47,198 nucleotides of DNA, taken from IMG/VR virus record IMGVR_UViG_3300033562_000166, positions 1 to 47,198 of that record; one strand, written 5' to 3'. A program made the translations under genes and the position numbers. The notes under the pieces are model-generated. The model saw nothing but the letters and a program-made list of their open reading frames with translations, made no database searches and had not been told where the DNA came from. Source of the DNA: a virus. Taxonomy: Duplodnaviria > Caudoviricetes. This document shows positions 1 to 47,198 of this stretch, piece after piece (the first letter of the stretch is position 1; the number at the start of each line of letters is the position of its first letter).

Positions 1-14
1 AGAGGCAACAGCAG
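1..14. repeat. Terminal direct repeat / circular overlap (copy 1)
   Basis: AGAGGCAACAGCAG at 1-14 is identical to 47185-47198; joining the ends keeps the tape measure frame open. Confidence 0.9.
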
Positions 15-1174
15 AACTCGCAAAGCTTGAAAGTGCTGCCAAAAAATCAACCCAATCAATGGCGGCGGCTGCTGGTGCTGCACTTGGTGGAACATCTCAA
101 ATACTTGGTTCTGTAGTTGATGGACTCGATGCTCTTGGAGTTTTAAATGAGCAACAAAAAAAAGATGCTGAAAACGTAATCGGCATGGTAAGTGGTGCGG
201 CTGATTTGGCAATGGGTATTGCGTCGGGCGATCCGATGAAAATAATTCAGGGCTCAATCGCTTTAATCGTTAATGGCTTTGAACTATTCGATAAAAAGTC
301 ACGTGATGCAGCAAAACGAGTTAAAGAGCACGAAGAGAATTTGAAAGACCTACAAGAAAGTTACAAAGGTTTAGAAAAAGCGATTGACAAAGCACTCGGA
401 ACTGGTGTTTACGATGCACAAGCAAAGGCTATACAGAACCAAAAGCAGCAGATTCAGGAGCTTCAACTTGCAGCAGAGGCTGAGGGCGACAAGAAGAAAA
501 AGGACCAGGGCAAAATTGATGGTTACAAAGACCAAGCAGAGGCATTGAAAGACCAAATTGAGGCAACGATTCAAGGAATTAAAGAAAGCATTCTCACGTC
601 TGACGTTAAAGGCGTGGCAAACGAACTTGGCTCTGCTATTATCGACGCATTTGTGGCTGGTGAAGATGCAGCGGCGGCATGGGGCGATAAGGTAAATGAC
701 ATTGTTGGTGGAATAATTAAGAAACTGCTAATTCAAAAGCTCGTTGAGGGTCCAGTTGGTGGAATTATCAATTCTTACATGTCGAAGTGGGTTGGCGAGG
801 ATGGACAGTTGCTCATGGATGCCGATGGCATTATGAATTCTGCCTCTGAAATGGGCGACAAGCTTACTGCCCTTGGTGGGAACATAGAAAGTGTTTTGGC
901 CACAATGCCTGAAAGTATTCAAAAATACTTAGGTGGTGATGGTGGAAGCAAAAAAGCATTAAGCGGCTCAATACAGAATGTAAGCGAAGAAACTGCAAGT
1001 ATCATTTCGGGTCAAATGAACGCAATGCGTATCAATCAGATTGAATCTATTGCAATTATGCGGAATCAATTGCTTGCGCTCGATAGAATAGCAGTATATA
1101 CATTTAATCTTGTTGAGATTCTAAGCGTTTTAAAGTCATTAAACAATAACTCACTAAGGTCGCAAGGCTTGTAA
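2..1174 (+). CDS. Tail tape measure protein, C-terminal part (continues from 44561 across the circular join)
   Basis: Frame is open from base 2 and matches the frame of the 44561 ORF after removing the 14-bp overlap; Ala/Gly-rich helical sequence; combined length about 1265 aa. Confidence 0.88.
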   Translation, partial: EATAELAKLESAAKKSTQSMAAAAGAALGGTSQILGSVVDGLDALGVLNEQQKKDAENVIGMVSGAADLAMGIASGDPMKIIQGSIALIVNGFELFDKKSRDAAKRVKEHEENLKDLQESYKGLEKAIDKALGTGVYDAQAKAIQNQKQQIQELQLAAEAEGDKKKKDQGKIDGYKDQAEALKDQIEATIQGIKESILTSDVKGVANELGSAIIDAFVAGEDAAAAWGDKVNDIVGGIIKKLLIQKLVEGPVGGIINSYMSKWVGEDGQLLMDADGIMNSASEMGDKLTALGGNIESVLATMPESIQKYLGGDGGSKKALSGSIQNVSEETASIISGQMNAMRINQIESIAIMRNQLLALDRIAVYTFNLVEILSVLKSLNNNSLRSQGL

Positions 1175-1185
1175 AATTATACAAC

Positions 1186-1701
1186 ATGAGTAGATTATCA
1201 AAAGAGCTTGCAAAGCAGGCAGCAAAGCACGGAATTTGCGAAGAGTGGCGTTCGGAATTAAGGAGTCAAAGCGACATTGATGCGATGCTTGACATGTATA
1301 TCAAAGGGATTGACTTTTGCTTGTCGAATGAATACCCGACAAATGATTTTATTCGCAAAAACTTCAAGGGCAAAATGGAGCATAAAGGCATCCATTTAGA
1401 TGAAAAAGCCTCGATTGAAAATGATAAAAAAGCGGTGTTGCTCGGCGATTGTGATGTAATGTTCACGGCTAAAGAGTACAGCGTTTGTGAGGTATTTGTT
1501 AAGCACAATTCAAAGGTTCGGGTTTCGGCAACGGACAACTCATTTACCGTGATCGATATGTTCGACAATTCGAGCGTTTACGTTCATGCAAATGGAAATG
1601 CAAAGGTACGCATAAACAGATACGGTGGGCATTTAGACTTTGTAGAAGATGAAAATGCGATAGTTAAGGTAGTGGATAAAAATAGCAAAAAATACGAATA
1701 A
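1186..1701 (+). CDS. Tail-module hypothetical protein
   Basis: 171-aa ORF tightly packed between tape measure and Dit-like genes; beta-rich C-terminal half. Confidence 0.7.
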   Translation: MSRLSKELAKQAAKHGICEEWRSELRSQSDIDAMLDMYIKGIDFCLSNEYPTNDFIRKNFKGKMEHKGIHLDEKASIENDKKAVLLGDCDVMFTAKEYSVCEVFVKHNSKVRVSATDNSFTVIDMFDNSSVYVHANGNAKVRINRYGGHLDFVEDENAIVKVVDKNSKKYE

Positions 1702-1702
1702 C

Positions 1703-2359
1703 ATGGAAGTTATATATAAAATTGACGGCATTGATATGTCGACCTATGGAGTGTATGTTTCGGCATCAGAGGGGCTATTGAGCCGACCAAAACCAAAAAA
1801 GCCACTTTCTGTTCAATGGCAGGATTACAACGGTGAAGTTGTAGACCTTTCGAAACGCACTTACGAGCCTCGCGAAATAGAGTTAGAATGCTTTATTAAA
1901 GCCGATTCACAGTGGGAGTTTCAGGATAAATGCAAAACGTTTCTTGATGTTTTTGATTTGGTTGACACAAAAAGGTTAAGTGTATCAGTTGGCGATGCTA
2001 TCAAACCATTGGTTTATGAAGTTTACGGCGCAGATGCTATTGAGATAAAAAAAACTTGGAGCGAAAAAAATATGGTAGGTACTTTCAAGTTGAAATTGAC
2101 AGAGCCTGAACCGATTAAAAAAGTAATAAAGTTTATTGCTGTTACAGGTGCAATGCAAACTTCGATCACTGTTACAAGTGCGAAGTTGCTAAACGTGTAC
2201 TGGGGTGACTGTTCGCACACTTATGACGTAAGTGGAATAGCTCAAACAGTTACGCACACATTTTCAACAACTGGTACTTATTACATAGTAGTGACAGGAA
2301 ATATCGACGAAATTACTTCACTAACCACCAACGGCGAAATCGTATGGAGCAAATTATAA
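1703..2359 (+). CDS. Distal tail (Dit)-like protein
   Basis: Position after the tape measure gene; IDGIDMSTYGVYV..YEPREIELEC pattern typical of siphophage Dit. Confidence 0.7.
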   Translation: MEVIYKIDGIDMSTYGVYVSASEGLLSRPKPKKPLSVQWQDYNGEVVDLSKRTYEPREIELECFIKADSQWEFQDKCKTFLDVFDLVDTKRLSVSVGDAIKPLVYEVYGADAIEIKKTWSEKNMVGTFKLKLTEPEPIKKVIKFIAVTGAMQTSITVTSAKLLNVYWGDCSHTYDVSGIAQTVTHTFSTTGTYYIVVTGNIDEITSLTTNGEIVWSKL

Positions 2360-5300
2360 TCACACATAAAGACGGCACAACGCTAAAGCTTCAATCGAAA
2401 GCGAATGTAAGCGCAATTACAAGAGCCGAACAGACAGTTGAGCTATTGGGGCAAGACATTGTAAACATATCCGTATTGTCGGCAAAGAAACTTACTTTTT
2501 TGCTTGGTGATAAAATAACTATCGTTGGGCGCGACTACACAATGAACACCCCCGCAACAGAACGGAAACTTTCTGAAACTCAATTCATTTATGACTTACA
2601 GTTTGAGGGCGTTCAGTATGACATGATTCGGGCGGCTTACAGCGTAAATGTTGACACGACAAGTAATGAGATTCAGGATATAAACGGTGATTCGCTTACA
2701 GGCGATTTAAAAAGGTTTTTGGATGTTTTAATCTCGAACCTTAATCGTGTGTTTCCTGACAAATGGGTGCTTGGTACTTATCCAACCACAACCGAAACAA
2801 TAACAGAAACATTTAGCGATACCGATAACTGTTTGAGCGTTTTACAAGGCCTTTGCAGCGAAGATAAGTATAACACGGAGTTTCATATTGCAATTGCAGA
2901 AAACGGCACTCGAACGCTTAATGTAGGTGCTACAGGTGCAACAATGGCTTATACTTTTGAATACGGCAAAGGAAAAGGCATTTACGAGCTGACAAGGCAA
3001 AAAATAAGCTCTTCAAATATCGTTACCCGATTGAATGTTTTTGGTTCGTCTAAAAACATAATGACCTCGAAATACCGTGCTTTCAAATTGTGTTTGCCCG
3101 GTAAAAGCAAATCACAAAGCTACTTGGAAAATGATACTGCTATTGCAAAGTATGGAGTTTGGGAGGGTACAAAGAATTTTGAAGACATTTATCCGCACCG
3201 CAAGGCGAATGTTACTGCACTGGGAGCTGATGAATTGACATTTACGGATAATTCAATGGACTTTGACTTGAATGCAAAAGATGGAAATGGAAACACACTG
3301 TATTTAATCGCAGGAACAAGCCCAAAAGTGCACTTTAACAGTGGCAATTTGGCAGGTTACGACTTCGAAGTTACAAGCTACAAGCACGCAACGAAGACGT
3401 TTACATTGAAGCCTCAAACGGACGAAAACGGCTACACGTTCCCATCGCCAACATCGGCGGCTTTCAAGTTTGCCATTGACGATGAATATACGATTACTGA
3501 CATTTACATGCCTCAATCATATGTTGATACAGCGGAAGAGAAGCTTGCAACGGCTGGGGCTGATTACTTGGCAAAATACAGTCAACCGCTTGTTAGTTAT
3601 GGGTTGACAGTTGATAATTTCTTTTTGCGTGATATTATAGGAATGGAAGTGGAAAGCAACTTGATTTGGGCTGGTGATTATATTCCGATCAAAGACACTG
3701 ACTTGGAAGTTGACAAGACAATTAGGGTTAAGGGGTTTAGTCGTGACTTAATGCAGGATATGAGCTACAGCCTTACTATTGCCGATTTGCCTATTACTGT
3801 TACGACCGTTTCAAAGGTGATTACTGAGCTAAGTCATGTTGATAAAATAATTAAATACAACAATCTGAACGACCATGCAAGAGCTCGCAGGAATTACAAG
3901 GCAGCTTCAGAACTTGTAACTATGATTGAAACAGTACAAGCTGAAGCGATATTGGTAGGTAATGACCCTGCTGCTCAATTTGACTTAACAGGCGTTGCAA
4001 TTCGGGCGAACTACAACAAGAACGCCAACACGATAGACTTTTCTGCTGGAACACTTAATCACAATTACTATCCGATTGGTGTTCCTGGAACATGGACTAT
4101 TTCGGCAGGTAACTTTGCAAGCTTAACACCTGCAACGGCTTACTATGTGTATATCAAAGCGAGCAAATCGGCTGCAACGGCTGTATTTTATTTATCGAGC
4201 ACAAAAATAGGAGTTGAAGATGTTTCAGGATATTATCATTTTCCGCTTGGTTTGCTCTCGTCTGTAATCGATGGTGCGAGGGTTTTCACTTCGACAAAGG
4301 GTTATACCCTTATAACTGGTGACAGCATTCGTACAGGTAGAATTTCATCGAACGACGGAACTCGCTATTTTGATCTAGCTACAGGCGAATTCAAGGGCGA
4401 CTTTAAATTCACTTCAGGAACTAGCGTTGAAACAGCCATCACAGAAACTGGTGAAAGTGCTGTGAATACAGCTCTTGAATATGGCACTGGTAAGAATATA
4501 CTACCTGACAGTGAGTTCGCAGGAGGCTTGCAGGGGTGGAGTTTTGCATATACTTCAGCTGCTTTTGCTGATGTGGTTAAGGGCTTAAATTGGAATTCCG
4601 ACTGGTCGCTAAATGGCAATACGGATGCTTACAACACACAAGGTCTGAATACCTTATTTTTCAGACAAGAAAGTGGTTATATTGATTCTGAACATCAGTA
4701 TTTCATGTACAAAGGCTTAAGCGGAATACAAGGAGGCAAAAAGTACATCGCATCCGCTTATGTAGGTAATCACAGAGCGATTAAGGTTGATATGTATATC
4801 AACTTTCAAAATTCAAATGGTAGTTTTGTCGGCTGGAGCGAAATACAAGCAACAGCTGTATGTGTGAATTACGAAGCTTCGGGAGGTGTGAACATAAACG
4901 GTTACAAGCGAATATACCTTGCAACAACAGCACCACAAGACGCTACACAAGCAACACTTATTATTCGTAAGTTCGGCACAGTTCAAGGTCAATCAAATTC
5001 GTACATGTTCCTTTGCCGCCCCATGTTGGAACAGGTCGATTCCCGCACAACCAAACCTGGTCCATGGAGTCCGTATGCTTCGTCGGGGTCAACGGCAGCT
5101 GTTAAAGTAGCAGCTGAACAGGACGCAACTAGCAAAGCTGAAGCTGCACGTTTGGCTGCCGCCGATGATGCAACTAATAAGGTAAATGCTATTCAAATCG
5201 GTGGAGTGAACACCTATTCAAAGACAATTCCTTTGAATAAAATAACAACAAACGGAACTGTAAATAGGCTTGGTGACTATGAGTGGCAGCTAGTCGGATC

Positions 5301-6873
5301 TAATAGCGATCAAAATGTGGCGTTTAGAATCTCAAATGTAATCACATCTAATGGTTGGTGGACTATAAGCTTTGACATTCGAGGTAGTCAAGGCGGAGAA
5401 TATCCCCTGCTTGTTGACGTATGCGATAATCACGCAGGAACTGCATTGACTAACTCAGACGACCAATACAGACGTGTTAGCTTTTCTGTGTTGATAACAA
5501 ACTATACAGCGGCATTGTATAATTTTGTCGATTTCAAATGCCCTGCTTGGGTATATTATTACGTTCGAAACATACAGGTTGAGCATGGGAATAAGGCCAC
5601 GGCGTACAAAAAAAGTCAACAGGATATTGATGAAAAAATTACAGCACTTGACTACCTGAAAGCTGCTTTGACAGGCTCAACAGAAATATCGGGCGGATTG
5701 GTAGGTACAAATGTTATTTTGCTCAAAACACTTGCAGGACTTATAACAGGAGGTATGTCTGGACTTTCAAACGACAATATCGGAATATGGACTGGTGGAA
5801 CGTACCAAAATGCGATTGATTCGCTTGCTAAAATAATACTTCGCAAGGATGGTTCGGGTCAATTGGCAGGGGGTAAGATATTTTGGGATTTGCTCGGAGC
5901 GTTGAACGTCGGTATATTCCAAGTTCGCGACGACCGTGTAGTGGTCACAGGCGAAGATGGAAGTATTGTAATTACACCTAAAGAGGTGGGACAAGTAAAG
6001 TCTACAGCTTCGACTTATAGCGGTAGCTCTGGATATACACAACTTGGTGGCTATCACACCAATCCAATAGTATTCGGAGACAAGTATATAATAAATGAAG
6101 TAAGCTCGATCAACTCAGAGGAATCAGAGTCCAAAGTATCAATTAGCTATGGAATACACAGTCATGTAGATGCTTATAGCTATGATAATTCTAGCTCGTT
6201 AGCCTCCTACCTTCATTTTCAGCCTATAATAGAAATCCTGAATGATAGCAACGATGTTATTGGTATGAGTTTCTTGCCTGCGCATGGAGTTAGTGCATTT
6301 GCGGATGGAGAATACGGCAGTGATAGTACTGCTTTTGACGATAATTCAAGCGTGGTAATTAACTGTACAATACCAGCAGGAAGCTTTAAGGTTAGACTAG
6401 CACTCACAGGGGGAGATAATTATTTTAATGGAACTGGCGATATAAATGGAAGCTCAACCGTAGGGTCTTCAATGTCATTCACAGCCGTTTCAACGACAAA
6501 AGAAACGATAATCGGTTCAGATGGGTTATACGTCCGCCTCGATTCAAGTAACGAATTGCTGATTAAAAAAGATAGCGTTTCGAATAAAATAGCTGTAAGT
6601 TCTAAGGGTGCGTCGTTTGATATCCCCGCTGGCCTTGGTGGCGGAAAGGTTGCTTCAGGGGGTGGACTTTCTGCTCCATGGGGCGCAAAACCACCAACTG
6701 GATGTACTGGTACAACAACCAAAACAATTACGCATAATATTGGCGATACCGACTATACGTTGATGGTTACAATGACATCGAATAACACTTACTATATAAC
6801 AGGTAGGTCGTCGACTCAAATACAGGTAGTCACATCTGGTTCGTTTGAATTTGTGTTTCTAAGGACAAAGTAA
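2344..6873 (+). CDS. Tail tip / baseplate hub (Tal-like) protein with receptor-binding and carbohydrate-binding-like domains
   Basis: 1509 aa following Dit; IVTRLNVFGSSKN hub-like motif; internal NILPDSEF and IQVEHGNKAT beta-sandwich-type segments. Confidence 0.75.
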   Translation: MEQIIITHKDGTTLKLQSKANVSAITRAEQTVELLGQDIVNISVLSAKKLTFLLGDKITIVGRDYTMNTPATERKLSETQFIYDLQFEGVQYDMIRAAYSVNVDTTSNEIQDINGDSLTGDLKRFLDVLISNLNRVFPDKWVLGTYPTTTETITETFSDTDNCLSVLQGLCSEDKYNTEFHIAIAENGTRTLNVGATGATMAYTFEYGKGKGIYELTRQKISSSNIVTRLNVFGSSKNIMTSKYRAFKLCLPGKSKSQSYLENDTAIAKYGVWEGTKNFEDIYPHRKANVTALGADELTFTDNSMDFDLNAKDGNGNTLYLIAGTSPKVHFNSGNLAGYDFEVTSYKHATKTFTLKPQTDENGYTFPSPTSAAFKFAIDDEYTITDIYMPQSYVDTAEEKLATAGADYLAKYSQPLVSYGLTVDNFFLRDIIGMEVESNLIWAGDYIPIKDTDLEVDKTIRVKGFSRDLMQDMSYSLTIADLPITVTTVSKVITELSHVDKIIKYNNLNDHARARRNYKAASELVTMIETVQAEAILVGNDPAAQFDLTGVAIRANYNKNANTIDFSAGTLNHNYYPIGVPGTWTISAGNFASLTPATAYYVYIKASKSAATAVFYLSSTKIGVEDVSGYYHFPLGLLSSVIDGARVFTSTKGYTLITGDSIRTGRISSNDGTRYFDLATGEFKGDFKFTSGTSVETAITETGESAVNTALEYGTGKNILPDSEFAGGLQGWSFAYTSAAFADVVKGLNWNSDWSLNGNTDAYNTQGLNTLFFRQESGYIDSEHQYFMYKGLSGIQGGKKYIASAYVGNHRAIKVDMYINFQNSNGSFVGWSEIQATAVCVNYEASGGVNINGYKRIYLATTAPQDATQATLIIRKFGTVQGQSNSYMFLCRPMLEQVDSRTTKPGPWSPYASSGSTAAVKVAAEQDATSKAEAARLAAADDATNKVNAIQIGGVNTYSKTIPLNKITTNGTVNRLGDYEWQLVGSNSDQNVAFRISNVITSNGWWTISFDIRGSQGGEYPLLVDVCDNHAGTALTNSDDQYRRVSFSVLITNYTAALYNFVDFKCPAWVYYYVRNIQVEHGNKATAYKKSQQDIDEKITALDYLKAALTGSTEISGGLVGTNVILLKTLAGLITGGMSGLSNDNIGIWTGGTYQNAIDSLAKIILRKDGSGQLAGGKIFWDLLGALNVGIFQVRDDRVVVTGEDGSIVITPKEVGQVKSTASTYSGSSGYTQLGGYHTNPIVFGDKYIINEVSSINSEESESKVSISYGIHSHVDAYSYDNSSSLASYLHFQPIIEILNDSNDVIGMSFLPAHGVSAFADGEYGSDSTAFDDNSSVVINCTIPAGSFKVRLALTGGDNYFNGTGDINGSSTVGSSMSFTAVSTTKETIIGSDGLYVRLDSSNELLIKKDSVSNKIAVSSKGASFDIPAGLGGGKVASGGGLSAPWGAKPPTGCTGTTTKTITHNIGDTDYTLMVTMTSNNTYYITGRSSTQIQVVTSGSFEFVFLRTK

Positions 6874-6874
6874 C

Positions 6875-6898
6875 CATTTCGGTGACGTCACCGAAATG
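6875..6898. repeat. Perfect 24-bp palindrome CATTTCGGTGACGTCACCGAAATG
   Basis: Read directly; no loop; immediately after the tail-tip stop codon. Confidence 0.85.
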
Positions 6899-6902
6899 AT
6901 AC

Positions 6903-6939
6903 AAAAAAGGTCAGGAGTTTAGTTCCTGACCTTTTTTTT
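6903..6939. terminator. Bidirectional intrinsic terminator
   Basis: AAAAAAGGTCAGGA-loop-TCCTGACCTTTTTTTT between convergent genes. Confidence 0.88.
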
Positions 6940-6953
6940 GATTTCTGTATTAA

Positions 6954-7529
6954 TTAATTCTGCCCAGCAGCTTTTAAAGCTCGCCACTCTGCTCCCGTAA
7001 TCGGTAAAAATGTAAATGCCGTATTGAAAGTGTTCAAAACAAGTTGCTCGTTTTTTGATTCATAAGCTTGTTTTATGACAGTTTCAGCAGCTCTCAATGT
7101 AGCATTTGGAATATAAGCGAGCGTATCTCTTGGTGCACCATAAGGGGCGAAAAGATCAAATTTAATGATTAGACAATCAACTGATTCTATAAAATCAGGA
7201 ACGTAATTACCTTCTTGGTTAATTATATCAAGTCCGTACATTTTAAGCATCGGATTTTCAGGGTTCAAGTCGCGTTGGTTCGATTCAAAGACACGCTCCC
7301 ACCTGTCACCTTTGAAATTATATTGAATAATGGTAGCTTGCTCCACTATCTGCAACGCAGTAAGGTGTTGTACGGCATCGGCATTAACGCCACGCACTTT
7401 GAGAGGAGTACTAGCAGCAGGCTTAATATTCACTGTAGCAAGGGGGTCAATCTTGAACGCTTTTGGTTCGTCTTTTTCACAAGCCGCAAATACTAATGCG
7501 ATAGTTAAAAATAAAATAATCTTTTTCAT
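6954..7529 (-). CDS. Lipoprotein moron (possible superinfection exclusion or host conversion)
   Basis: MKKIILFLTIALVFAA-C signal peptide with lipobox; own promoter and terminator; antisense to neighbours. Confidence 0.78.
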   Translation of the reverse strand: MKKIILFLTIALVFAACEKDEPKAFKIDPLATVNIKPAASTPLKVRGVNADAVQHLTALQIVEQATIIQYNFKGDRWERVFESNQRDLNPENPMLKMYGLDIINQEGNYVPDFIESVDCLIIKFDLFAPYGAPRDTLAYIPNATLRAAETVIKQAYESKNEQLVLNTFNTAFTFLPITGAEWRALKAAGQN

Positions 7530-7560
7530 TTTGATTGTTTTTTTAATTAATTAATAGTAA

Positions 7561-7587
7561 GTATCAGAGTGATACGCTGCAAAAATA
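7561..7587 (-). promoter_or_regulatory. Operator GTATCAGAGTGATAC plus minus-strand -7 box TATTTTTG
   Basis: Palindrome 7561-7575; CAAAAATA at 7580-7587 is the Bacteroidota TAnnTTTG element on the minus strand. Confidence 0.72.
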
Positions 7588-7683
7588 GATATTATATTCA
7601 ATAAATGTTCTATAAAGAAAGGTTTTAACGCTGATTTAATATGCTTTAACATTACGCCACTTATGATAAACATATGCATTTAG

Positions 7684-7717
7684 GTATCACACTGATACAA
7701 TTGTTTATATTTTTGTG
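7684..7717 (+). promoter_or_regulatory. Operator GTATCACACTGATAC plus lysis promoter TATTTTTGTG
   Basis: Palindrome 7684-7698; -7 box 7708-7715 upstream of the holin. Confidence 0.7.
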
Positions 7718-7762
7718 AAAAAATTAATGTATAACGAGACTTATGTCATAATAATGTAAGAA

Positions 7763-8242
7763 ATGCAAGAAACATCATTCTTTAGCTCTATCATACACGC
7801 CTTGCAGGATGTGTGCACTAACGGTTACGCAATGCTTTCTGGAATAATTATAAGCGTTTTAGGCTATTTTCTGCCAGTTAGCAACATCGTAAATCTACTC
7901 GTATTCTTTTTCATCATTGACGTGGCCTTCGGCTACTGGGCAGCTAATAAATTGAGAGGCGAGAGGTTTTCTGTTAAAATAATTTGGTCGCACACAATAC
8001 CGAGAATGCTTATATCGATAGTGCTGATTATAGGCTCGTTTATGTGGGATAGCGTTTATAATCAGGATGTTATTTGCACTTACAAAATTATTGGGTGGTT
8101 TATTTCGGGCGTTCTGCTTTACTCAATCGCAGAAAATGGCTATAAAATAACAAAGTGGTCGGTGTTCCCGAAAATCGGAGGGTTATTCAAAAAAAATATC
8201 AAGGATAATACAGGGTTGGATATTGGCGACGAAAATAAATAA
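7763..8242 (+). CDS. Holin
   Basis: Several transmembrane segments; LYSIAEN motif of the phage holin 4 type; directly upstream of the endolysin. Confidence 0.75.
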   Translation: MQETSFFSSIIHALQDVCTNGYAMLSGIIISVLGYFLPVSNIVNLLVFFFIIDVAFGYWAANKLRGERFSVKIIWSHTIPRMLISIVLIIGSFMWDSVYNQDVICTYKIIGWFISGVLLYSIAENGYKITKWSVFPKIGGLFKKNIKDNTGLDIGDENK

Positions 8243-8244
8243 AT

Positions 8245-8676
8245 ATGAAGTTAGGTAAATTCTTTACGCTTGACGAACTGATAGTTACGTCAACAGGACT
8301 AATTAACGTACCAAATCAGAGCGAAAAAATCGCTTTGTCAGAGCTTGTGAAAAACATTCTTGATCCTGCTAGAGAGCAAATAGGCATTCCAATCAAAGTC
8401 AATTCAGGTTTTCGATCAAAAGCTATTAATGCTAAAGTAGGCGGAGCGCCAACAAGCCAACACTGCAAAGGTGAAGCGGCTGACTTGGATTGTGCTGATA
8501 ACGCAAAGCTTTTCAATCTAATATCCGACAATTTTGTTTTTGACCAATTAATCTGGGAGGGTGGCGATGATAAACAGCCAGCATGGGTTCATGTAAGTTA
8601 CAAAACGCAAGGCAACCGTGGCGAAGTGTTGCGAATGACAAAGGTTAAAGGAAAATCAATTTATACACGAATTTAA
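8245..8676 (+). CDS. Endolysin, peptidase M15 family
   Basis: SGFRS..N..VGG..TSQHCKGEAAD and WVHVSY zinc-peptidase motifs. Confidence 0.9.
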   Translation: MKLGKFFTLDELIVTSTGLINVPNQSEKIALSELVKNILDPAREQIGIPIKVNSGFRSKAINAKVGGAPTSQHCKGEAADLDCADNAKLFNLISDNFVFDQLIWEGGDDKQPAWVHVSYKTQGNRGEVLRMTKVKGKSIYTRI

Positions 8677-8688
8677 AAAACAAATCTT

Positions 8689-8868
8689 ATGAAATTAAGT
8701 AACATCAACAAGCCAACAGCCGCAAAATGGGGTAAAATTGGCGCAGCTCTCGTATCAGTGAGCGCATTCATTGCAGGTTACGGACTTACAAGCAACAATC
8801 AGATTGTTGGCTTTTCAGGCCTTGCAATTGGAGTTATCGGAACATTCATCACTCAATTAGTAGATTAA
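8689..8868 (+). CDS. Small two-helix membrane protein (59 aa; second holin or antiholin candidate)
   Basis: Translated by hand: MKLSNINKPTAAKWGKIGAALVSVSAFIAGYGLTSNNQIVGFSGLAIGVIGTFITQLVD; fills the gap in the lysis operon. Confidence 0.72.
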   Translation: MKLSNINKPTAAKWGKIGAALVSVSAFIAGYGLTSNNQIVGFSGLAIGVIGTFITQLVD

Positions 8869-8869
8869 T

Positions 8870-9421
8870 ATGAAAACATTCATTTACGGCCTTATATCAG
8901 GCCTTTTGCTGCTAGTTGGTTACATTGCGTATCAATATTTCAGCCCCGAACCTAAGCCCGAGCCAGTTCTTTATGTTGCTGAAAATCTTCGACGTGTTGA
9001 CTCTTTAGAGTTCACAATTTCGCTTAAAGATTCACTAATTGAAAAAGCCGACAAGGCACTAAAATCACGTGAAAGAGTAATTAAGCTACAGCGTGCAAAA
9101 ATAACGGACGTTTCGAGCTATGCCGACAGTCTTGAACAAGCATATTTGTCAGATAAGACAATTGAAAAGTGCGATTCGCTGCTTTACGCTAAAAATAACG
9201 AGATTGCAGAGCGTGACACATTGATTATAAGCCTCGACCTCGAAGCGCGTGAGTACTCAGATAAGATTGTTCTGCTTGTCGAAAAGGTCGATACTCAAAA
9301 TCTGCTTTTATTCGAAAAAGACAAGACGATCGAAAACCTGAATTGTGCTGCCAGTTGGAAAGTTAATCACAGATTTTGGGCGTGGTTAATGGGGTGGAAA
9401 TGCAAACAACCACCGAATTGA
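8870..9421 (+). CDS. Spanin-like membrane-anchored coiled-coil protein
   Basis: N-terminal transmembrane helix, coiled coil, Cys residues, last gene of the lysis cassette. Confidence 0.55.
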   Translation: MKTFIYGLISGLLLLVGYIAYQYFSPEPKPEPVLYVAENLRRVDSLEFTISLKDSLIEKADKALKSRERVIKLQRAKITDVSSYADSLEQAYLSDKTIEKCDSLLYAKNNEIAERDTLIISLDLEAREYSDKIVLLVEKVDTQNLLLFEKDKTIENLNCAASWKVNHRFWAWLMGWKCKQPPN

Positions 9422-9430
9422 AAAAAAACA

Positions 9431-9438
9431 TATATTTG
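9431..9438 (+). promoter_or_regulatory. -7 promoter box TATATTTG for the putative small RNA
   Basis: Matches TAnnTTTG; no ORF downstream; a hairpin begins about 5 nt later. Confidence 0.65.
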
Positions 9439-9442
9439 CGGT

Positions 9443-9510
9443 AGCCAAATTTCAGAAGTTGCGGTCTGAAAGATTGGTGAAAAAGTTCCCTCGACCTCGG
9501 TCGGGGGAAT
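9443..9510 (+). ncRNA. Putative two-hairpin small regulatory RNA with loop AGUUGCGG
   Basis: Hairpin 1: GCCAA..TTTCAGA (9450-9456) / loop 9457-9464 / TCTGAAA..TTGGT. Hairpin 2: TTCCCTCGACC/GGTCGGGGGAA (9486-9509). Loop is complementary to CCGCAAC found at many start codons. Confidence 0.6.
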
Positions 9511-9530
9511 GCTGCAAAGTGGCAAAAACA

Positions 9531-9547
9531 TTACGATATCTTTACGA
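9531..9547 (+). repeat. Integrase arm-type direct repeats, left (TTACGA x2)
   Basis: TTACGA at 9531 and 9542; same motif recurs on the other side of the attP core. Confidence 0.6.
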
Positions 9548-9609
9548 ATAAATTTCTAAAAGTACGCAAATCAATACAGATAAAGTAAATCAGACGTTAA
9601 GACTGTATA

Positions 9610-9654
9610 ATTCATAATCATGAGGTCGGGAGTTCAATTCTCCCTCTCGCTACA
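9610..9654 (+). mobile_element. attP core: 3' half of a tRNA with CAT anticodon (Met or Ile2)
   Basis: Anticodon loop TTCATAA (9611-9617), T arm GGGAG-TTCAATT-CTCCC, acceptor strand TCTCGCT-A; no D arm or 5' acceptor strand upstream. Confidence 0.85.
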
Positions 9655-9661
9655 AAAAAAT

Positions 9662-9697
9662 AAACCCTGTAAGCGATTGATTCTTACAGGGTTTTTT
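9662..9697 (+). terminator. Intrinsic terminator after the tRNA fragment
   Basis: AAACCCTGTAAG-loop-CTTACAGGGTTTTTT. Confidence 0.85.
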
Positions 9698-9762
9698 CGT
9701 TTATAAACTTATAGGTTGATTTTTGAGTTTTGCAAATAAAGCCAAAAATACATACGTTTGCT

Positions 9763-9778
9763 TTACGAAACTTTACGA
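9763..9778 (+). repeat. Integrase arm-type direct repeats, right (TTACGA x2)
   Basis: CTTTACGAAA CTTTACGATA, with a degenerate third copy TGTACGG at about 9783. Confidence 0.6.
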
Positions 9779-9852
9779 TAGTTGTACGGAAATTGCCTGA
9801 CGCTCATTTTCTTCGATTTTATGAACTCGATAAGTCTTTCTTTTACAGCCAT
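9763..9852 (-). pseudogene. Truncated CI-like repressor (29-aa stub)
   Basis: MAVKERLIEFIKSKKMSVRQF followed by PYNYRKVS-stop; first 21 aa resemble the start of an XRE HTH; divergent from the Cro-like gene; runs into attP arm repeats. Confidence 0.68.
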
Positions 9853-9894
9853 ATACAGCGTTTTAATATATTTTAATAATTATTTTGTGCAAAA

Positions 9895-9995
9895 AATACT
9901 CATAGTATGATAAAATGCTATATCTTTGTATCGTAATTCATAGCAGAACAAATGTAATCAATAAAATTACAACATGTAATGCAAATAATACTCAT
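9895..9995. promoter_or_regulatory. Lysis/lysogeny switch region with face-to-face promoters
   Basis: TATCTTTG (+, 9921-9928), TACATTTG (-, 9949-9956), AATACTCAT repeated at 9895 and 9987. Confidence 0.6.
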
Positions 9996-10012
9996 TTTAA
10001 AAACAGAAAAGT

Positions 10013-10228
10013 ATGCTTTATTCATTTAAAAAAGGACTTAATAACGTCAAATCGGGGGATATAAGAACCGTGCGGCGTGAATTAAAGGCAGCGTTGGGTA
10101 TCACCTCTCGAAACGCATTCAATGCACGAATGCGAGGCGAAATCGAACCAAAGGTGTCAGAAGCGGAAGCTATTGAGGTAGTGTTCGAAAAATACGGTGT
10201 GTCGAAAACACAAGTTTGGGGGGAGTAG
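10013..10228 (+). CDS. Cro-like HTH regulator
   Basis: 71 aa, LKAALGITSRNAFNARMRGEIEPK helix-turn-helix; first gene of the early operon. Confidence 0.7.
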   Translation: MLYSFKKGLNNVKSGDIRTVRRELKAALGITSRNAFNARMRGEIEPKVSEAEAIEVVFEKYGVSKTQVWGE

Positions 10229-10231
10229 GAA

Positions 10232-10471
10232 ATGGAAAGTACCGCAACACTTTCAGAACGAGAAACAGAGATAGTCGAAATGATAGCAAAAGGAAAGAGC
10301 AAAAAAGAAATTGCAGATGAACTTAACTTATCAGTTCGTACAGTCGAGAATCACACACGCAACGCATTCATTAAAACTGGATGCCGTAAATCTACAGAGC
10401 TTGTGTTTTGGTTTTTATCGAATCACAGATCATTAACTAACAGTCAAAATCCGCAACAAAATGACAATTAA
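10232..10471 (+). CDS. LuxR-type HTH regulator
   Basis: LSERETEIVEMIAKGKSKKEIADELNLSVRTVENH is the GerE/LuxR signature. Confidence 0.9.
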   Translation: MESTATLSERETEIVEMIAKGKSKKEIADELNLSVRTVENHTRNAFIKTGCRKSTELVFWFLSNHRSLTNSQNPQQNDN

Positions 10472-10658
10472 AGAAGCAATCGCAACAGTTTACTTCACAT
10501 TAAGCCTATTCGCTCTCGTATGCGAACCAACAGGCGAATCGAAGTTCACATTCGTAGTCACTTACTACACAATCGCTATTGTCAATTTCGGAGTAGCAGC
10601 TTTCATTCTTAACCGAGTAATCAAATCGACAGATGCCAATACAACTGCCAAAATCTGA
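10461..10658 (+). CDS. Small membrane protein
   Basis: 65 aa with two hydrophobic helices; CCGCAAC before the ATG. Confidence 0.65.
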   Translation: MTIKEAIATVYFTLSLFALVCEPTGESKFTFVVTYYTIAIVNFGVAAFILNRVIKSTDANTTAKI

Positions 10659-10938
10659 AATTGAATTCCGTAATGCGTTAATAGATGCAGCCGAAATCGG
10701 AGCAACGAAAGCACTAATACACATTGGCCAATTAAAGCCATACGTTAAGCTTCGTGAAGCGCAAAAAATGCACGGCACCGCAATTGTTAACCGATGGATT
10801 AAAGAACAACTACTTACACCTATCAAAGACGGAACCCGAAATGCAAGTGTAAGGATTAACAGAATAGAGCTCGAAACAATCGCAAAGACGTGTAATCGGG
10901 CAAGCTATTTAACAACAGAAGATAGACTTACAGCTTAA
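10633..10938 (+). CDS. Excisionase-like DNA-binding protein
   Basis: YVKLREAQKMHGTAIVNRWIKEQLLTP winged-helix-like pattern; early operon position. Confidence 0.55.
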   Translation: MPIQLPKSEIEFRNALIDAAEIGATKALIHIGQLKPYVKLREAQKMHGTAIVNRWIKEQLLTPIKDGTRNASVRINRIELETIAKTCNRASYLTTEDRLTA

Positions 10939-10965
10939 TAACAATTTTTTACCGCAACAAAAAAA

Positions 10966-13008
10966 ATGAAAAGAGTAACTTTAAAAACGATGCACCTCGT
11001 AAACTTCAGAGGGCATAAAGACTTAACAGTCAATTTCGCAGACAAAACAACGATTTCGGGCGACAATCGCCTTGGTAAATCAACCATTTTCGACGCATTC
11101 ATTTGGGTTTTATTCGGCAAGGACCAGTTCGACCGCAAAGACTTCGAAATCATTCCTATCATTGACGGAAAGCGTGCAGACAGGGTCGATCCTGAAGCAA
11201 CAATCGTGCTTGACGTTGACAATCGTGAAATAGTGCTTAAGCGCATACTTAGTCAGAAGTGGGTTCGCCGACGTGGCACAACAGAAGAGGTGTTCGATGG
11301 ATGTGATACCAAGTACTACTTTAACGATGTGCCCTTGAAAGCAGGAGAGTACAAAGCGCGTGTTGACCTTATTATCGAAGAGAGCCTTTTCAAACTTATC
11401 ACAAATCCTTCGGCATTCCTGGCACTTCACTGGACAAAACAACGTGAATTCCTTTTCCAAATTGCCGGAACTGTAAGCGATACTGAAATTGCATCTTCAG
11501 ACATCAAATTTGCAAAGCTCTTGGAGCTTGTAAACGGAAAGTCTTTAGTGGAGTTCAAAAAGGAAATTGCAGCAAAGAAAAAGAAGCTGAACGAGGACTT
11601 GGATAAAATAAGCCCGAAAGTCGACCAAACGACACGTTTAATGCCCGAGGCTATTGATGTGGCTTTAGTTGAAAAAGAACTTTCAAACGTAGAAGTTCAA
11701 ATCAAAGGTATTGACGAACAGCTTTCAGACCGTGCAGCTGCTATTCGTGGCCAATACGATGCAATTCAAGCGAAACAATCGGAAATAAATGCGCTAAAGA
11801 CTAAACAGCAAGAGGTTGTTAATATAGCAACACGAAACGAACAACAGGCTATTTTCGAAGCTAAAAACCAACGCGAAGACATTGAACGTAATGTTGTTGA
11901 GCTAAAACGTAAAGTTAGTCAAGCACAATCAAATGTAGCTTTAACAGAAAGAACGATAGAAGAAACTAAACGCTCTATCTCTCTAAAAAACAGCGAAATT
12001 GAAAAGCTTCGCGAAGAGTGGACGGCTGAAAATTCAAAAGAGTATACAGCTAAATCAGGCTGTTTAACATGCCCTGTTTTTGGCCACGAGTGTTCAGACC
12101 CCATAGCAGAAGGCAAGCACGAAGAGGCACAAGAAAAAGCCAAGCAATCATTCTTTGATGCTAAAAAAGCAAAGCTAAATGAAATCAACACCAGAGGTGG
12201 GGCAAAAACAAAAGAGTTTGAAGCGCTTAAGAATCGTCTTACTGAACTCGAAAATGATTTATCAGACCACAGGTCTTATGTGTCTACTTTCGAAGCCGAA
12301 CTTCAAAGCGAAAACGAAAAGCTTGCAAAATGCCCTATCGTTGCACCTAAGCAAGTAATAGCTTCAGAGCTTCCAGAGTGGCAATATCTTGAAAAGCATG
12401 TAAAGGAATTTGAAGCAAGTATTCAGACTGTAGAAGCGCATGACAATAGCGATTTGAGTAGTAAGAAAGCAGGACTTAATCAACGTCGTGACGAGCTTAA
12501 AAAACAGCTTGACGAACAAAACTCAATCGGTCGTTACAAAGCAGAAATCGCAAGGCTCGAAGCAGAAGGCAAAAACATCGCTCAACAGATAGCCGACATT
12601 GAGGGACAGGAATTCACAATCGATGCTTTCAATAATGTTAAAATCGAAGAGGCTGGAAAGCGAGTAAACAGAATGTTTGAGGTTGTAAACTTTAAGCTTT
12701 ACGACATAACGAATGATGCTGCTGCACGAATGAAGACAGATATTTCAAAAGGCATTGACGTAAAAGAAAGCGACTACATGGATGAAACGTGTGTTGCTAC
12801 TAACAAATCAGGTGTTCTGATTGCAGTTACAAACACAGAAGAAAAGATAAACGCAGGGCTTGAAATCATCCGAACGCTGTCAAAATTCTACAACGTTTCT
12901 GCACCAGTATTCGTCGACAATTCTGAGTCAGTAAACGAGTTCATTGAGATGGACACACAAATGGTTAACCTTTTAGTTACCAAAGAAAAAGTATTAACAA
13001 TTAAATAA
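10966..13008 (+). CDS. SMC/Rad50-like ATPase of the recombination module
   Basis: Walker A GDNRLGKST, long coiled coil with central Cys cluster, Walker B PVFVDNSES. Confidence 0.85.
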   Translation: MKRVTLKTMHLVNFRGHKDLTVNFADKTTISGDNRLGKSTIFDAFIWVLFGKDQFDRKDFEIIPIIDGKRADRVDPEATIVLDVDNREIVLKRILSQKWVRRRGTTEEVFDGCDTKYYFNDVPLKAGEYKARVDLIIEESLFKLITNPSAFLALHWTKQREFLFQIAGTVSDTEIASSDIKFAKLLELVNGKSLVEFKKEIAAKKKKLNEDLDKISPKVDQTTRLMPEAIDVALVEKELSNVEVQIKGIDEQLSDRAAAIRGQYDAIQAKQSEINALKTKQQEVVNIATRNEQQAIFEAKNQREDIERNVVELKRKVSQAQSNVALTERTIEETKRSISLKNSEIEKLREEWTAENSKEYTAKSGCLTCPVFGHECSDPIAEGKHEEAQEKAKQSFFDAKKAKLNEINTRGGAKTKEFEALKNRLTELENDLSDHRSYVSTFEAELQSENEKLAKCPIVAPKQVIASELPEWQYLEKHVKEFEASIQTVEAHDNSDLSSKKAGLNQRRDELKKQLDEQNSIGRYKAEIARLEAEGKNIAQQIADIEGQEFTIDAFNNVKIEEAGKRVNRMFEVVNFKLYDITNDAAARMKTDISKGIDVKESDYMDETCVATNKSGVLIAVTNTEEKINAGLEIIRTLSKFYNVSAPVFVDNSESVNEFIEMDTQMVNLLVTKEKVLTIK

Positions 13009-13032
13009 TTATTCACTTAAAAAATCCGCAAC

Positions 13033-13926
13033 ATGGAAACAAAACAAAATTTTCTCGCAGTGCAGGAAAGCACAGCACCAGCATCTTTCAATTTCTTTGA
13101 CCCAGTACAATTTGAAACTATGCAACGTGTGTGCAAGCTATTTGCTTACTCTGAGCTTGTTCCTGACATGTATAAAATCAATCTTGCACTAAAAGACGGC
13201 CAGCCAATCAACCCAGAACACAAGGCAATGGCAAACTGCATGGTTGCTATTGAAATGGCTCAACGCATTGGTGCAAGCCCTTTGATGGTGATGCAAAACA
13301 TGATTATCATTTACGGTCGCCCTTCTTGGTCTTCTAAGTTCCTTATCGCAACTGTAAACACATGCGGAAGGTTCAACCCACTTCAATACAAGTTCTCGAA
13401 CCTTGGACGTGTTGGCAAAGTGCCTTACACAGACTATGTTTGGGATGGAAAACGCAAAGCGGCAGTCACAAAAGAGTTTGACGGTACGCAAATTGACAAC
13501 ATTCAATGCATTTGCTTTACTACTGCTAAAGGCTCAAATGAAATCCTTGAATCAACGCCAATTGACATTAAACTTGCAATTCAAGAAGGTTGGTACACTA
13601 AAGCAGGTTCTAAATGGCAAACAATGATGCGCCAGATGTTGACTTATCGCGCAGCTTCATTTTGGACGAGTGCTTATGCACCTGAGCTGTCAATGGGTAT
13701 GAAAACCGACGACGAAATCAGGGATATTATCGACATTCCTTATGAAGATGTATCGATAAGCACAGCCGAAAAAGTGGAAAAGGAAAAGGCTGAAATTGCG
13801 AACAAAAAGACTATCAATATCGACGAAGAGCCGAAGCCTGAAGCTAAAGAGCAGCCAAAGTCTGAAACATCCGAACCAAAAGAACAGACACAACCACAGC
13901 AAACACCTAACAAGCCGGGCTTTTAA
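13033..13926 (+). CDS. ssDNA-annealing recombinase (RecT/Bet-like)
   Basis: SPLMVMQN..GRPSWSSKF and KWQTM..QMLTYRAASFW motifs; located between ATPase and nuclease. Confidence 0.7.
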   Translation: METKQNFLAVQESTAPASFNFFDPVQFETMQRVCKLFAYSELVPDMYKINLALKDGQPINPEHKAMANCMVAIEMAQRIGASPLMVMQNMIIIYGRPSWSSKFLIATVNTCGRFNPLQYKFSNLGRVGKVPYTDYVWDGKRKAAVTKEFDGTQIDNIQCICFTTAKGSNEILESTPIDIKLAIQEGWYTKAGSKWQTMMRQMLTYRAASFWTSAYAPELSMGMKTDDEIRDIIDIPYEDVSISTAEKVEKEKAEIANKKTINIDEEPKPEAKEQPKSETSEPKEQTQPQQTPNKPGF

Positions 13927-13928
13927 GC

Positions 13929-14669
13929 ATGGAACTGATTTGCTTAGGCTCTTCGAGTAGGGGTAATTGTTATATTTTAAGCAACGACACCGAAGCACTC
14001 GTAATTGAGTGCGGGGTGTCGCTTAAGGAGGTCAAAAAAGCAGTTGACTTTGATATAAAAAAAATAGTATGTGCTTTATGCACACACGAGCATCTTGATC
14101 ATTCTAAATATGTTGGTGATTTCCTAAATGCAAGAATACCAGTCTTAATGTCAAATGGAACAAAAAACAAACTGAATTTAAAAAGTGGTATTGTTCCAAC
14201 CGTAATTAACGATGGTACTAAACTGAATTACGGAAACTTTACGATACTGTCGTTTGATGTAAAGCATGACGCTGAACAGCCAATCGGTTTTATAATTAAG
14301 CACGAGGAAATGGGTGTTACATTATTTGTTACTGACAGTTATTTTGTTCCGTACACTTTTGCGAATCTGAACAACATAATCATTGAAGCGAACTACGAAA
14401 CGAAACTATTGAAACGAAACATCGAGGCTGGCAAAATACCGCCTTCGCATTACAACAGATTGCTCGAATCTCACATGTCGCTCGATACTTGTTTGGAAGC
14501 CCTACAAGCGAATGACCTCAGAAAAGTGAATAATATAGTTCTGATACATTTAAGCGATGGAAATTCAAACGCTGAAGAGTTCATGGAGGCTGCACACAAA
14601 GCAACTGGTAAAACGGTAACGATAGCCGACAAAGGAATTAAAATTAAACTCAATAAAACACCTTTTTGA
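13929..14669 (+). CDS. MBL-fold metallo-hydrolase (exonuclease partner)
   Basis: LGSSSRGNCY, THEHLDH, HDA and IHLSDGN motifs. Confidence 0.88.
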   Translation: MELICLGSSSRGNCYILSNDTEALVIECGVSLKEVKKAVDFDIKKIVCALCTHEHLDHSKYVGDFLNARIPVLMSNGTKNKLNLKSGIVPTVINDGTKLNYGNFTILSFDVKHDAEQPIGFIIKHEEMGVTLFVTDSYFVPYTFANLNNIIIEANYETKLLKRNIEAGKIPPSHYNRLLESHMSLDTCLEALQANDLRKVNNIVLIHLSDGNSNAEEFMEAAHKATGKTVTIADKGIKIKLNKTPF

Positions 14670-14670
14670 T

Positions 14671-14958
14671 ATGAATCATAAATTTGGACACAGAATATCG
14701 GAATATCTCGAATCGGAGTGTGGAGATTACGGACTTGAATTTACTTGGAAATATGAGCCAGATTTAGGTTGTGTAGTTGCAACGATAACACGAGAAAACA
14801 CCAATTTATCATGCGATGTCAGCTTTAAGTACAATGAAGAAAATGACGATTTAAGCATTGAATTATGCGAAGATAGTTACTATGTCACGAGAGAGTTTGA
14901 CCACACTGTAAAGTATTTATGGATGCTTATAGCACCCGTTTTATTTCCTAATAAATAA
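14671..14958 (+). CDS. Hypothetical protein
   Basis: 95-aa acidic ORF in the operon. Confidence 0.6.
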   Translation: MNHKFGHRISEYLESECGDYGLEFTWKYEPDLGCVVATITRENTNLSCDVSFKYNEENDDLSIELCEDSYYVTREFDHTVKYLWMLIAPVLFPNK

Positions 14959-14997
14959 ATAAATAATTAATCAGCCGAAAGGCACAAAAACAACATT

Positions 14998-15432
14998 ATG
15001 CAAAAACATTTAGGTACAGAGATTGCTAACAAAGAGCAACGCATCTCATTTTTAAAAGACAATTGCGACAAAGTAGAAGAAAAGAGCTACATGAAGCGGT
15101 TCGCGCCCGAACAGCTCTCTCTTATGAAAGACGAACTTTCAACAGCCGCTATCAAAATCAATGATATTGAGCAGGAAAAGAAAGCTATCATGGAGGAGTT
15201 CAAAGATAGGCTCAAACCTCTTGAAGAGGAAAAGAAAAGGCTGTTGACAGGACTAAAAAACAAGGCCGAAAACGTTACTGAACGCTGCTTTAAATTCATT
15301 GACATGGAAGAGCGTGAAGTTGGTTACTACAGTCAGGATGGCGACCTTATCGAAAGCCGCCCTGCTTATGCAGACGAATTACAAGTAAACATGTTTCAAC
15401 TCGGTAGAGCTGCAACAGGTACAGACAATTAA
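14998..15432 (+). CDS. Conserved phage hypothetical coiled-coil protein
   Basis: 144-aa ORF with AT-rich leader. Confidence 0.7.
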   Translation: MQKHLGTEIANKEQRISFLKDNCDKVEEKSYMKRFAPEQLSLMKDELSTAAIKINDIEQEKKAIMEEFKDRLKPLEEEKKRLLTGLKNKAENVTERCFKFIDMEEREVGYYSQDGDLIESRPAYADELQVNMFQLGRAATGTDN

Positions 15433-15463
15433 TTAAATATCAATTTTTTAAAAAAATAAAATT

Positions 15464-16207
15464 ATGCAAAACGAAAAATTTCAATTGAATTTCGCAGAAG
15501 GAGTTCAGGTAGCAGAAGTAATCATCCGTGAAGTAAAAGAAGTTAACGAACTTCCAGTGTTGAAACCTGTCGTAATCGACATTAAAGGGACTATTGGCGC
15601 ACCGCTTGAATTCCTTACACGACGTATGGACCAGCCAGACCAAATAAACCAAAAACGCAGCCACATTCTTGTTGACCGTGAAGACATTGAAATCCAATTG
15701 ATTTTCAATGAAAACGACGAGTATAATCGAGGCAAAGTGAAAGGTGTTCTTGACTTTCATCCTAAATTTTTGGAATTTGGAATCAACACAGGCAAGGTGT
15801 GGACACCGCAACAGCTTGGTTTATTTTTCAAAATGAATCGCGCATTCTTTACTACACGTGAGGATAACATGAATCTTGTTACTCAGCTTATGAACTTCAC
15901 CGCAACGGTGAACAATAACATTCAGCGTTCAGCCAAAGAAAACGGCGACAGAATCGACAACTTTGAACAGGTGGTGAATTCGAACTTGCCGAAATCTTTC
16001 AACCTCGTTATTCCTATTTTCAAAGGAAAGCAGGCTGAAACTATCGAGGTGGAAAGTTTCGCCCAAATAAACGGTCGTGAAGTGTCTTTCACTCTTCTTT
16101 CACCAGGAGCGCAAGCAACACTTGAAGATGTTCGCGACAATGCAATAGATGAACAGCTTGATGCTATTCGTAATCTTTGCCCTGACATCGCAATCATTGA
16201 ACAATAA
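15464..16207 (+). CDS. Conserved phage hypothetical protein
   Basis: 247-aa ORF, co-oriented with the early operon. Confidence 0.72.
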   Translation: MQNEKFQLNFAEGVQVAEVIIREVKEVNELPVLKPVVIDIKGTIGAPLEFLTRRMDQPDQINQKRSHILVDREDIEIQLIFNENDEYNRGKVKGVLDFHPKFLEFGINTGKVWTPQQLGLFFKMNRAFFTTREDNMNLVTQLMNFTATVNNNIQRSAKENGDRIDNFEQVVNSNLPKSFNLVIPIFKGKQAETIEVESFAQINGREVSFTLLSPGAQATLEDVRDNAIDEQLDAIRNLCPDIAIIEQ

Positions 16208-16222
16208 CAACAATATTTAACA

Positions 16223-16262
16223 GTATCACAGTGATACGAGTTGAAACATTTAGTTATATTTG
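16223..16262 (+). promoter_or_regulatory. Operator GTATCACAGTGATAC plus promoter TATATTTG
   Basis: Palindrome 16223-16237; -7 box 16255-16262 upstream of the HTH and rep genes. Confidence 0.72.
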
Positions 16263-16327
16263 CAAATCAAGTGGGCGGTTGAAATACACCGCCTATTTTA
16301 GAATTGTTAATGTAAAATAATTAAAAA

Positions 16328-16492
16328 ATGACAAAGGAAACCGCAACACAAAAGGCTAAGTTATTGCTTCAGTCAATGACTTACGAAGAACTTGCAGAAA
16401 AGCTCGGAATATCACGTCCGACATTGTATAAGAGACTCGCAGATAGCAGCTGGAAGCTCGGTGAGATATCGCTACTTGATAAATTGAAATAG
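16328..16492 (+). CDS. Small HTH protein (54 aa)
   Basis: Translated by hand: MTKETATQKAKLLLQSMTYEELAEKLGISRPTLYKRLADSSWKLGEISLLDKLK. Confidence 0.8.
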   Translation: MTKETATQKAKLLLQSMTYEELAEKLGISRPTLYKRLADSSWKLGEISLLDKLK

Positions 16493-16494
16493 CC

Positions 16495-17328
16495 ATGAAA
16501 GACTATTTTTCGCACGACTACTATTCGAGAAATGACCCGAAAATGGTCAGGCTATTCATGAAGCATGGATTGTCAGGAATAGGGGCTTATTGGTGCATAG
16601 TTGAAATGCTTTACGAGGAAGGGGGGTATATGCCGCTTTCAGAATACGAACGTATAACGTTCGAATTACGAACTTCAGAAAACGTAATACGGTATCTTAT
16701 AGACGATAGTGAATTGTTCGTAAATGATGGTGAAAAGTTTTGGTCAGAAACAGCAATTGAACGGCTAAAGAAGAGGGCGGAAAAAAGCACAAAGGCCCGT
16801 CAAAGCATTGAAAATAGGTGGAATAAGCAACGCAATAATACGGACGTTATACGAACGTATAACGATGGTAATACTAATAAAGTAAAGGAAAGTAAAGTAA
16901 AGGAAAGTAAAAAGAATGATTATAAGAAGCTTCTTTTGTCCGAAATCACGATTTCAGACTTTCCCGAACTCAATTCTGAATATGTCGAAATTGCTAAAGC
17001 ATTCAAAGAGCTGTTTAAGTCAAATCTAATAGAGGCAGGTGCTTCGACAATCACTATCGATAAAGCGAAAGGCAATTGGATTGACGATATTAGGCTATTG
17101 ATTGAAACAGACCGATACACCGTTGAACATCTTCGAAATGTTTATCAGTTCTTGCAAAATGATGCTTTTTGGAAACAAAACATTCTGAGCACTTCTAAAT
17201 TAAGAGAAAAAATGCCACAACTTAAATTGAAATTACACAATGGAACCGCAACAAATAGGAACGCTAATAAAGAAGCAACAAGCTGGGGTGAGCTTGCAGC
17301 AATCGCAGACAGCATTGTTAATTCGTGA
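16495..17328 (+). CDS. Replication initiator (DUF4373 / Lin1244-like N-terminus)
   Basis: YFSHDYYSRNDPKM..G.GAYWCIVEMLYE; central low-complexity linker with iterons; C-terminal FWKQNILSTSKLREK. Confidence 0.8.
   Translation: MKDYFSHDYYSRNDPKMVRLFMKHGLSGIGAYWCIVEMLYEEGGYMPLSEYERITFELRTSENVIRYLIDDSELFVNDGEKFWSETAIERLKKRAEKSTKARQSIENRWNKQRNNTDVIRTYNDGNTNKVKESKVKESKKNDYKKLLLSEITISDFPELNSEYVEIAKAFKELFKSNLIEAGASTITIDKAKGNWIDDIRLLIETDRYTVEHLRNVYQFLQNDAFWKQNILSTSKLREKMPQLKLKLHNGTATNRNANKEATSWGELAAIADSIVNS
16840..16912 (+). repeat. Probable origin iterons and A-rich tract inside the rep gene
   Basis: ACGGACGT, ACGAACGT, ACGATGGT at 11-bp spacing (16840, 16851, 16862), then AAAGTAAAGG repeats; extra copy at 16646. 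Confidence 0.6.
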
Positions 17329-17722
17329 AAACAACGAAAATCAGATAAGCATTTACCGAGGAACACTCGACAAAGTAATTATAGTAGAGAATCTCGGACG
17401 AATAAAGGCCGCCTTTCCATCGCTACCGCCTGAATTCTTTAAAATTTTCGGTGAAAGGATAAAAGACAAGGGTTTTACCAATGAACGGCTTAAAGAGGCT
17501 GTAAACAACGTAATCGACAATTGCCAATATCCGACCCCTACACTGGCAAACTTTCTAAGCTTTGACAAGCGAATAAAGGTGTACAGCTACAATGAGTATT
17601 GCAATGCAATTACGAGCCACGAGGCAGGGCCAAACGATTTTTCAAAAATACATATTAACGAAAAGCTTTATTGGGTTAAAACCGCAGATAAAGAGCTAAA
17701 CAACATCCCAGACAGCCTATGA
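17240..17722 (+). CDS. Putative helicase-loader-like protein
   Basis: Overlaps the rep 3' end in a lambda O/P-like arrangement; YPTPTLANFL motif. Confidence 0.5.
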   Translation: MEPQQIGTLIKKQQAGVSLQQSQTALLIRENNENQISIYRGTLDKVIIVENLGRIKAAFPSLPPEFFKIFGERIKDKGFTNERLKEAVNNVIDNCQYPTPTLANFLSFDKRIKVYSYNEYCNAITSHEAGPNDFSKIHINEKLYWVKTADKELNNIPDSL

Positions 17723-18318
17723 GAGTGTACATATCAGGCCAAATTAGCGGCCTTGAAATGAGTGAAGTGATTAAAAAATTTGCCGCAGCCGAAGAGCTGT
17801 TAAGAAGTGTAGGATTTGATCCTGTGAACCCACTAAAAAACGGATTACCAGCAAGCGCACCATGTGATGATCACATGATAGCTGATATTACAATGCTTAT
17901 GCCGTGCGAGGCCATATTTATGATTCGCGACTGGGTGAATTCGAGAGGCGCAAGGATTGAGCACAAAATAGCTGAAGAGATGGGTAAGATGTTTCTATTC
18001 GAAGAGACATACATACAGAGCGAAGCAAGAAAGCTCTTTGAAATTAAAAATGCAATAAAGGCCGTTACAGGGTTTGCATTCGAAGACTATACAATTAAGT
18101 GCAACAAGCCATCTCTTTTCTTTGCGCGACTTATCTTTGTTAGCTACTGCATTGAATACGGCTTGATCGCTAAAGATATTGCAAAAATGGTAAACCGTTC
18201 AATTGATTCAATTAACCGTTATCCACGCGATTTTGCACGAGAACTTAACCACAACAAGAGGTTTAAAAACATGGTTTCTAAAGTAAATGATTTATTGAAA
18301 AACAACGTATCACAGTAA
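17719..18318 (+). CDS. DUF4406-family protein with C-terminal HTH
   Basis: RVYISGQISG..VNP..W..SRGARIEH signature; AKDIAKMVNRS HTH at the C-terminus. Confidence 0.78.
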   Translation: MRVYISGQISGLEMSEVIKKFAAAEELLRSVGFDPVNPLKNGLPASAPCDDHMIADITMLMPCEAIFMIRDWVNSRGARIEHKIAEEMGKMFLFEETYIQSEARKLFEIKNAIKAVTGFAFEDYTIKCNKPSLFFARLIFVSYCIEYGLIAKDIAKMVNRSIDSINRYPRDFARELNHNKRFKNMVSKVNDLLKNNVSQ

Positions 18319-18325
18319 CACGATT

Positions 18326-18604
18326 ATGCCAAGAAAAAATATAGGGCTTACAGCCGACGGAAAGAAAAAAGAGCCAAAAAAGGATTCGAAAATAAATAAT
18401 CAAGAAATCAATATAGAAGCAGCAAAGGCGGCTGACGCAAATAAAGTTCCACTTAGAATAGATTCAAAGATAACAATCTTAGTTCACCCTCATCAACAGA
18501 ACGATGAGTATCGACAACAGTATCTCGAGAATAAAGCGATGGGCGAAAACAAGATAATGGAGCAGGCTCAGTATTCATATAAAAACAGAAAGAAAAGAGT
18601 ATGA
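18326..18604 (+). CDS. Hypothetical basic protein
   Basis: 92-aa ORF in the operon. Confidence 0.6.
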   Translation: MPRKNIGLTADGKKKEPKKDSKINNQEINIEAAKAADANKVPLRIDSKITILVHPHQQNDEYRQQYLENKAMGENKIMEQAQYSYKNRKKRV

Positions 18605-19140
18605 AAAAGTATGATTATTTGGTAGCTATCGACCCGGACTGCGAAAAGTCAGGCGTTGCAACTCTAAGGACTTCAGATAAGCACATAGAGGTAAAAAACG
18701 AAGCGTTTCCAAAGCTGATTGATTACTTTATTTTCCTAAAAAAAATATCTGAAACGCAAAGTGTGGTAGTGCTTGTCGAAGCTTCGTGGCTTATCTCACA
18801 CAACTGGCATGCTAACAAACTGCAATCACATCGTGTTGCTGCCGAAATAGGTAATAAGACTGGCAGAAATCATCAGACAGGAATTCTCATAGTGCAAATG
18901 GCTAAATATTTCGGGCTTGAAGTCAATGAAGTTCGACCACTGAAAAAGTGCTGGAATGGTACGGATGGCAAAATATCGCACGACGAAATTGCATATTTCA
19001 TTCCGGACTTTCCAAAACGTTCAAATCAAGAGCAAAGGGACGCAGCGTTGCTGGCTTGGAACTTTGCAGGATTCTCGATAAAAGTAAAACCAATTACACC
19101 AAAATTTAAAACAGCCAATCGAATGTATGATAACAAATAA
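18601..19140 (+). CDS. RNase H-fold / RuvC-like resolvase
   Basis: LVAIDPD..KSGVA, VLVEASW and QEQRDAALLA acidic motifs. Confidence 0.65.
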   Translation: MKKYDYLVAIDPDCEKSGVATLRTSDKHIEVKNEAFPKLIDYFIFLKKISETQSVVVLVEASWLISHNWHANKLQSHRVAAEIGNKTGRNHQTGILIVQMAKYFGLEVNEVRPLKKCWNGTDGKISHDEIAYFIPDFPKRSNQEQRDAALLAWNFAGFSIKVKPITPKFKTANRMYDNK

Positions 19141-19462
19141 AACAACAATTCCAAATATAACAGAGCACAGAGCAATAAAACTGTTTGATGAAAAATTTGG
19201 GCGCGATATACATACTCGATTCTTGAAGATAGTTGAAGAGTTTAACGAACTTGAAGAGGCTTTTGCAGAGAGTATAAAAACTGGAAGCTATGAACACATG
19301 ATTGATGAGCTCAGTGATTTGCAAGGTACATTGAGCCACTTTGCTGGATTATTCGAATTATATCAGCAAGATTTGCTCTTGATGGTAATTGATAAGGTAA
19401 CAAAACGTGAAACTGATCCTGAATACAAACGCTTTAAAAATATGAAAAATGACAACAATTGA
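19127..19462 (+). CDS. MazG-like NTP pyrophosphohydrolase
   Basis: KIVEEFNELEEA..IDELSDL motif. Confidence 0.72.
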   Translation: MITNKTTIPNITEHRAIKLFDEKFGRDIHTRFLKIVEEFNELEEAFAESIKTGSYEHMIDELSDLQGTLSHFAGLFELYQQDLLLMVIDKVTKRETDPEYKRFKNMKNDNN

Positions 19463-19727
19463 CGAAATACTGAAGTATGCCGAACATATCGGCAAAGAGC
19501 CAGGGGTAGAACAAGAACAGCAAACAATCAATAAGCTGAAGATTGCAATGCGATTTGCAGTTACTAAGGCTCAGGAATGGATAAGTGTTGAAAATGACCC
19601 ACCGCACGGTGAATGGATAAACGTTAAAAATGAAAGTAGCTATGCAACAATGAGGATAGCTGGCGATGTTGACTTAAAGTTTTTGAGGTCAAATTTTACC
19701 CATTGGAGACTAATCGAAATAAAATAA
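19449..19727 (+). CDS. DUF551-like protein
   Basis: WISVENDPP..FTHWRLI pattern. Confidence 0.62.
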   Translation: MTTIDEILKYAEHIGKEPGVEQEQQTINKLKIAMRFAVTKAQEWISVENDPPHGEWINVKNESSYATMRIAGDVDLKFLRSNFTHWRLIEIK

Positions 19728-19756
19728 TAACAATTTAAAACCCCGCAACAAAAAAA

Positions 19757-20137
19757 ATGAAAGCAGTAGAATTCCCCGAAGTAAATGTTCGGATTGCAGA
19801 ACACCAACCACAGTACGAAACACTACCAGTTTATGTCAACACGAATACCGATGAGTGCGAAGTAACAATGTGCTTTGAACTTGACGAATATGAGCGAAAA
19901 CAAGTGACCGAAACAGGCAAGATATGGCTTACAGTATTAACGTTTGGCAATAACTTTCAACCTATAGGGATGTCGTGTTTGAAGCCTGAAGGAATGACAG
20001 ACCCGACATCAAAGGTAATTGACCCTCTCGCAGTTCTAAGAGAGGATGTTTATTCGAACGAAGAAACTAACGAAATGGCAGGAAAAATGATTCGTGAACA
20101 GTATAAAAGTGAGCAAAATGGAAACACCAAAAATTAA
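19757..20137 (+). CDS. Phage hypothetical protein
   Basis: 126 aa; CCGCAAC leader motif. Confidence 0.68.
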   Translation: MKAVEFPEVNVRIAEHQPQYETLPVYVNTNTDECEVTMCFELDEYERKQVTETGKIWLTVLTFGNNFQPIGMSCLKPEGMTDPTSKVIDPLAVLREDVYSNEETNEMAGKMIREQYKSEQNGNTKN

Positions 20138-20630
20138 ACGCTACAGGCTCGGAGTTAGCCGATACTTTCCAGCTACTCACGCACGTGCAGGTCAACCAAC
20201 GGAATTTACTGAAAAAATTGGTAACGCTCTTATTGAAGCAAAATCAGAGTGGTGTAAAATCCACACCATTCGTGGAAACTACGAACTTTGGGCAAAACGC
20301 ATGGCAGAAGTGCAAGCTGGACGTGCTGTAATCGAATTGTTCTATTGGTCAGGGAAACCGTACCATAAAGACAAAAACGGTGTTGGTCAGGTAGTTTTCG
20401 CAAAGCTCGATAAGGATTCAGGGTGTGGGGTGCAGGAAATTGAGTTTAGTGAATTTGGTTCAAATGTTGTGTTTATCTGGTCTGATAGAATCGAAGACCC
20501 AGCAGTGGAAGTTCAACAGACTTTAGCCAGAAACGATGGTCTATCTCACGCAGATTTCAAAGAATGGTTTAAAAAATACGACTTATCAAAGCCAATGGCA
20601 ATAATTCACTTTACTTCATTCAGATACTAG
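20118..20630 (+). CDS. Hypothetical protein, ASCH-like
   Basis: KIHTIRGN, WSGKPY and LARNDGLS..DFKEWF; ATG at 20118 preferred over GTG at 20094. Confidence 0.55.
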   Translation: METPKIKRYRLGVSRYFPATHARAGQPTEFTEKIGNALIEAKSEWCKIHTIRGNYELWAKRMAEVQAGRAVIELFYWSGKPYHKDKNGVGQVVFAKLDKDSGCGVQEIEFSEFGSNVVFIWSDRIEDPAVEVQQTLARNDGLSHADFKEWFKKYDLSKPMAIIHFTSFRY

Positions 20631-20661
20631 CCGCTTTAGGTTATAGGTTTTTCATAAGTTT

Positions 20662-20706
20662 AAGCTATAATGTATTACACTAATACGTTATAGCTTTATT
20701 TTTGTG
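20662..20706 (+). promoter_or_regulatory. Extended operator palindrome plus late promoter TATTTTTGTG
   Basis: AAGCTATAAT-GTATTACACTAATAC-GTTATAGCTT; -7 box at 20697-20704. Confidence 0.7.
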
Positions 20707-20724
20707 CCTACAAATCACTAATTT

Positions 20725-21357
20725 ATGGCAAAAGTAAAAGAAACGAAAATCGACACGCTAATTCCTGACGACCTGAATGCAAACAAGGGTACTGAATATG
20801 GCGGTCATTTAATGGAAAAGTCATTTCGTGAATTCGGGGCTGGAAGATCAATCCTCTTAGATAAGAACGGACGTGTAATAGCTGGGAACAAAAGCTTAGA
20901 CACCGCTTCGGCTATTGGAATGGAAAATGTCATCATCGTTGAAACAACAGGAGAACAACTTGTGGCAGTTAAGCGGATGGATATTGACCTTGATTCTGAA
21001 CGTGGACGCTCACTTGCTTTAGCAGATAACGCAACAAGCAAAGCGAACCTTGCATGGGATGAAGAGGCTATTGAACAGATAACAGCTGAGTGGAACATTA
21101 AACCTGAAGAGTGGGGAATCAAACTGGAAATAGGAGAAAATGACCCAGAGGCAGAATGGCAAGGAATGCCCGAATTCAGCGGTGAGGACAAAATGGGAGT
21201 CAAAGAGCTGAAAGTGCATTTTAAAACCATGGATGACTTTTTTCTTTTTGCGATTGCAGTAGGTCAAAAGCTGACCGAAAAAACAAAATCAATATGGTAT
21301 CCTGAAGAGGTTGCAGGGTCACAAACAGACCACATTTACGAAGCTGACAAAGGCTGA
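20725..21357 (+). CDS. ParB/Srx-like domain protein
   Basis: LIPDDLNAN..S.REFGAGRSILLDKNGRVIAGN..LALADN; usual position upstream of terminase genes. Confidence 0.72.
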   Translation: MAKVKETKIDTLIPDDLNANKGTEYGGHLMEKSFREFGAGRSILLDKNGRVIAGNKSLDTASAIGMENVIIVETTGEQLVAVKRMDIDLDSERGRSLALADNATSKANLAWDEEAIEQITAEWNIKPEEWGIKLEIGENDPEAEWQGMPEFSGEDKMGVKELKVHFKTMDDFFLFAIAVGQKLTEKTKSIWYPEEVAGSQTDHIYEADKG

Positions 21358-21361
21358 AGAA

Positions 21362-21934
21362 ATGGAAAACAACATTTTTCGTTTTAGTCGTTTCAACAAA
21401 AACAATTATTACGAAGTCCGCGATCCTGTTTTCTTTCGAATCATGGAAGACTTTTGCGAACGATACGAAAATGTCGCAATGGCCGGACCTAATTACGAAA
21501 TGTTTGTAACTCGAAAAGAAAAGCATCCGCCAATGGTGCTGAACACACGGATATACAGCTGTAATTTAATCAGAAACGATGTTCCTTTTCGGTGGCGTGG
21601 TAGGTACAATGAAGATACAATTCTTTCTCTTGATATGCTTGTAGCTGGTTGGTGCACGATTCAGTTAAATGCTTTCCTGCAATTCAAAGCTACAACACAA
21701 ACGGTGAAAGGTGGAAACAATAGCGACTTTTACGCTAAAGAGGGTACAATGCCAAAGTCAAAGATGTTGGTCAAAGCTTATCCAATGTACAGCCGTTTAG
21801 TGTGGAAATTTGGAAGGGCGCACCACCATGTGGATTACAAGCCATTCAAGACAAATAAGCTTCGCAAACGTAAAGGAATTGAGATAATAAACGACCCAAA
21901 TTATTACGGAATGAAATTGAAAAAGATTAAATAA
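21362..21934 (+). CDS. GREB1/TAGT-like glycosyltransferase, probably N-terminally truncated
   Basis: RIYSCNLI..WRGRYNEDTILSL..TQTVKGGN..HHHVDY recalled from this family; the N-terminal GT-A part appears absent. Confidence 0.55.
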   Translation: MENNIFRFSRFNKNNYYEVRDPVFFRIMEDFCERYENVAMAGPNYEMFVTRKEKHPPMVLNTRIYSCNLIRNDVPFRWRGRYNEDTILSLDMLVAGWCTIQLNAFLQFKATTQTVKGGNNSDFYAKEGTMPKSKMLVKAYPMYSRLVWKFGRAHHHVDYKPFKTNKLRKRKGIEIINDPNYYGMKLKKIK

Positions 21935-21957
21935 TACATAAAACCGCAACAAAATAT

Positions 21958-22461
21958 ATGGCAAGTTATAACAAGAAAAAGCGACCAAATAGAACTATAG
22001 ACTATTCAATATTGACAAATGACGATTTTAAATCGGAAAAAGAACTTGTTGAGCACATTGTTAGTAATATAGAATACTTCTGTGAGCACGCTTTAGGGTG
22101 TGATTATGATAGGCATATCCTTGAATTTGCTTTTGAAAAGATGGAAGGGCTTTATGATAATGGATTAAGAGTTGACATTGTTGTTATTGACAAAAATGGA
22201 AAACATTACTTCATTGAGACTAAGCGACCAAGAAAGACTACTGACGCCTATCGCGATAATATGACTGCTATTGGTCAATGCCTTTCGTATCATTATTTAG
22301 CGCGCGTTTATGGGTATGACTACGAGGGAGTTTATTTGGTAACTTCTTGTCACAGTAATTTGGTTCCATTAGTTATAAGAGATAATGAATTGCCAATTAC
22401 ATACCTATATGTTGATAAAAAATCAATTGCAGAAGCATTAACAATTAGAGTATCTGAATAA
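21958..22461 (+). CDS. PD-(D/E)XK-family nuclease
   Basis: E..RVDIVVID..FIETKR..AIGQCLSY motif. Confidence 0.65.
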   Translation: MASYNKKKRPNRTIDYSILTNDDFKSEKELVEHIVSNIEYFCEHALGCDYDRHILEFAFEKMEGLYDNGLRVDIVVIDKNGKHYFIETKRPRKTTDAYRDNMTAIGQCLSYHYLARVYGYDYEGVYLVTSCHSNLVPLVIRDNELPITYLYVDKKSIAEALTIRVSE

Positions 22462-22462
22462 T

Positions 22463-22954
22463 ATGGCAAAATACAACAAAAAGATAGTCAAGCGTATAAC
22501 CGACCTTATTAAAAAGGATAGTTATACAATTGCTGAAATATGCTCATTATCAGGCATTTCTGAAAGCACTTATTATGAGTGGCAGGCAAGTCATTCGGAG
22601 TTTTCGGAGAATATTCAAAAGGCTCGACAAGAATTTGATGAGATTTTAGTAAAAGAAGCCAAAAAATCACTTCGAAAGCTTATAACAGGATATGATGTCG
22701 AAGAGAAAAAGACAGTATTCACAGAGGGCAAAGATGGAAAGCCAAAAGTTAAAGAACAGGTGACTACAAAGAAGCATTTTCAGCCTAACGTTGCGGCTAC
22801 CATATTCGCACTTACTAATAAGGCAAGCGACGAATATAAAAACCGCCAAAACACCGAGCTCACTGGCAAGGATGGCAAGGACTTAATCAACTCGAAGTCT
22901 GACGAAGAGCTCGACGCTCGTATTGCCGAACTCGAAGCGAAGCTCAAAGGGTAA
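22463..22954 (+). CDS. terS: Terminase small subunit
   Basis: N-terminal HTH (ICSLSGISESTYYEW), PNVAATIFALTN, TELTGKDGKDL tail. Confidence 0.75.
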   Translation: MAKYNKKIVKRITDLIKKDSYTIAEICSLSGISESTYYEWQASHSEFSENIQKARQEFDEILVKEAKKSLRKLITGYDVEEKKTVFTEGKDGKPKVKEQVTTKKHFQPNVAATIFALTNKASDEYKNRQNTELTGKDGKDLINSKSDEELDARIAELEAKLKG

Positions 22955-22981
22955 AATAATCATTTTAAAAACATACGCAAA

Positions 22982-25156
22982 ATGAAAAAAAGAATTGGAA
23001 ACGACTTTTCAGTCTATTGGATATTAAAAGAAAACGATGTGACGCTAGATGTGTCAACGGTCGTTGATTTTCGTATTAAAATAGTTCACGATTTCTCATT
23101 GTCGGAACACGCACCAGACTTCGAGATAGTGAATGGTTCGGCACTTGTTAAGTGCGAAAAAGAGCAACTCACTAAGATGGGCAGTTATAGTCTGATTGCA
23201 ACATGGAGGGTCGAAGACGCTTCATTTGTGGGTGGTTATCGTGATTGTGCAGCCGACGTGTCTAAGTTCGAAATAGTAGCACGCACAGCCCAAGAAGATG
23301 ATGATAATACGGTTACAAGTGAGGTTGCCATAGGATTCAAGGGCAAGCAAGGGTTTAGTGCTTATGAAGTTTGGTTGGAAGCTGGGAATGTGGGCACGGT
23401 CGAAGATTACATTGCAGCAATTAAAGGTGAGCAAGGGGCTGATTTTACCTACGAAGATTTCACACCTGAACAAATCTCCAACTTACAGCAACCAGCAATT
23501 GATGCTGCTGAAATAGCCACACAGGCAGCCGAAGCCGCTACTACAGCGCAAGGAAATGCCAACGCAGCAGCCGAAGCCGCCAACACAGCCGCTGGAGCTG
23601 TTGCAACTGTTATAGATGCTGCCGAACAGGTAATTGACGAAGCCGAACAGGCCACGGTGAACGCAAATAATTCAGCCGTGCAGTTGGTTGATGGAGCGGA
23701 AACGAACTACAACACGCTTAAAAAGTTACAAGACAAGCTCAAGACTGTAGAGGCGATAATTGGCGAGGCAGCAGATGATGATGCGCTTGTAGACACAGTT
23801 CGTGAGCTTTTGGCTGTATTCAGCTCGTTTCCCGAAGGTGCGGACATTGCTACGATGCTAACCGCAAAGGTTAATATTTCGGACATATATAACGCCCTTG
23901 ACTGCATTATAGCAGGTAAAGCCCTCGATGCTCGACAGGGTAAGATATTGGCCGATGTGATAGCTTCCAAAGAACCTGCTATAGCCAAATCCACAGGCGT
24001 ACTTTCTTGGACTGGCACGGCTTGGGCGTGGTTGACGGATGTGGTGCGTACAAGTGTGGCGAATACATTTACAGCGGTGCAGAGTTTTACGGCTGGACTA
24101 AAAGCCGATATAATCATACCTCGAGACGACTTTATTGGAGTTGCTGTAAGAAATGCAGCAAACTCCTCCGATGTTTTTAAAGTCGACACATTTAATAATA
24201 AGGTTGATTTTCCAAAGGCTAGATTCACGCAGAATCATAATAAAACAACTCAGCCTGAACTTTATTTGAATAACGGCAACTTATTTTTTAAAGATAGGCA
24301 AATCAATACCTATGTAGAGAGAACAATACCGAATGTGTCGTCTGCTGTAGTTGATTATGGTAAATGTTATGAAATAGGTACTTTTGGATTTAATTCATTA
24401 CAGGGTGTTTTTAAAGTAGACGTAATTCTAGACGGAGGTGCTTGCGGTCAATCATCTACAACATTCTTAAATACTACTTATGCTCTTGATTATTTGTCAT
24501 TTTACAAAACAACAATAACTCAGAGAGACAATATTTGGATTAATTTACAAAGTATTATAGAATCACCACGACACGCATTTAATAATACAAATGCGTGGAT
24601 AATCCAGGCTAAAATAGTGGGTAACTCTATTTCATTTAGACTAAAAATAAATGAGGGAAACGGCTACCAAGCCTTTGGAGCTACTGCTAGAATCAAAATT
24701 TATCATTCAGATGATTTTACAAACGGAAGTTACACAGAACAGACAGGAATCACAGTAGACAATACGGCTTACCAAACAATACCAAGTATTCTCTCTTCGA
24801 TAAGTGGGGTTTCTCTTATTCAGAACAACTTAGAGCTTGTTGGTTATCTCGAATTAAATGGCTGGATATATCTAAACAAGAATGTACACACTGGTGATAT
24901 GGTTGGCGATAGGCGTTATAAAGTCGTAAACAATGTAATTCAAACCCAAGCTTGCAGTGTATCAAATACAACAAGAGGTGGGGGTACTTGGGTTACGGTA
25001 GGCGTACAGCTAAGCGATAATATGGCAACTGCAAGCGAATTTTTTGAAGGGTGTAAACGCTACAGAAAGGATTCTAACAATAGTTATGAAGAAACTTGTA
25101 TGCAGACTGGAGCATCAACTTACGCTTGGGTAATAGTCAAACAAATAACTTGGTAA
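22982..25156 (+). CDS. Fibre-like virion protein
   Basis: GFSAYEVW..KGEQGADFTYEDFTPEQ, Ala-rich coiled coil, ALDARQGKIL fibre motif, beta-rich C-terminus. Confidence 0.62.
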   Translation: MKKRIGNDFSVYWILKENDVTLDVSTVVDFRIKIVHDFSLSEHAPDFEIVNGSALVKCEKEQLTKMGSYSLIATWRVEDASFVGGYRDCAADVSKFEIVARTAQEDDDNTVTSEVAIGFKGKQGFSAYEVWLEAGNVGTVEDYIAAIKGEQGADFTYEDFTPEQISNLQQPAIDAAEIATQAAEAATTAQGNANAAAEAANTAAGAVATVIDAAEQVIDEAEQATVNANNSAVQLVDGAETNYNTLKKLQDKLKTVEAIIGEAADDDALVDTVRELLAVFSSFPEGADIATMLTAKVNISDIYNALDCIIAGKALDARQGKILADVIASKEPAIAKSTGVLSWTGTAWAWLTDVVRTSVANTFTAVQSFTAGLKADIIIPRDDFIGVAVRNAANSSDVFKVDTFNNKVDFPKARFTQNHNKTTQPELYLNNGNLFFKDRQINTYVERTIPNVSSAVVDYGKCYEIGTFGFNSLQGVFKVDVILDGGACGQSSTTFLNTTYALDYLSFYKTTITQRDNIWINLQSIIESPRHAFNNTNAWIIQAKIVGNSISFRLKINEGNGYQAFGATARIKIYHSDDFTNGSYTEQTGITVDNTAYQTIPSILSSISGVSLIQNNLELVGYLELNGWIYLNKNVHTGDMVGDRRYKVVNNVIQTQACSVSNTTRGGGTWVTVGVQLSDNMATASEFFEGCKRYRKDSNNSYEETCMQTGASTYAWVIVKQITW

Positions 25157-25167
25157 ATAAATAAAAT

Positions 25168-25398
25168 ATGAAAGCAAAAAAAGAAATTAGAGAGGAACGT
25201 ATAGACGTAGTCTCTTTTTGGGTAAACAAAAAAGTACTTGGAGCTAATGATGAAATAGAAGTAATCGAAGAGAAAGTAGACGAATGTACTATAATGGAGT
25301 TAAATAAACGTATCGAAGCGCATCAACTTGCGATAGCTGATTTGGGGGCTAAAATATCTGATGAACAAAATAAAATAATGTTAGCAAATGCATTATGA
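25168..25398 (+). CDS. Small coiled-coil protein (possible fibre chaperone)
   Basis: 76 aa directly after the fibre gene. Confidence 0.55.
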   Translation: MKAKKEIREERIDVVSFWVNKKVLGANDEIEVIEEKVDECTIMELNKRIEAHQLAIADLGAKISDEQNKIMLANAL

Positions 25399-25631
25399 AA
25401 ATCTTAGAGAAAATCAGACAATGGAAGCTTAAAACATTCCCCGACTGGCAATGGGACATTTTAGTTGGTGGTGGTTTGGCATTAGTGACACTATTAATAC
25501 AGGTCGATTGGCTTGTATTGGTGCTGCCTGCTGCTGTAACTATCATTAATCAATTTTACAATAGGCTGTTTGAGCCGAAAGATTTTGGGTTGAGAATGGT
25601 TGTACCAGTGGTTGTTTATTTTATTATATAA
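25395..25631 (+). CDS. Small membrane protein
   Basis: 78 aa with 2-3 hydrophobic segments; overlaps the upstream stop. Confidence 0.6.
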   Translation: MKILEKIRQWKLKTFPDWQWDILVGGGLALVTLLIQVDWLVLVLPAAVTIINQFYNRLFEPKDFGLRMVVPVVVYFII

Positions 25632-25633
25632 TC

Positions 25634-27094
25634 ATGACAAAGGCAGATAAAATAGAGTACATGGCATTGCTGCAAGAAAGGTTGGTTCGTGAAAGTCGAA
25701 CCAGCCTTTTGCAGTTTACTAAAAGCACGATGCCAACTTTTGAGCCTGCCGATTTTCATAAAAGGTACTACAACAAGCTGAATGAATTTGCCGACGGCAA
25801 GATTAAAAAGCTGATGGTGTTCATGCCGCCGCAACATGGTAAATCCGAGGGTTCAACAAGGCGCTTACCAGCATTTTTGCTCGGGAAAGACCCCAACAGG
25901 CGTGTTGCCGTAGTAAGCTATTCCGCTTCAAAGGCTCGCAAGTTCAACAGAGAGATACAGCGTGTTATTGACAGCGAAGAATATCACGACATTTACCCGA
26001 ATACAACGCTTTCAAGGTCAGATTACGCAACCGATACAGGCTACATTCGTACTTCGGATGAATTTGAGATAGTAGGACACAACGGAAGCTTAAAGAGTGT
26101 CGGTGTTGGTGGTCCACTTACAGGCGACCCTGTTGATACTTTGATTATGGATGACTTGTACAAGGATGCTAAAACGGCATGGTCACCAACGGTCAGGGAA
26201 TCGGTTCAGGATTGGTACGACACAGTTGCGGAAACACGCCTGCACAACAACTCTCAACAGCTCATAGTATTTACACGTTGGCATGAAGCCGACCTTGCAG
26301 GTAAGCTGTTAGAACAACAGGGCGTTTATCATCCTGAAACAAATCCGACAGGGTGGGTAGTTGTCGTTTATCAAGCGATAAAGATGGGCTCTCCAACGGA
26401 ATACGACCCACGACAAGAGGGCGAACCCCTTTGGCCTGAAAGACATAACCTTGAAAAGCTCGAAGCGATAAGGTTGAGAAATAACCACGTGTTTCAATCT
26501 CTTTATCAGCAAGACCCACGCCCTGCTGAAGGGCTTATGTACGAAAGCGGCTTTAGGGAATACGACATTATTCCATATAGCAAAAAAATGATAAAAAAGA
26601 ACTACACTGATACAGCCGACGAGGGGAAAGACTACCTTTGTAGTATCTGTTACACAGAAACGGAAACAGCAAACTATGTAACCGATATTCTCTATACTCA
26701 GAAGCCAATGGAGTTCACAGAACCGAAGACAGCCGAAATGCTTTCAAGGCAGGGAACTGAAAGTGCTGTAATCGAATCAAACAACGGTGGGCGTGGGTTC
26801 GCAAGAGCTGTGGAAAGTCAGTGCCGTATAATGGGAAACAACAAAACTAAGTTCAAGTGGTTTCATCAAGGCGAAAATAAAAATGTTCGCATATTCTCGA
26901 ACTCGGCAGCGGTTCAGAATATTACCTACTTCCCGAGGGGTTGGGAAAGGATGTGGCCTGAGTTCTACAACGCTATTACAAGCTACATGAAGACAGGAAA
27001 GAACGACCACGACGACGCCCCCGACACACTCACAGGAACTGTAGAGCAAAGAGGCAAAGGTAACGGACAAAAGGACATTGCAGGCTATTTTTAA
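25634..27094 (+). CDS. terL: Terminase large subunit
   Basis: Walker A MPPQHGKS, Walker B LIMDD, TRWHEADL, nuclease motifs DTAD..DY and HDDAPD. Confidence 0.95.
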   Translation: MTKADKIEYMALLQERLVRESRTSLLQFTKSTMPTFEPADFHKRYYNKLNEFADGKIKKLMVFMPPQHGKSEGSTRRLPAFLLGKDPNRRVAVVSYSASKARKFNREIQRVIDSEEYHDIYPNTTLSRSDYATDTGYIRTSDEFEIVGHNGSLKSVGVGGPLTGDPVDTLIMDDLYKDAKTAWSPTVRESVQDWYDTVAETRLHNNSQQLIVFTRWHEADLAGKLLEQQGVYHPETNPTGWVVVVYQAIKMGSPTEYDPRQEGEPLWPERHNLEKLEAIRLRNNHVFQSLYQQDPRPAEGLMYESGFREYDIIPYSKKMIKKNYTDTADEGKDYLCSICYTETETANYVTDILYTQKPMEFTEPKTAEMLSRQGTESAVIESNNGGRGFARAVESQCRIMGNNKTKFKWFHQGENKNVRIFSNSAAVQNITYFPRGWERMWPEFYNAITSYMKTGKNDHDDAPDTLTGTVEQRGKGNGQKDIAGYF

Positions 27095-27106
27095 TTAAAT
27101 AATAAC

Positions 27107-27121
27107 GTATCAGAGTGATAC
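27107..27121. promoter_or_regulatory. Operator GTATCAGAGTGATAC
   Basis: Identical to copies at 7561 and 36320; lies between terL and portal. Confidence 0.7.
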
Positions 27122-27139
27122 AAAAACAAAATAACGTAT

Positions 27140-28609
27140 ATGAAAATCGAAGATTTATTCAAGGTACAAGACGGCGAAGTGATTGACAACGTAAAAGTAA
27201 TCGAAGAGCTGAAATCGAAACGCTACATAGCAACACCCGAAACTGAAGAGGCAGGGAAACAGCTCGATCCGTTGAAGCATGATGTGATGAACACAGGGAT
27301 TCGCCCCGACAAGTGGGTGAAGGTCGATCCTTCCGACCCAAACCACGCTGAAACCATTAACGTGACTGAGGGCATTACCGACACCGCTAATTTGCGCCGT
27401 GAAAAGGTTGCTCGTGTTGCACTAGCAATTCAAAAGCTAATTGTTAAACGTGCTGTTAGTTTCATTTTTGGCAATCCAGTGACGTTAAGTGCTGACGCTG
27501 AAAACGACAAGCAAAAAGAGGTATTGAAGGCATTGAAGCGCGTAATGTACGACGTAAAGGAAAAGTCTGTTAACCGCAAAGTGGCGCGTAATCTATTCAG
27601 CTGCACTGAGGTGGCCGAACTGTGGTACCCAGTAGAAAAGAAAAACAACGCTTACGGATTTGATAGCAAGTTCAAGCTTCGTTGCGCTGTATTCTCGCCA
27701 CTTAACGGCGATGCCTTATATCCGTACTTCGACGAATCGGGCGACATGATTGCTTTCTCTCGTGAATTCACGCTTACCGAAGGTAATAAAACTAAGACAT
27801 TCTTTGAAACCTACACTGACCAGCAAACATACATGTGGCAGCAAGCAACAAACGGTTTTGAGGTTGTTGAAGGCTATCCAAAGGAAAATATAATCGGCAA
27901 AATACCTGTTGTGTTCGGCAATCAAGAGCAGGTTGAGTGGGCGGATGTTCAGAACCTTATCGACCGACTTGAAAAGCTACTTTCCAACTTTGCTGACACT
28001 AACGATTATCACGCAAGCCCCAAAATAGTTGTCAAAGGCGAACTGACAGGGTTTGCAAAAAAAGGCGAAGCAGGGGCAATTTTACAGCTCGATGGTGATG
28101 ATGCGTCGGCTCAATATCTTTCGTGGCAGGATGCACCCGAGGCCGTCAAGCTAGAGATTGAAACGCTATTGAGAATGATTTACACAGTAACTCAAACACC
28201 TGACATTGCTTTTGATGCTGTTAAGGGTATTGGTGCTGTTTCAGGAATTGCTTTGAAATTACTCTTCATGGATGCACACTTGAAGGTTGCCGATCATCAA
28301 GAAGTTTTCGATGAGTACTTGCAACGCCGCTTGAATATCGTTAAGGCGTTCATTGGGAAATTCAATACTAAGCTAGCAGACGAAGCCGAAAACCTTATGG
28401 TTGAGCCTATAATAACTCCTTACATGATTATAGACGAGGCTGCTGAAGTGAAGATTTGGGCGGATGCTTGCGGTGGTGCTGTAATATCGCAAAAGGGTGC
28501 GTTCCAAAAGGCTGGATTGACCAAAGACCCCGACGCTGACTTTGAGCAGTACAAAGAAGAGCAGTCGGCTGCTAACGCATTTACTATTGGCGAACCAACT
28601 AACGTGTAA
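27140..28609 (+). CDS. Portal protein, SPP1 gp6-like
   Basis: Follows terL; FIFGNPV, GKIPVV, TPDI.FD and SGIALK motifs. Confidence 0.9.
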   Translation: MKIEDLFKVQDGEVIDNVKVIEELKSKRYIATPETEEAGKQLDPLKHDVMNTGIRPDKWVKVDPSDPNHAETINVTEGITDTANLRREKVARVALAIQKLIVKRAVSFIFGNPVTLSADAENDKQKEVLKALKRVMYDVKEKSVNRKVARNLFSCTEVAELWYPVEKKNNAYGFDSKFKLRCAVFSPLNGDALYPYFDESGDMIAFSREFTLTEGNKTKTFFETYTDQQTYMWQQATNGFEVVEGYPKENIIGKIPVVFGNQEQVEWADVQNLIDRLEKLLSNFADTNDYHASPKIVVKGELTGFAKKGEAGAILQLDGDDASAQYLSWQDAPEAVKLEIETLLRMIYTVTQTPDIAFDAVKGIGAVSGIALKLLFMDAHLKVADHQEVFDEYLQRRLNIVKAFIGKFNTKLADEAENLMVEPIITPYMIIDEAAEVKIWADACGGAVISQKGAFQKAGLTKDPDADFEQYKEEQSAANAFTIGEPTNV

Positions 28610-28824
28610 TGGCTAAACAACTAACAGTGCAGTCGACAATTCCAGAGGTGACATGTGTTGACTGCACTTTCATAGAGCCGTACAAGGATTTCAAAGGACA
28701 CGGCTTTTGCGCTCACAGAGCCGTTAAAATGATTCAGATAATAGACAGCATCAAGCAGTGCATTTGGAAAGAACATGGCAATCAGGAAAAACAAAAAACA
28801 AGTAATATCACTACAGGGCTTTGA
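28609..28824 (+). CDS. Small Cys-rich hypothetical protein
   Basis: CxxC..C..C pattern; coupled to the portal stop. Confidence 0.55.
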   Translation: MAKQLTVQSTIPEVTCVDCTFIEPYKDFKGHGFCAHRAVKMIQIIDSIKQCIWKEHGNQEKQKTSNITTGL

Positions 28825-29902
28825 CGCTAATCAGGTGGCAAGGTCTGAAGGCTACGTTCAGGCAATTAATGCTTTGTACAATCAGGCTGTTTCGGAATTC
28901 GCAAAGATGGCAGATAAGGTCAAAATAAGCCTCGACAAGCCCTTTTCGTTCTCAGACTACCCTGCTACAAAGAAACAGGCTGAAGCTGTAATCAATGTGC
29001 TATCTAACAAGATTTACGGCACAATCACAAAAGGCAGTGAGGATGCATGGCTTTATGCGTGCAAAAAGAACGATTCATTCTTGAATTCTATACTTGATAC
29101 GTCACAAGTACCGAAGGCGCGGCTTGAAAAGTTTCAAGACAAGAACCTCGACGCACTGAAGACATTCCAAACTCGTAAAGTTAACGGACTTGGTTTATCT
29201 GACCGTATTTGGAACTACACATGGCAATTAAAAACGCAAATGGAGCTTGGCATTGATATTGCATTAGGTGATGGAATGTCGGCTCAGGCATTGTCTAAGG
29301 ATTTAAGGCAATATCTTGTTGATCCTGATAAACTATTCAGGCGTGTGAGAGATAAACACGGAAACCTCGTATTATCAAAGAATGCAAAAGCATTTAATCC
29401 TGGACAAGGAAAGTATCGAAGCTCGTACAAAAATGCAATGCGTTTGACCAGGACCGAAATAAACATGGCTTATCGTGAAAGTGACCAATTGCGCTGGCAG
29501 CAACTCGACTTCGTTGTAGGGTATGAAGTAAAGCTGTCAAACAATCATACGCTCAATGGCGTGCCATTTGTGGACATTTGCGACACGCTGCAAGGGAAAT
29601 ATCCAAAAGACTTTAAGTTCGTTGGTTGGCACCCGCAATGCCGTTGTCATGCAATCCCTATCATGCAAGACCCTGACGAGTTCGACACAGACGAGCTCAA
29701 CGAACTAAAAGCGGCCATAAATGGAGCTGAATACAACAAGCTCGTTTCTAAGAATACCGTTTCGGATGTTCCAGACAGTTTTAAAAGTTGGATTGCTGAA
29801 AATGCAGAGCGTGCGCAAGGGTGGAAATCTCAGCCATTTTTTATTAAGGACAATTTCAAGGGTGGGAATATAGGTGGAGGGTTGAAGTTTGCAGTGAAAT
29901 AG
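28775..29902 (+). CDS. Minor head morphogenesis protein (MuF / SPP1 gp7-like)
   Basis: AMRLTRTEINMAY, DICD and WHPQCRC motifs. Confidence 0.88.
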   Translation: MAIRKNKKQVISLQGFDANQVARSEGYVQAINALYNQAVSEFAKMADKVKISLDKPFSFSDYPATKKQAEAVINVLSNKIYGTITKGSEDAWLYACKKNDSFLNSILDTSQVPKARLEKFQDKNLDALKTFQTRKVNGLGLSDRIWNYTWQLKTQMELGIDIALGDGMSAQALSKDLRQYLVDPDKLFRRVRDKHGNLVLSKNAKAFNPGQGKYRSSYKNAMRLTRTEINMAYRESDQLRWQQLDFVVGYEVKLSNNHTLNGVPFVDICDTLQGKYPKDFKFVGWHPQCRCHAIPIMQDPDEFDTDELNELKAAINGAEYNKLVSKNTVSDVPDSFKSWIAENAERAQGWKSQPFFIKDNFKGGNIGGGLKFAVK

Positions 29903-29997
29903 AGTATCTTTATAATGTTTGCCATTAATTGTTGCTTGGTCAAGTTCGCTATAAAAAAGCTTTTCATGTTCATTTTGGAATGATTGAACTTTCTTAC

Positions 29998-30177
29998 TCA
30001 TACAGCCATTAAAATAGATTTGACTTCGAGTTCTTCAATCATTGATTCAATTTCTGCAATCTGAATTACATTGCTTTGTGCGATGTTTGTTCTACCATGT
30101 TTTAAATTGCTTTTCAAACATTCGCGTTTTGATTTTCGATAGCTGCAAAGAGCTTTAATTAAAAGTTGTTTGTTCAT
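29998..30177 (-). CDS. Hypothetical 59-aa protein, leftmost cassette-like unit
   Basis: Translated by hand: MNKQLLIKALCSYRKSKRECLKSNLKHGRTNIAQSNVIQIAEIESMIEELEVKSILMAV; same leader motif as the other cassettes. Confidence 0.55.
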   Translation of the reverse strand: MNKQLLIKALCSYRKSKRECLKSNLKHGRTNIAQSNVIQIAEIESMIEELEVKSILMAV

Positions 30178-30223
30178 TGTTATTTGAGTTTTAAAGTAAA
30201 ATTTTAAGAAAGATAAACCGAGA

Positions 30224-30356
30224 GCCTAACATATTCTATAGGCATTTAGCAGTTTATGTGTAATTAGAAGTCTCGTAGCCCGTGCGAGCTTTTCAGTGGT
30301 GCGAAAGTGTTTCTCTCGCTAATTGCCAAAATGCCCATAGAAATATGCCGTTAGGC
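30224..30356 (+). repeat. attC-like site 1
   Basis: GCCTAAC-ATATTCTATAGGCATTT ... AAATGCCCATAGAAATAT-GCC-GTTAGGC. Confidence 0.75.
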
Positions 30357-30806
30357 ATAATTTAAAGAAAACTGAGATTTGCTCATACATTCACCGCTTA
30401 GCGTTTGGTCGAAAATAACCAAAACACACGGAAAAGGCGCAGGACTTTTACTCTCGTTGAAATTTAATCGACCTTTTACAAATCGAATTTCCGAAGCGTA
30501 TTTTAAAATTAAATCATGCCAGTATTTCGTATCGCTCCGAATAGGAATAAGATAAACACATTTAGTGGCTCTATTTGCCTTTATTTCGTCAATTCCTTTG
30601 CGTATAAAAGGCTCAATGTTGCTGTATGGTGGATTTATATAAATGTTACCGTTCCATTCAATTTGCAAGCCGTCTATTTCGCTCCGAAGCGGACATGGGT
30701 CTAAGTCAAATTTAAACTCATTTTCTAACTGTGCCATGAATTTTATTGGAGTAGCGTAATTATCGCTATCTCTCGTGCCTTGTATTTCTTTTGAAAATCG
30801 TATCAT
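30351..30806 (-). CDS. DNA N6-adenine methyltransferase (phage Dam-type)
   Basis: YATP..FDLDPC..YINPPYS..R.DTKYWH..EIRFVKGRLNF..APFP; stop codon lies inside the GTTAGGC box. Confidence 0.88.
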   Translation of the reverse strand: MIRFSKEIQGTRDSDNYATPIKFMAQLENEFKFDLDPCPLRSEIDGLQIEWNGNIYINPPYSNIEPFIRKGIDEIKANRATKCVYLIPIRSDTKYWHDLILKYASEIRFVKGRLNFNESKSPAPFPCVLVIFDQTLSGECMSKSQFSLNYA

Positions 30807-30841
30807 ATTTTGAATTTAAGGATGAAGAAAGAGTAAACTAC

Positions 30842-30972
30842 GCCTAACACACGGCTATAATCGGTAGCCTACTGTGTGCGTGTGCGAAGTTCATCTCTCG
30901 CATTAGTATTTGTTCGTTTAGTAAAGTTTTGTATCCCGTAATCGGCTACCATCATAGCCTTATTCGTTATGC
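30842..30972 (+). repeat. attC-like site 2
   Basis: GCCTAAC-ACAC-GGCTATAATCGGTAGCC ... GGCTACCATCATAGCC-TTATTC-GTTATGC; 116 bp identical to site 6. Confidence 0.8.
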
Positions 30973-31110
30973 GTTATTGTAAAAAGAAATAAGAGCCTTT
31001 ATGTTATCGACAATCTCGTTAAACTTATCAGAACGAATATAAAACGTTCTTTTGGTTGTAGGTGCTGACTTTTTACGACCAGCACCTTCTCTTTTTCCGC
31101 CACTACTCAT
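30967..31110 (-). CDS. 47-aa putative DNA-binding protein
   Basis: MSSGGKREGAGRKKSAPTTKRTFYIRSDKFNEIVDNIKALISFYNNA; overlaps the upstream stop; its own stop lies in the attC box. Confidence 0.65.
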   Translation of the reverse strand: MSSGGKREGAGRKKSAPTTKRTFYIRSDKFNEIVDNIKALISFYNNA

Positions 31111-31588
31111 TTGCCGGTAGCATTAATTTTGCAACATTTTCATTCAACATGCCGTTTTCATGTAGCTTGTTTATAATTTGAGTAGCAAACATTAAATCAT
31201 ATCTTTCTTTCAGCTCTTTCGATAATTTATCAGAAAGTTGTTTTGTTTGATTATTCAAAAACTCTTTCAATCGGTTATCCGATAAATGCGCTTTTTGCAA
31301 TTCTTCGTTAATCCATTCTGAAATAGTAATCATTTCCCCAGAATAACCTTTTTTTACTTTTGAATCAACAATAGCTCTTTCCATTTCGTTGGTTATAAAA
31401 GCTTCCTTTTGCTTTTCAACTTCCGCTTTAACAGCGTTATTAAATTCAACTCCGATTTTCTCTTTCCATTCCGCTACAATCTGATTTTTTACTTGATACG
31501 AAATTGAATCTTTAATTTGAGATGAGAAATCTCTTTCATCTTCTTCTGAATAAAATTCAGACAAATCTACTGTTACATTGATTTTCAT
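31103..31588 (-). CDS. Hypothetical helical protein (cassette cargo)
   Basis: 161-aa ORF; promoter box TACATTTG at 31626-31633. Confidence 0.7.
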   Translation of the reverse strand: MKINVTVDLSEFYSEEDERDFSSQIKDSISYQVKNQIVAEWKEKIGVEFNNAVKAEVEKQKEAFITNEMERAIVDSKVKKGYSGEMITISEWINEELQKAHLSDNRLKEFLNNQTKQLSDKLSKELKERYDLMFATQIINKLHENGMLNENVAKLMLPANE

Positions 31589-31706
31589 AATAATTTGTTT
31601 TATATGTTTATAATTTAATACTCAGCAAATGTAATATATTATTTTGAATTATATCTACTTTAATCAAAAGAAATAACAATCTTTAACAAAGAAAGATACA
31701 ACAAAC

Positions 31707-31798
31707 GCATAACACATAAATATGTGCTACACGGCTGAAAAGGTATTTGTAATTCGAAACATTTGCGCAGCCGTGCGCCCATATTTCGGTCGTTATCA
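31707..31798 (+). repeat. attC-like site 3
   Basis: GCATAAC-ACAT-AAATATGTGCTACACGGCTG ... CAGCCGTGCGCCCATATTT-CGGTC-GTTATCA. Confidence 0.75.
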
Positions 31799-32197
31799 TT
31801 CAGTTGAAGAAAAAACCAATTCTTCGCCACAAAGAGAAAAGAAAAGATTTTGCAACTGATGTATAAATTGCAATTCAGCGATAACGAAATCATTGTATTT
31901 AAAATAAATAACTCCACTATCAGTTATTTTAATTGAAAAAGAGCCTTTACAGTATGTATTTTTAAATTTTACGTGTTTAAAGAATCCTAAATTTAAAATC
32001 CGTTCTTTTGTTAGCTGAATAGGATTTATTTTATCAAATTCAGTGTCATACATAGCATCACCAACTGATGTTATGATTTTTATTTCGTCAGTATTCCAAT
32101 CTGATAATTCTTTAGATTGTATTTGTTCAACTTGAACTATTATGTTTTCATCGTCATAAACATAATTTTTAATTCTTAACTCATTTGCTTTAATCAT
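31796..32197 (-). CDS. Phage hypothetical protein (cassette cargo)
   Basis: KANELRIKNYV..PIQLT..FIHQLQNLFFSLCGEEL, a pattern common in Bacteroidota phages; stop in the attC box. Confidence 0.72.
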   Translation of the reverse strand: MIKANELRIKNYVYDDENIIVQVEQIQSKELSDWNTDEIKIITSVGDAMYDTEFDKINPIQLTKERILNLGFFKHVKFKNTYCKGSFSIKITDSGVIYFKYNDFVIAELQFIHQLQNLFFSLCGEELVFSSTE

Positions 32198-32247
32198 AAT
32201 TGTAATTGTATTTTGAAAATTTATAAATCGAAAAGAAACAACCGAAA

Positions 32248-32380
32248 TGATAACATCTAACTATTGGCAGTTGTCTACTTCATCGCTCTTAGAAGTAGCA
32301 TCACCCGCTCGAACTGCATCGGTTTATTGCAGTGAAGTTCACCGCATTTCGCCAATTGCCCATAGTAGCGACCGTTATGG
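32248..32380 (+). repeat. attC-like site 4
   Basis: TGATAAC-ATCTA-ACTATTGGCAGTTG ... CAATTGCCCATAGT-AGCGACC-GTTATGG. Confidence 0.72.
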
Positions 32381-32399
32381 GCAGCCGCAAAAAAGATGG

Positions 32400-32723
32400 T
32401 TAACAGCTAAATGGAACTTTTATAAAAATATCTCCAACAGTTGCAAAAACAAAACCGTCATAAGAATCACCTTCCATATTCGTACACCATTGTTCAACAA
32501 ATATGTCTTTGAATATTCCGTAATTTTCGTCTTGTCTAATACCTTCTATTTTTTCGACAATTTCAATTTTACCAATAATGTTGCAATCATACATCATTTC
32601 TTTAAAGTCTTTTCTATCGTCTTCTGTGTATTTCGATAGAAATTCTTCATTATGTTGATAAATAGCATTTTCATATGCTTCTTGTTTATCGTAAGCCTCT
32701 TTGTAATTTGATTCTGTTATCAT
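32400..32723 (-). CDS. Acidic hypothetical protein (cassette cargo, 107 aa)
   Basis: ATG at 32723 (MITESNY) preferred because the longer start would lie inside attC site 5. Confidence 0.68.
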   Translation of the reverse strand: MITESNYKEAYDKQEAYENAIYQHNEEFLSKYTEDDRKDFKEMMYDCNIIGKIEIVEKIEGIRQDENYGIFKDIFVEQWCTNMEGDSYDGFVFATVGDIFIKVPFSC

Positions 32724-32761
32724 ATTTTTATTTTTAAAGATTAAGAAAGAAAACGGTATGC

Positions 32762-32838
32762 CCATAACACACACCTATCATTTTGGCTCAAATGCTCCTA
32801 AATCAAAGAGCCAAAATCATAGCTGCGCCATGTTATAA
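32762..32838 (+). repeat. attC-like site 5
   Basis: CCATAAC-ACACAC-CTATCATTTTGGCTC ... GAGCCAAAATCATAG-CTGCGCCAT-GTTATAA. Confidence 0.75.
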
Positions 32839-32864
32839 GCATCCGTAAAAAAAATCCGTGCGGG

Positions 32865-33716
32865 TTAAAGTCCGCAGTATTCTGAATCACATTCTGTAAA
32901 GTCCTCAAAATTGAGTTCTTGTTGAAATTTATATTTTCTAATACGGTCATAAGTAATTCCATTTTTAAATGTTCTTGTTGCATATCCTGTATTCATTTCT
33001 TGTTTTGCAAACCAATCATATTTTGCTGGGTGCATTTGGCTCATAAGATTTAATAAAATTTCATTCCTATGAAAACACCCGATACAATTATTCATGTAAG
33101 CAAATCGGACTGGTTTATCTTTCCAAAATTCAACAACATTATCTTTGAAAATTCCGTCTTTTATCAGTGGATATTCTTGCTTTTGCCATTCAATTTCTTT
33201 CCATTTTTTACGCCCATTTTTTGAATATCCAACAATATCTTTAAAAGTATTAAACCCATTTTTACTTTGCTTTGAAATTGAATTAACAGCCCTTCTTGTT
33301 TCGTTTGCCCTATATCCTATTCTCATTTCAATAGGTTCGCTAAAGTTGTTTTTCCACCAGTTATAAAGTGGAACTAACTTCATGTCAGTGGTGCAAAATC
33401 TTTGAGTTACATTTGGCAAATAGTGTTTTCCGTTTCTGTCTGTTATCTCGTCAAATGTTTTACCTGTAACCCATTCTATTTTTTGTCCTATATATTGCTC
33501 TAAATCAAGCATTGTATTAATTATCATATCGTCTTCAAGCGTTCCGATAAATTCAACTCCTATTTTATCCGAAACTATTTGTCGTACTTTTTCGTCTGGG
33601 TACAAACAATTAATATCTGAAGTGCGAACTAAAGCAAATACATTAAAATCTGCTGGATAGTTTGCTGCTATGTAGCTGCTTGTTTGTCCTCCCGATAAGC
33701 TATTTACTGTAATCAT
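32865..33716 (-). CDS. PAPS-reductase-like (PP-loop) protein with Cys clusters
   Basis: SLSGGQTSSY, RFCT..MK, IGYRANETRRA, NCIGCF and terminal CDSEYCGL. Confidence 0.78.
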   Translation of the reverse strand: MITVNSLSGGQTSSYIAANYPADFNVFALVRTSDINCLYPDEKVRQIVSDKIGVEFIGTLEDDMIINTMLDLEQYIGQKIEWVTGKTFDEITDRNGKHYLPNVTQRFCTTDMKLVPLYNWWKNNFSEPIEMRIGYRANETRRAVNSISKQSKNGFNTFKDIVGYSKNGRKKWKEIEWQKQEYPLIKDGIFKDNVVEFWKDKPVRFAYMNNCIGCFHRNEILLNLMSQMHPAKYDWFAKQEMNTGYATRTFKNGITYDRIRKYKFQQELNFEDFTECDSEYCGL

Positions 33717-33757
33717 ATTGTAATTTTAAAGATGAATATAAGAAAGAAACGGTATGC

Positions 33758-33888
33758 TTATAACACACGGCTATAATCGGTAGCCTACTGTGTGCGTGTG
33801 CGAAGTTCATCTCTCGCATTAGTATTTGTTCGTTTAGTAAAGTTTTGTATCCCGTAATCGGCTACCATCATAGCCTCGGTCGTTAGGC
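33758..33888 (+). repeat. attC-like site 6
   Basis: TTATAAC ... GTTAGGC; 33761-33876 identical to 30845-30960. Confidence 0.8.
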
Positions 33889-33894
33889 TCCATG

Positions 33895-34257
33895 CTATAA
33901 AAGAAGACGTTTATTTACACGCTCGACTGAAATCCAATCATTTTCTATTGCCTTTATCAGTTTTGCGGCGAGAGCGTCCGAAAATGTTTCATAACAAACT
34001 ACATCATTATTTACAGCACTTCCAGAATAAAATCTATTGTGTTTTTCGTCAAATTCAATAGCGTAAGTGTTTCCGCACATTTGAACTAATTCAGCGCAAG
34101 TATAAGCCGAAGTTGGGTTTCCTGTAAAATCAATACTCTTTTTTGGCATTACGCCCCATTTTGAATGAGTGTGATAAAAAAGCGAATTTTGCTCAACTCC
34201 TAAATCCTTTAAAATTTCTGCATATTCTAAATTGCAGCATTGTTTTTCTAATTGCAT
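33895..34257 (-). CDS. Hypothetical protein (promoter-proximal cassette)
   Basis: LEKQCCNLEYAEILKDLGVEQNSLFY..SAYTCAEL; cassette leader motif at 34284-34308. Confidence 0.7.
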   Translation of the reverse strand: MQLEKQCCNLEYAEILKDLGVEQNSLFYHTHSKWGVMPKKSIDFTGNPTSAYTCAELVQMCGNTYAIEFDEKHNRFYSGSAVNNDVVCYETFSDALAAKLIKAIENDWISVERVNKRLLL

Positions 34258-34319
34258 ATTGTTTGATTTAAAAAGTGAAAACTAAGAAAGAAAAGCACGA
34301 TAGCTAATTTATTTTAAGA

Positions 34320-34346
34320 GTATTACAGTGATACGGTGCAAATTTA
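34320..34346 (-). promoter_or_regulatory. Operator GTATTACAGTGATAC plus promoter TAAATTTG driving the cassette array
   Basis: Palindrome 34320-34334; CAAATTTA at 34339-34346. Confidence 0.7.
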
Positions 34347-34411
34347 CTAGTATATTGAATATAAACGATATTTGTAGTGTTAAATAAGTCGATTTTAATG
34401 TATAAAAAAGA

Positions 34412-34699
34412 TTAAATTACTCGAAGTATTCGGACAGGATTCTTTCGACCTGTTGGCTTCCTGTCTAGTATTCCCTCTCTTATAGTCACACAGCCGTTTT
34501 TGAATGGCCTCTCGTTGCTTATCTTTGCTTTGTAAAGCATTTGACGTGATGTTCCAATTTTGGATGAATCGAAGCTTTCTGTTTCGAAAATGGCAGCTAT
34601 CGAGCCGAAATAAAAGTGCTTTCCTTCAGGATTCTCGGATGTTGGCTGTAGGTGGGAGTCGGCGAACTCGACATGTATTACTTTGTTTTTTATTTTCAT
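34412..34699 (-). CDS. Hypothetical basic protein (95 aa)
   Basis: MKIKNKVIHVEF..HFYFGSIAAIF; start at 34699 lies downstream of the terminator. Confidence 0.62.
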   Translation of the reverse strand: MKIKNKVIHVEFADSHLQPTSENPEGKHFYFGSIAAIFETESFDSSKIGTSRQMLYKAKISNERPFKNGCVTIREGILDRKPTGRKNPVRILRVI

Positions 34700-34718
34700 T
34701 GCATTTCGTTTTAATCTT

Positions 34719-34754
34719 AAAAAAATCGGGGGAAAATCCACTAACCCCCGATTT
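34719..34754 (-). terminator. Intrinsic terminator
   Basis: AAATCGGGGG / CCCCCGATTT stem with an A-tract on the left (U-tract on the minus strand). Confidence 0.65.
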
Positions 34755-34837
34755 GCTTTAAATTGAATAGTAAAAATTAGCGGACTCACACCGCACGCTG
34801 TCCTTTGCAGCGGCATTTGGTTAATTAATTGATTGAT

Positions 34838-36289
34838 TTATTTTCTTGCCTTACGGCCTTTAGTGGTGTGAACCACCATGTTTTTCCATCCTTTTATTTC
34901 GGCAACTCGTTGGTTGAATTTACGCCATAAATCTTCGTCTATGAATTCAAAATGCATTGAGCCTTTTTTATGCCCTTTAACACGGAAAAATTTCCATTCG
35001 TGCCACTCTCCATACAGGTAGTAGGTTTTATTAAATTTGCCTCGAAGAGTTTCGTCGTAGTTTGAATCGTATTTTTCGCCAGTTAGAAAGCAAAGAGCCT
35101 TGATAATATCTTCTACTTGGTCGGAATAGCGATAATTTATTTTTACATGATCGCTTGGCCATCGTGAATCGTAGTCACAAACACATGGCAAAATGAACTT
35201 TTTCTTAATGAGAAAATCAGTGTTGGTTCGCCAACCCTCTCCGGCCGTGCTATTCTCGTAACTGAATGAGCATATCTTACCGAAAGCCTCGACGAGTACC
35301 TGGTCCATGCGTTGGCCGTGAGTTCCGGCAATCATCTGAACCATTAAGTACACATTTTTCACAGTGAAAGGAACGTGAATTTGCTGCTCAACAAACTTGT
35401 TAATGTTGGCCATTACACCTGTTGTCATGTACTTATCCATTTTCATAAGGCTAAACAGATGCTTCCAAGCTGCTTTTTGAAGTTCTTTTTTGAAAGTTTG
35501 TCTGTCGATTTCCTTGTACTCGTTATCTCGACCCGACTGTTTAGCACCAAATTTTATATTGAAGTTTGGTAGCACGCCCGAAATTGCGGTATTAATCCGC
35601 TTGTTTGCTGCTTCCACCTCGTCGAACATACTTACAGCTTCAACGTAGCGTGAAACTATGTCCTGCACAAAATCATAGCGTACTACACCCGAACCGTTAA
35701 TCTCGTCCTGTTCGTAATCATACAAGTCAAAATATCCTTCGAATTCGTTTTCTCCAGAACCTGGTTTATGAAGCCAAACGCAACCAATTGAAATGCCTGT
35801 TTCGCGTTCGGCCTTGTCGAAGCACTTGCCGAAGTTTTCTGAACGTCCAAAGCCTTTGATTATTTCGCCGATACTCTCACGCTTACGCATGTAGCGATTT
35901 TCAAGCATGGTAGCGTTGCACAGTGAGATGATTTGACAGCCTGACGGTGCAATATCCCACGCGTGTAAAAGGTGCTCTTCTTGCTTGCTAAAAGGTGGGT
36001 TCATGATGATTAAATCGATGTGTGAAATACGATCGGCTGTGAGGTCGAGAAAATCATTTTCGATGATGTGGCATTTTGTTGAAAGAACTTGTCGAAGCCG
36101 TGGTGAAATTTCACACGCAATTACTTCTTTTGCTCCCATCTGTTGACAGTAGTCAACTATCGACCCGAACCCTGCTTCAGGTTCGAGAATAACTTTGTTT
36201 GCTACCATTACACCCGAAAGCATCTTTTCGATCACTTCCGTTGGTGTTGGGTATAGGTCGGAATCCGACCATTGATTGAATGAACTCAT
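34838..36289 (-). CDS. Adenine methyltransferase-like protein with DUF4942-type C-terminus
   Basis: DLYPTP, ILEPEAGFGSI (motif I), IIMNPPF (motif IV), GEGWRTN..KKFILP, KKGSMHFEF. Confidence 0.82.
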   Translation of the reverse strand: MSSFNQWSDSDLYPTPTEVIEKMLSGVMVANKVILEPEAGFGSIVDYCQQMGAKEVIACEISPRLRQVLSTKCHIIENDFLDLTADRISHIDLIIMNPPFSKQEEHLLHAWDIAPSGCQIISLCNATMLENRYMRKRESIGEIIKGFGRSENFGKCFDKAERETGISIGCVWLHKPGSGENEFEGYFDLYDYEQDEINGSGVVRYDFVQDIVSRYVEAVSMFDEVEAANKRINTAISGVLPNFNIKFGAKQSGRDNEYKEIDRQTFKKELQKAAWKHLFSLMKMDKYMTTGVMANINKFVEQQIHVPFTVKNVYLMVQMIAGTHGQRMDQVLVEAFGKICSFSYENSTAGEGWRTNTDFLIKKKFILPCVCDYDSRWPSDHVKINYRYSDQVEDIIKALCFLTGEKYDSNYDETLRGKFNKTYYLYGEWHEWKFFRVKGHKKGSMHFEFIDEDLWRKFNQRVAEIKGWKNMVVHTTKGRKARK

Positions 36290-36319
36290 AATAATGTTGC
36301 GGTATTTAATTGTTAGAAC

Positions 36320-36413
36320 GTATCAGAGTGATACAGTGCAAAAATAGTAATTCTATTCAATACAATAGCAATTTATACTATTAAAAAAGATTAAAAAAGT
36401 ATCACGCTGATAC
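36320..36413 (-). promoter_or_regulatory. Two operators flanking promoter TATTTTTG
   Basis: GTATCAGAGTGATAC 36320-36334, CAAAAATA 36339-36346, GTATCACGCTGATAC 36399-36413. Confidence 0.7.
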
Positions 36414-37700
36414 AGTTTTGTTCAAACGTTTCCTGATTAACGGAATGTTGCTGTTTACGAGATTGACAATCTGGTCGTGGTGTTTTGTCGGTTTGTTGTG
36501 CAATCCGCGACACTGCACTACCTCGAATGAGTTAAGCGATACTTCAACTGTTTCGACAGGTTTGTTATCTATACGAGCCGAAAGAATAAGCGATTCGGCT
36601 TTGTTGTAGTACGAGCCAGTGAAAACGCAATGATGCAGCCTATCGCCTTCGTTCATAAACTCTTCAACCGATTCAAGAACCTTAACTTTGATTTTCTTAT
36701 CTTTGAATTCAAGCCCGAAAAAATCCTGCTTTTGCTTGATGTATTTTTTCTGTTCTGCTTCAATCGTTTTGCGTTGCTCTTCAAGCTTTTTCTTGCGATG
36801 CTCTTCACGTTTCTTTTCCATGTACTTGTCATGTGCAGACATGAAGTTGGCAGGGCAAACATAGTGAGCGTTGCGAATATCATTGCCAAAATGCACGAGG
36901 TCGTTCAGGTAGTCGAAGTAATCCGATGCGTGCTTGACGATATAGCCGGAACGAATGCAAATCTTTATTGTTGGCCAGTATTTTTGAATCTTTTCCATTG
37001 AATGCTTGTCAGCACTCGCCATTAATAATGCGAATTGACGTGTTTTGAGCAGTGTTTCAGCCATTGTATCTGTAAGGATAAGGGAAAAGAACTTGTGAGG
37101 TGTTAAGCCATGAAAATTGCCCTTAAAACCGTTCCTTTTGATCTCGTTAATGATGCTTCGCTTGGGATATGTCTTATAAGCTCCAAGGTCGTACCTAAGT
37201 TGAGCATGATATGTGTTCTGCTCTCTTATCTCAAATTCGCTATCGTGCACCCATTTATCGTAGCAATGCGAAAAACCTACAACTCTTTTAGCTACAGTGA
37301 CAACTTTGCCTTCTGGATAAATAAAGTGTCGCGTAACCTCTGAAGCCCACGAATAAGGTGGTTGGTTTTTGTAGTAGTTTTTTTGCACCCAAAACATTCT
37401 AACCACTTGAACACCTTTTATTGCGGTAATTATAGAGTAGTAAGCTGAATTGTTATATAGATTCTTAACTGTCAATATGCGTTCACATTTCGGGCATTGG
37501 CACCCTGCAACGGATGCAACCAAAAAGGCTTCATCTTTCCACAAGTGACCACATTCAAGACATTTCAACTCCTTGGCGTTTCGAGTTGCGTAATTATCCA
37601 GGCAATTTCCAACCCCCCAATCGAGCTGCTTTTGCGTGATAGGGCGAACTTTATTGTTTAACTCGATTGTCTTTCTATGTAATTCAGTTTTCGGCTTCAT
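36402..37700 (-). CDS. PcfJ-like protein
   Basis: CLECGH..CPKC zinc finger, DYFDYL, EGDRLHHCVF and VQCRGLHN motifs; paired with the PcfK-like gene. Confidence 0.85.
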   Translation of the reverse strand: MKPKTELHRKTIELNNKVRPITQKQLDWGVGNCLDNYATRNAKELKCLECGHLWKDEAFLVASVAGCQCPKCERILTVKNLYNNSAYYSIITAIKGVQVVRMFWVQKNYYKNQPPYSWASEVTRHFIYPEGKVVTVAKRVVGFSHCYDKWVHDSEFEIREQNTYHAQLRYDLGAYKTYPKRSIINEIKRNGFKGNFHGLTPHKFFSLILTDTMAETLLKTRQFALLMASADKHSMEKIQKYWPTIKICIRSGYIVKHASDYFDYLNDLVHFGNDIRNAHYVCPANFMSAHDKYMEKKREEHRKKKLEEQRKTIEAEQKKYIKQKQDFFGLEFKDKKIKVKVLESVEEFMNEGDRLHHCVFTGSYYNKAESLILSARIDNKPVETVEVSLNSFEVVQCRGLHNKPTKHHDQIVNLVNSNIPLIRKRLNKTVSA

Positions 37701-37703
37701 GGC

Positions 37704-38120
37704 TTAATCAAAAAGTGATGGTTGTTCGACAACGGCTGCTTTTTTCTCTTCAGCTTTTTTCGCTTTCTGAGCTTTGATTTTTTCCTGTTCTTGGGCAACA
37801 AGCTTGTCGATTGCTTCCTGCTTTGCCTTTTGCTTGTCTTCGTCTGTCAATTCAACCTTATGATTGACTACCACATTGCACTGTATAGGCTTTCCGACTT
37901 CGATGTTCTCTTCGTCGTAGTAGTGCATTGCTTGACCAAAGATTTCATCGTCTGTGAAGCCGTTGCAGCCGCTTTTTTGCACCCAATTCAGAATGTAGGT
38001 AATGCAGTTGTCAATACTTTTATTTGGGTTCGCCAATTTTACGGCGAAAAGCGGATCGTTTGAAGCCATTACCTGTAGGTGTGCTTCGATTGTCTTTTTG
38101 AATGCGTCTGTTGATTTCAT
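37704..38120 (-). CDS. PcfK-like / AcrIIA9-family protein
   Basis: NCITYILNWVQKSGCNGFTDDEIFGQAMHYYDEENIEVGKPIQCNVVVNHKVELT..SLFD. Confidence 0.82.
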   Translation of the reverse strand: MKSTDAFKKTIEAHLQVMASNDPLFAVKLANPNKSIDNCITYILNWVQKSGCNGFTDDEIFGQAMHYYDEENIEVGKPIQCNVVVNHKVELTDEDKQKAKQEAIDKLVAQEQEKIKAQKAKKAEEKKAAVVEQPSLFD

Positions 38121-38163
38121 GATTGTTGCTGATTTATGCCCCGCTTTAGCAGGGCTGGTTAGT

Positions 38164-38367
38164 TTAATTATTCTTACAAACTGATTTTAACGTGTTTAAG
38201 TCGCACTTTTTTGGTTCGTCTGCATTTTTGGTTGCATCGATTAAAGGCATATTGCTTGTAACTGTAGACCACCTTTTACCTGTTACCGGACTTGTATATG
38301 TTACTTTGTAATGACCGTGTCCACTTGGAGAGAAAGAAAAATCTGAAAGGCTGATTGTCGTTTTCAT
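38164..38367 (-). CDS. Small conserved phage protein (67 aa)
   Basis: MKTTISLSDFSFSPSGHGHYKVTYTSPVTGKRW; first gene after the promoter at 38410. Confidence 0.72.
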   Translation of the reverse strand: MKTTISLSDFSFSPSGHGHYKVTYTSPVTGKRWSTVTSNMPLIDATKNADEPKKCDLNTLKSVCKNN

Positions 38368-38395
38368 AAATCTAAATTTTAAAATTGTTGTTATC

Positions 38396-38417
38396 GTATT
38401 ACTGTGATACAAAAGTA
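38396..38417 (-). promoter_or_regulatory. Operator GTATTACTGTGATAC abutting promoter TACTTTTG
   Basis: Palindrome 38396-38410; CAAAAGTA at 38410-38417. Confidence 0.7.
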
Positions 38418-38641
38418 CAAATATATTCAATACAACAATACATGAGAGGCGAAAAACATGAGCATTTTAGTATTAATTAACTTTCGCGCCGCCCGCGCCC
38501 CCTTTTTTGGCCCTTTTTTTAATTAAATGCTGTATATCAATAGCTGTTTTCATGTCCTTTTTGGACTATTTTCTCTTTTCCCGAAAAATAAAAAAAACAG
38601 AATTAAAAATTAAAATTGGGTGTGTCGGAACGTGAGTTTCG

Positions 38642-38738
38642 ACTTCTTATTAATATTCTTTTCTTTACTTTCTTTTCCTTTACTTTCCTTTAATAGTATA
38701 ACGTTCGTATTACGTTCGTTATACGTTCGTATATTCGA
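38642..38738 (-). repeat. Inverted copy of origin iterons and A-rich tract
   Basis: ACGTTCGT at 38701, 38712 and 38723 (11-bp period), next to CCTTTACTTTCCTTT; reverse complement resembles 16840-16930. Confidence 0.72.
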
Positions 38739-38874
38739 TACTGAAAATCAGTAAGTTGCAGAACGATATTTTTATAAAATTTAATATGTCATTTTAAAAA
38801 CGCAATTTAATTGATATAGTCAACCAAATTAGAAAAATCATAAGTATTGCATAAGTTCGGTTGTATTATGCGCC

Positions 38875-38903
38875 GTATTACAGTGATACGGATTATTTTT
38901 GTG
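38875..38903 (+). promoter_or_regulatory. Operator GTATTACAGTGATAC plus head-operon promoter TATTTTTGTG
   Basis: Palindrome 38875-38889; -7 box 38894-38901. Confidence 0.7.
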
Positions 38904-38937
38904 CTTTCTTATAACAAACCAAATAATTTTTGATCAC

Positions 38938-39642
38938 ATGAAAGAAAAAATTCTCGCATTACTGCTCGCAAAATTCGCAGGCGTGCGTAAAGACGGATTG
39001 GCACAGTTGGCGGCTTCGCTAACGTTACAAGCCGCAGATGAAACCGAAGCTACAGCACTTGTAGACAAAATTACAGCCGATAAGGTAAATGATTTTGTGA
39101 AGGACTGGCGCAAAGATGTGGACAAAGAAGTGTCCGAAGGTAATAAAACCTATAAAAAAACTCTCGAAGAAAAGTTTGATTTAATTGAAAAGAAACATAC
39201 AGACACAAAGCCAGCCGATCCAAAGCCAGGCGACGACATTGCTACGATCGTAGCAAATGCTGTTAAGGCCGCTGTTGAACCTTTACAACAAAGACTTTCA
39301 AGCTTCGAGGGCTCAAAAATAACTGAAACAAGGCTTCAAGCTATTGAAGGCAAGTTCGCCGTTCTACCCTCAGACAGTAAGATTGCCGAGGCGTTCAAGT
39401 CGCAAAAGTTGAAAGACTTTAAGCGAATGAACTTTGAATCAGACGACGCTTTCAACGAATACTTGAATGAAGTTGACACGGACATTACAGGGTTAACACA
39501 AGAAATAGCTGATAGTGGGCTATTGTCACACAGTAAACCACTTTTTAGTCAGCAGAACAAAGAAGGCGTGTCGAGTGCCGTTGCCTCGTTTATCGCGGAC
39601 ACAACATCCGATAAAAAGCCTTTGTCTGGTAAGGAAATTTAA
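38938..39642 (+). CDS. Capsid scaffolding protein
   Basis: Helical charged protein upstream of decoration and capsid genes; ATG at 38938 (MKEKIL). Confidence 0.65.
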   Translation: MKEKILALLLAKFAGVRKDGLAQLAASLTLQAADETEATALVDKITADKVNDFVKDWRKDVDKEVSEGNKTYKKTLEEKFDLIEKKHTDTKPADPKPGDDIATIVANAVKAAVEPLQQRLSSFEGSKITETRLQAIEGKFAVLPSDSKIAEAFKSQKLKDFKRMNFESDDAFNEYLNEVDTDITGLTQEIADSGLLSHSKPLFSQQNKEGVSSAVASFIADTTSDKKPLSGKEI

Positions 39643-39674
39643 AAAAATTGTTTAACTAAAAAAATTAAAAGCAA

Positions 39675-40259
39675 ATGGGCTTAAAAATTAATCGCGCGGC
39701 AGATACCCGAGTAATCAAATCAATTTTGCATCGATTGGCCGACGTGCCGAACGGTGTGACTGTTTCAGTTGCTGACATTGGTGGTGCTGCTCTTAAAGAG
39801 GGCACTCCGCTGGCCTATGCATCCGCAGACGGAATGTATCACGTGTGCAAGACAGTGCTTATCGTATCAGATGCTGCCGACAACGCAACAACTTACGATG
39901 TCGCAAAAGGACACCACTTCAAAGTTGGCGATATTTTCGCTACCGAAGGGGCGAACGGTAAAGCTATTACAGCTATCGACAAAACCACCAATACCGACAA
40001 GGACGTAATCACTTTGGCTACTACTCTCGGTGTTGCTATCACAGCTGCTTCTGCAACTGTTGCTTTTCAAGCTACTACCTCCGGTGGTAAAGTAGTTAAG
40101 CATGTTCCTACTGCTATTGCAGGTGATGATCAAGATGTAGTTGCTGGCGAAACGCTATCAACATCGGCTTGGGTAATTGCTGTTGTACGTGCAGGAAACG
40201 CACCATTGGTGAATGACACGTTGAAAGCAACGTTGAAAGGCATTCACTACATTGTTTAA
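39675..40259 (+). CDS. Head decoration protein
   Basis: Thr/Ala-rich; GVTV..LKEGTPL; lies between scaffold and capsid genes. Confidence 0.65.
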   Translation: MGLKINRAADTRVIKSILHRLADVPNGVTVSVADIGGAALKEGTPLAYASADGMYHVCKTVLIVSDAADNATTYDVAKGHHFKVGDIFATEGANGKAITAIDKTTNTDKDVITLATTLGVAITAASATVAFQATTSGGKVVKHVPTAIAGDDQDVVAGETLSTSAWVIAVVRAGNAPLVNDTLKATLKGIHYIV

Positions 40260-40279
40260 TCCTTAAAAAATAGAAGAAT

Positions 40280-41377
40280 ATGCAAAAAACATTAATGGTA
40301 GGATTGAACGAAAAGGATATGCAAGCCGTAGTTAACACCTATGACTTGAAACCATTCTACTACCCAACCCTATTCCCAATGACAGAAACTCCGTTTTTGA
40401 CTTGGAAAATGCTTGAAGGGCAAGCCGGATTGAAAATAGCTGCTGACTTGGTGGCTCGTGGTTCCAAAATCGGAAAGAAAACTCGTGAGGCTATTGGCCG
40501 TATCTCTGGTGACATTCCGAAAATCGCCATCTCTCGTGAGAAACAAGAAGACGAATTGACCGAGTACGACATTATGTTGGCAATGGCAAGTCAGAATCCT
40601 GACTTGAAAGCAATCGTTGAATTTTGGGCCGAAGATACCCAATATTGTTGGACAGGTGTTGCTGCTCGTGCAGAATGGATCGCTTTGAAACAGATTTCGC
40701 TTGGTAAAGTATCTTTCACAAATGCTAACAACAGCGGTGTGATTACAGAGTACAATGTGGATTATCAAATCCCAGCTGCTCAAAAATTTGGTGTAAATAC
40801 ACTTTGGGCTACAACTGCAAGTGCGAAACCTTTTTCGAAAGATTTCCCTGCTGCTATTGCTAAAGGTAAAGCGATTGGCGCTACTTACAAGTATGCATTT
40901 ATGAACACTGCTACATTGGCTAAATTGGTGCAAACTGACGAAGCTATCAAATTGTGTGCTTCGTATTTGAGCAACTTGTCTGGTATGGCTCAAACGCCTG
41001 CATTGTCTGACGTTAATTCTATGCTTATGCGTAAAGTAGCATTCAATGGCTTGCAAATCGTAGAAGTTGACCAAGACATCACTATCGAATTGGCCGACGG
41101 TACTCGTACCACTGGCAACCCATTTGAAGACGATGTTGTGTTGTTCTCAGAATCAAAAGTTTTGGGAAAAACTCACTGGAAACGTCCTATCGATATGAAC
41201 CTTGCCAACTCTTCGGCATTGAAAGTTATGAACGGTCATACAATGATCAAAAAGTACTCGGAAGAAAGCCCTGTAAAAGAGGTTACTGAAGGTATTGCAA
41301 ATCTGTTCCCAGCGTGGAACTTGGCGAATCGTTCTACTTTGATGACCGTTGCTAACGCATCGACTTGGAATAAATAG
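40280..41377 (+). CDS. Major capsid protein (lambda gpE-like)
   Basis: 365 aa; GDIPKIAISR, ARAEWIALKQISLG, VDYQIP; head-module position. Confidence 0.85.
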   Translation: MQKTLMVGLNEKDMQAVVNTYDLKPFYYPTLFPMTETPFLTWKMLEGQAGLKIAADLVARGSKIGKKTREAIGRISGDIPKIAISREKQEDELTEYDIMLAMASQNPDLKAIVEFWAEDTQYCWTGVAARAEWIALKQISLGKVSFTNANNSGVITEYNVDYQIPAAQKFGVNTLWATTASAKPFSKDFPAAIAKGKAIGATYKYAFMNTATLAKLVQTDEAIKLCASYLSNLSGMAQTPALSDVNSMLMRKVAFNGLQIVEVDQDITIELADGTRTTGNPFEDDVVLFSESKVLGKTHWKRPIDMNLANSSALKVMNGHTMIKKYSEESPVKEVTEGIANLFPAWNLANRSTLMTVANASTWNK

Positions 41378-41387
41378 TGTTGAATAA

Positions 41388-41419
41388 TTAAAGGGTTTAG
41401 TAATTACTAAACCCTTTAA
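41388..41419 (+). terminator. Perfect 32-bp palindrome after the capsid gene (terminator or mRNA stabiliser)
   Basis: TTAAAGGGTTTAGTAA / TTACTAAACCCTTTAA. Confidence 0.65.
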
Positions 41420-41433
41420 ATTGAACTTTCAAA

Positions 41434-41748
41434 ATGACAAATCAAGAAGCCCTCGCAGCATCCGTAAATTATCCAGTTGATAAAATCAAAATTCAAAAGA
41501 TTCTGATTGACAATGGATTGAACGATTCAGACATTTATGCTGGATTGAGCAAACCATTTGAGTTGGCAACAGCTGCAATGTACATTTTACTTGTCACATC
41601 TGCTAATATTGCAGAGGGTGACTTTAAGATTTCACCTGTTGATTCAGCTAATTACTTGAATCTTGCAAACGGAATCTATTCAAAGTACGGCGTTGCAAAT
41701 CCGCTTGAAAAGAAATCGACAATTAAAAACCGCTCATACTACTGGTAA
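41434..41748 (+). CDS. Head-tail connector protein
   Basis: 104 aa after the capsid gene; NIAEGDFKIS motif. Confidence 0.65.
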   Translation: MTNQEALAASVNYPVDKIKIQKILIDNGLNDSDIYAGLSKPFELATAAMYILLVTSANIAEGDFKISPVDSANYLNLANGIYSKYGVANPLEKKSTIKNRSYYW

Positions 41749-41749
41749 A

Positions 41750-42079
41750 ATGATACAGCAATATCCACACTTTCTATATGTAAAAACAGTCACAGAATCC
41801 GTTCAAGACGGTGATGGGAATTGGACTGACCCCTCAGAAACGCTGGTATTGCATTCTGTTTGCAGAGAACAAACGAACGGTAAAGGATCGTTGGTTAATG
41901 GTCCGGACGGAAAAGCGATAGTGTTCGCTTCAATCATTCATTTGCCACTTGAAACTGAAAGGATTCCTGAAGGCTCTGAAGTGATTGTAAGCGATGACGA
42001 AAGCGGGTCTATTGTAAGGATAAAAGGCGAGGTTTTAAAGTTCGATACAGGTCAATTGCATTGCAGGTTATGGGTTTAG
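41750..42079 (+). CDS. Head closure / stopper protein
   Basis: ATG at 41750; QDGDGNW and CREQTNG motifs; neck position. Confidence 0.62.
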   Translation: MIQQYPHFLYVKTVTESVQDGDGNWTDPSETLVLHSVCREQTNGKGSLVNGPDGKAIVFASIIHLPLETERIPEGSEVIVSDDESGSIVRIKGEVLKFDTGQLHCRLWV

Positions 42080-42522
42080 TACCGACATTTTCACAGGCAG
42101 AAATTCGCAAACGCATTGATAATGCTATTGCTGTAATTGAAAGAAAGCAAATCGAAAGAATGCAGGAGCTTGGAGAGCGTTGCGCTATAATTGCAAAAGA
42201 AATACCCGCATCCTCTGGCTACACTGACCAAACAAAGAATCTTCGAAGCTCAACAGGTTACATGGTATTCAAAGATGGCGTTGCTGTTCATGAAGGCTAT
42301 AAAGGTGAAGCTGAAGGTATCGCAGCTGGCAAGGCTTTAGCCGAAAAGGTCGGCTATAAACACAATAAGGGCGTTGCTCTTGTTGTTACAGCCGGAATGA
42401 ATTATGCTGTACACCTTGAAACAATGGGACGGGACGTACTTACATCAGCCGAGATATTTGCAAAACAGGAAATGCCGAAAGTTATTGAAAGACTTAAAAA
42501 TAACATCAAAAACGCTATATGA
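42070..42522 (+). CDS. Neck protein, HK97 gp10-like
   Basis: YTDQTKNLRSS and AGMNYAVHLE motifs. Confidence 0.72.
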   Translation: MGLVPTFSQAEIRKRIDNAIAVIERKQIERMQELGERCAIIAKEIPASSGYTDQTKNLRSSTGYMVFKDGVAVHEGYKGEAEGIAAGKALAEKVGYKHNKGVALVVTAGMNYAVHLETMGRDVLTSAEIFAKQEMPKVIERLKNNIKNAI

Positions 42523-42929
42523 AACAGACATTTGACACGGATAAGATACTTTTTTCTTTATTGAAATACGATTCATTTATTGCGGCTGCAATAACTGGTG
42601 GAGTGTATCGAATGTCACGTCCGTTAAATTCGGAGCTTGAAGATATAGTTGTGAATACAATTGTTTTAAGTCAGGAATTTTTACCACAAATCGGAACATC
42701 GAACATAAACATCCATGTGAAAGATATGTCGGTAAATATCGGAGGTGTAAGACAGCTAATGCCTGACTTGGAAAGGCTTGAATCACTATCAGAATTGGTA
42801 CTTGCAACGCTAAGAGGCGCAAACATACAAGGCTTGACCATATCGGTCGAGAATCAAACGACAATTGCTGTAAATGATATTAATCAGCACTTTGTAAACA
42901 TTAGAATTAATTGGAATATTCATTCATAA
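42519..42929 (+). CDS. Tail terminator protein
   Basis: 136 aa immediately before the tail tube gene. Confidence 0.62.
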   Translation: MKQTFDTDKILFSLLKYDSFIAAAITGGVYRMSRPLNSELEDIVVNTIVLSQEFLPQIGTSNINIHVKDMSVNIGGVRQLMPDLERLESLSELVLATLRGANIQGLTISVENQTTIAVNDINQHFVNIRINWNIHS

Positions 42930-42942
42930 ATAATTAGAAATC

Positions 42943-43686
42943 ATGCAAATAACACTTGGTTTATCTGAAATCAAAGTCGGAGTGGCATCTAGCAATGGAG
43001 TAATGCCTGGCTCATTGACCAAAATCGGTTCTACATATCAGGACACCTGCAAACTTAATCAGGATGCAGCCGAAGTAACAGAGCATTTCGAAGAGGGTAA
43101 AGCCTCGCCAAAGGTGCGCAACAAGCAAAAAAAAGTACCTGTGCTTAAGTTCCAAATAATGGATGCAGACGTAACTCAACTTATCGACTTAGTGGGTGGT
43201 TCGTTAGAGGATTCATCTAAATGGGGTTTTGATGGCACTGAAGTTGTAGCCAACAAAGCTATTAAAGTTGTAACCGAACAGGGCTACGACATCGAGATTC
43301 CTAACGGTGACATTGAAGCTGTAATTACGGCCGACATTTCGAAGAAAGGTATCTTCTTGGTGGACGTAACCGTTACACCTATGTCAGTAACAGCTGGAAA
43401 AGCTATCAAGATTGGACCTAAACAACTTCTTGTTGTTACACCAACAACATTGAGCTTTACTAGTGCAGCCGATACAACAGGTAAGACTATTACTGCAACT
43501 TCGACAGGGAACTTGACTTATGCAGCTGCCGATAGCAACGCAGACTGGATTACTGTAACTCGTGCCGCTAAAGTAGCTACAGTGAAAGTCACTGCTAACA
43601 CCAACTCGGAAGCTCGTACAGCTAACGTTACTGTAATTGCTGACGGTATTACTGCTATTGTACCTGTAACACAGGCTGGAGCGTAA
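42943..43686 (+). CDS. Major tail tube protein with C-terminal BACON domain
   Basis: Position; C-terminal DWITV..VTANT..ARTANVTV..VTQAG carries the BACON W/N/R/Q signature. Confidence 0.82.
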   Translation: MQITLGLSEIKVGVASSNGVMPGSLTKIGSTYQDTCKLNQDAAEVTEHFEEGKASPKVRNKQKKVPVLKFQIMDADVTQLIDLVGGSLEDSSKWGFDGTEVVANKAIKVVTEQGYDIEIPNGDIEAVITADISKKGIFLVDVTVTPMSVTAGKAIKIGPKQLLVVTPTTLSFTSAADTTGKTITATSTGNLTYAAADSNADWITVTRAAKVATVKVTANTNSEARTANVTVIADGITAIVPVTQAGA

Positions 43687-43713
43687 TCTACTAACAGAGC
43701 AATTTAATTAACC

Positions 43714-43753
43714 GAAAGCCCCGACTATTTAAGTTTTCGGGGCTTTCTTTTTT
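43714..43753 (+). terminator. Intrinsic terminator
   Basis: GAAAGCCCCGA-loop-TCGGGGCTTTC-TTTTTT. Confidence 0.85.
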
Positions 43754-43777
43754 AAACAAACATTTATCCGCAATAAA

Positions 43778-44344
43778 ATGACAGGAAACGAAAAAATACA
43801 AGCTGAACGCTCGGAGCTTAACTTAATCATAGACAAAGGCGTTAACATCGAGCTTGAACGCACTATTTCGAAAAAGAAAAAAGGATTTGCCGGATTCATG
43901 GGCAAACGGTTTTCAGTAACCGAAAAACTAAAATTCACCATCAAAGAGCCTACTTTGTCAACGCTCGATAGGCTTTCGGCCGAACAAATTGATTTAGTGA
44001 TTGATGAGAATGTGATGTCGAGCGACATAGGCGTTCAAGAGGCTCGAAAAATGGCTAATAAATATGGAACTAAGCTTGCAAAAATTGTCGCTTTATCGGT
44101 GCTCGGTCAGGATTATGTAATCACCATTCAAAATGACACTCGTGTTCACTACGAATACGATAATAAACGACTTGCTGAACTTACGCAACTGTTTTACGAG
44201 AACATTAAGCCCTCAAAGCTTATGCAATACGTGCTGTTAATTAACACAATGAGCAATTTGGGGGATTTTACGAACTCTATCAGATTGATGTCCGCAGCAA
44301 GGACGACGATGCCGACTCTGATAGAGGGAGAGCAAAAGGGTTAA
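43778..44344 (+). CDS. Tail assembly chaperone (gpG-like)
   Basis: Lies between tail tube and tape measure genes. Confidence 0.72.
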   Translation: MTGNEKIQAERSELNLIIDKGVNIELERTISKKKKGFAGFMGKRFSVTEKLKFTIKEPTLSTLDRLSAEQIDLVIDENVMSSDIGVQEARKMANKYGTKLAKIVALSVLGQDYVITIQNDTRVHYEYDNKRLAELTQLFYENIKPSKLMQYVLLINTMSNLGDFTNSIRLMSAARTTMPTLIEGEQKG

Positions 44345-44556
44345 ATAGTCCATACGGCCGACGTGGTTCAATTTGCGCTCACTTCGGCTGGACTTGGGAC
44401 TACTTACACAACGGCATTGCTTGGTCGGTCGTACAGCGTATAATGAGCGATTTGCCATCATACGACTACAACGATAAAGATGAAAAGAAAAAAGACGAGA
44501 TAAAACTAACAGCCGAAAACGCTGAAAGCATTATGAATTTCATAAATAACATGTAA
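44338..44556 (+). CDS. Tail chaperone -1 frameshift extension (gpT-like)
   Basis: Open -1 frame GLNSPYGRRGSICAHFGWTWDYLHNGIAW..FINNM with no early ATG; heptamer A AAG GGT at 44335-44341. Confidence 0.68.
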   Translation, partial: GLNSPYGRRGSICAHFGWTWDYLHNGIAWSVVQRIMSDLPSYDYNDKDEKKKDEIKLTAENAESIMNFINNM

Positions 44557-44560
44557 TCAA

Positions 44561-47198
44561 ATGAATACAGACAACGGAGCATTGAGCTTTGACGCTTACA
44601 TAAATAACAGTCAATTCAAGCGTCAAGTTGACGAAATGGAAAGGCGAATAAAAGGTTTATCAAACACTACTGTGGCCGAAAGCAAAAATATGGAGGGCGC
44701 TTTCTCTAAAGTTGGTGGACTCGCCGCTGGATATTTCGGAACTCAGGCACTAACTGGATTCGTTAAGGAGCTTGTAAGTGTTCGAGGAGAATTTCAACAA
44801 CTCGGAATAGCCTTTGAAGTGATGCTTGGCAGTAAAGAGAAGGCCGATGCAATGATGGCTCAACAGATTGAATTTGCAGCCAAAACGCCATATACACTTA
44901 CAGAGGTAGCAACCAACACAAAGCAGTTGATGGCTATGGGTGTGGCTACCGAAGACGTAATGAAGACGATGAAAGCACTTGGCGATGTGTCGGCTGGTGT
45001 TTCCGTTCCTATTTCGAGAGTGGCTATCAACTACGGTCAGGTTATGACACTCGGAAAGCTACAAGGGCGTGAGATTCGCGACTTTGCCATGGCTGGTATT
45101 CCTATCATTGAACAGTTAGGTAAGAGCCTCGGAAAAACAAAATCCGAAATTCTTGAAATGTCGGAAGCTGGACAAATTACAGCCCAGATGACAACCGACG
45201 CTTTTATGGCAATGGCAGGTGAGGGCGGAAAGTTCCAAAACATGATGGAGCGACAAAATGCATCCGTTACTGGTCAGTTATCTAACCTTCAGGACAAAAT
45301 AGCTGTAATGCTAAACGAGATAGGGACTGCTAATGAGGGCATGATTTACAGCCTTATTTCGGGAACTGCAAGTGTCGTTGAAAACTACGAGCAGATAGTT
45401 GACGCTATAATTCCCATAGTGGCAGCTTATGGAGCTTACAAGGCCGCAGTGATGGCGGCTTGGGCAGTACAGAAAGTAACAGCTATAAGTGACAGCACTA
45501 GACTTATGATGATGTTTAGGAAGGAAATTGGACTGGCAACGGCAGCTCAACAAGCTTTCAACATAACAGCAATGAAAAATCCGTATGCGCTTGCGTCGGC
45601 TGCAATAATTGGTGTCGTTTCCGCTTTGTATATGTTTGTCGATACGACAAGCGAGGCCGAAAAAACGCAAAGCAAGTTTAATGAGGCTATGGATGAAGCC
45701 GACAATAAGATTAATGATGAAAAAAGTAGTGTTACAGGCTTAATATCTGTAATTAATGACGAGAATTTAAGTCGTGAATATCGAAATAAAAAGCTCAAAG
45801 AATTAATCGCTTTAAGCCCCGAACACCTTAATAGCCTTAATCTCGAGAACATCAAAACAACAGAGGGCAAAACAGCAATTGATGCTTATGTAGAATCACT
45901 TGAAAAGAAAATAAAACTTGAAGCCTTAGACAGTCAGTTAAAAGAAAGCATTTCACGAACAAATGAGGCAAAATCAGGAAAACAAAACGTTGGATTCTTT
46001 GAAAAGGCGGCAGCTGCCATGGCTTCGACTGGGGCGGCTCAGGGCGGCAACAACCTTTCTTATTCCGAGATGGTAAAAGGGTTTAGCGATGCCAATAATA
46101 AAGAAATTATCGAAGCCGAATCGGTAGTGCAAAATTCCATAAAACAGCAAATGGCTGACATTATGGGTGTCGGAGAGGCAAAGAAACAAGACCTAAAAAC
46201 AGTATCTCAACAAATAGCAGATAACCTTAAAGCTCAAAAAACTGCTGAAGCTGAAATAAAAAAAATGCGTCAAAGCAGTTCGACTGCAACATCGGAAGAC
46301 ATCAAAGGGCAAGAAGATGTGCTTAAAAAACTTAAAGACCAATACGCAACGCTTACAGGCGAAAAGAAAGGCGGTAAGGGAAGCAAAGATACGGCGGCAG
46401 ATGATTTTGAAAAAGCACGACTTGAAGCTATTGAGAACGCATATAAGGCTGAACTTGATGCTAAAAAAACACTCGTTAATGACAAAAAAGAGCTGAACAG
46501 ACTTGAATACGAAGATAATTTAAAATCAATCAATGAGCAGGAATCCGCTTATAAGTTAGCAGCAAAAAAAGCAGGTGTAAAAAACCCTGACTTGTCGAGT
46601 TTTACGCGTATGAAATCGGCAGCTAAAACGATGTACGATTCATCTAATCAGCAAGTCGACAATGAGCAACTGAAAAATGACAATGACAATGTATTCCAAC
46701 AAGCGATTAAGGAGTACGAAAAACTCAAAGACTTAAAGAAAAAGTATACGGATGAAATAACTCTCATCGACGAAGAGTACAACGCAGAACTTGCTCTTTT
46801 GCAAGGCGACCAATACGCTAAGGAGCGTGATGCTGCCAAGGTCGCAAGAGATGCGAAAGTGAGTGCTGTTACTGAGGGATTAATCGCCGAAAGTGATGCT
46901 TACAAACTCGCTACCGACGACCAACTTCAGGCATCAAAAGCGACTACTGAAAAGCTTATTGCAGATATTAAAGCAAGGATTGAAGCGGAGCTTGCGGCTG
47001 GAAGGATTTCAAGCGAAACGGCAAAGAAAATGCTTGCAGATGTAAATCAAGCACAATCCAATGTTCAAGGAGATAAGAACCAAAACAACCCTTTTGCACA
47101 GCTTGGGGCGGCAATAAGCGGCAATAAAACGGCTAAATCAGATTTAAAGGCCGGTAGGGAAAGGCTTGCTGGAGTAGATACGCCAGAGGCAACAGCAG
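44561..47198 (+). CDS. Tail tape measure protein, N-terminal part (continues at base 15)
   Basis: ATG at 44561; FQQLGIAFEVMLGSKEKA..FAAKTPY..LGDVSAG..YGQV tape-measure domain; no stop before the window end. Confidence 0.9.
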   Translation, partial: MNTDNGALSFDAYINNSQFKRQVDEMERRIKGLSNTTVAESKNMEGAFSKVGGLAAGYFGTQALTGFVKELVSVRGEFQQLGIAFEVMLGSKEKADAMMAQQIEFAAKTPYTLTEVATNTKQLMAMGVATEDVMKTMKALGDVSAGVSVPISRVAINYGQVMTLGKLQGREIRDFAMAGIPIIEQLGKSLGKTKSEILEMSEAGQITAQMTTDAFMAMAGEGGKFQNMMERQNASVTGQLSNLQDKIAVMLNEIGTANEGMIYSLISGTASVVENYEQIVDAIIPIVAAYGAYKAAVMAAWAVQKVTAISDSTRLMMMFRKEIGLATAAQQAFNITAMKNPYALASAAIIGVVSALYMFVDTTSEAEKTQSKFNEAMDEADNKINDEKSSVTGLISVINDENLSREYRNKKLKELIALSPEHLNSLNLENIKTTEGKTAIDAYVESLEKKIKLEALDSQLKESISRTNEAKSGKQNVGFFEKAAAAMASTGAAQGGNNLSYSEMVKGFSDANNKEIIEAESVVQNSIKQQMADIMGVGEAKKQDLKTVSQQIADNLKAQKTAEAEIKKMRQSSSTATSEDIKGQEDVLKKLKDQYATLTGEKKGGKGSKDTAADDFEKARLEAIENAYKAELDAKKTLVNDKKELNRLEYEDNLKSINEQESAYKLAAKKAGVKNPDLSSFTRMKSAAKTMYDSSNQQVDNEQLKNDNDNVFQQAIKEYEKLKDLKKKYTDEITLIDEEYNAELALLQGDQYAKERDAAKVARDAKVSAVTEGLIAESDAYKLATDDQLQASKATTEKLIADIKARIEAELAAGRISSETAKKMLADVNQAQSNVQGDKNQNNPFAQLGAAISGNKTAKSDLKAGRERLAGVDTPEATA
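47185..47198. repeat. Terminal direct repeat / circular overlap (copy 2)
   Basis: Identical to bases 1-14. Confidence 0.9.

Follow-up and report, generated by a model that had tools for sequence, protein, structure and literature searches.

What is encoded in the short interval between the lysis genes and the attachment site of a tailed Bacteroidota phage, and why does the complement of one of its loops recur at start codons across the same genome? The DNA analysed here (47,198 nucleotides, hereafter the window) is a complete, circularly permuted 47-kb tailed phage with terminase, portal, capsid, tail and lysis genes, and with an early region coding for a LuxR-type HTH protein, an SbcC-like nuclease, RecT, a replication initiator and methylases. 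A Bacteroidales host is suggested by the promoter type and by a relative (L198) that resides in the genome of an uncultured Paludibacter; among the sequencing runs searched, the one that contains the phage is a microbial-mat metagenome, and no RNA data set is listed as containing it, which carries no information on expression. The interval in question begins 10 nt past the stop codon of the last lysis-region gene and lies directly before attP, whose core (9610-9656, plus strand) is the 3' half of a tRNA with anticodon CAT and is the fixed neighbour of the element described below. Contigs from two sequencing runs (X2 and X3) match exactly 9610-9656 and differ in their flanks; one contig, possibly from the source sample itself, spans the place where relatives have their integrase, with no joint. 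A terminator hairpin follows the core (9662-9697). In relatives a tyrosine integrase comes next; the window phage has no integrase, and its repressor-like gene is reduced to 21 codons (9790-9852, minus strand). The segment from attP to the first early gene (9700-10012) holds a canonical -33/-7 promoter (9729-9760) and arm-like TTTACGA repeats; an intact integrase is also absent there in L007, L008 and L198, and a whole tRNA gene takes its place in L008 and L198.

The original prediction had described the interval as a -7 box followed by an ORF-free pair of hairpins, the first exposing an 8-nt loop. The box TATATTTG, of the Bacteroidota primary sigma type, is found at 9431-9438 on the plus strand; at a box-to-start spacing of 4-5 nt (PMC6847099), transcription from this promoter, predicted by consensus only, would begin at 9443-9444. 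The segment 9443-9512 folds into two hairpins at -31.2 kcal/mol (z -4.95; 0 of 200 shuffles equally stable), the minus strand folding less stably (-23.1 kcal/mol), and the fold together with the family model R1 defines a predicted small RNA of about 70 nt whose 3' end is uncertain. Hairpin 1 (9444-9478, plus strand) bears at 9457-9464 the 8-nt seed loop AGUUGCGG, which is predicted to be unpaired with a probability of about 0.9, as had been proposed; the duplex of this loop with its complement, the tag CCGCAAC, is computed at about -12 kcal/mol, and the loop 7-mer has no internal complement within the window's own RNA. Hairpin 2 (9485-9510, plus strand) is G+C-rich and terminator-shaped and lacks in the window the U run of an intrinsic terminator that the gut-phage form of the RNA possesses, so that processing, or else the terminator at 9662-9697, may generate the 3' end. 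The claim that the interval is free of ORFs needs correction: a minus-strand ORF of 54 codons (9367-9531) overlaps the element and has no consistent counterpart in relatives. No Rfam family was matched by the window element, by 8 related loci or by the corresponding element of phage Versailles. When the window was screened with a TAnnTTTG box and without any preset motif, a single non-coding structured element passed; when its 7-mers were compared with all start windows, the loop scored best (8/67, the gene caller having missed one of the nine tagged starts).

The tag occurs 16 times on both strands of the window, against 4.19 +/- 1.87 expected (0 of 100 shuffles). One occurrence is the loop itself, six lie within coding regions, and nine are at starts, the number originally counted: six upstream, starting at positions -7 to -14 relative to the ATG (Poisson 7e-9, uncorrected for the number of k-mers), and three within the first codons (+6, +10 and +13). 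The upstream tag best kept in relatives precedes the SbcC-like nuclease gene (tag 10952-10958, gene 10966; 12/12 lineage orthologues, one with the wobble-compatible CCGCAGC), followed by that of the RecT-like gene (13026-13032, gene 13033; 7/9 lineage orthologues). Within the LuxR-type HTH gene (10232), the tag occupies codons 4-6 (10242-10248, +10) and is present in 10/11 lineage orthologues, where synonymous positions are held fixed, and in 0/8 gut-type ones. The tag of the DNA-methyltransferase-like gene (34838-36289), on the minus strand at 36296-36302 with its first base at 36302, recurs in 1/3 other orthologues. Four of the nine tags are missing from every orthologue found, namely those before ORF 10461 (10451-10457; 0/4) and ORF 19757 (19743-19749; 0/2) and the two, possibly incidental, in the first codons of a small HTH gene (16341-16347, +13, gene 16328; 0/3) and of ORF 17240 (17246-17252, +6; 0/4); for ORF 21958 (tag 21944-21950) no orthologue was found. 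A tenth, wobble-compatible tag, CCGCAAT, stands before the tail-region ORF 43778 (43768-43774), where the tag or a wobble variant is present in 6/11 lineage genomes. All tags other than that of the methyltransferase-like gene are on the plus strand. No tag accompanies the replication initiator gene (16495) of the window phage. Judged from these orthologues, a core of genes retains its tags, with turnover at the rest.

Three observations concern the surroundings of these genes. A CCGCAAC tag is found at the integrase start of one relative (L004:5907-5919). A strong Shine-Dalgarno-like run, GGGGGGAG (10215-10231), precedes the LuxR-type ATG in most orthologues, some of which carry AGGAGG; it is unusual for Bacteroidota and may reflect coupling to an upstream cro-like gene. 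The interval 34838-38430 is a minus-strand block of PcfK-like, PcfJ-like and DUF4942 methylase-like genes, tagged at the methylase-like gene only.

The element is a conserved one. A search by way of the SbcC-like protein recovered it in 6/6 distinct loci where it was found (L003-L008), all with the loop AGUUGCGG; further members came from pattern scans in which loop and box were imposed, and these are therefore not counted for loop invariance. When 16 matches (14 distinct) were aligned to model R1, 86% of paired cells were paired and 11 of 15 pairs had changed on both sides, as compared to 25-56% pairing in slid controls, the alignment being fitted to the model and thus biased toward it; the apical pairs of hairpin 1 change on both sides in 4/4 cases among the 14 distinct sequences. 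The TAT(A/C)TTTG box is present in 16/16 model matches with hairpin 1 a few nucleotides behind, an arrangement partly imposed by the search patterns, and hairpin 1 begins a few bases past the box, near the expected transcript start, in 13/13 members examined. In related phages the box, the loop, the compensated stems and the location between attP and the lysis genes are all retained. The RNA is retained in phages without an integrase (the window, L007, L008 and L198), and its gene is found at the attR end in two proviruses (G022 and G030). Across 151 Bacteroidales genomes, model R1 returned only the copy already known, and a search of viral contigs for the exact hairpin gave no match. Three RNA genes (L066, L036 and L118) are intermediate in form, combining the AGUUGCGG loop with a 5' UGUUG(C/U)G stretch, which gives the impression of a seed on its way from the loop into the bulge.

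More distant phages, reached by profile search, carry a second form of the RNA. This gut-type RNA occupies the same place before att and consists of two hairpins with a U-run terminator; its seed, CAUUGUUGCGA, lies in a stem strand and bulge (the seed string having been imposed in some of the searches), while the apical loop is variable, down to plain tetraloops. Seed and tag change together between the two forms, a covariation for which the original prediction had proposed a test in relatives: CCGCAAC is found at 39/441 starts in 7 loop-type genomes, at 0/493 in 7 gut-type genomes and at 0/359 host genes, and (A/T)CGCAACAATG at 0/441, 23/493 and 0/359, respectively. Two loop-type fragments (G008 and G012) are excluded from this comparison; when they are included, the upstream-only count is 35/510. 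Of the loop-type tags 8/49 stand 1 nt from the ATG (range 0-7), of the gut-type tags 27/30; the fixed gap of the gut type matches the CAUUG extension unique to the gut-type RNA, whose complementarity is carried over the AUG. A third version is found in phage Versailles (ON453897, about 57926-58005): its two-hairpin element occupies the same place, the seed is in the linker, and 3/84 starts carry complements of 10-14 nt, a count that omits three start codons that matched themselves. In a quick tree of 44 SbcC-like proteins the seed types fall into separate clades, with Versailles on a long branch; since the seed types follow the tree, the covariation amounts to about three independent events and not dozens. 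Wobble-compatible variants number 7/16 against 2/12 in controls, too few to count. The seed of one member (G211) ends in GG. In two gut-type RNAs (L225:5115-5200 and L229:5102-5190), both hairpins share the loop AGUUGCA and near-identical stems.

The host sequence examined, 400 kb of one Paludibacter-type genome, provided the 359 start windows in which no tag was found, and a host-wide motif was rejected as the origin of the tags on these grounds and on a genome-wide count of 220 matches against 190 in the control. The unrelated 63-kb phage G010 has the same AGUUGCGG loop, yet CCGCAAC stands at 0/93 of its starts; a UGUUUGG segment matches CCAAACA at 7/93 starts, the match lying in a stem. Its element (L023:10001-10110) is a promoter-proximal AGUUGCGG hairpin with, 50 nt downstream, a terminator whose loop holds CCGCAAC, a possible kissing pair, and it is a stem strand that complements the ACCAAACA tag at those 7/93 starts. 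Neither the gut-type RNA nor its tags were found in G044, a complete record of the gut clade, or in Porphyromonas phage005b, a joint absence in favour of the RNA-tag link; phage005b has, in an inserted minus-strand block, a very stable two-hairpin element with a terminator (L267:26981-27070, -44 kcal/mol) behind a -7 box. A Flavobacterium-like clade carries a promoter-hairpin-terminator element that resembles the window's and has the loop UUGCUC. Its pairing with GAGCAA was dropped as a further co-varying pair, GAGCAA being found at 9/287 starts and at 8/359 host genes. The UUGCUC-like element is conserved (L240, L249, L237, L246, L266, G052 and G053), with a matching AGAGCAA at the SbcC-like start only, and may be a single-target relative or unrelated. 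Four records with tags and without the RNA (G005, G006, G007 and G032) were discarded as counter-examples, as they stop at or before the last lysis gene; L002, L013 and G021, which have tags and no model match, are fragments that may stop short of the element. The seed itself, at 7 bp, is short.

Translation repression by a trans-acting phage RNA that keeps ribosomes from loading on early genes is probably the right explanation of these comparisons. Host RNA polymerase would transcribe the RNA from about 9443, its open loop would pair with the single-stranded CCGCAAC tag over 7-8 bp at the computed -12 kcal/mol or so, and the duplex, carrying two hairpins, would occlude the start region, most simply by blocking the 30S subunit. 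In the gut-phage form, the seed in the bulge and stem strand may bind by a toehold, with strand displacement proceeding across the AUG. PMC6847099 describes initiation in F. johnsoniae as promoted by adenines at -3, -6, -12 and -13 and by low structure, start-region use in Bacteroidota depending on unstructured, A-rich sequence. The tagged start regions of the window are of this kind, open, A-rich and nearly unstructured (0 to -6.2 kcal/mol); because the tags lie within the ribosome footprint in such sequence, where a duplex carrying two hairpins would form, translation repression is the best reading. The original prediction of one RNA acting in trans on recombination, replication and methylase genes is partly borne out: the addressing of many start regions finds support in conservation, in the compensated stems and in the matched changes of seed and tag, and the replication initiator is untagged. 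The RNA would likely serve to hold down a whole group of recombination and regulator genes (SbcC-like, RecT and LuxR-type HTH). It might do so in the prophage, adding a second layer of silencing from a gene placed at the attR end with a housekeeping promoter, or else during phage multiplication, closing down early genes while copy number climbs. A role in immunity is uncertain, since the window phage lacks an integrase and a repressor.

The same RNA and the same pairing might act mainly through premature termination or decay of the early transcripts, the block to translation being secondary. The tags are strung along one long early operon, where the loss of ribosomes would be polar, and the CI RNA of phage P4 terminates transcription after pairing, according to PMC4825925. 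However, the conserved tags are all within the ribosome footprint, the gut form covers the AUG itself, and no terminator-like structure is found behind the tags, given the folding energies of the start regions; this outcome is unlikely. Also improbable is the opposite effect, in which pairing raises expression by protecting the mRNA or by helping ribosomes to load in a phylum without Shine-Dalgarno pairing. The RNA persists in phages that lack integrase and repressor and have less evident use for silencing lytic genes, and a late tail-region gene is tagged as well; both would be in keeping with activation, which the original prediction had offered as a translation-enhancer option. That option is disfavoured: the start regions are already unstructured, leaving no inhibitory structure to be opened, the tag-ATG distance varies from 0 to 7 nt, some tags lie in first codons inside the coding sequence, the gut form would cover the AUG, and structure at this place lowers initiation in F. 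johnsoniae (PMC6847099).

It is very unlikely that the tag is the binding site of an RNA- or DNA-binding phage protein and the hairpin a minus-strand decoy or an unrelated structure. The minus strand does form hairpin 1 as well, placing CCGCAAC in the loop, several small HTH proteins are encoded in the phage genome, and a GCAAC core is common to the lineages; against this, the plus strand is the likelier one by its promoter box and G-U pairs, the start tags are always on the sense strand, and neither the complementarity extended over CAAUG in gut phages nor the 10-14 nt matches of Versailles would be expected of a protein site. That the hairpins are a cis element, marking the end of the lysis transcript or insulating attP, with complementarity arising by chance or as a by-product of an intramolecular kissing loop, is hardly credible in view of the start-tag enrichment (the six upstream sites), the match of seed to tag in three lineages and a window RNA without internal complement, even with its place just past the last lysis-region gene, the loop complement in the downstream terminator of G010 and a closing stem that includes the promoter box and exceeds the shuffle level (p < 0.05) in 4/13 members.

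Translation repression by a trans-acting RNA would have partial precedents. The c4 antisense RNA of phages P1 and P7 is likewise a phage-encoded, trans-acting structured RNA; it is cut from a precursor by RNase P and has a tRNA-like closing stem. In the window's family, the closing stem that is above shuffle level in 4/13 members uses promoter-box bases, and no shared CCA lies behind it. The short loops of c4 pair near the ribosome-binding site of their target, the ant mRNA, and block its translation, and matched mutations shift the specificity (PMC12197685); the computationally predicted loop-exposed seed that co-varies with its target is a comparable feature here. In contrast to c4, the window RNA comprises two hairpins behind a putative promoter of its own, would have 5-10 targets scattered through the genome, does not match the c4 covariance model (RF01695), and is accompanied by no antirepressor among the 60 window proteins scanned, its tags being dispersed at early genes. 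On present comparisons the window RNA would work like P1 c4 without being a member of that family. The CI RNA of P4, likewise small and structured, also silences lytic functions by short-seed pairing; it is processed from a leader, pairs with the flanking seqA and seqC and causes termination (PMC4825925). Here, by comparison, the predicted targets are start codons as far as 27 kb from the RNA gene, the nearest tag is about 780 nt downstream and past the terminator, and no complementary sites flank the RNA. The use of one seed for many start regions is shared with bacterial multi-target sRNAs such as GcvB, RybB and OmrA/B, as are a promoter of its own (by consensus) and a conserved structure. 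Those sRNAs belong to the host and regulate its mRNAs, as a rule together with Hfq, whereas the phage appears to plant an identical tag at its own starts, with none at the 359 host starts. One gut-type member scored 29.2 bits against anti-hemB (RF02837), for which the gathering threshold is 49.5; this candidate was rejected, as it reflects generic hairpins and a terminator, the CU-rich loop is not shared and the window RNA is unmatched.

No description of such an RNA was found in the literature searched, subscription papers and several large supplements being out of reach. The seed strings are absent from the supplement files searched of PMC10994844 (11/20), PMC8040213 (6/8) and PMC10690425 (3/6), catalogues that may hold the RNA unnamed; the loop string does occur in the supplements of PMC2864571, where the places viewed, among 15, are in unrelated motifs. 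On comparative evidence, computational as it is, the phage RNA family is real and undescribed, and the case for multi-target pairing is strong.

Antisense RNAs known from phages, c4 and CI among them, work on one or two sites nearby. If one RNA does address a tag placed at many start regions of its own phage, the gene programme would be controlled differently, and a tag-based control suits a phylum whose ribosomes ignore Shine-Dalgarno sequences. A bolder version, for which the odds fall somewhat short of even, is that of a microRNA-like master switch: a 70-nt RNA would silence, through a seed of 7-11 nt, a genome-wide set of the phage's own genes bearing planted tags, which would be gained and lost gene by gene while the seed moved among loop, bulge and linker; the switch could take the part of a repressor protein in choosing lysis or lysogeny, or in the early-to-late decision, and act also against related phages that share the tag. 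Versailles is an inducible prophage of a cultured mouse-gut strain, Bacteroides caecimuris I48 (PMC10197239), and as the family reaches gut Bacteroidales prophages and this cultured phage, it is directly testable. A short seed-tag pair of this kind could serve as a compact translation switch for Bacteroides.
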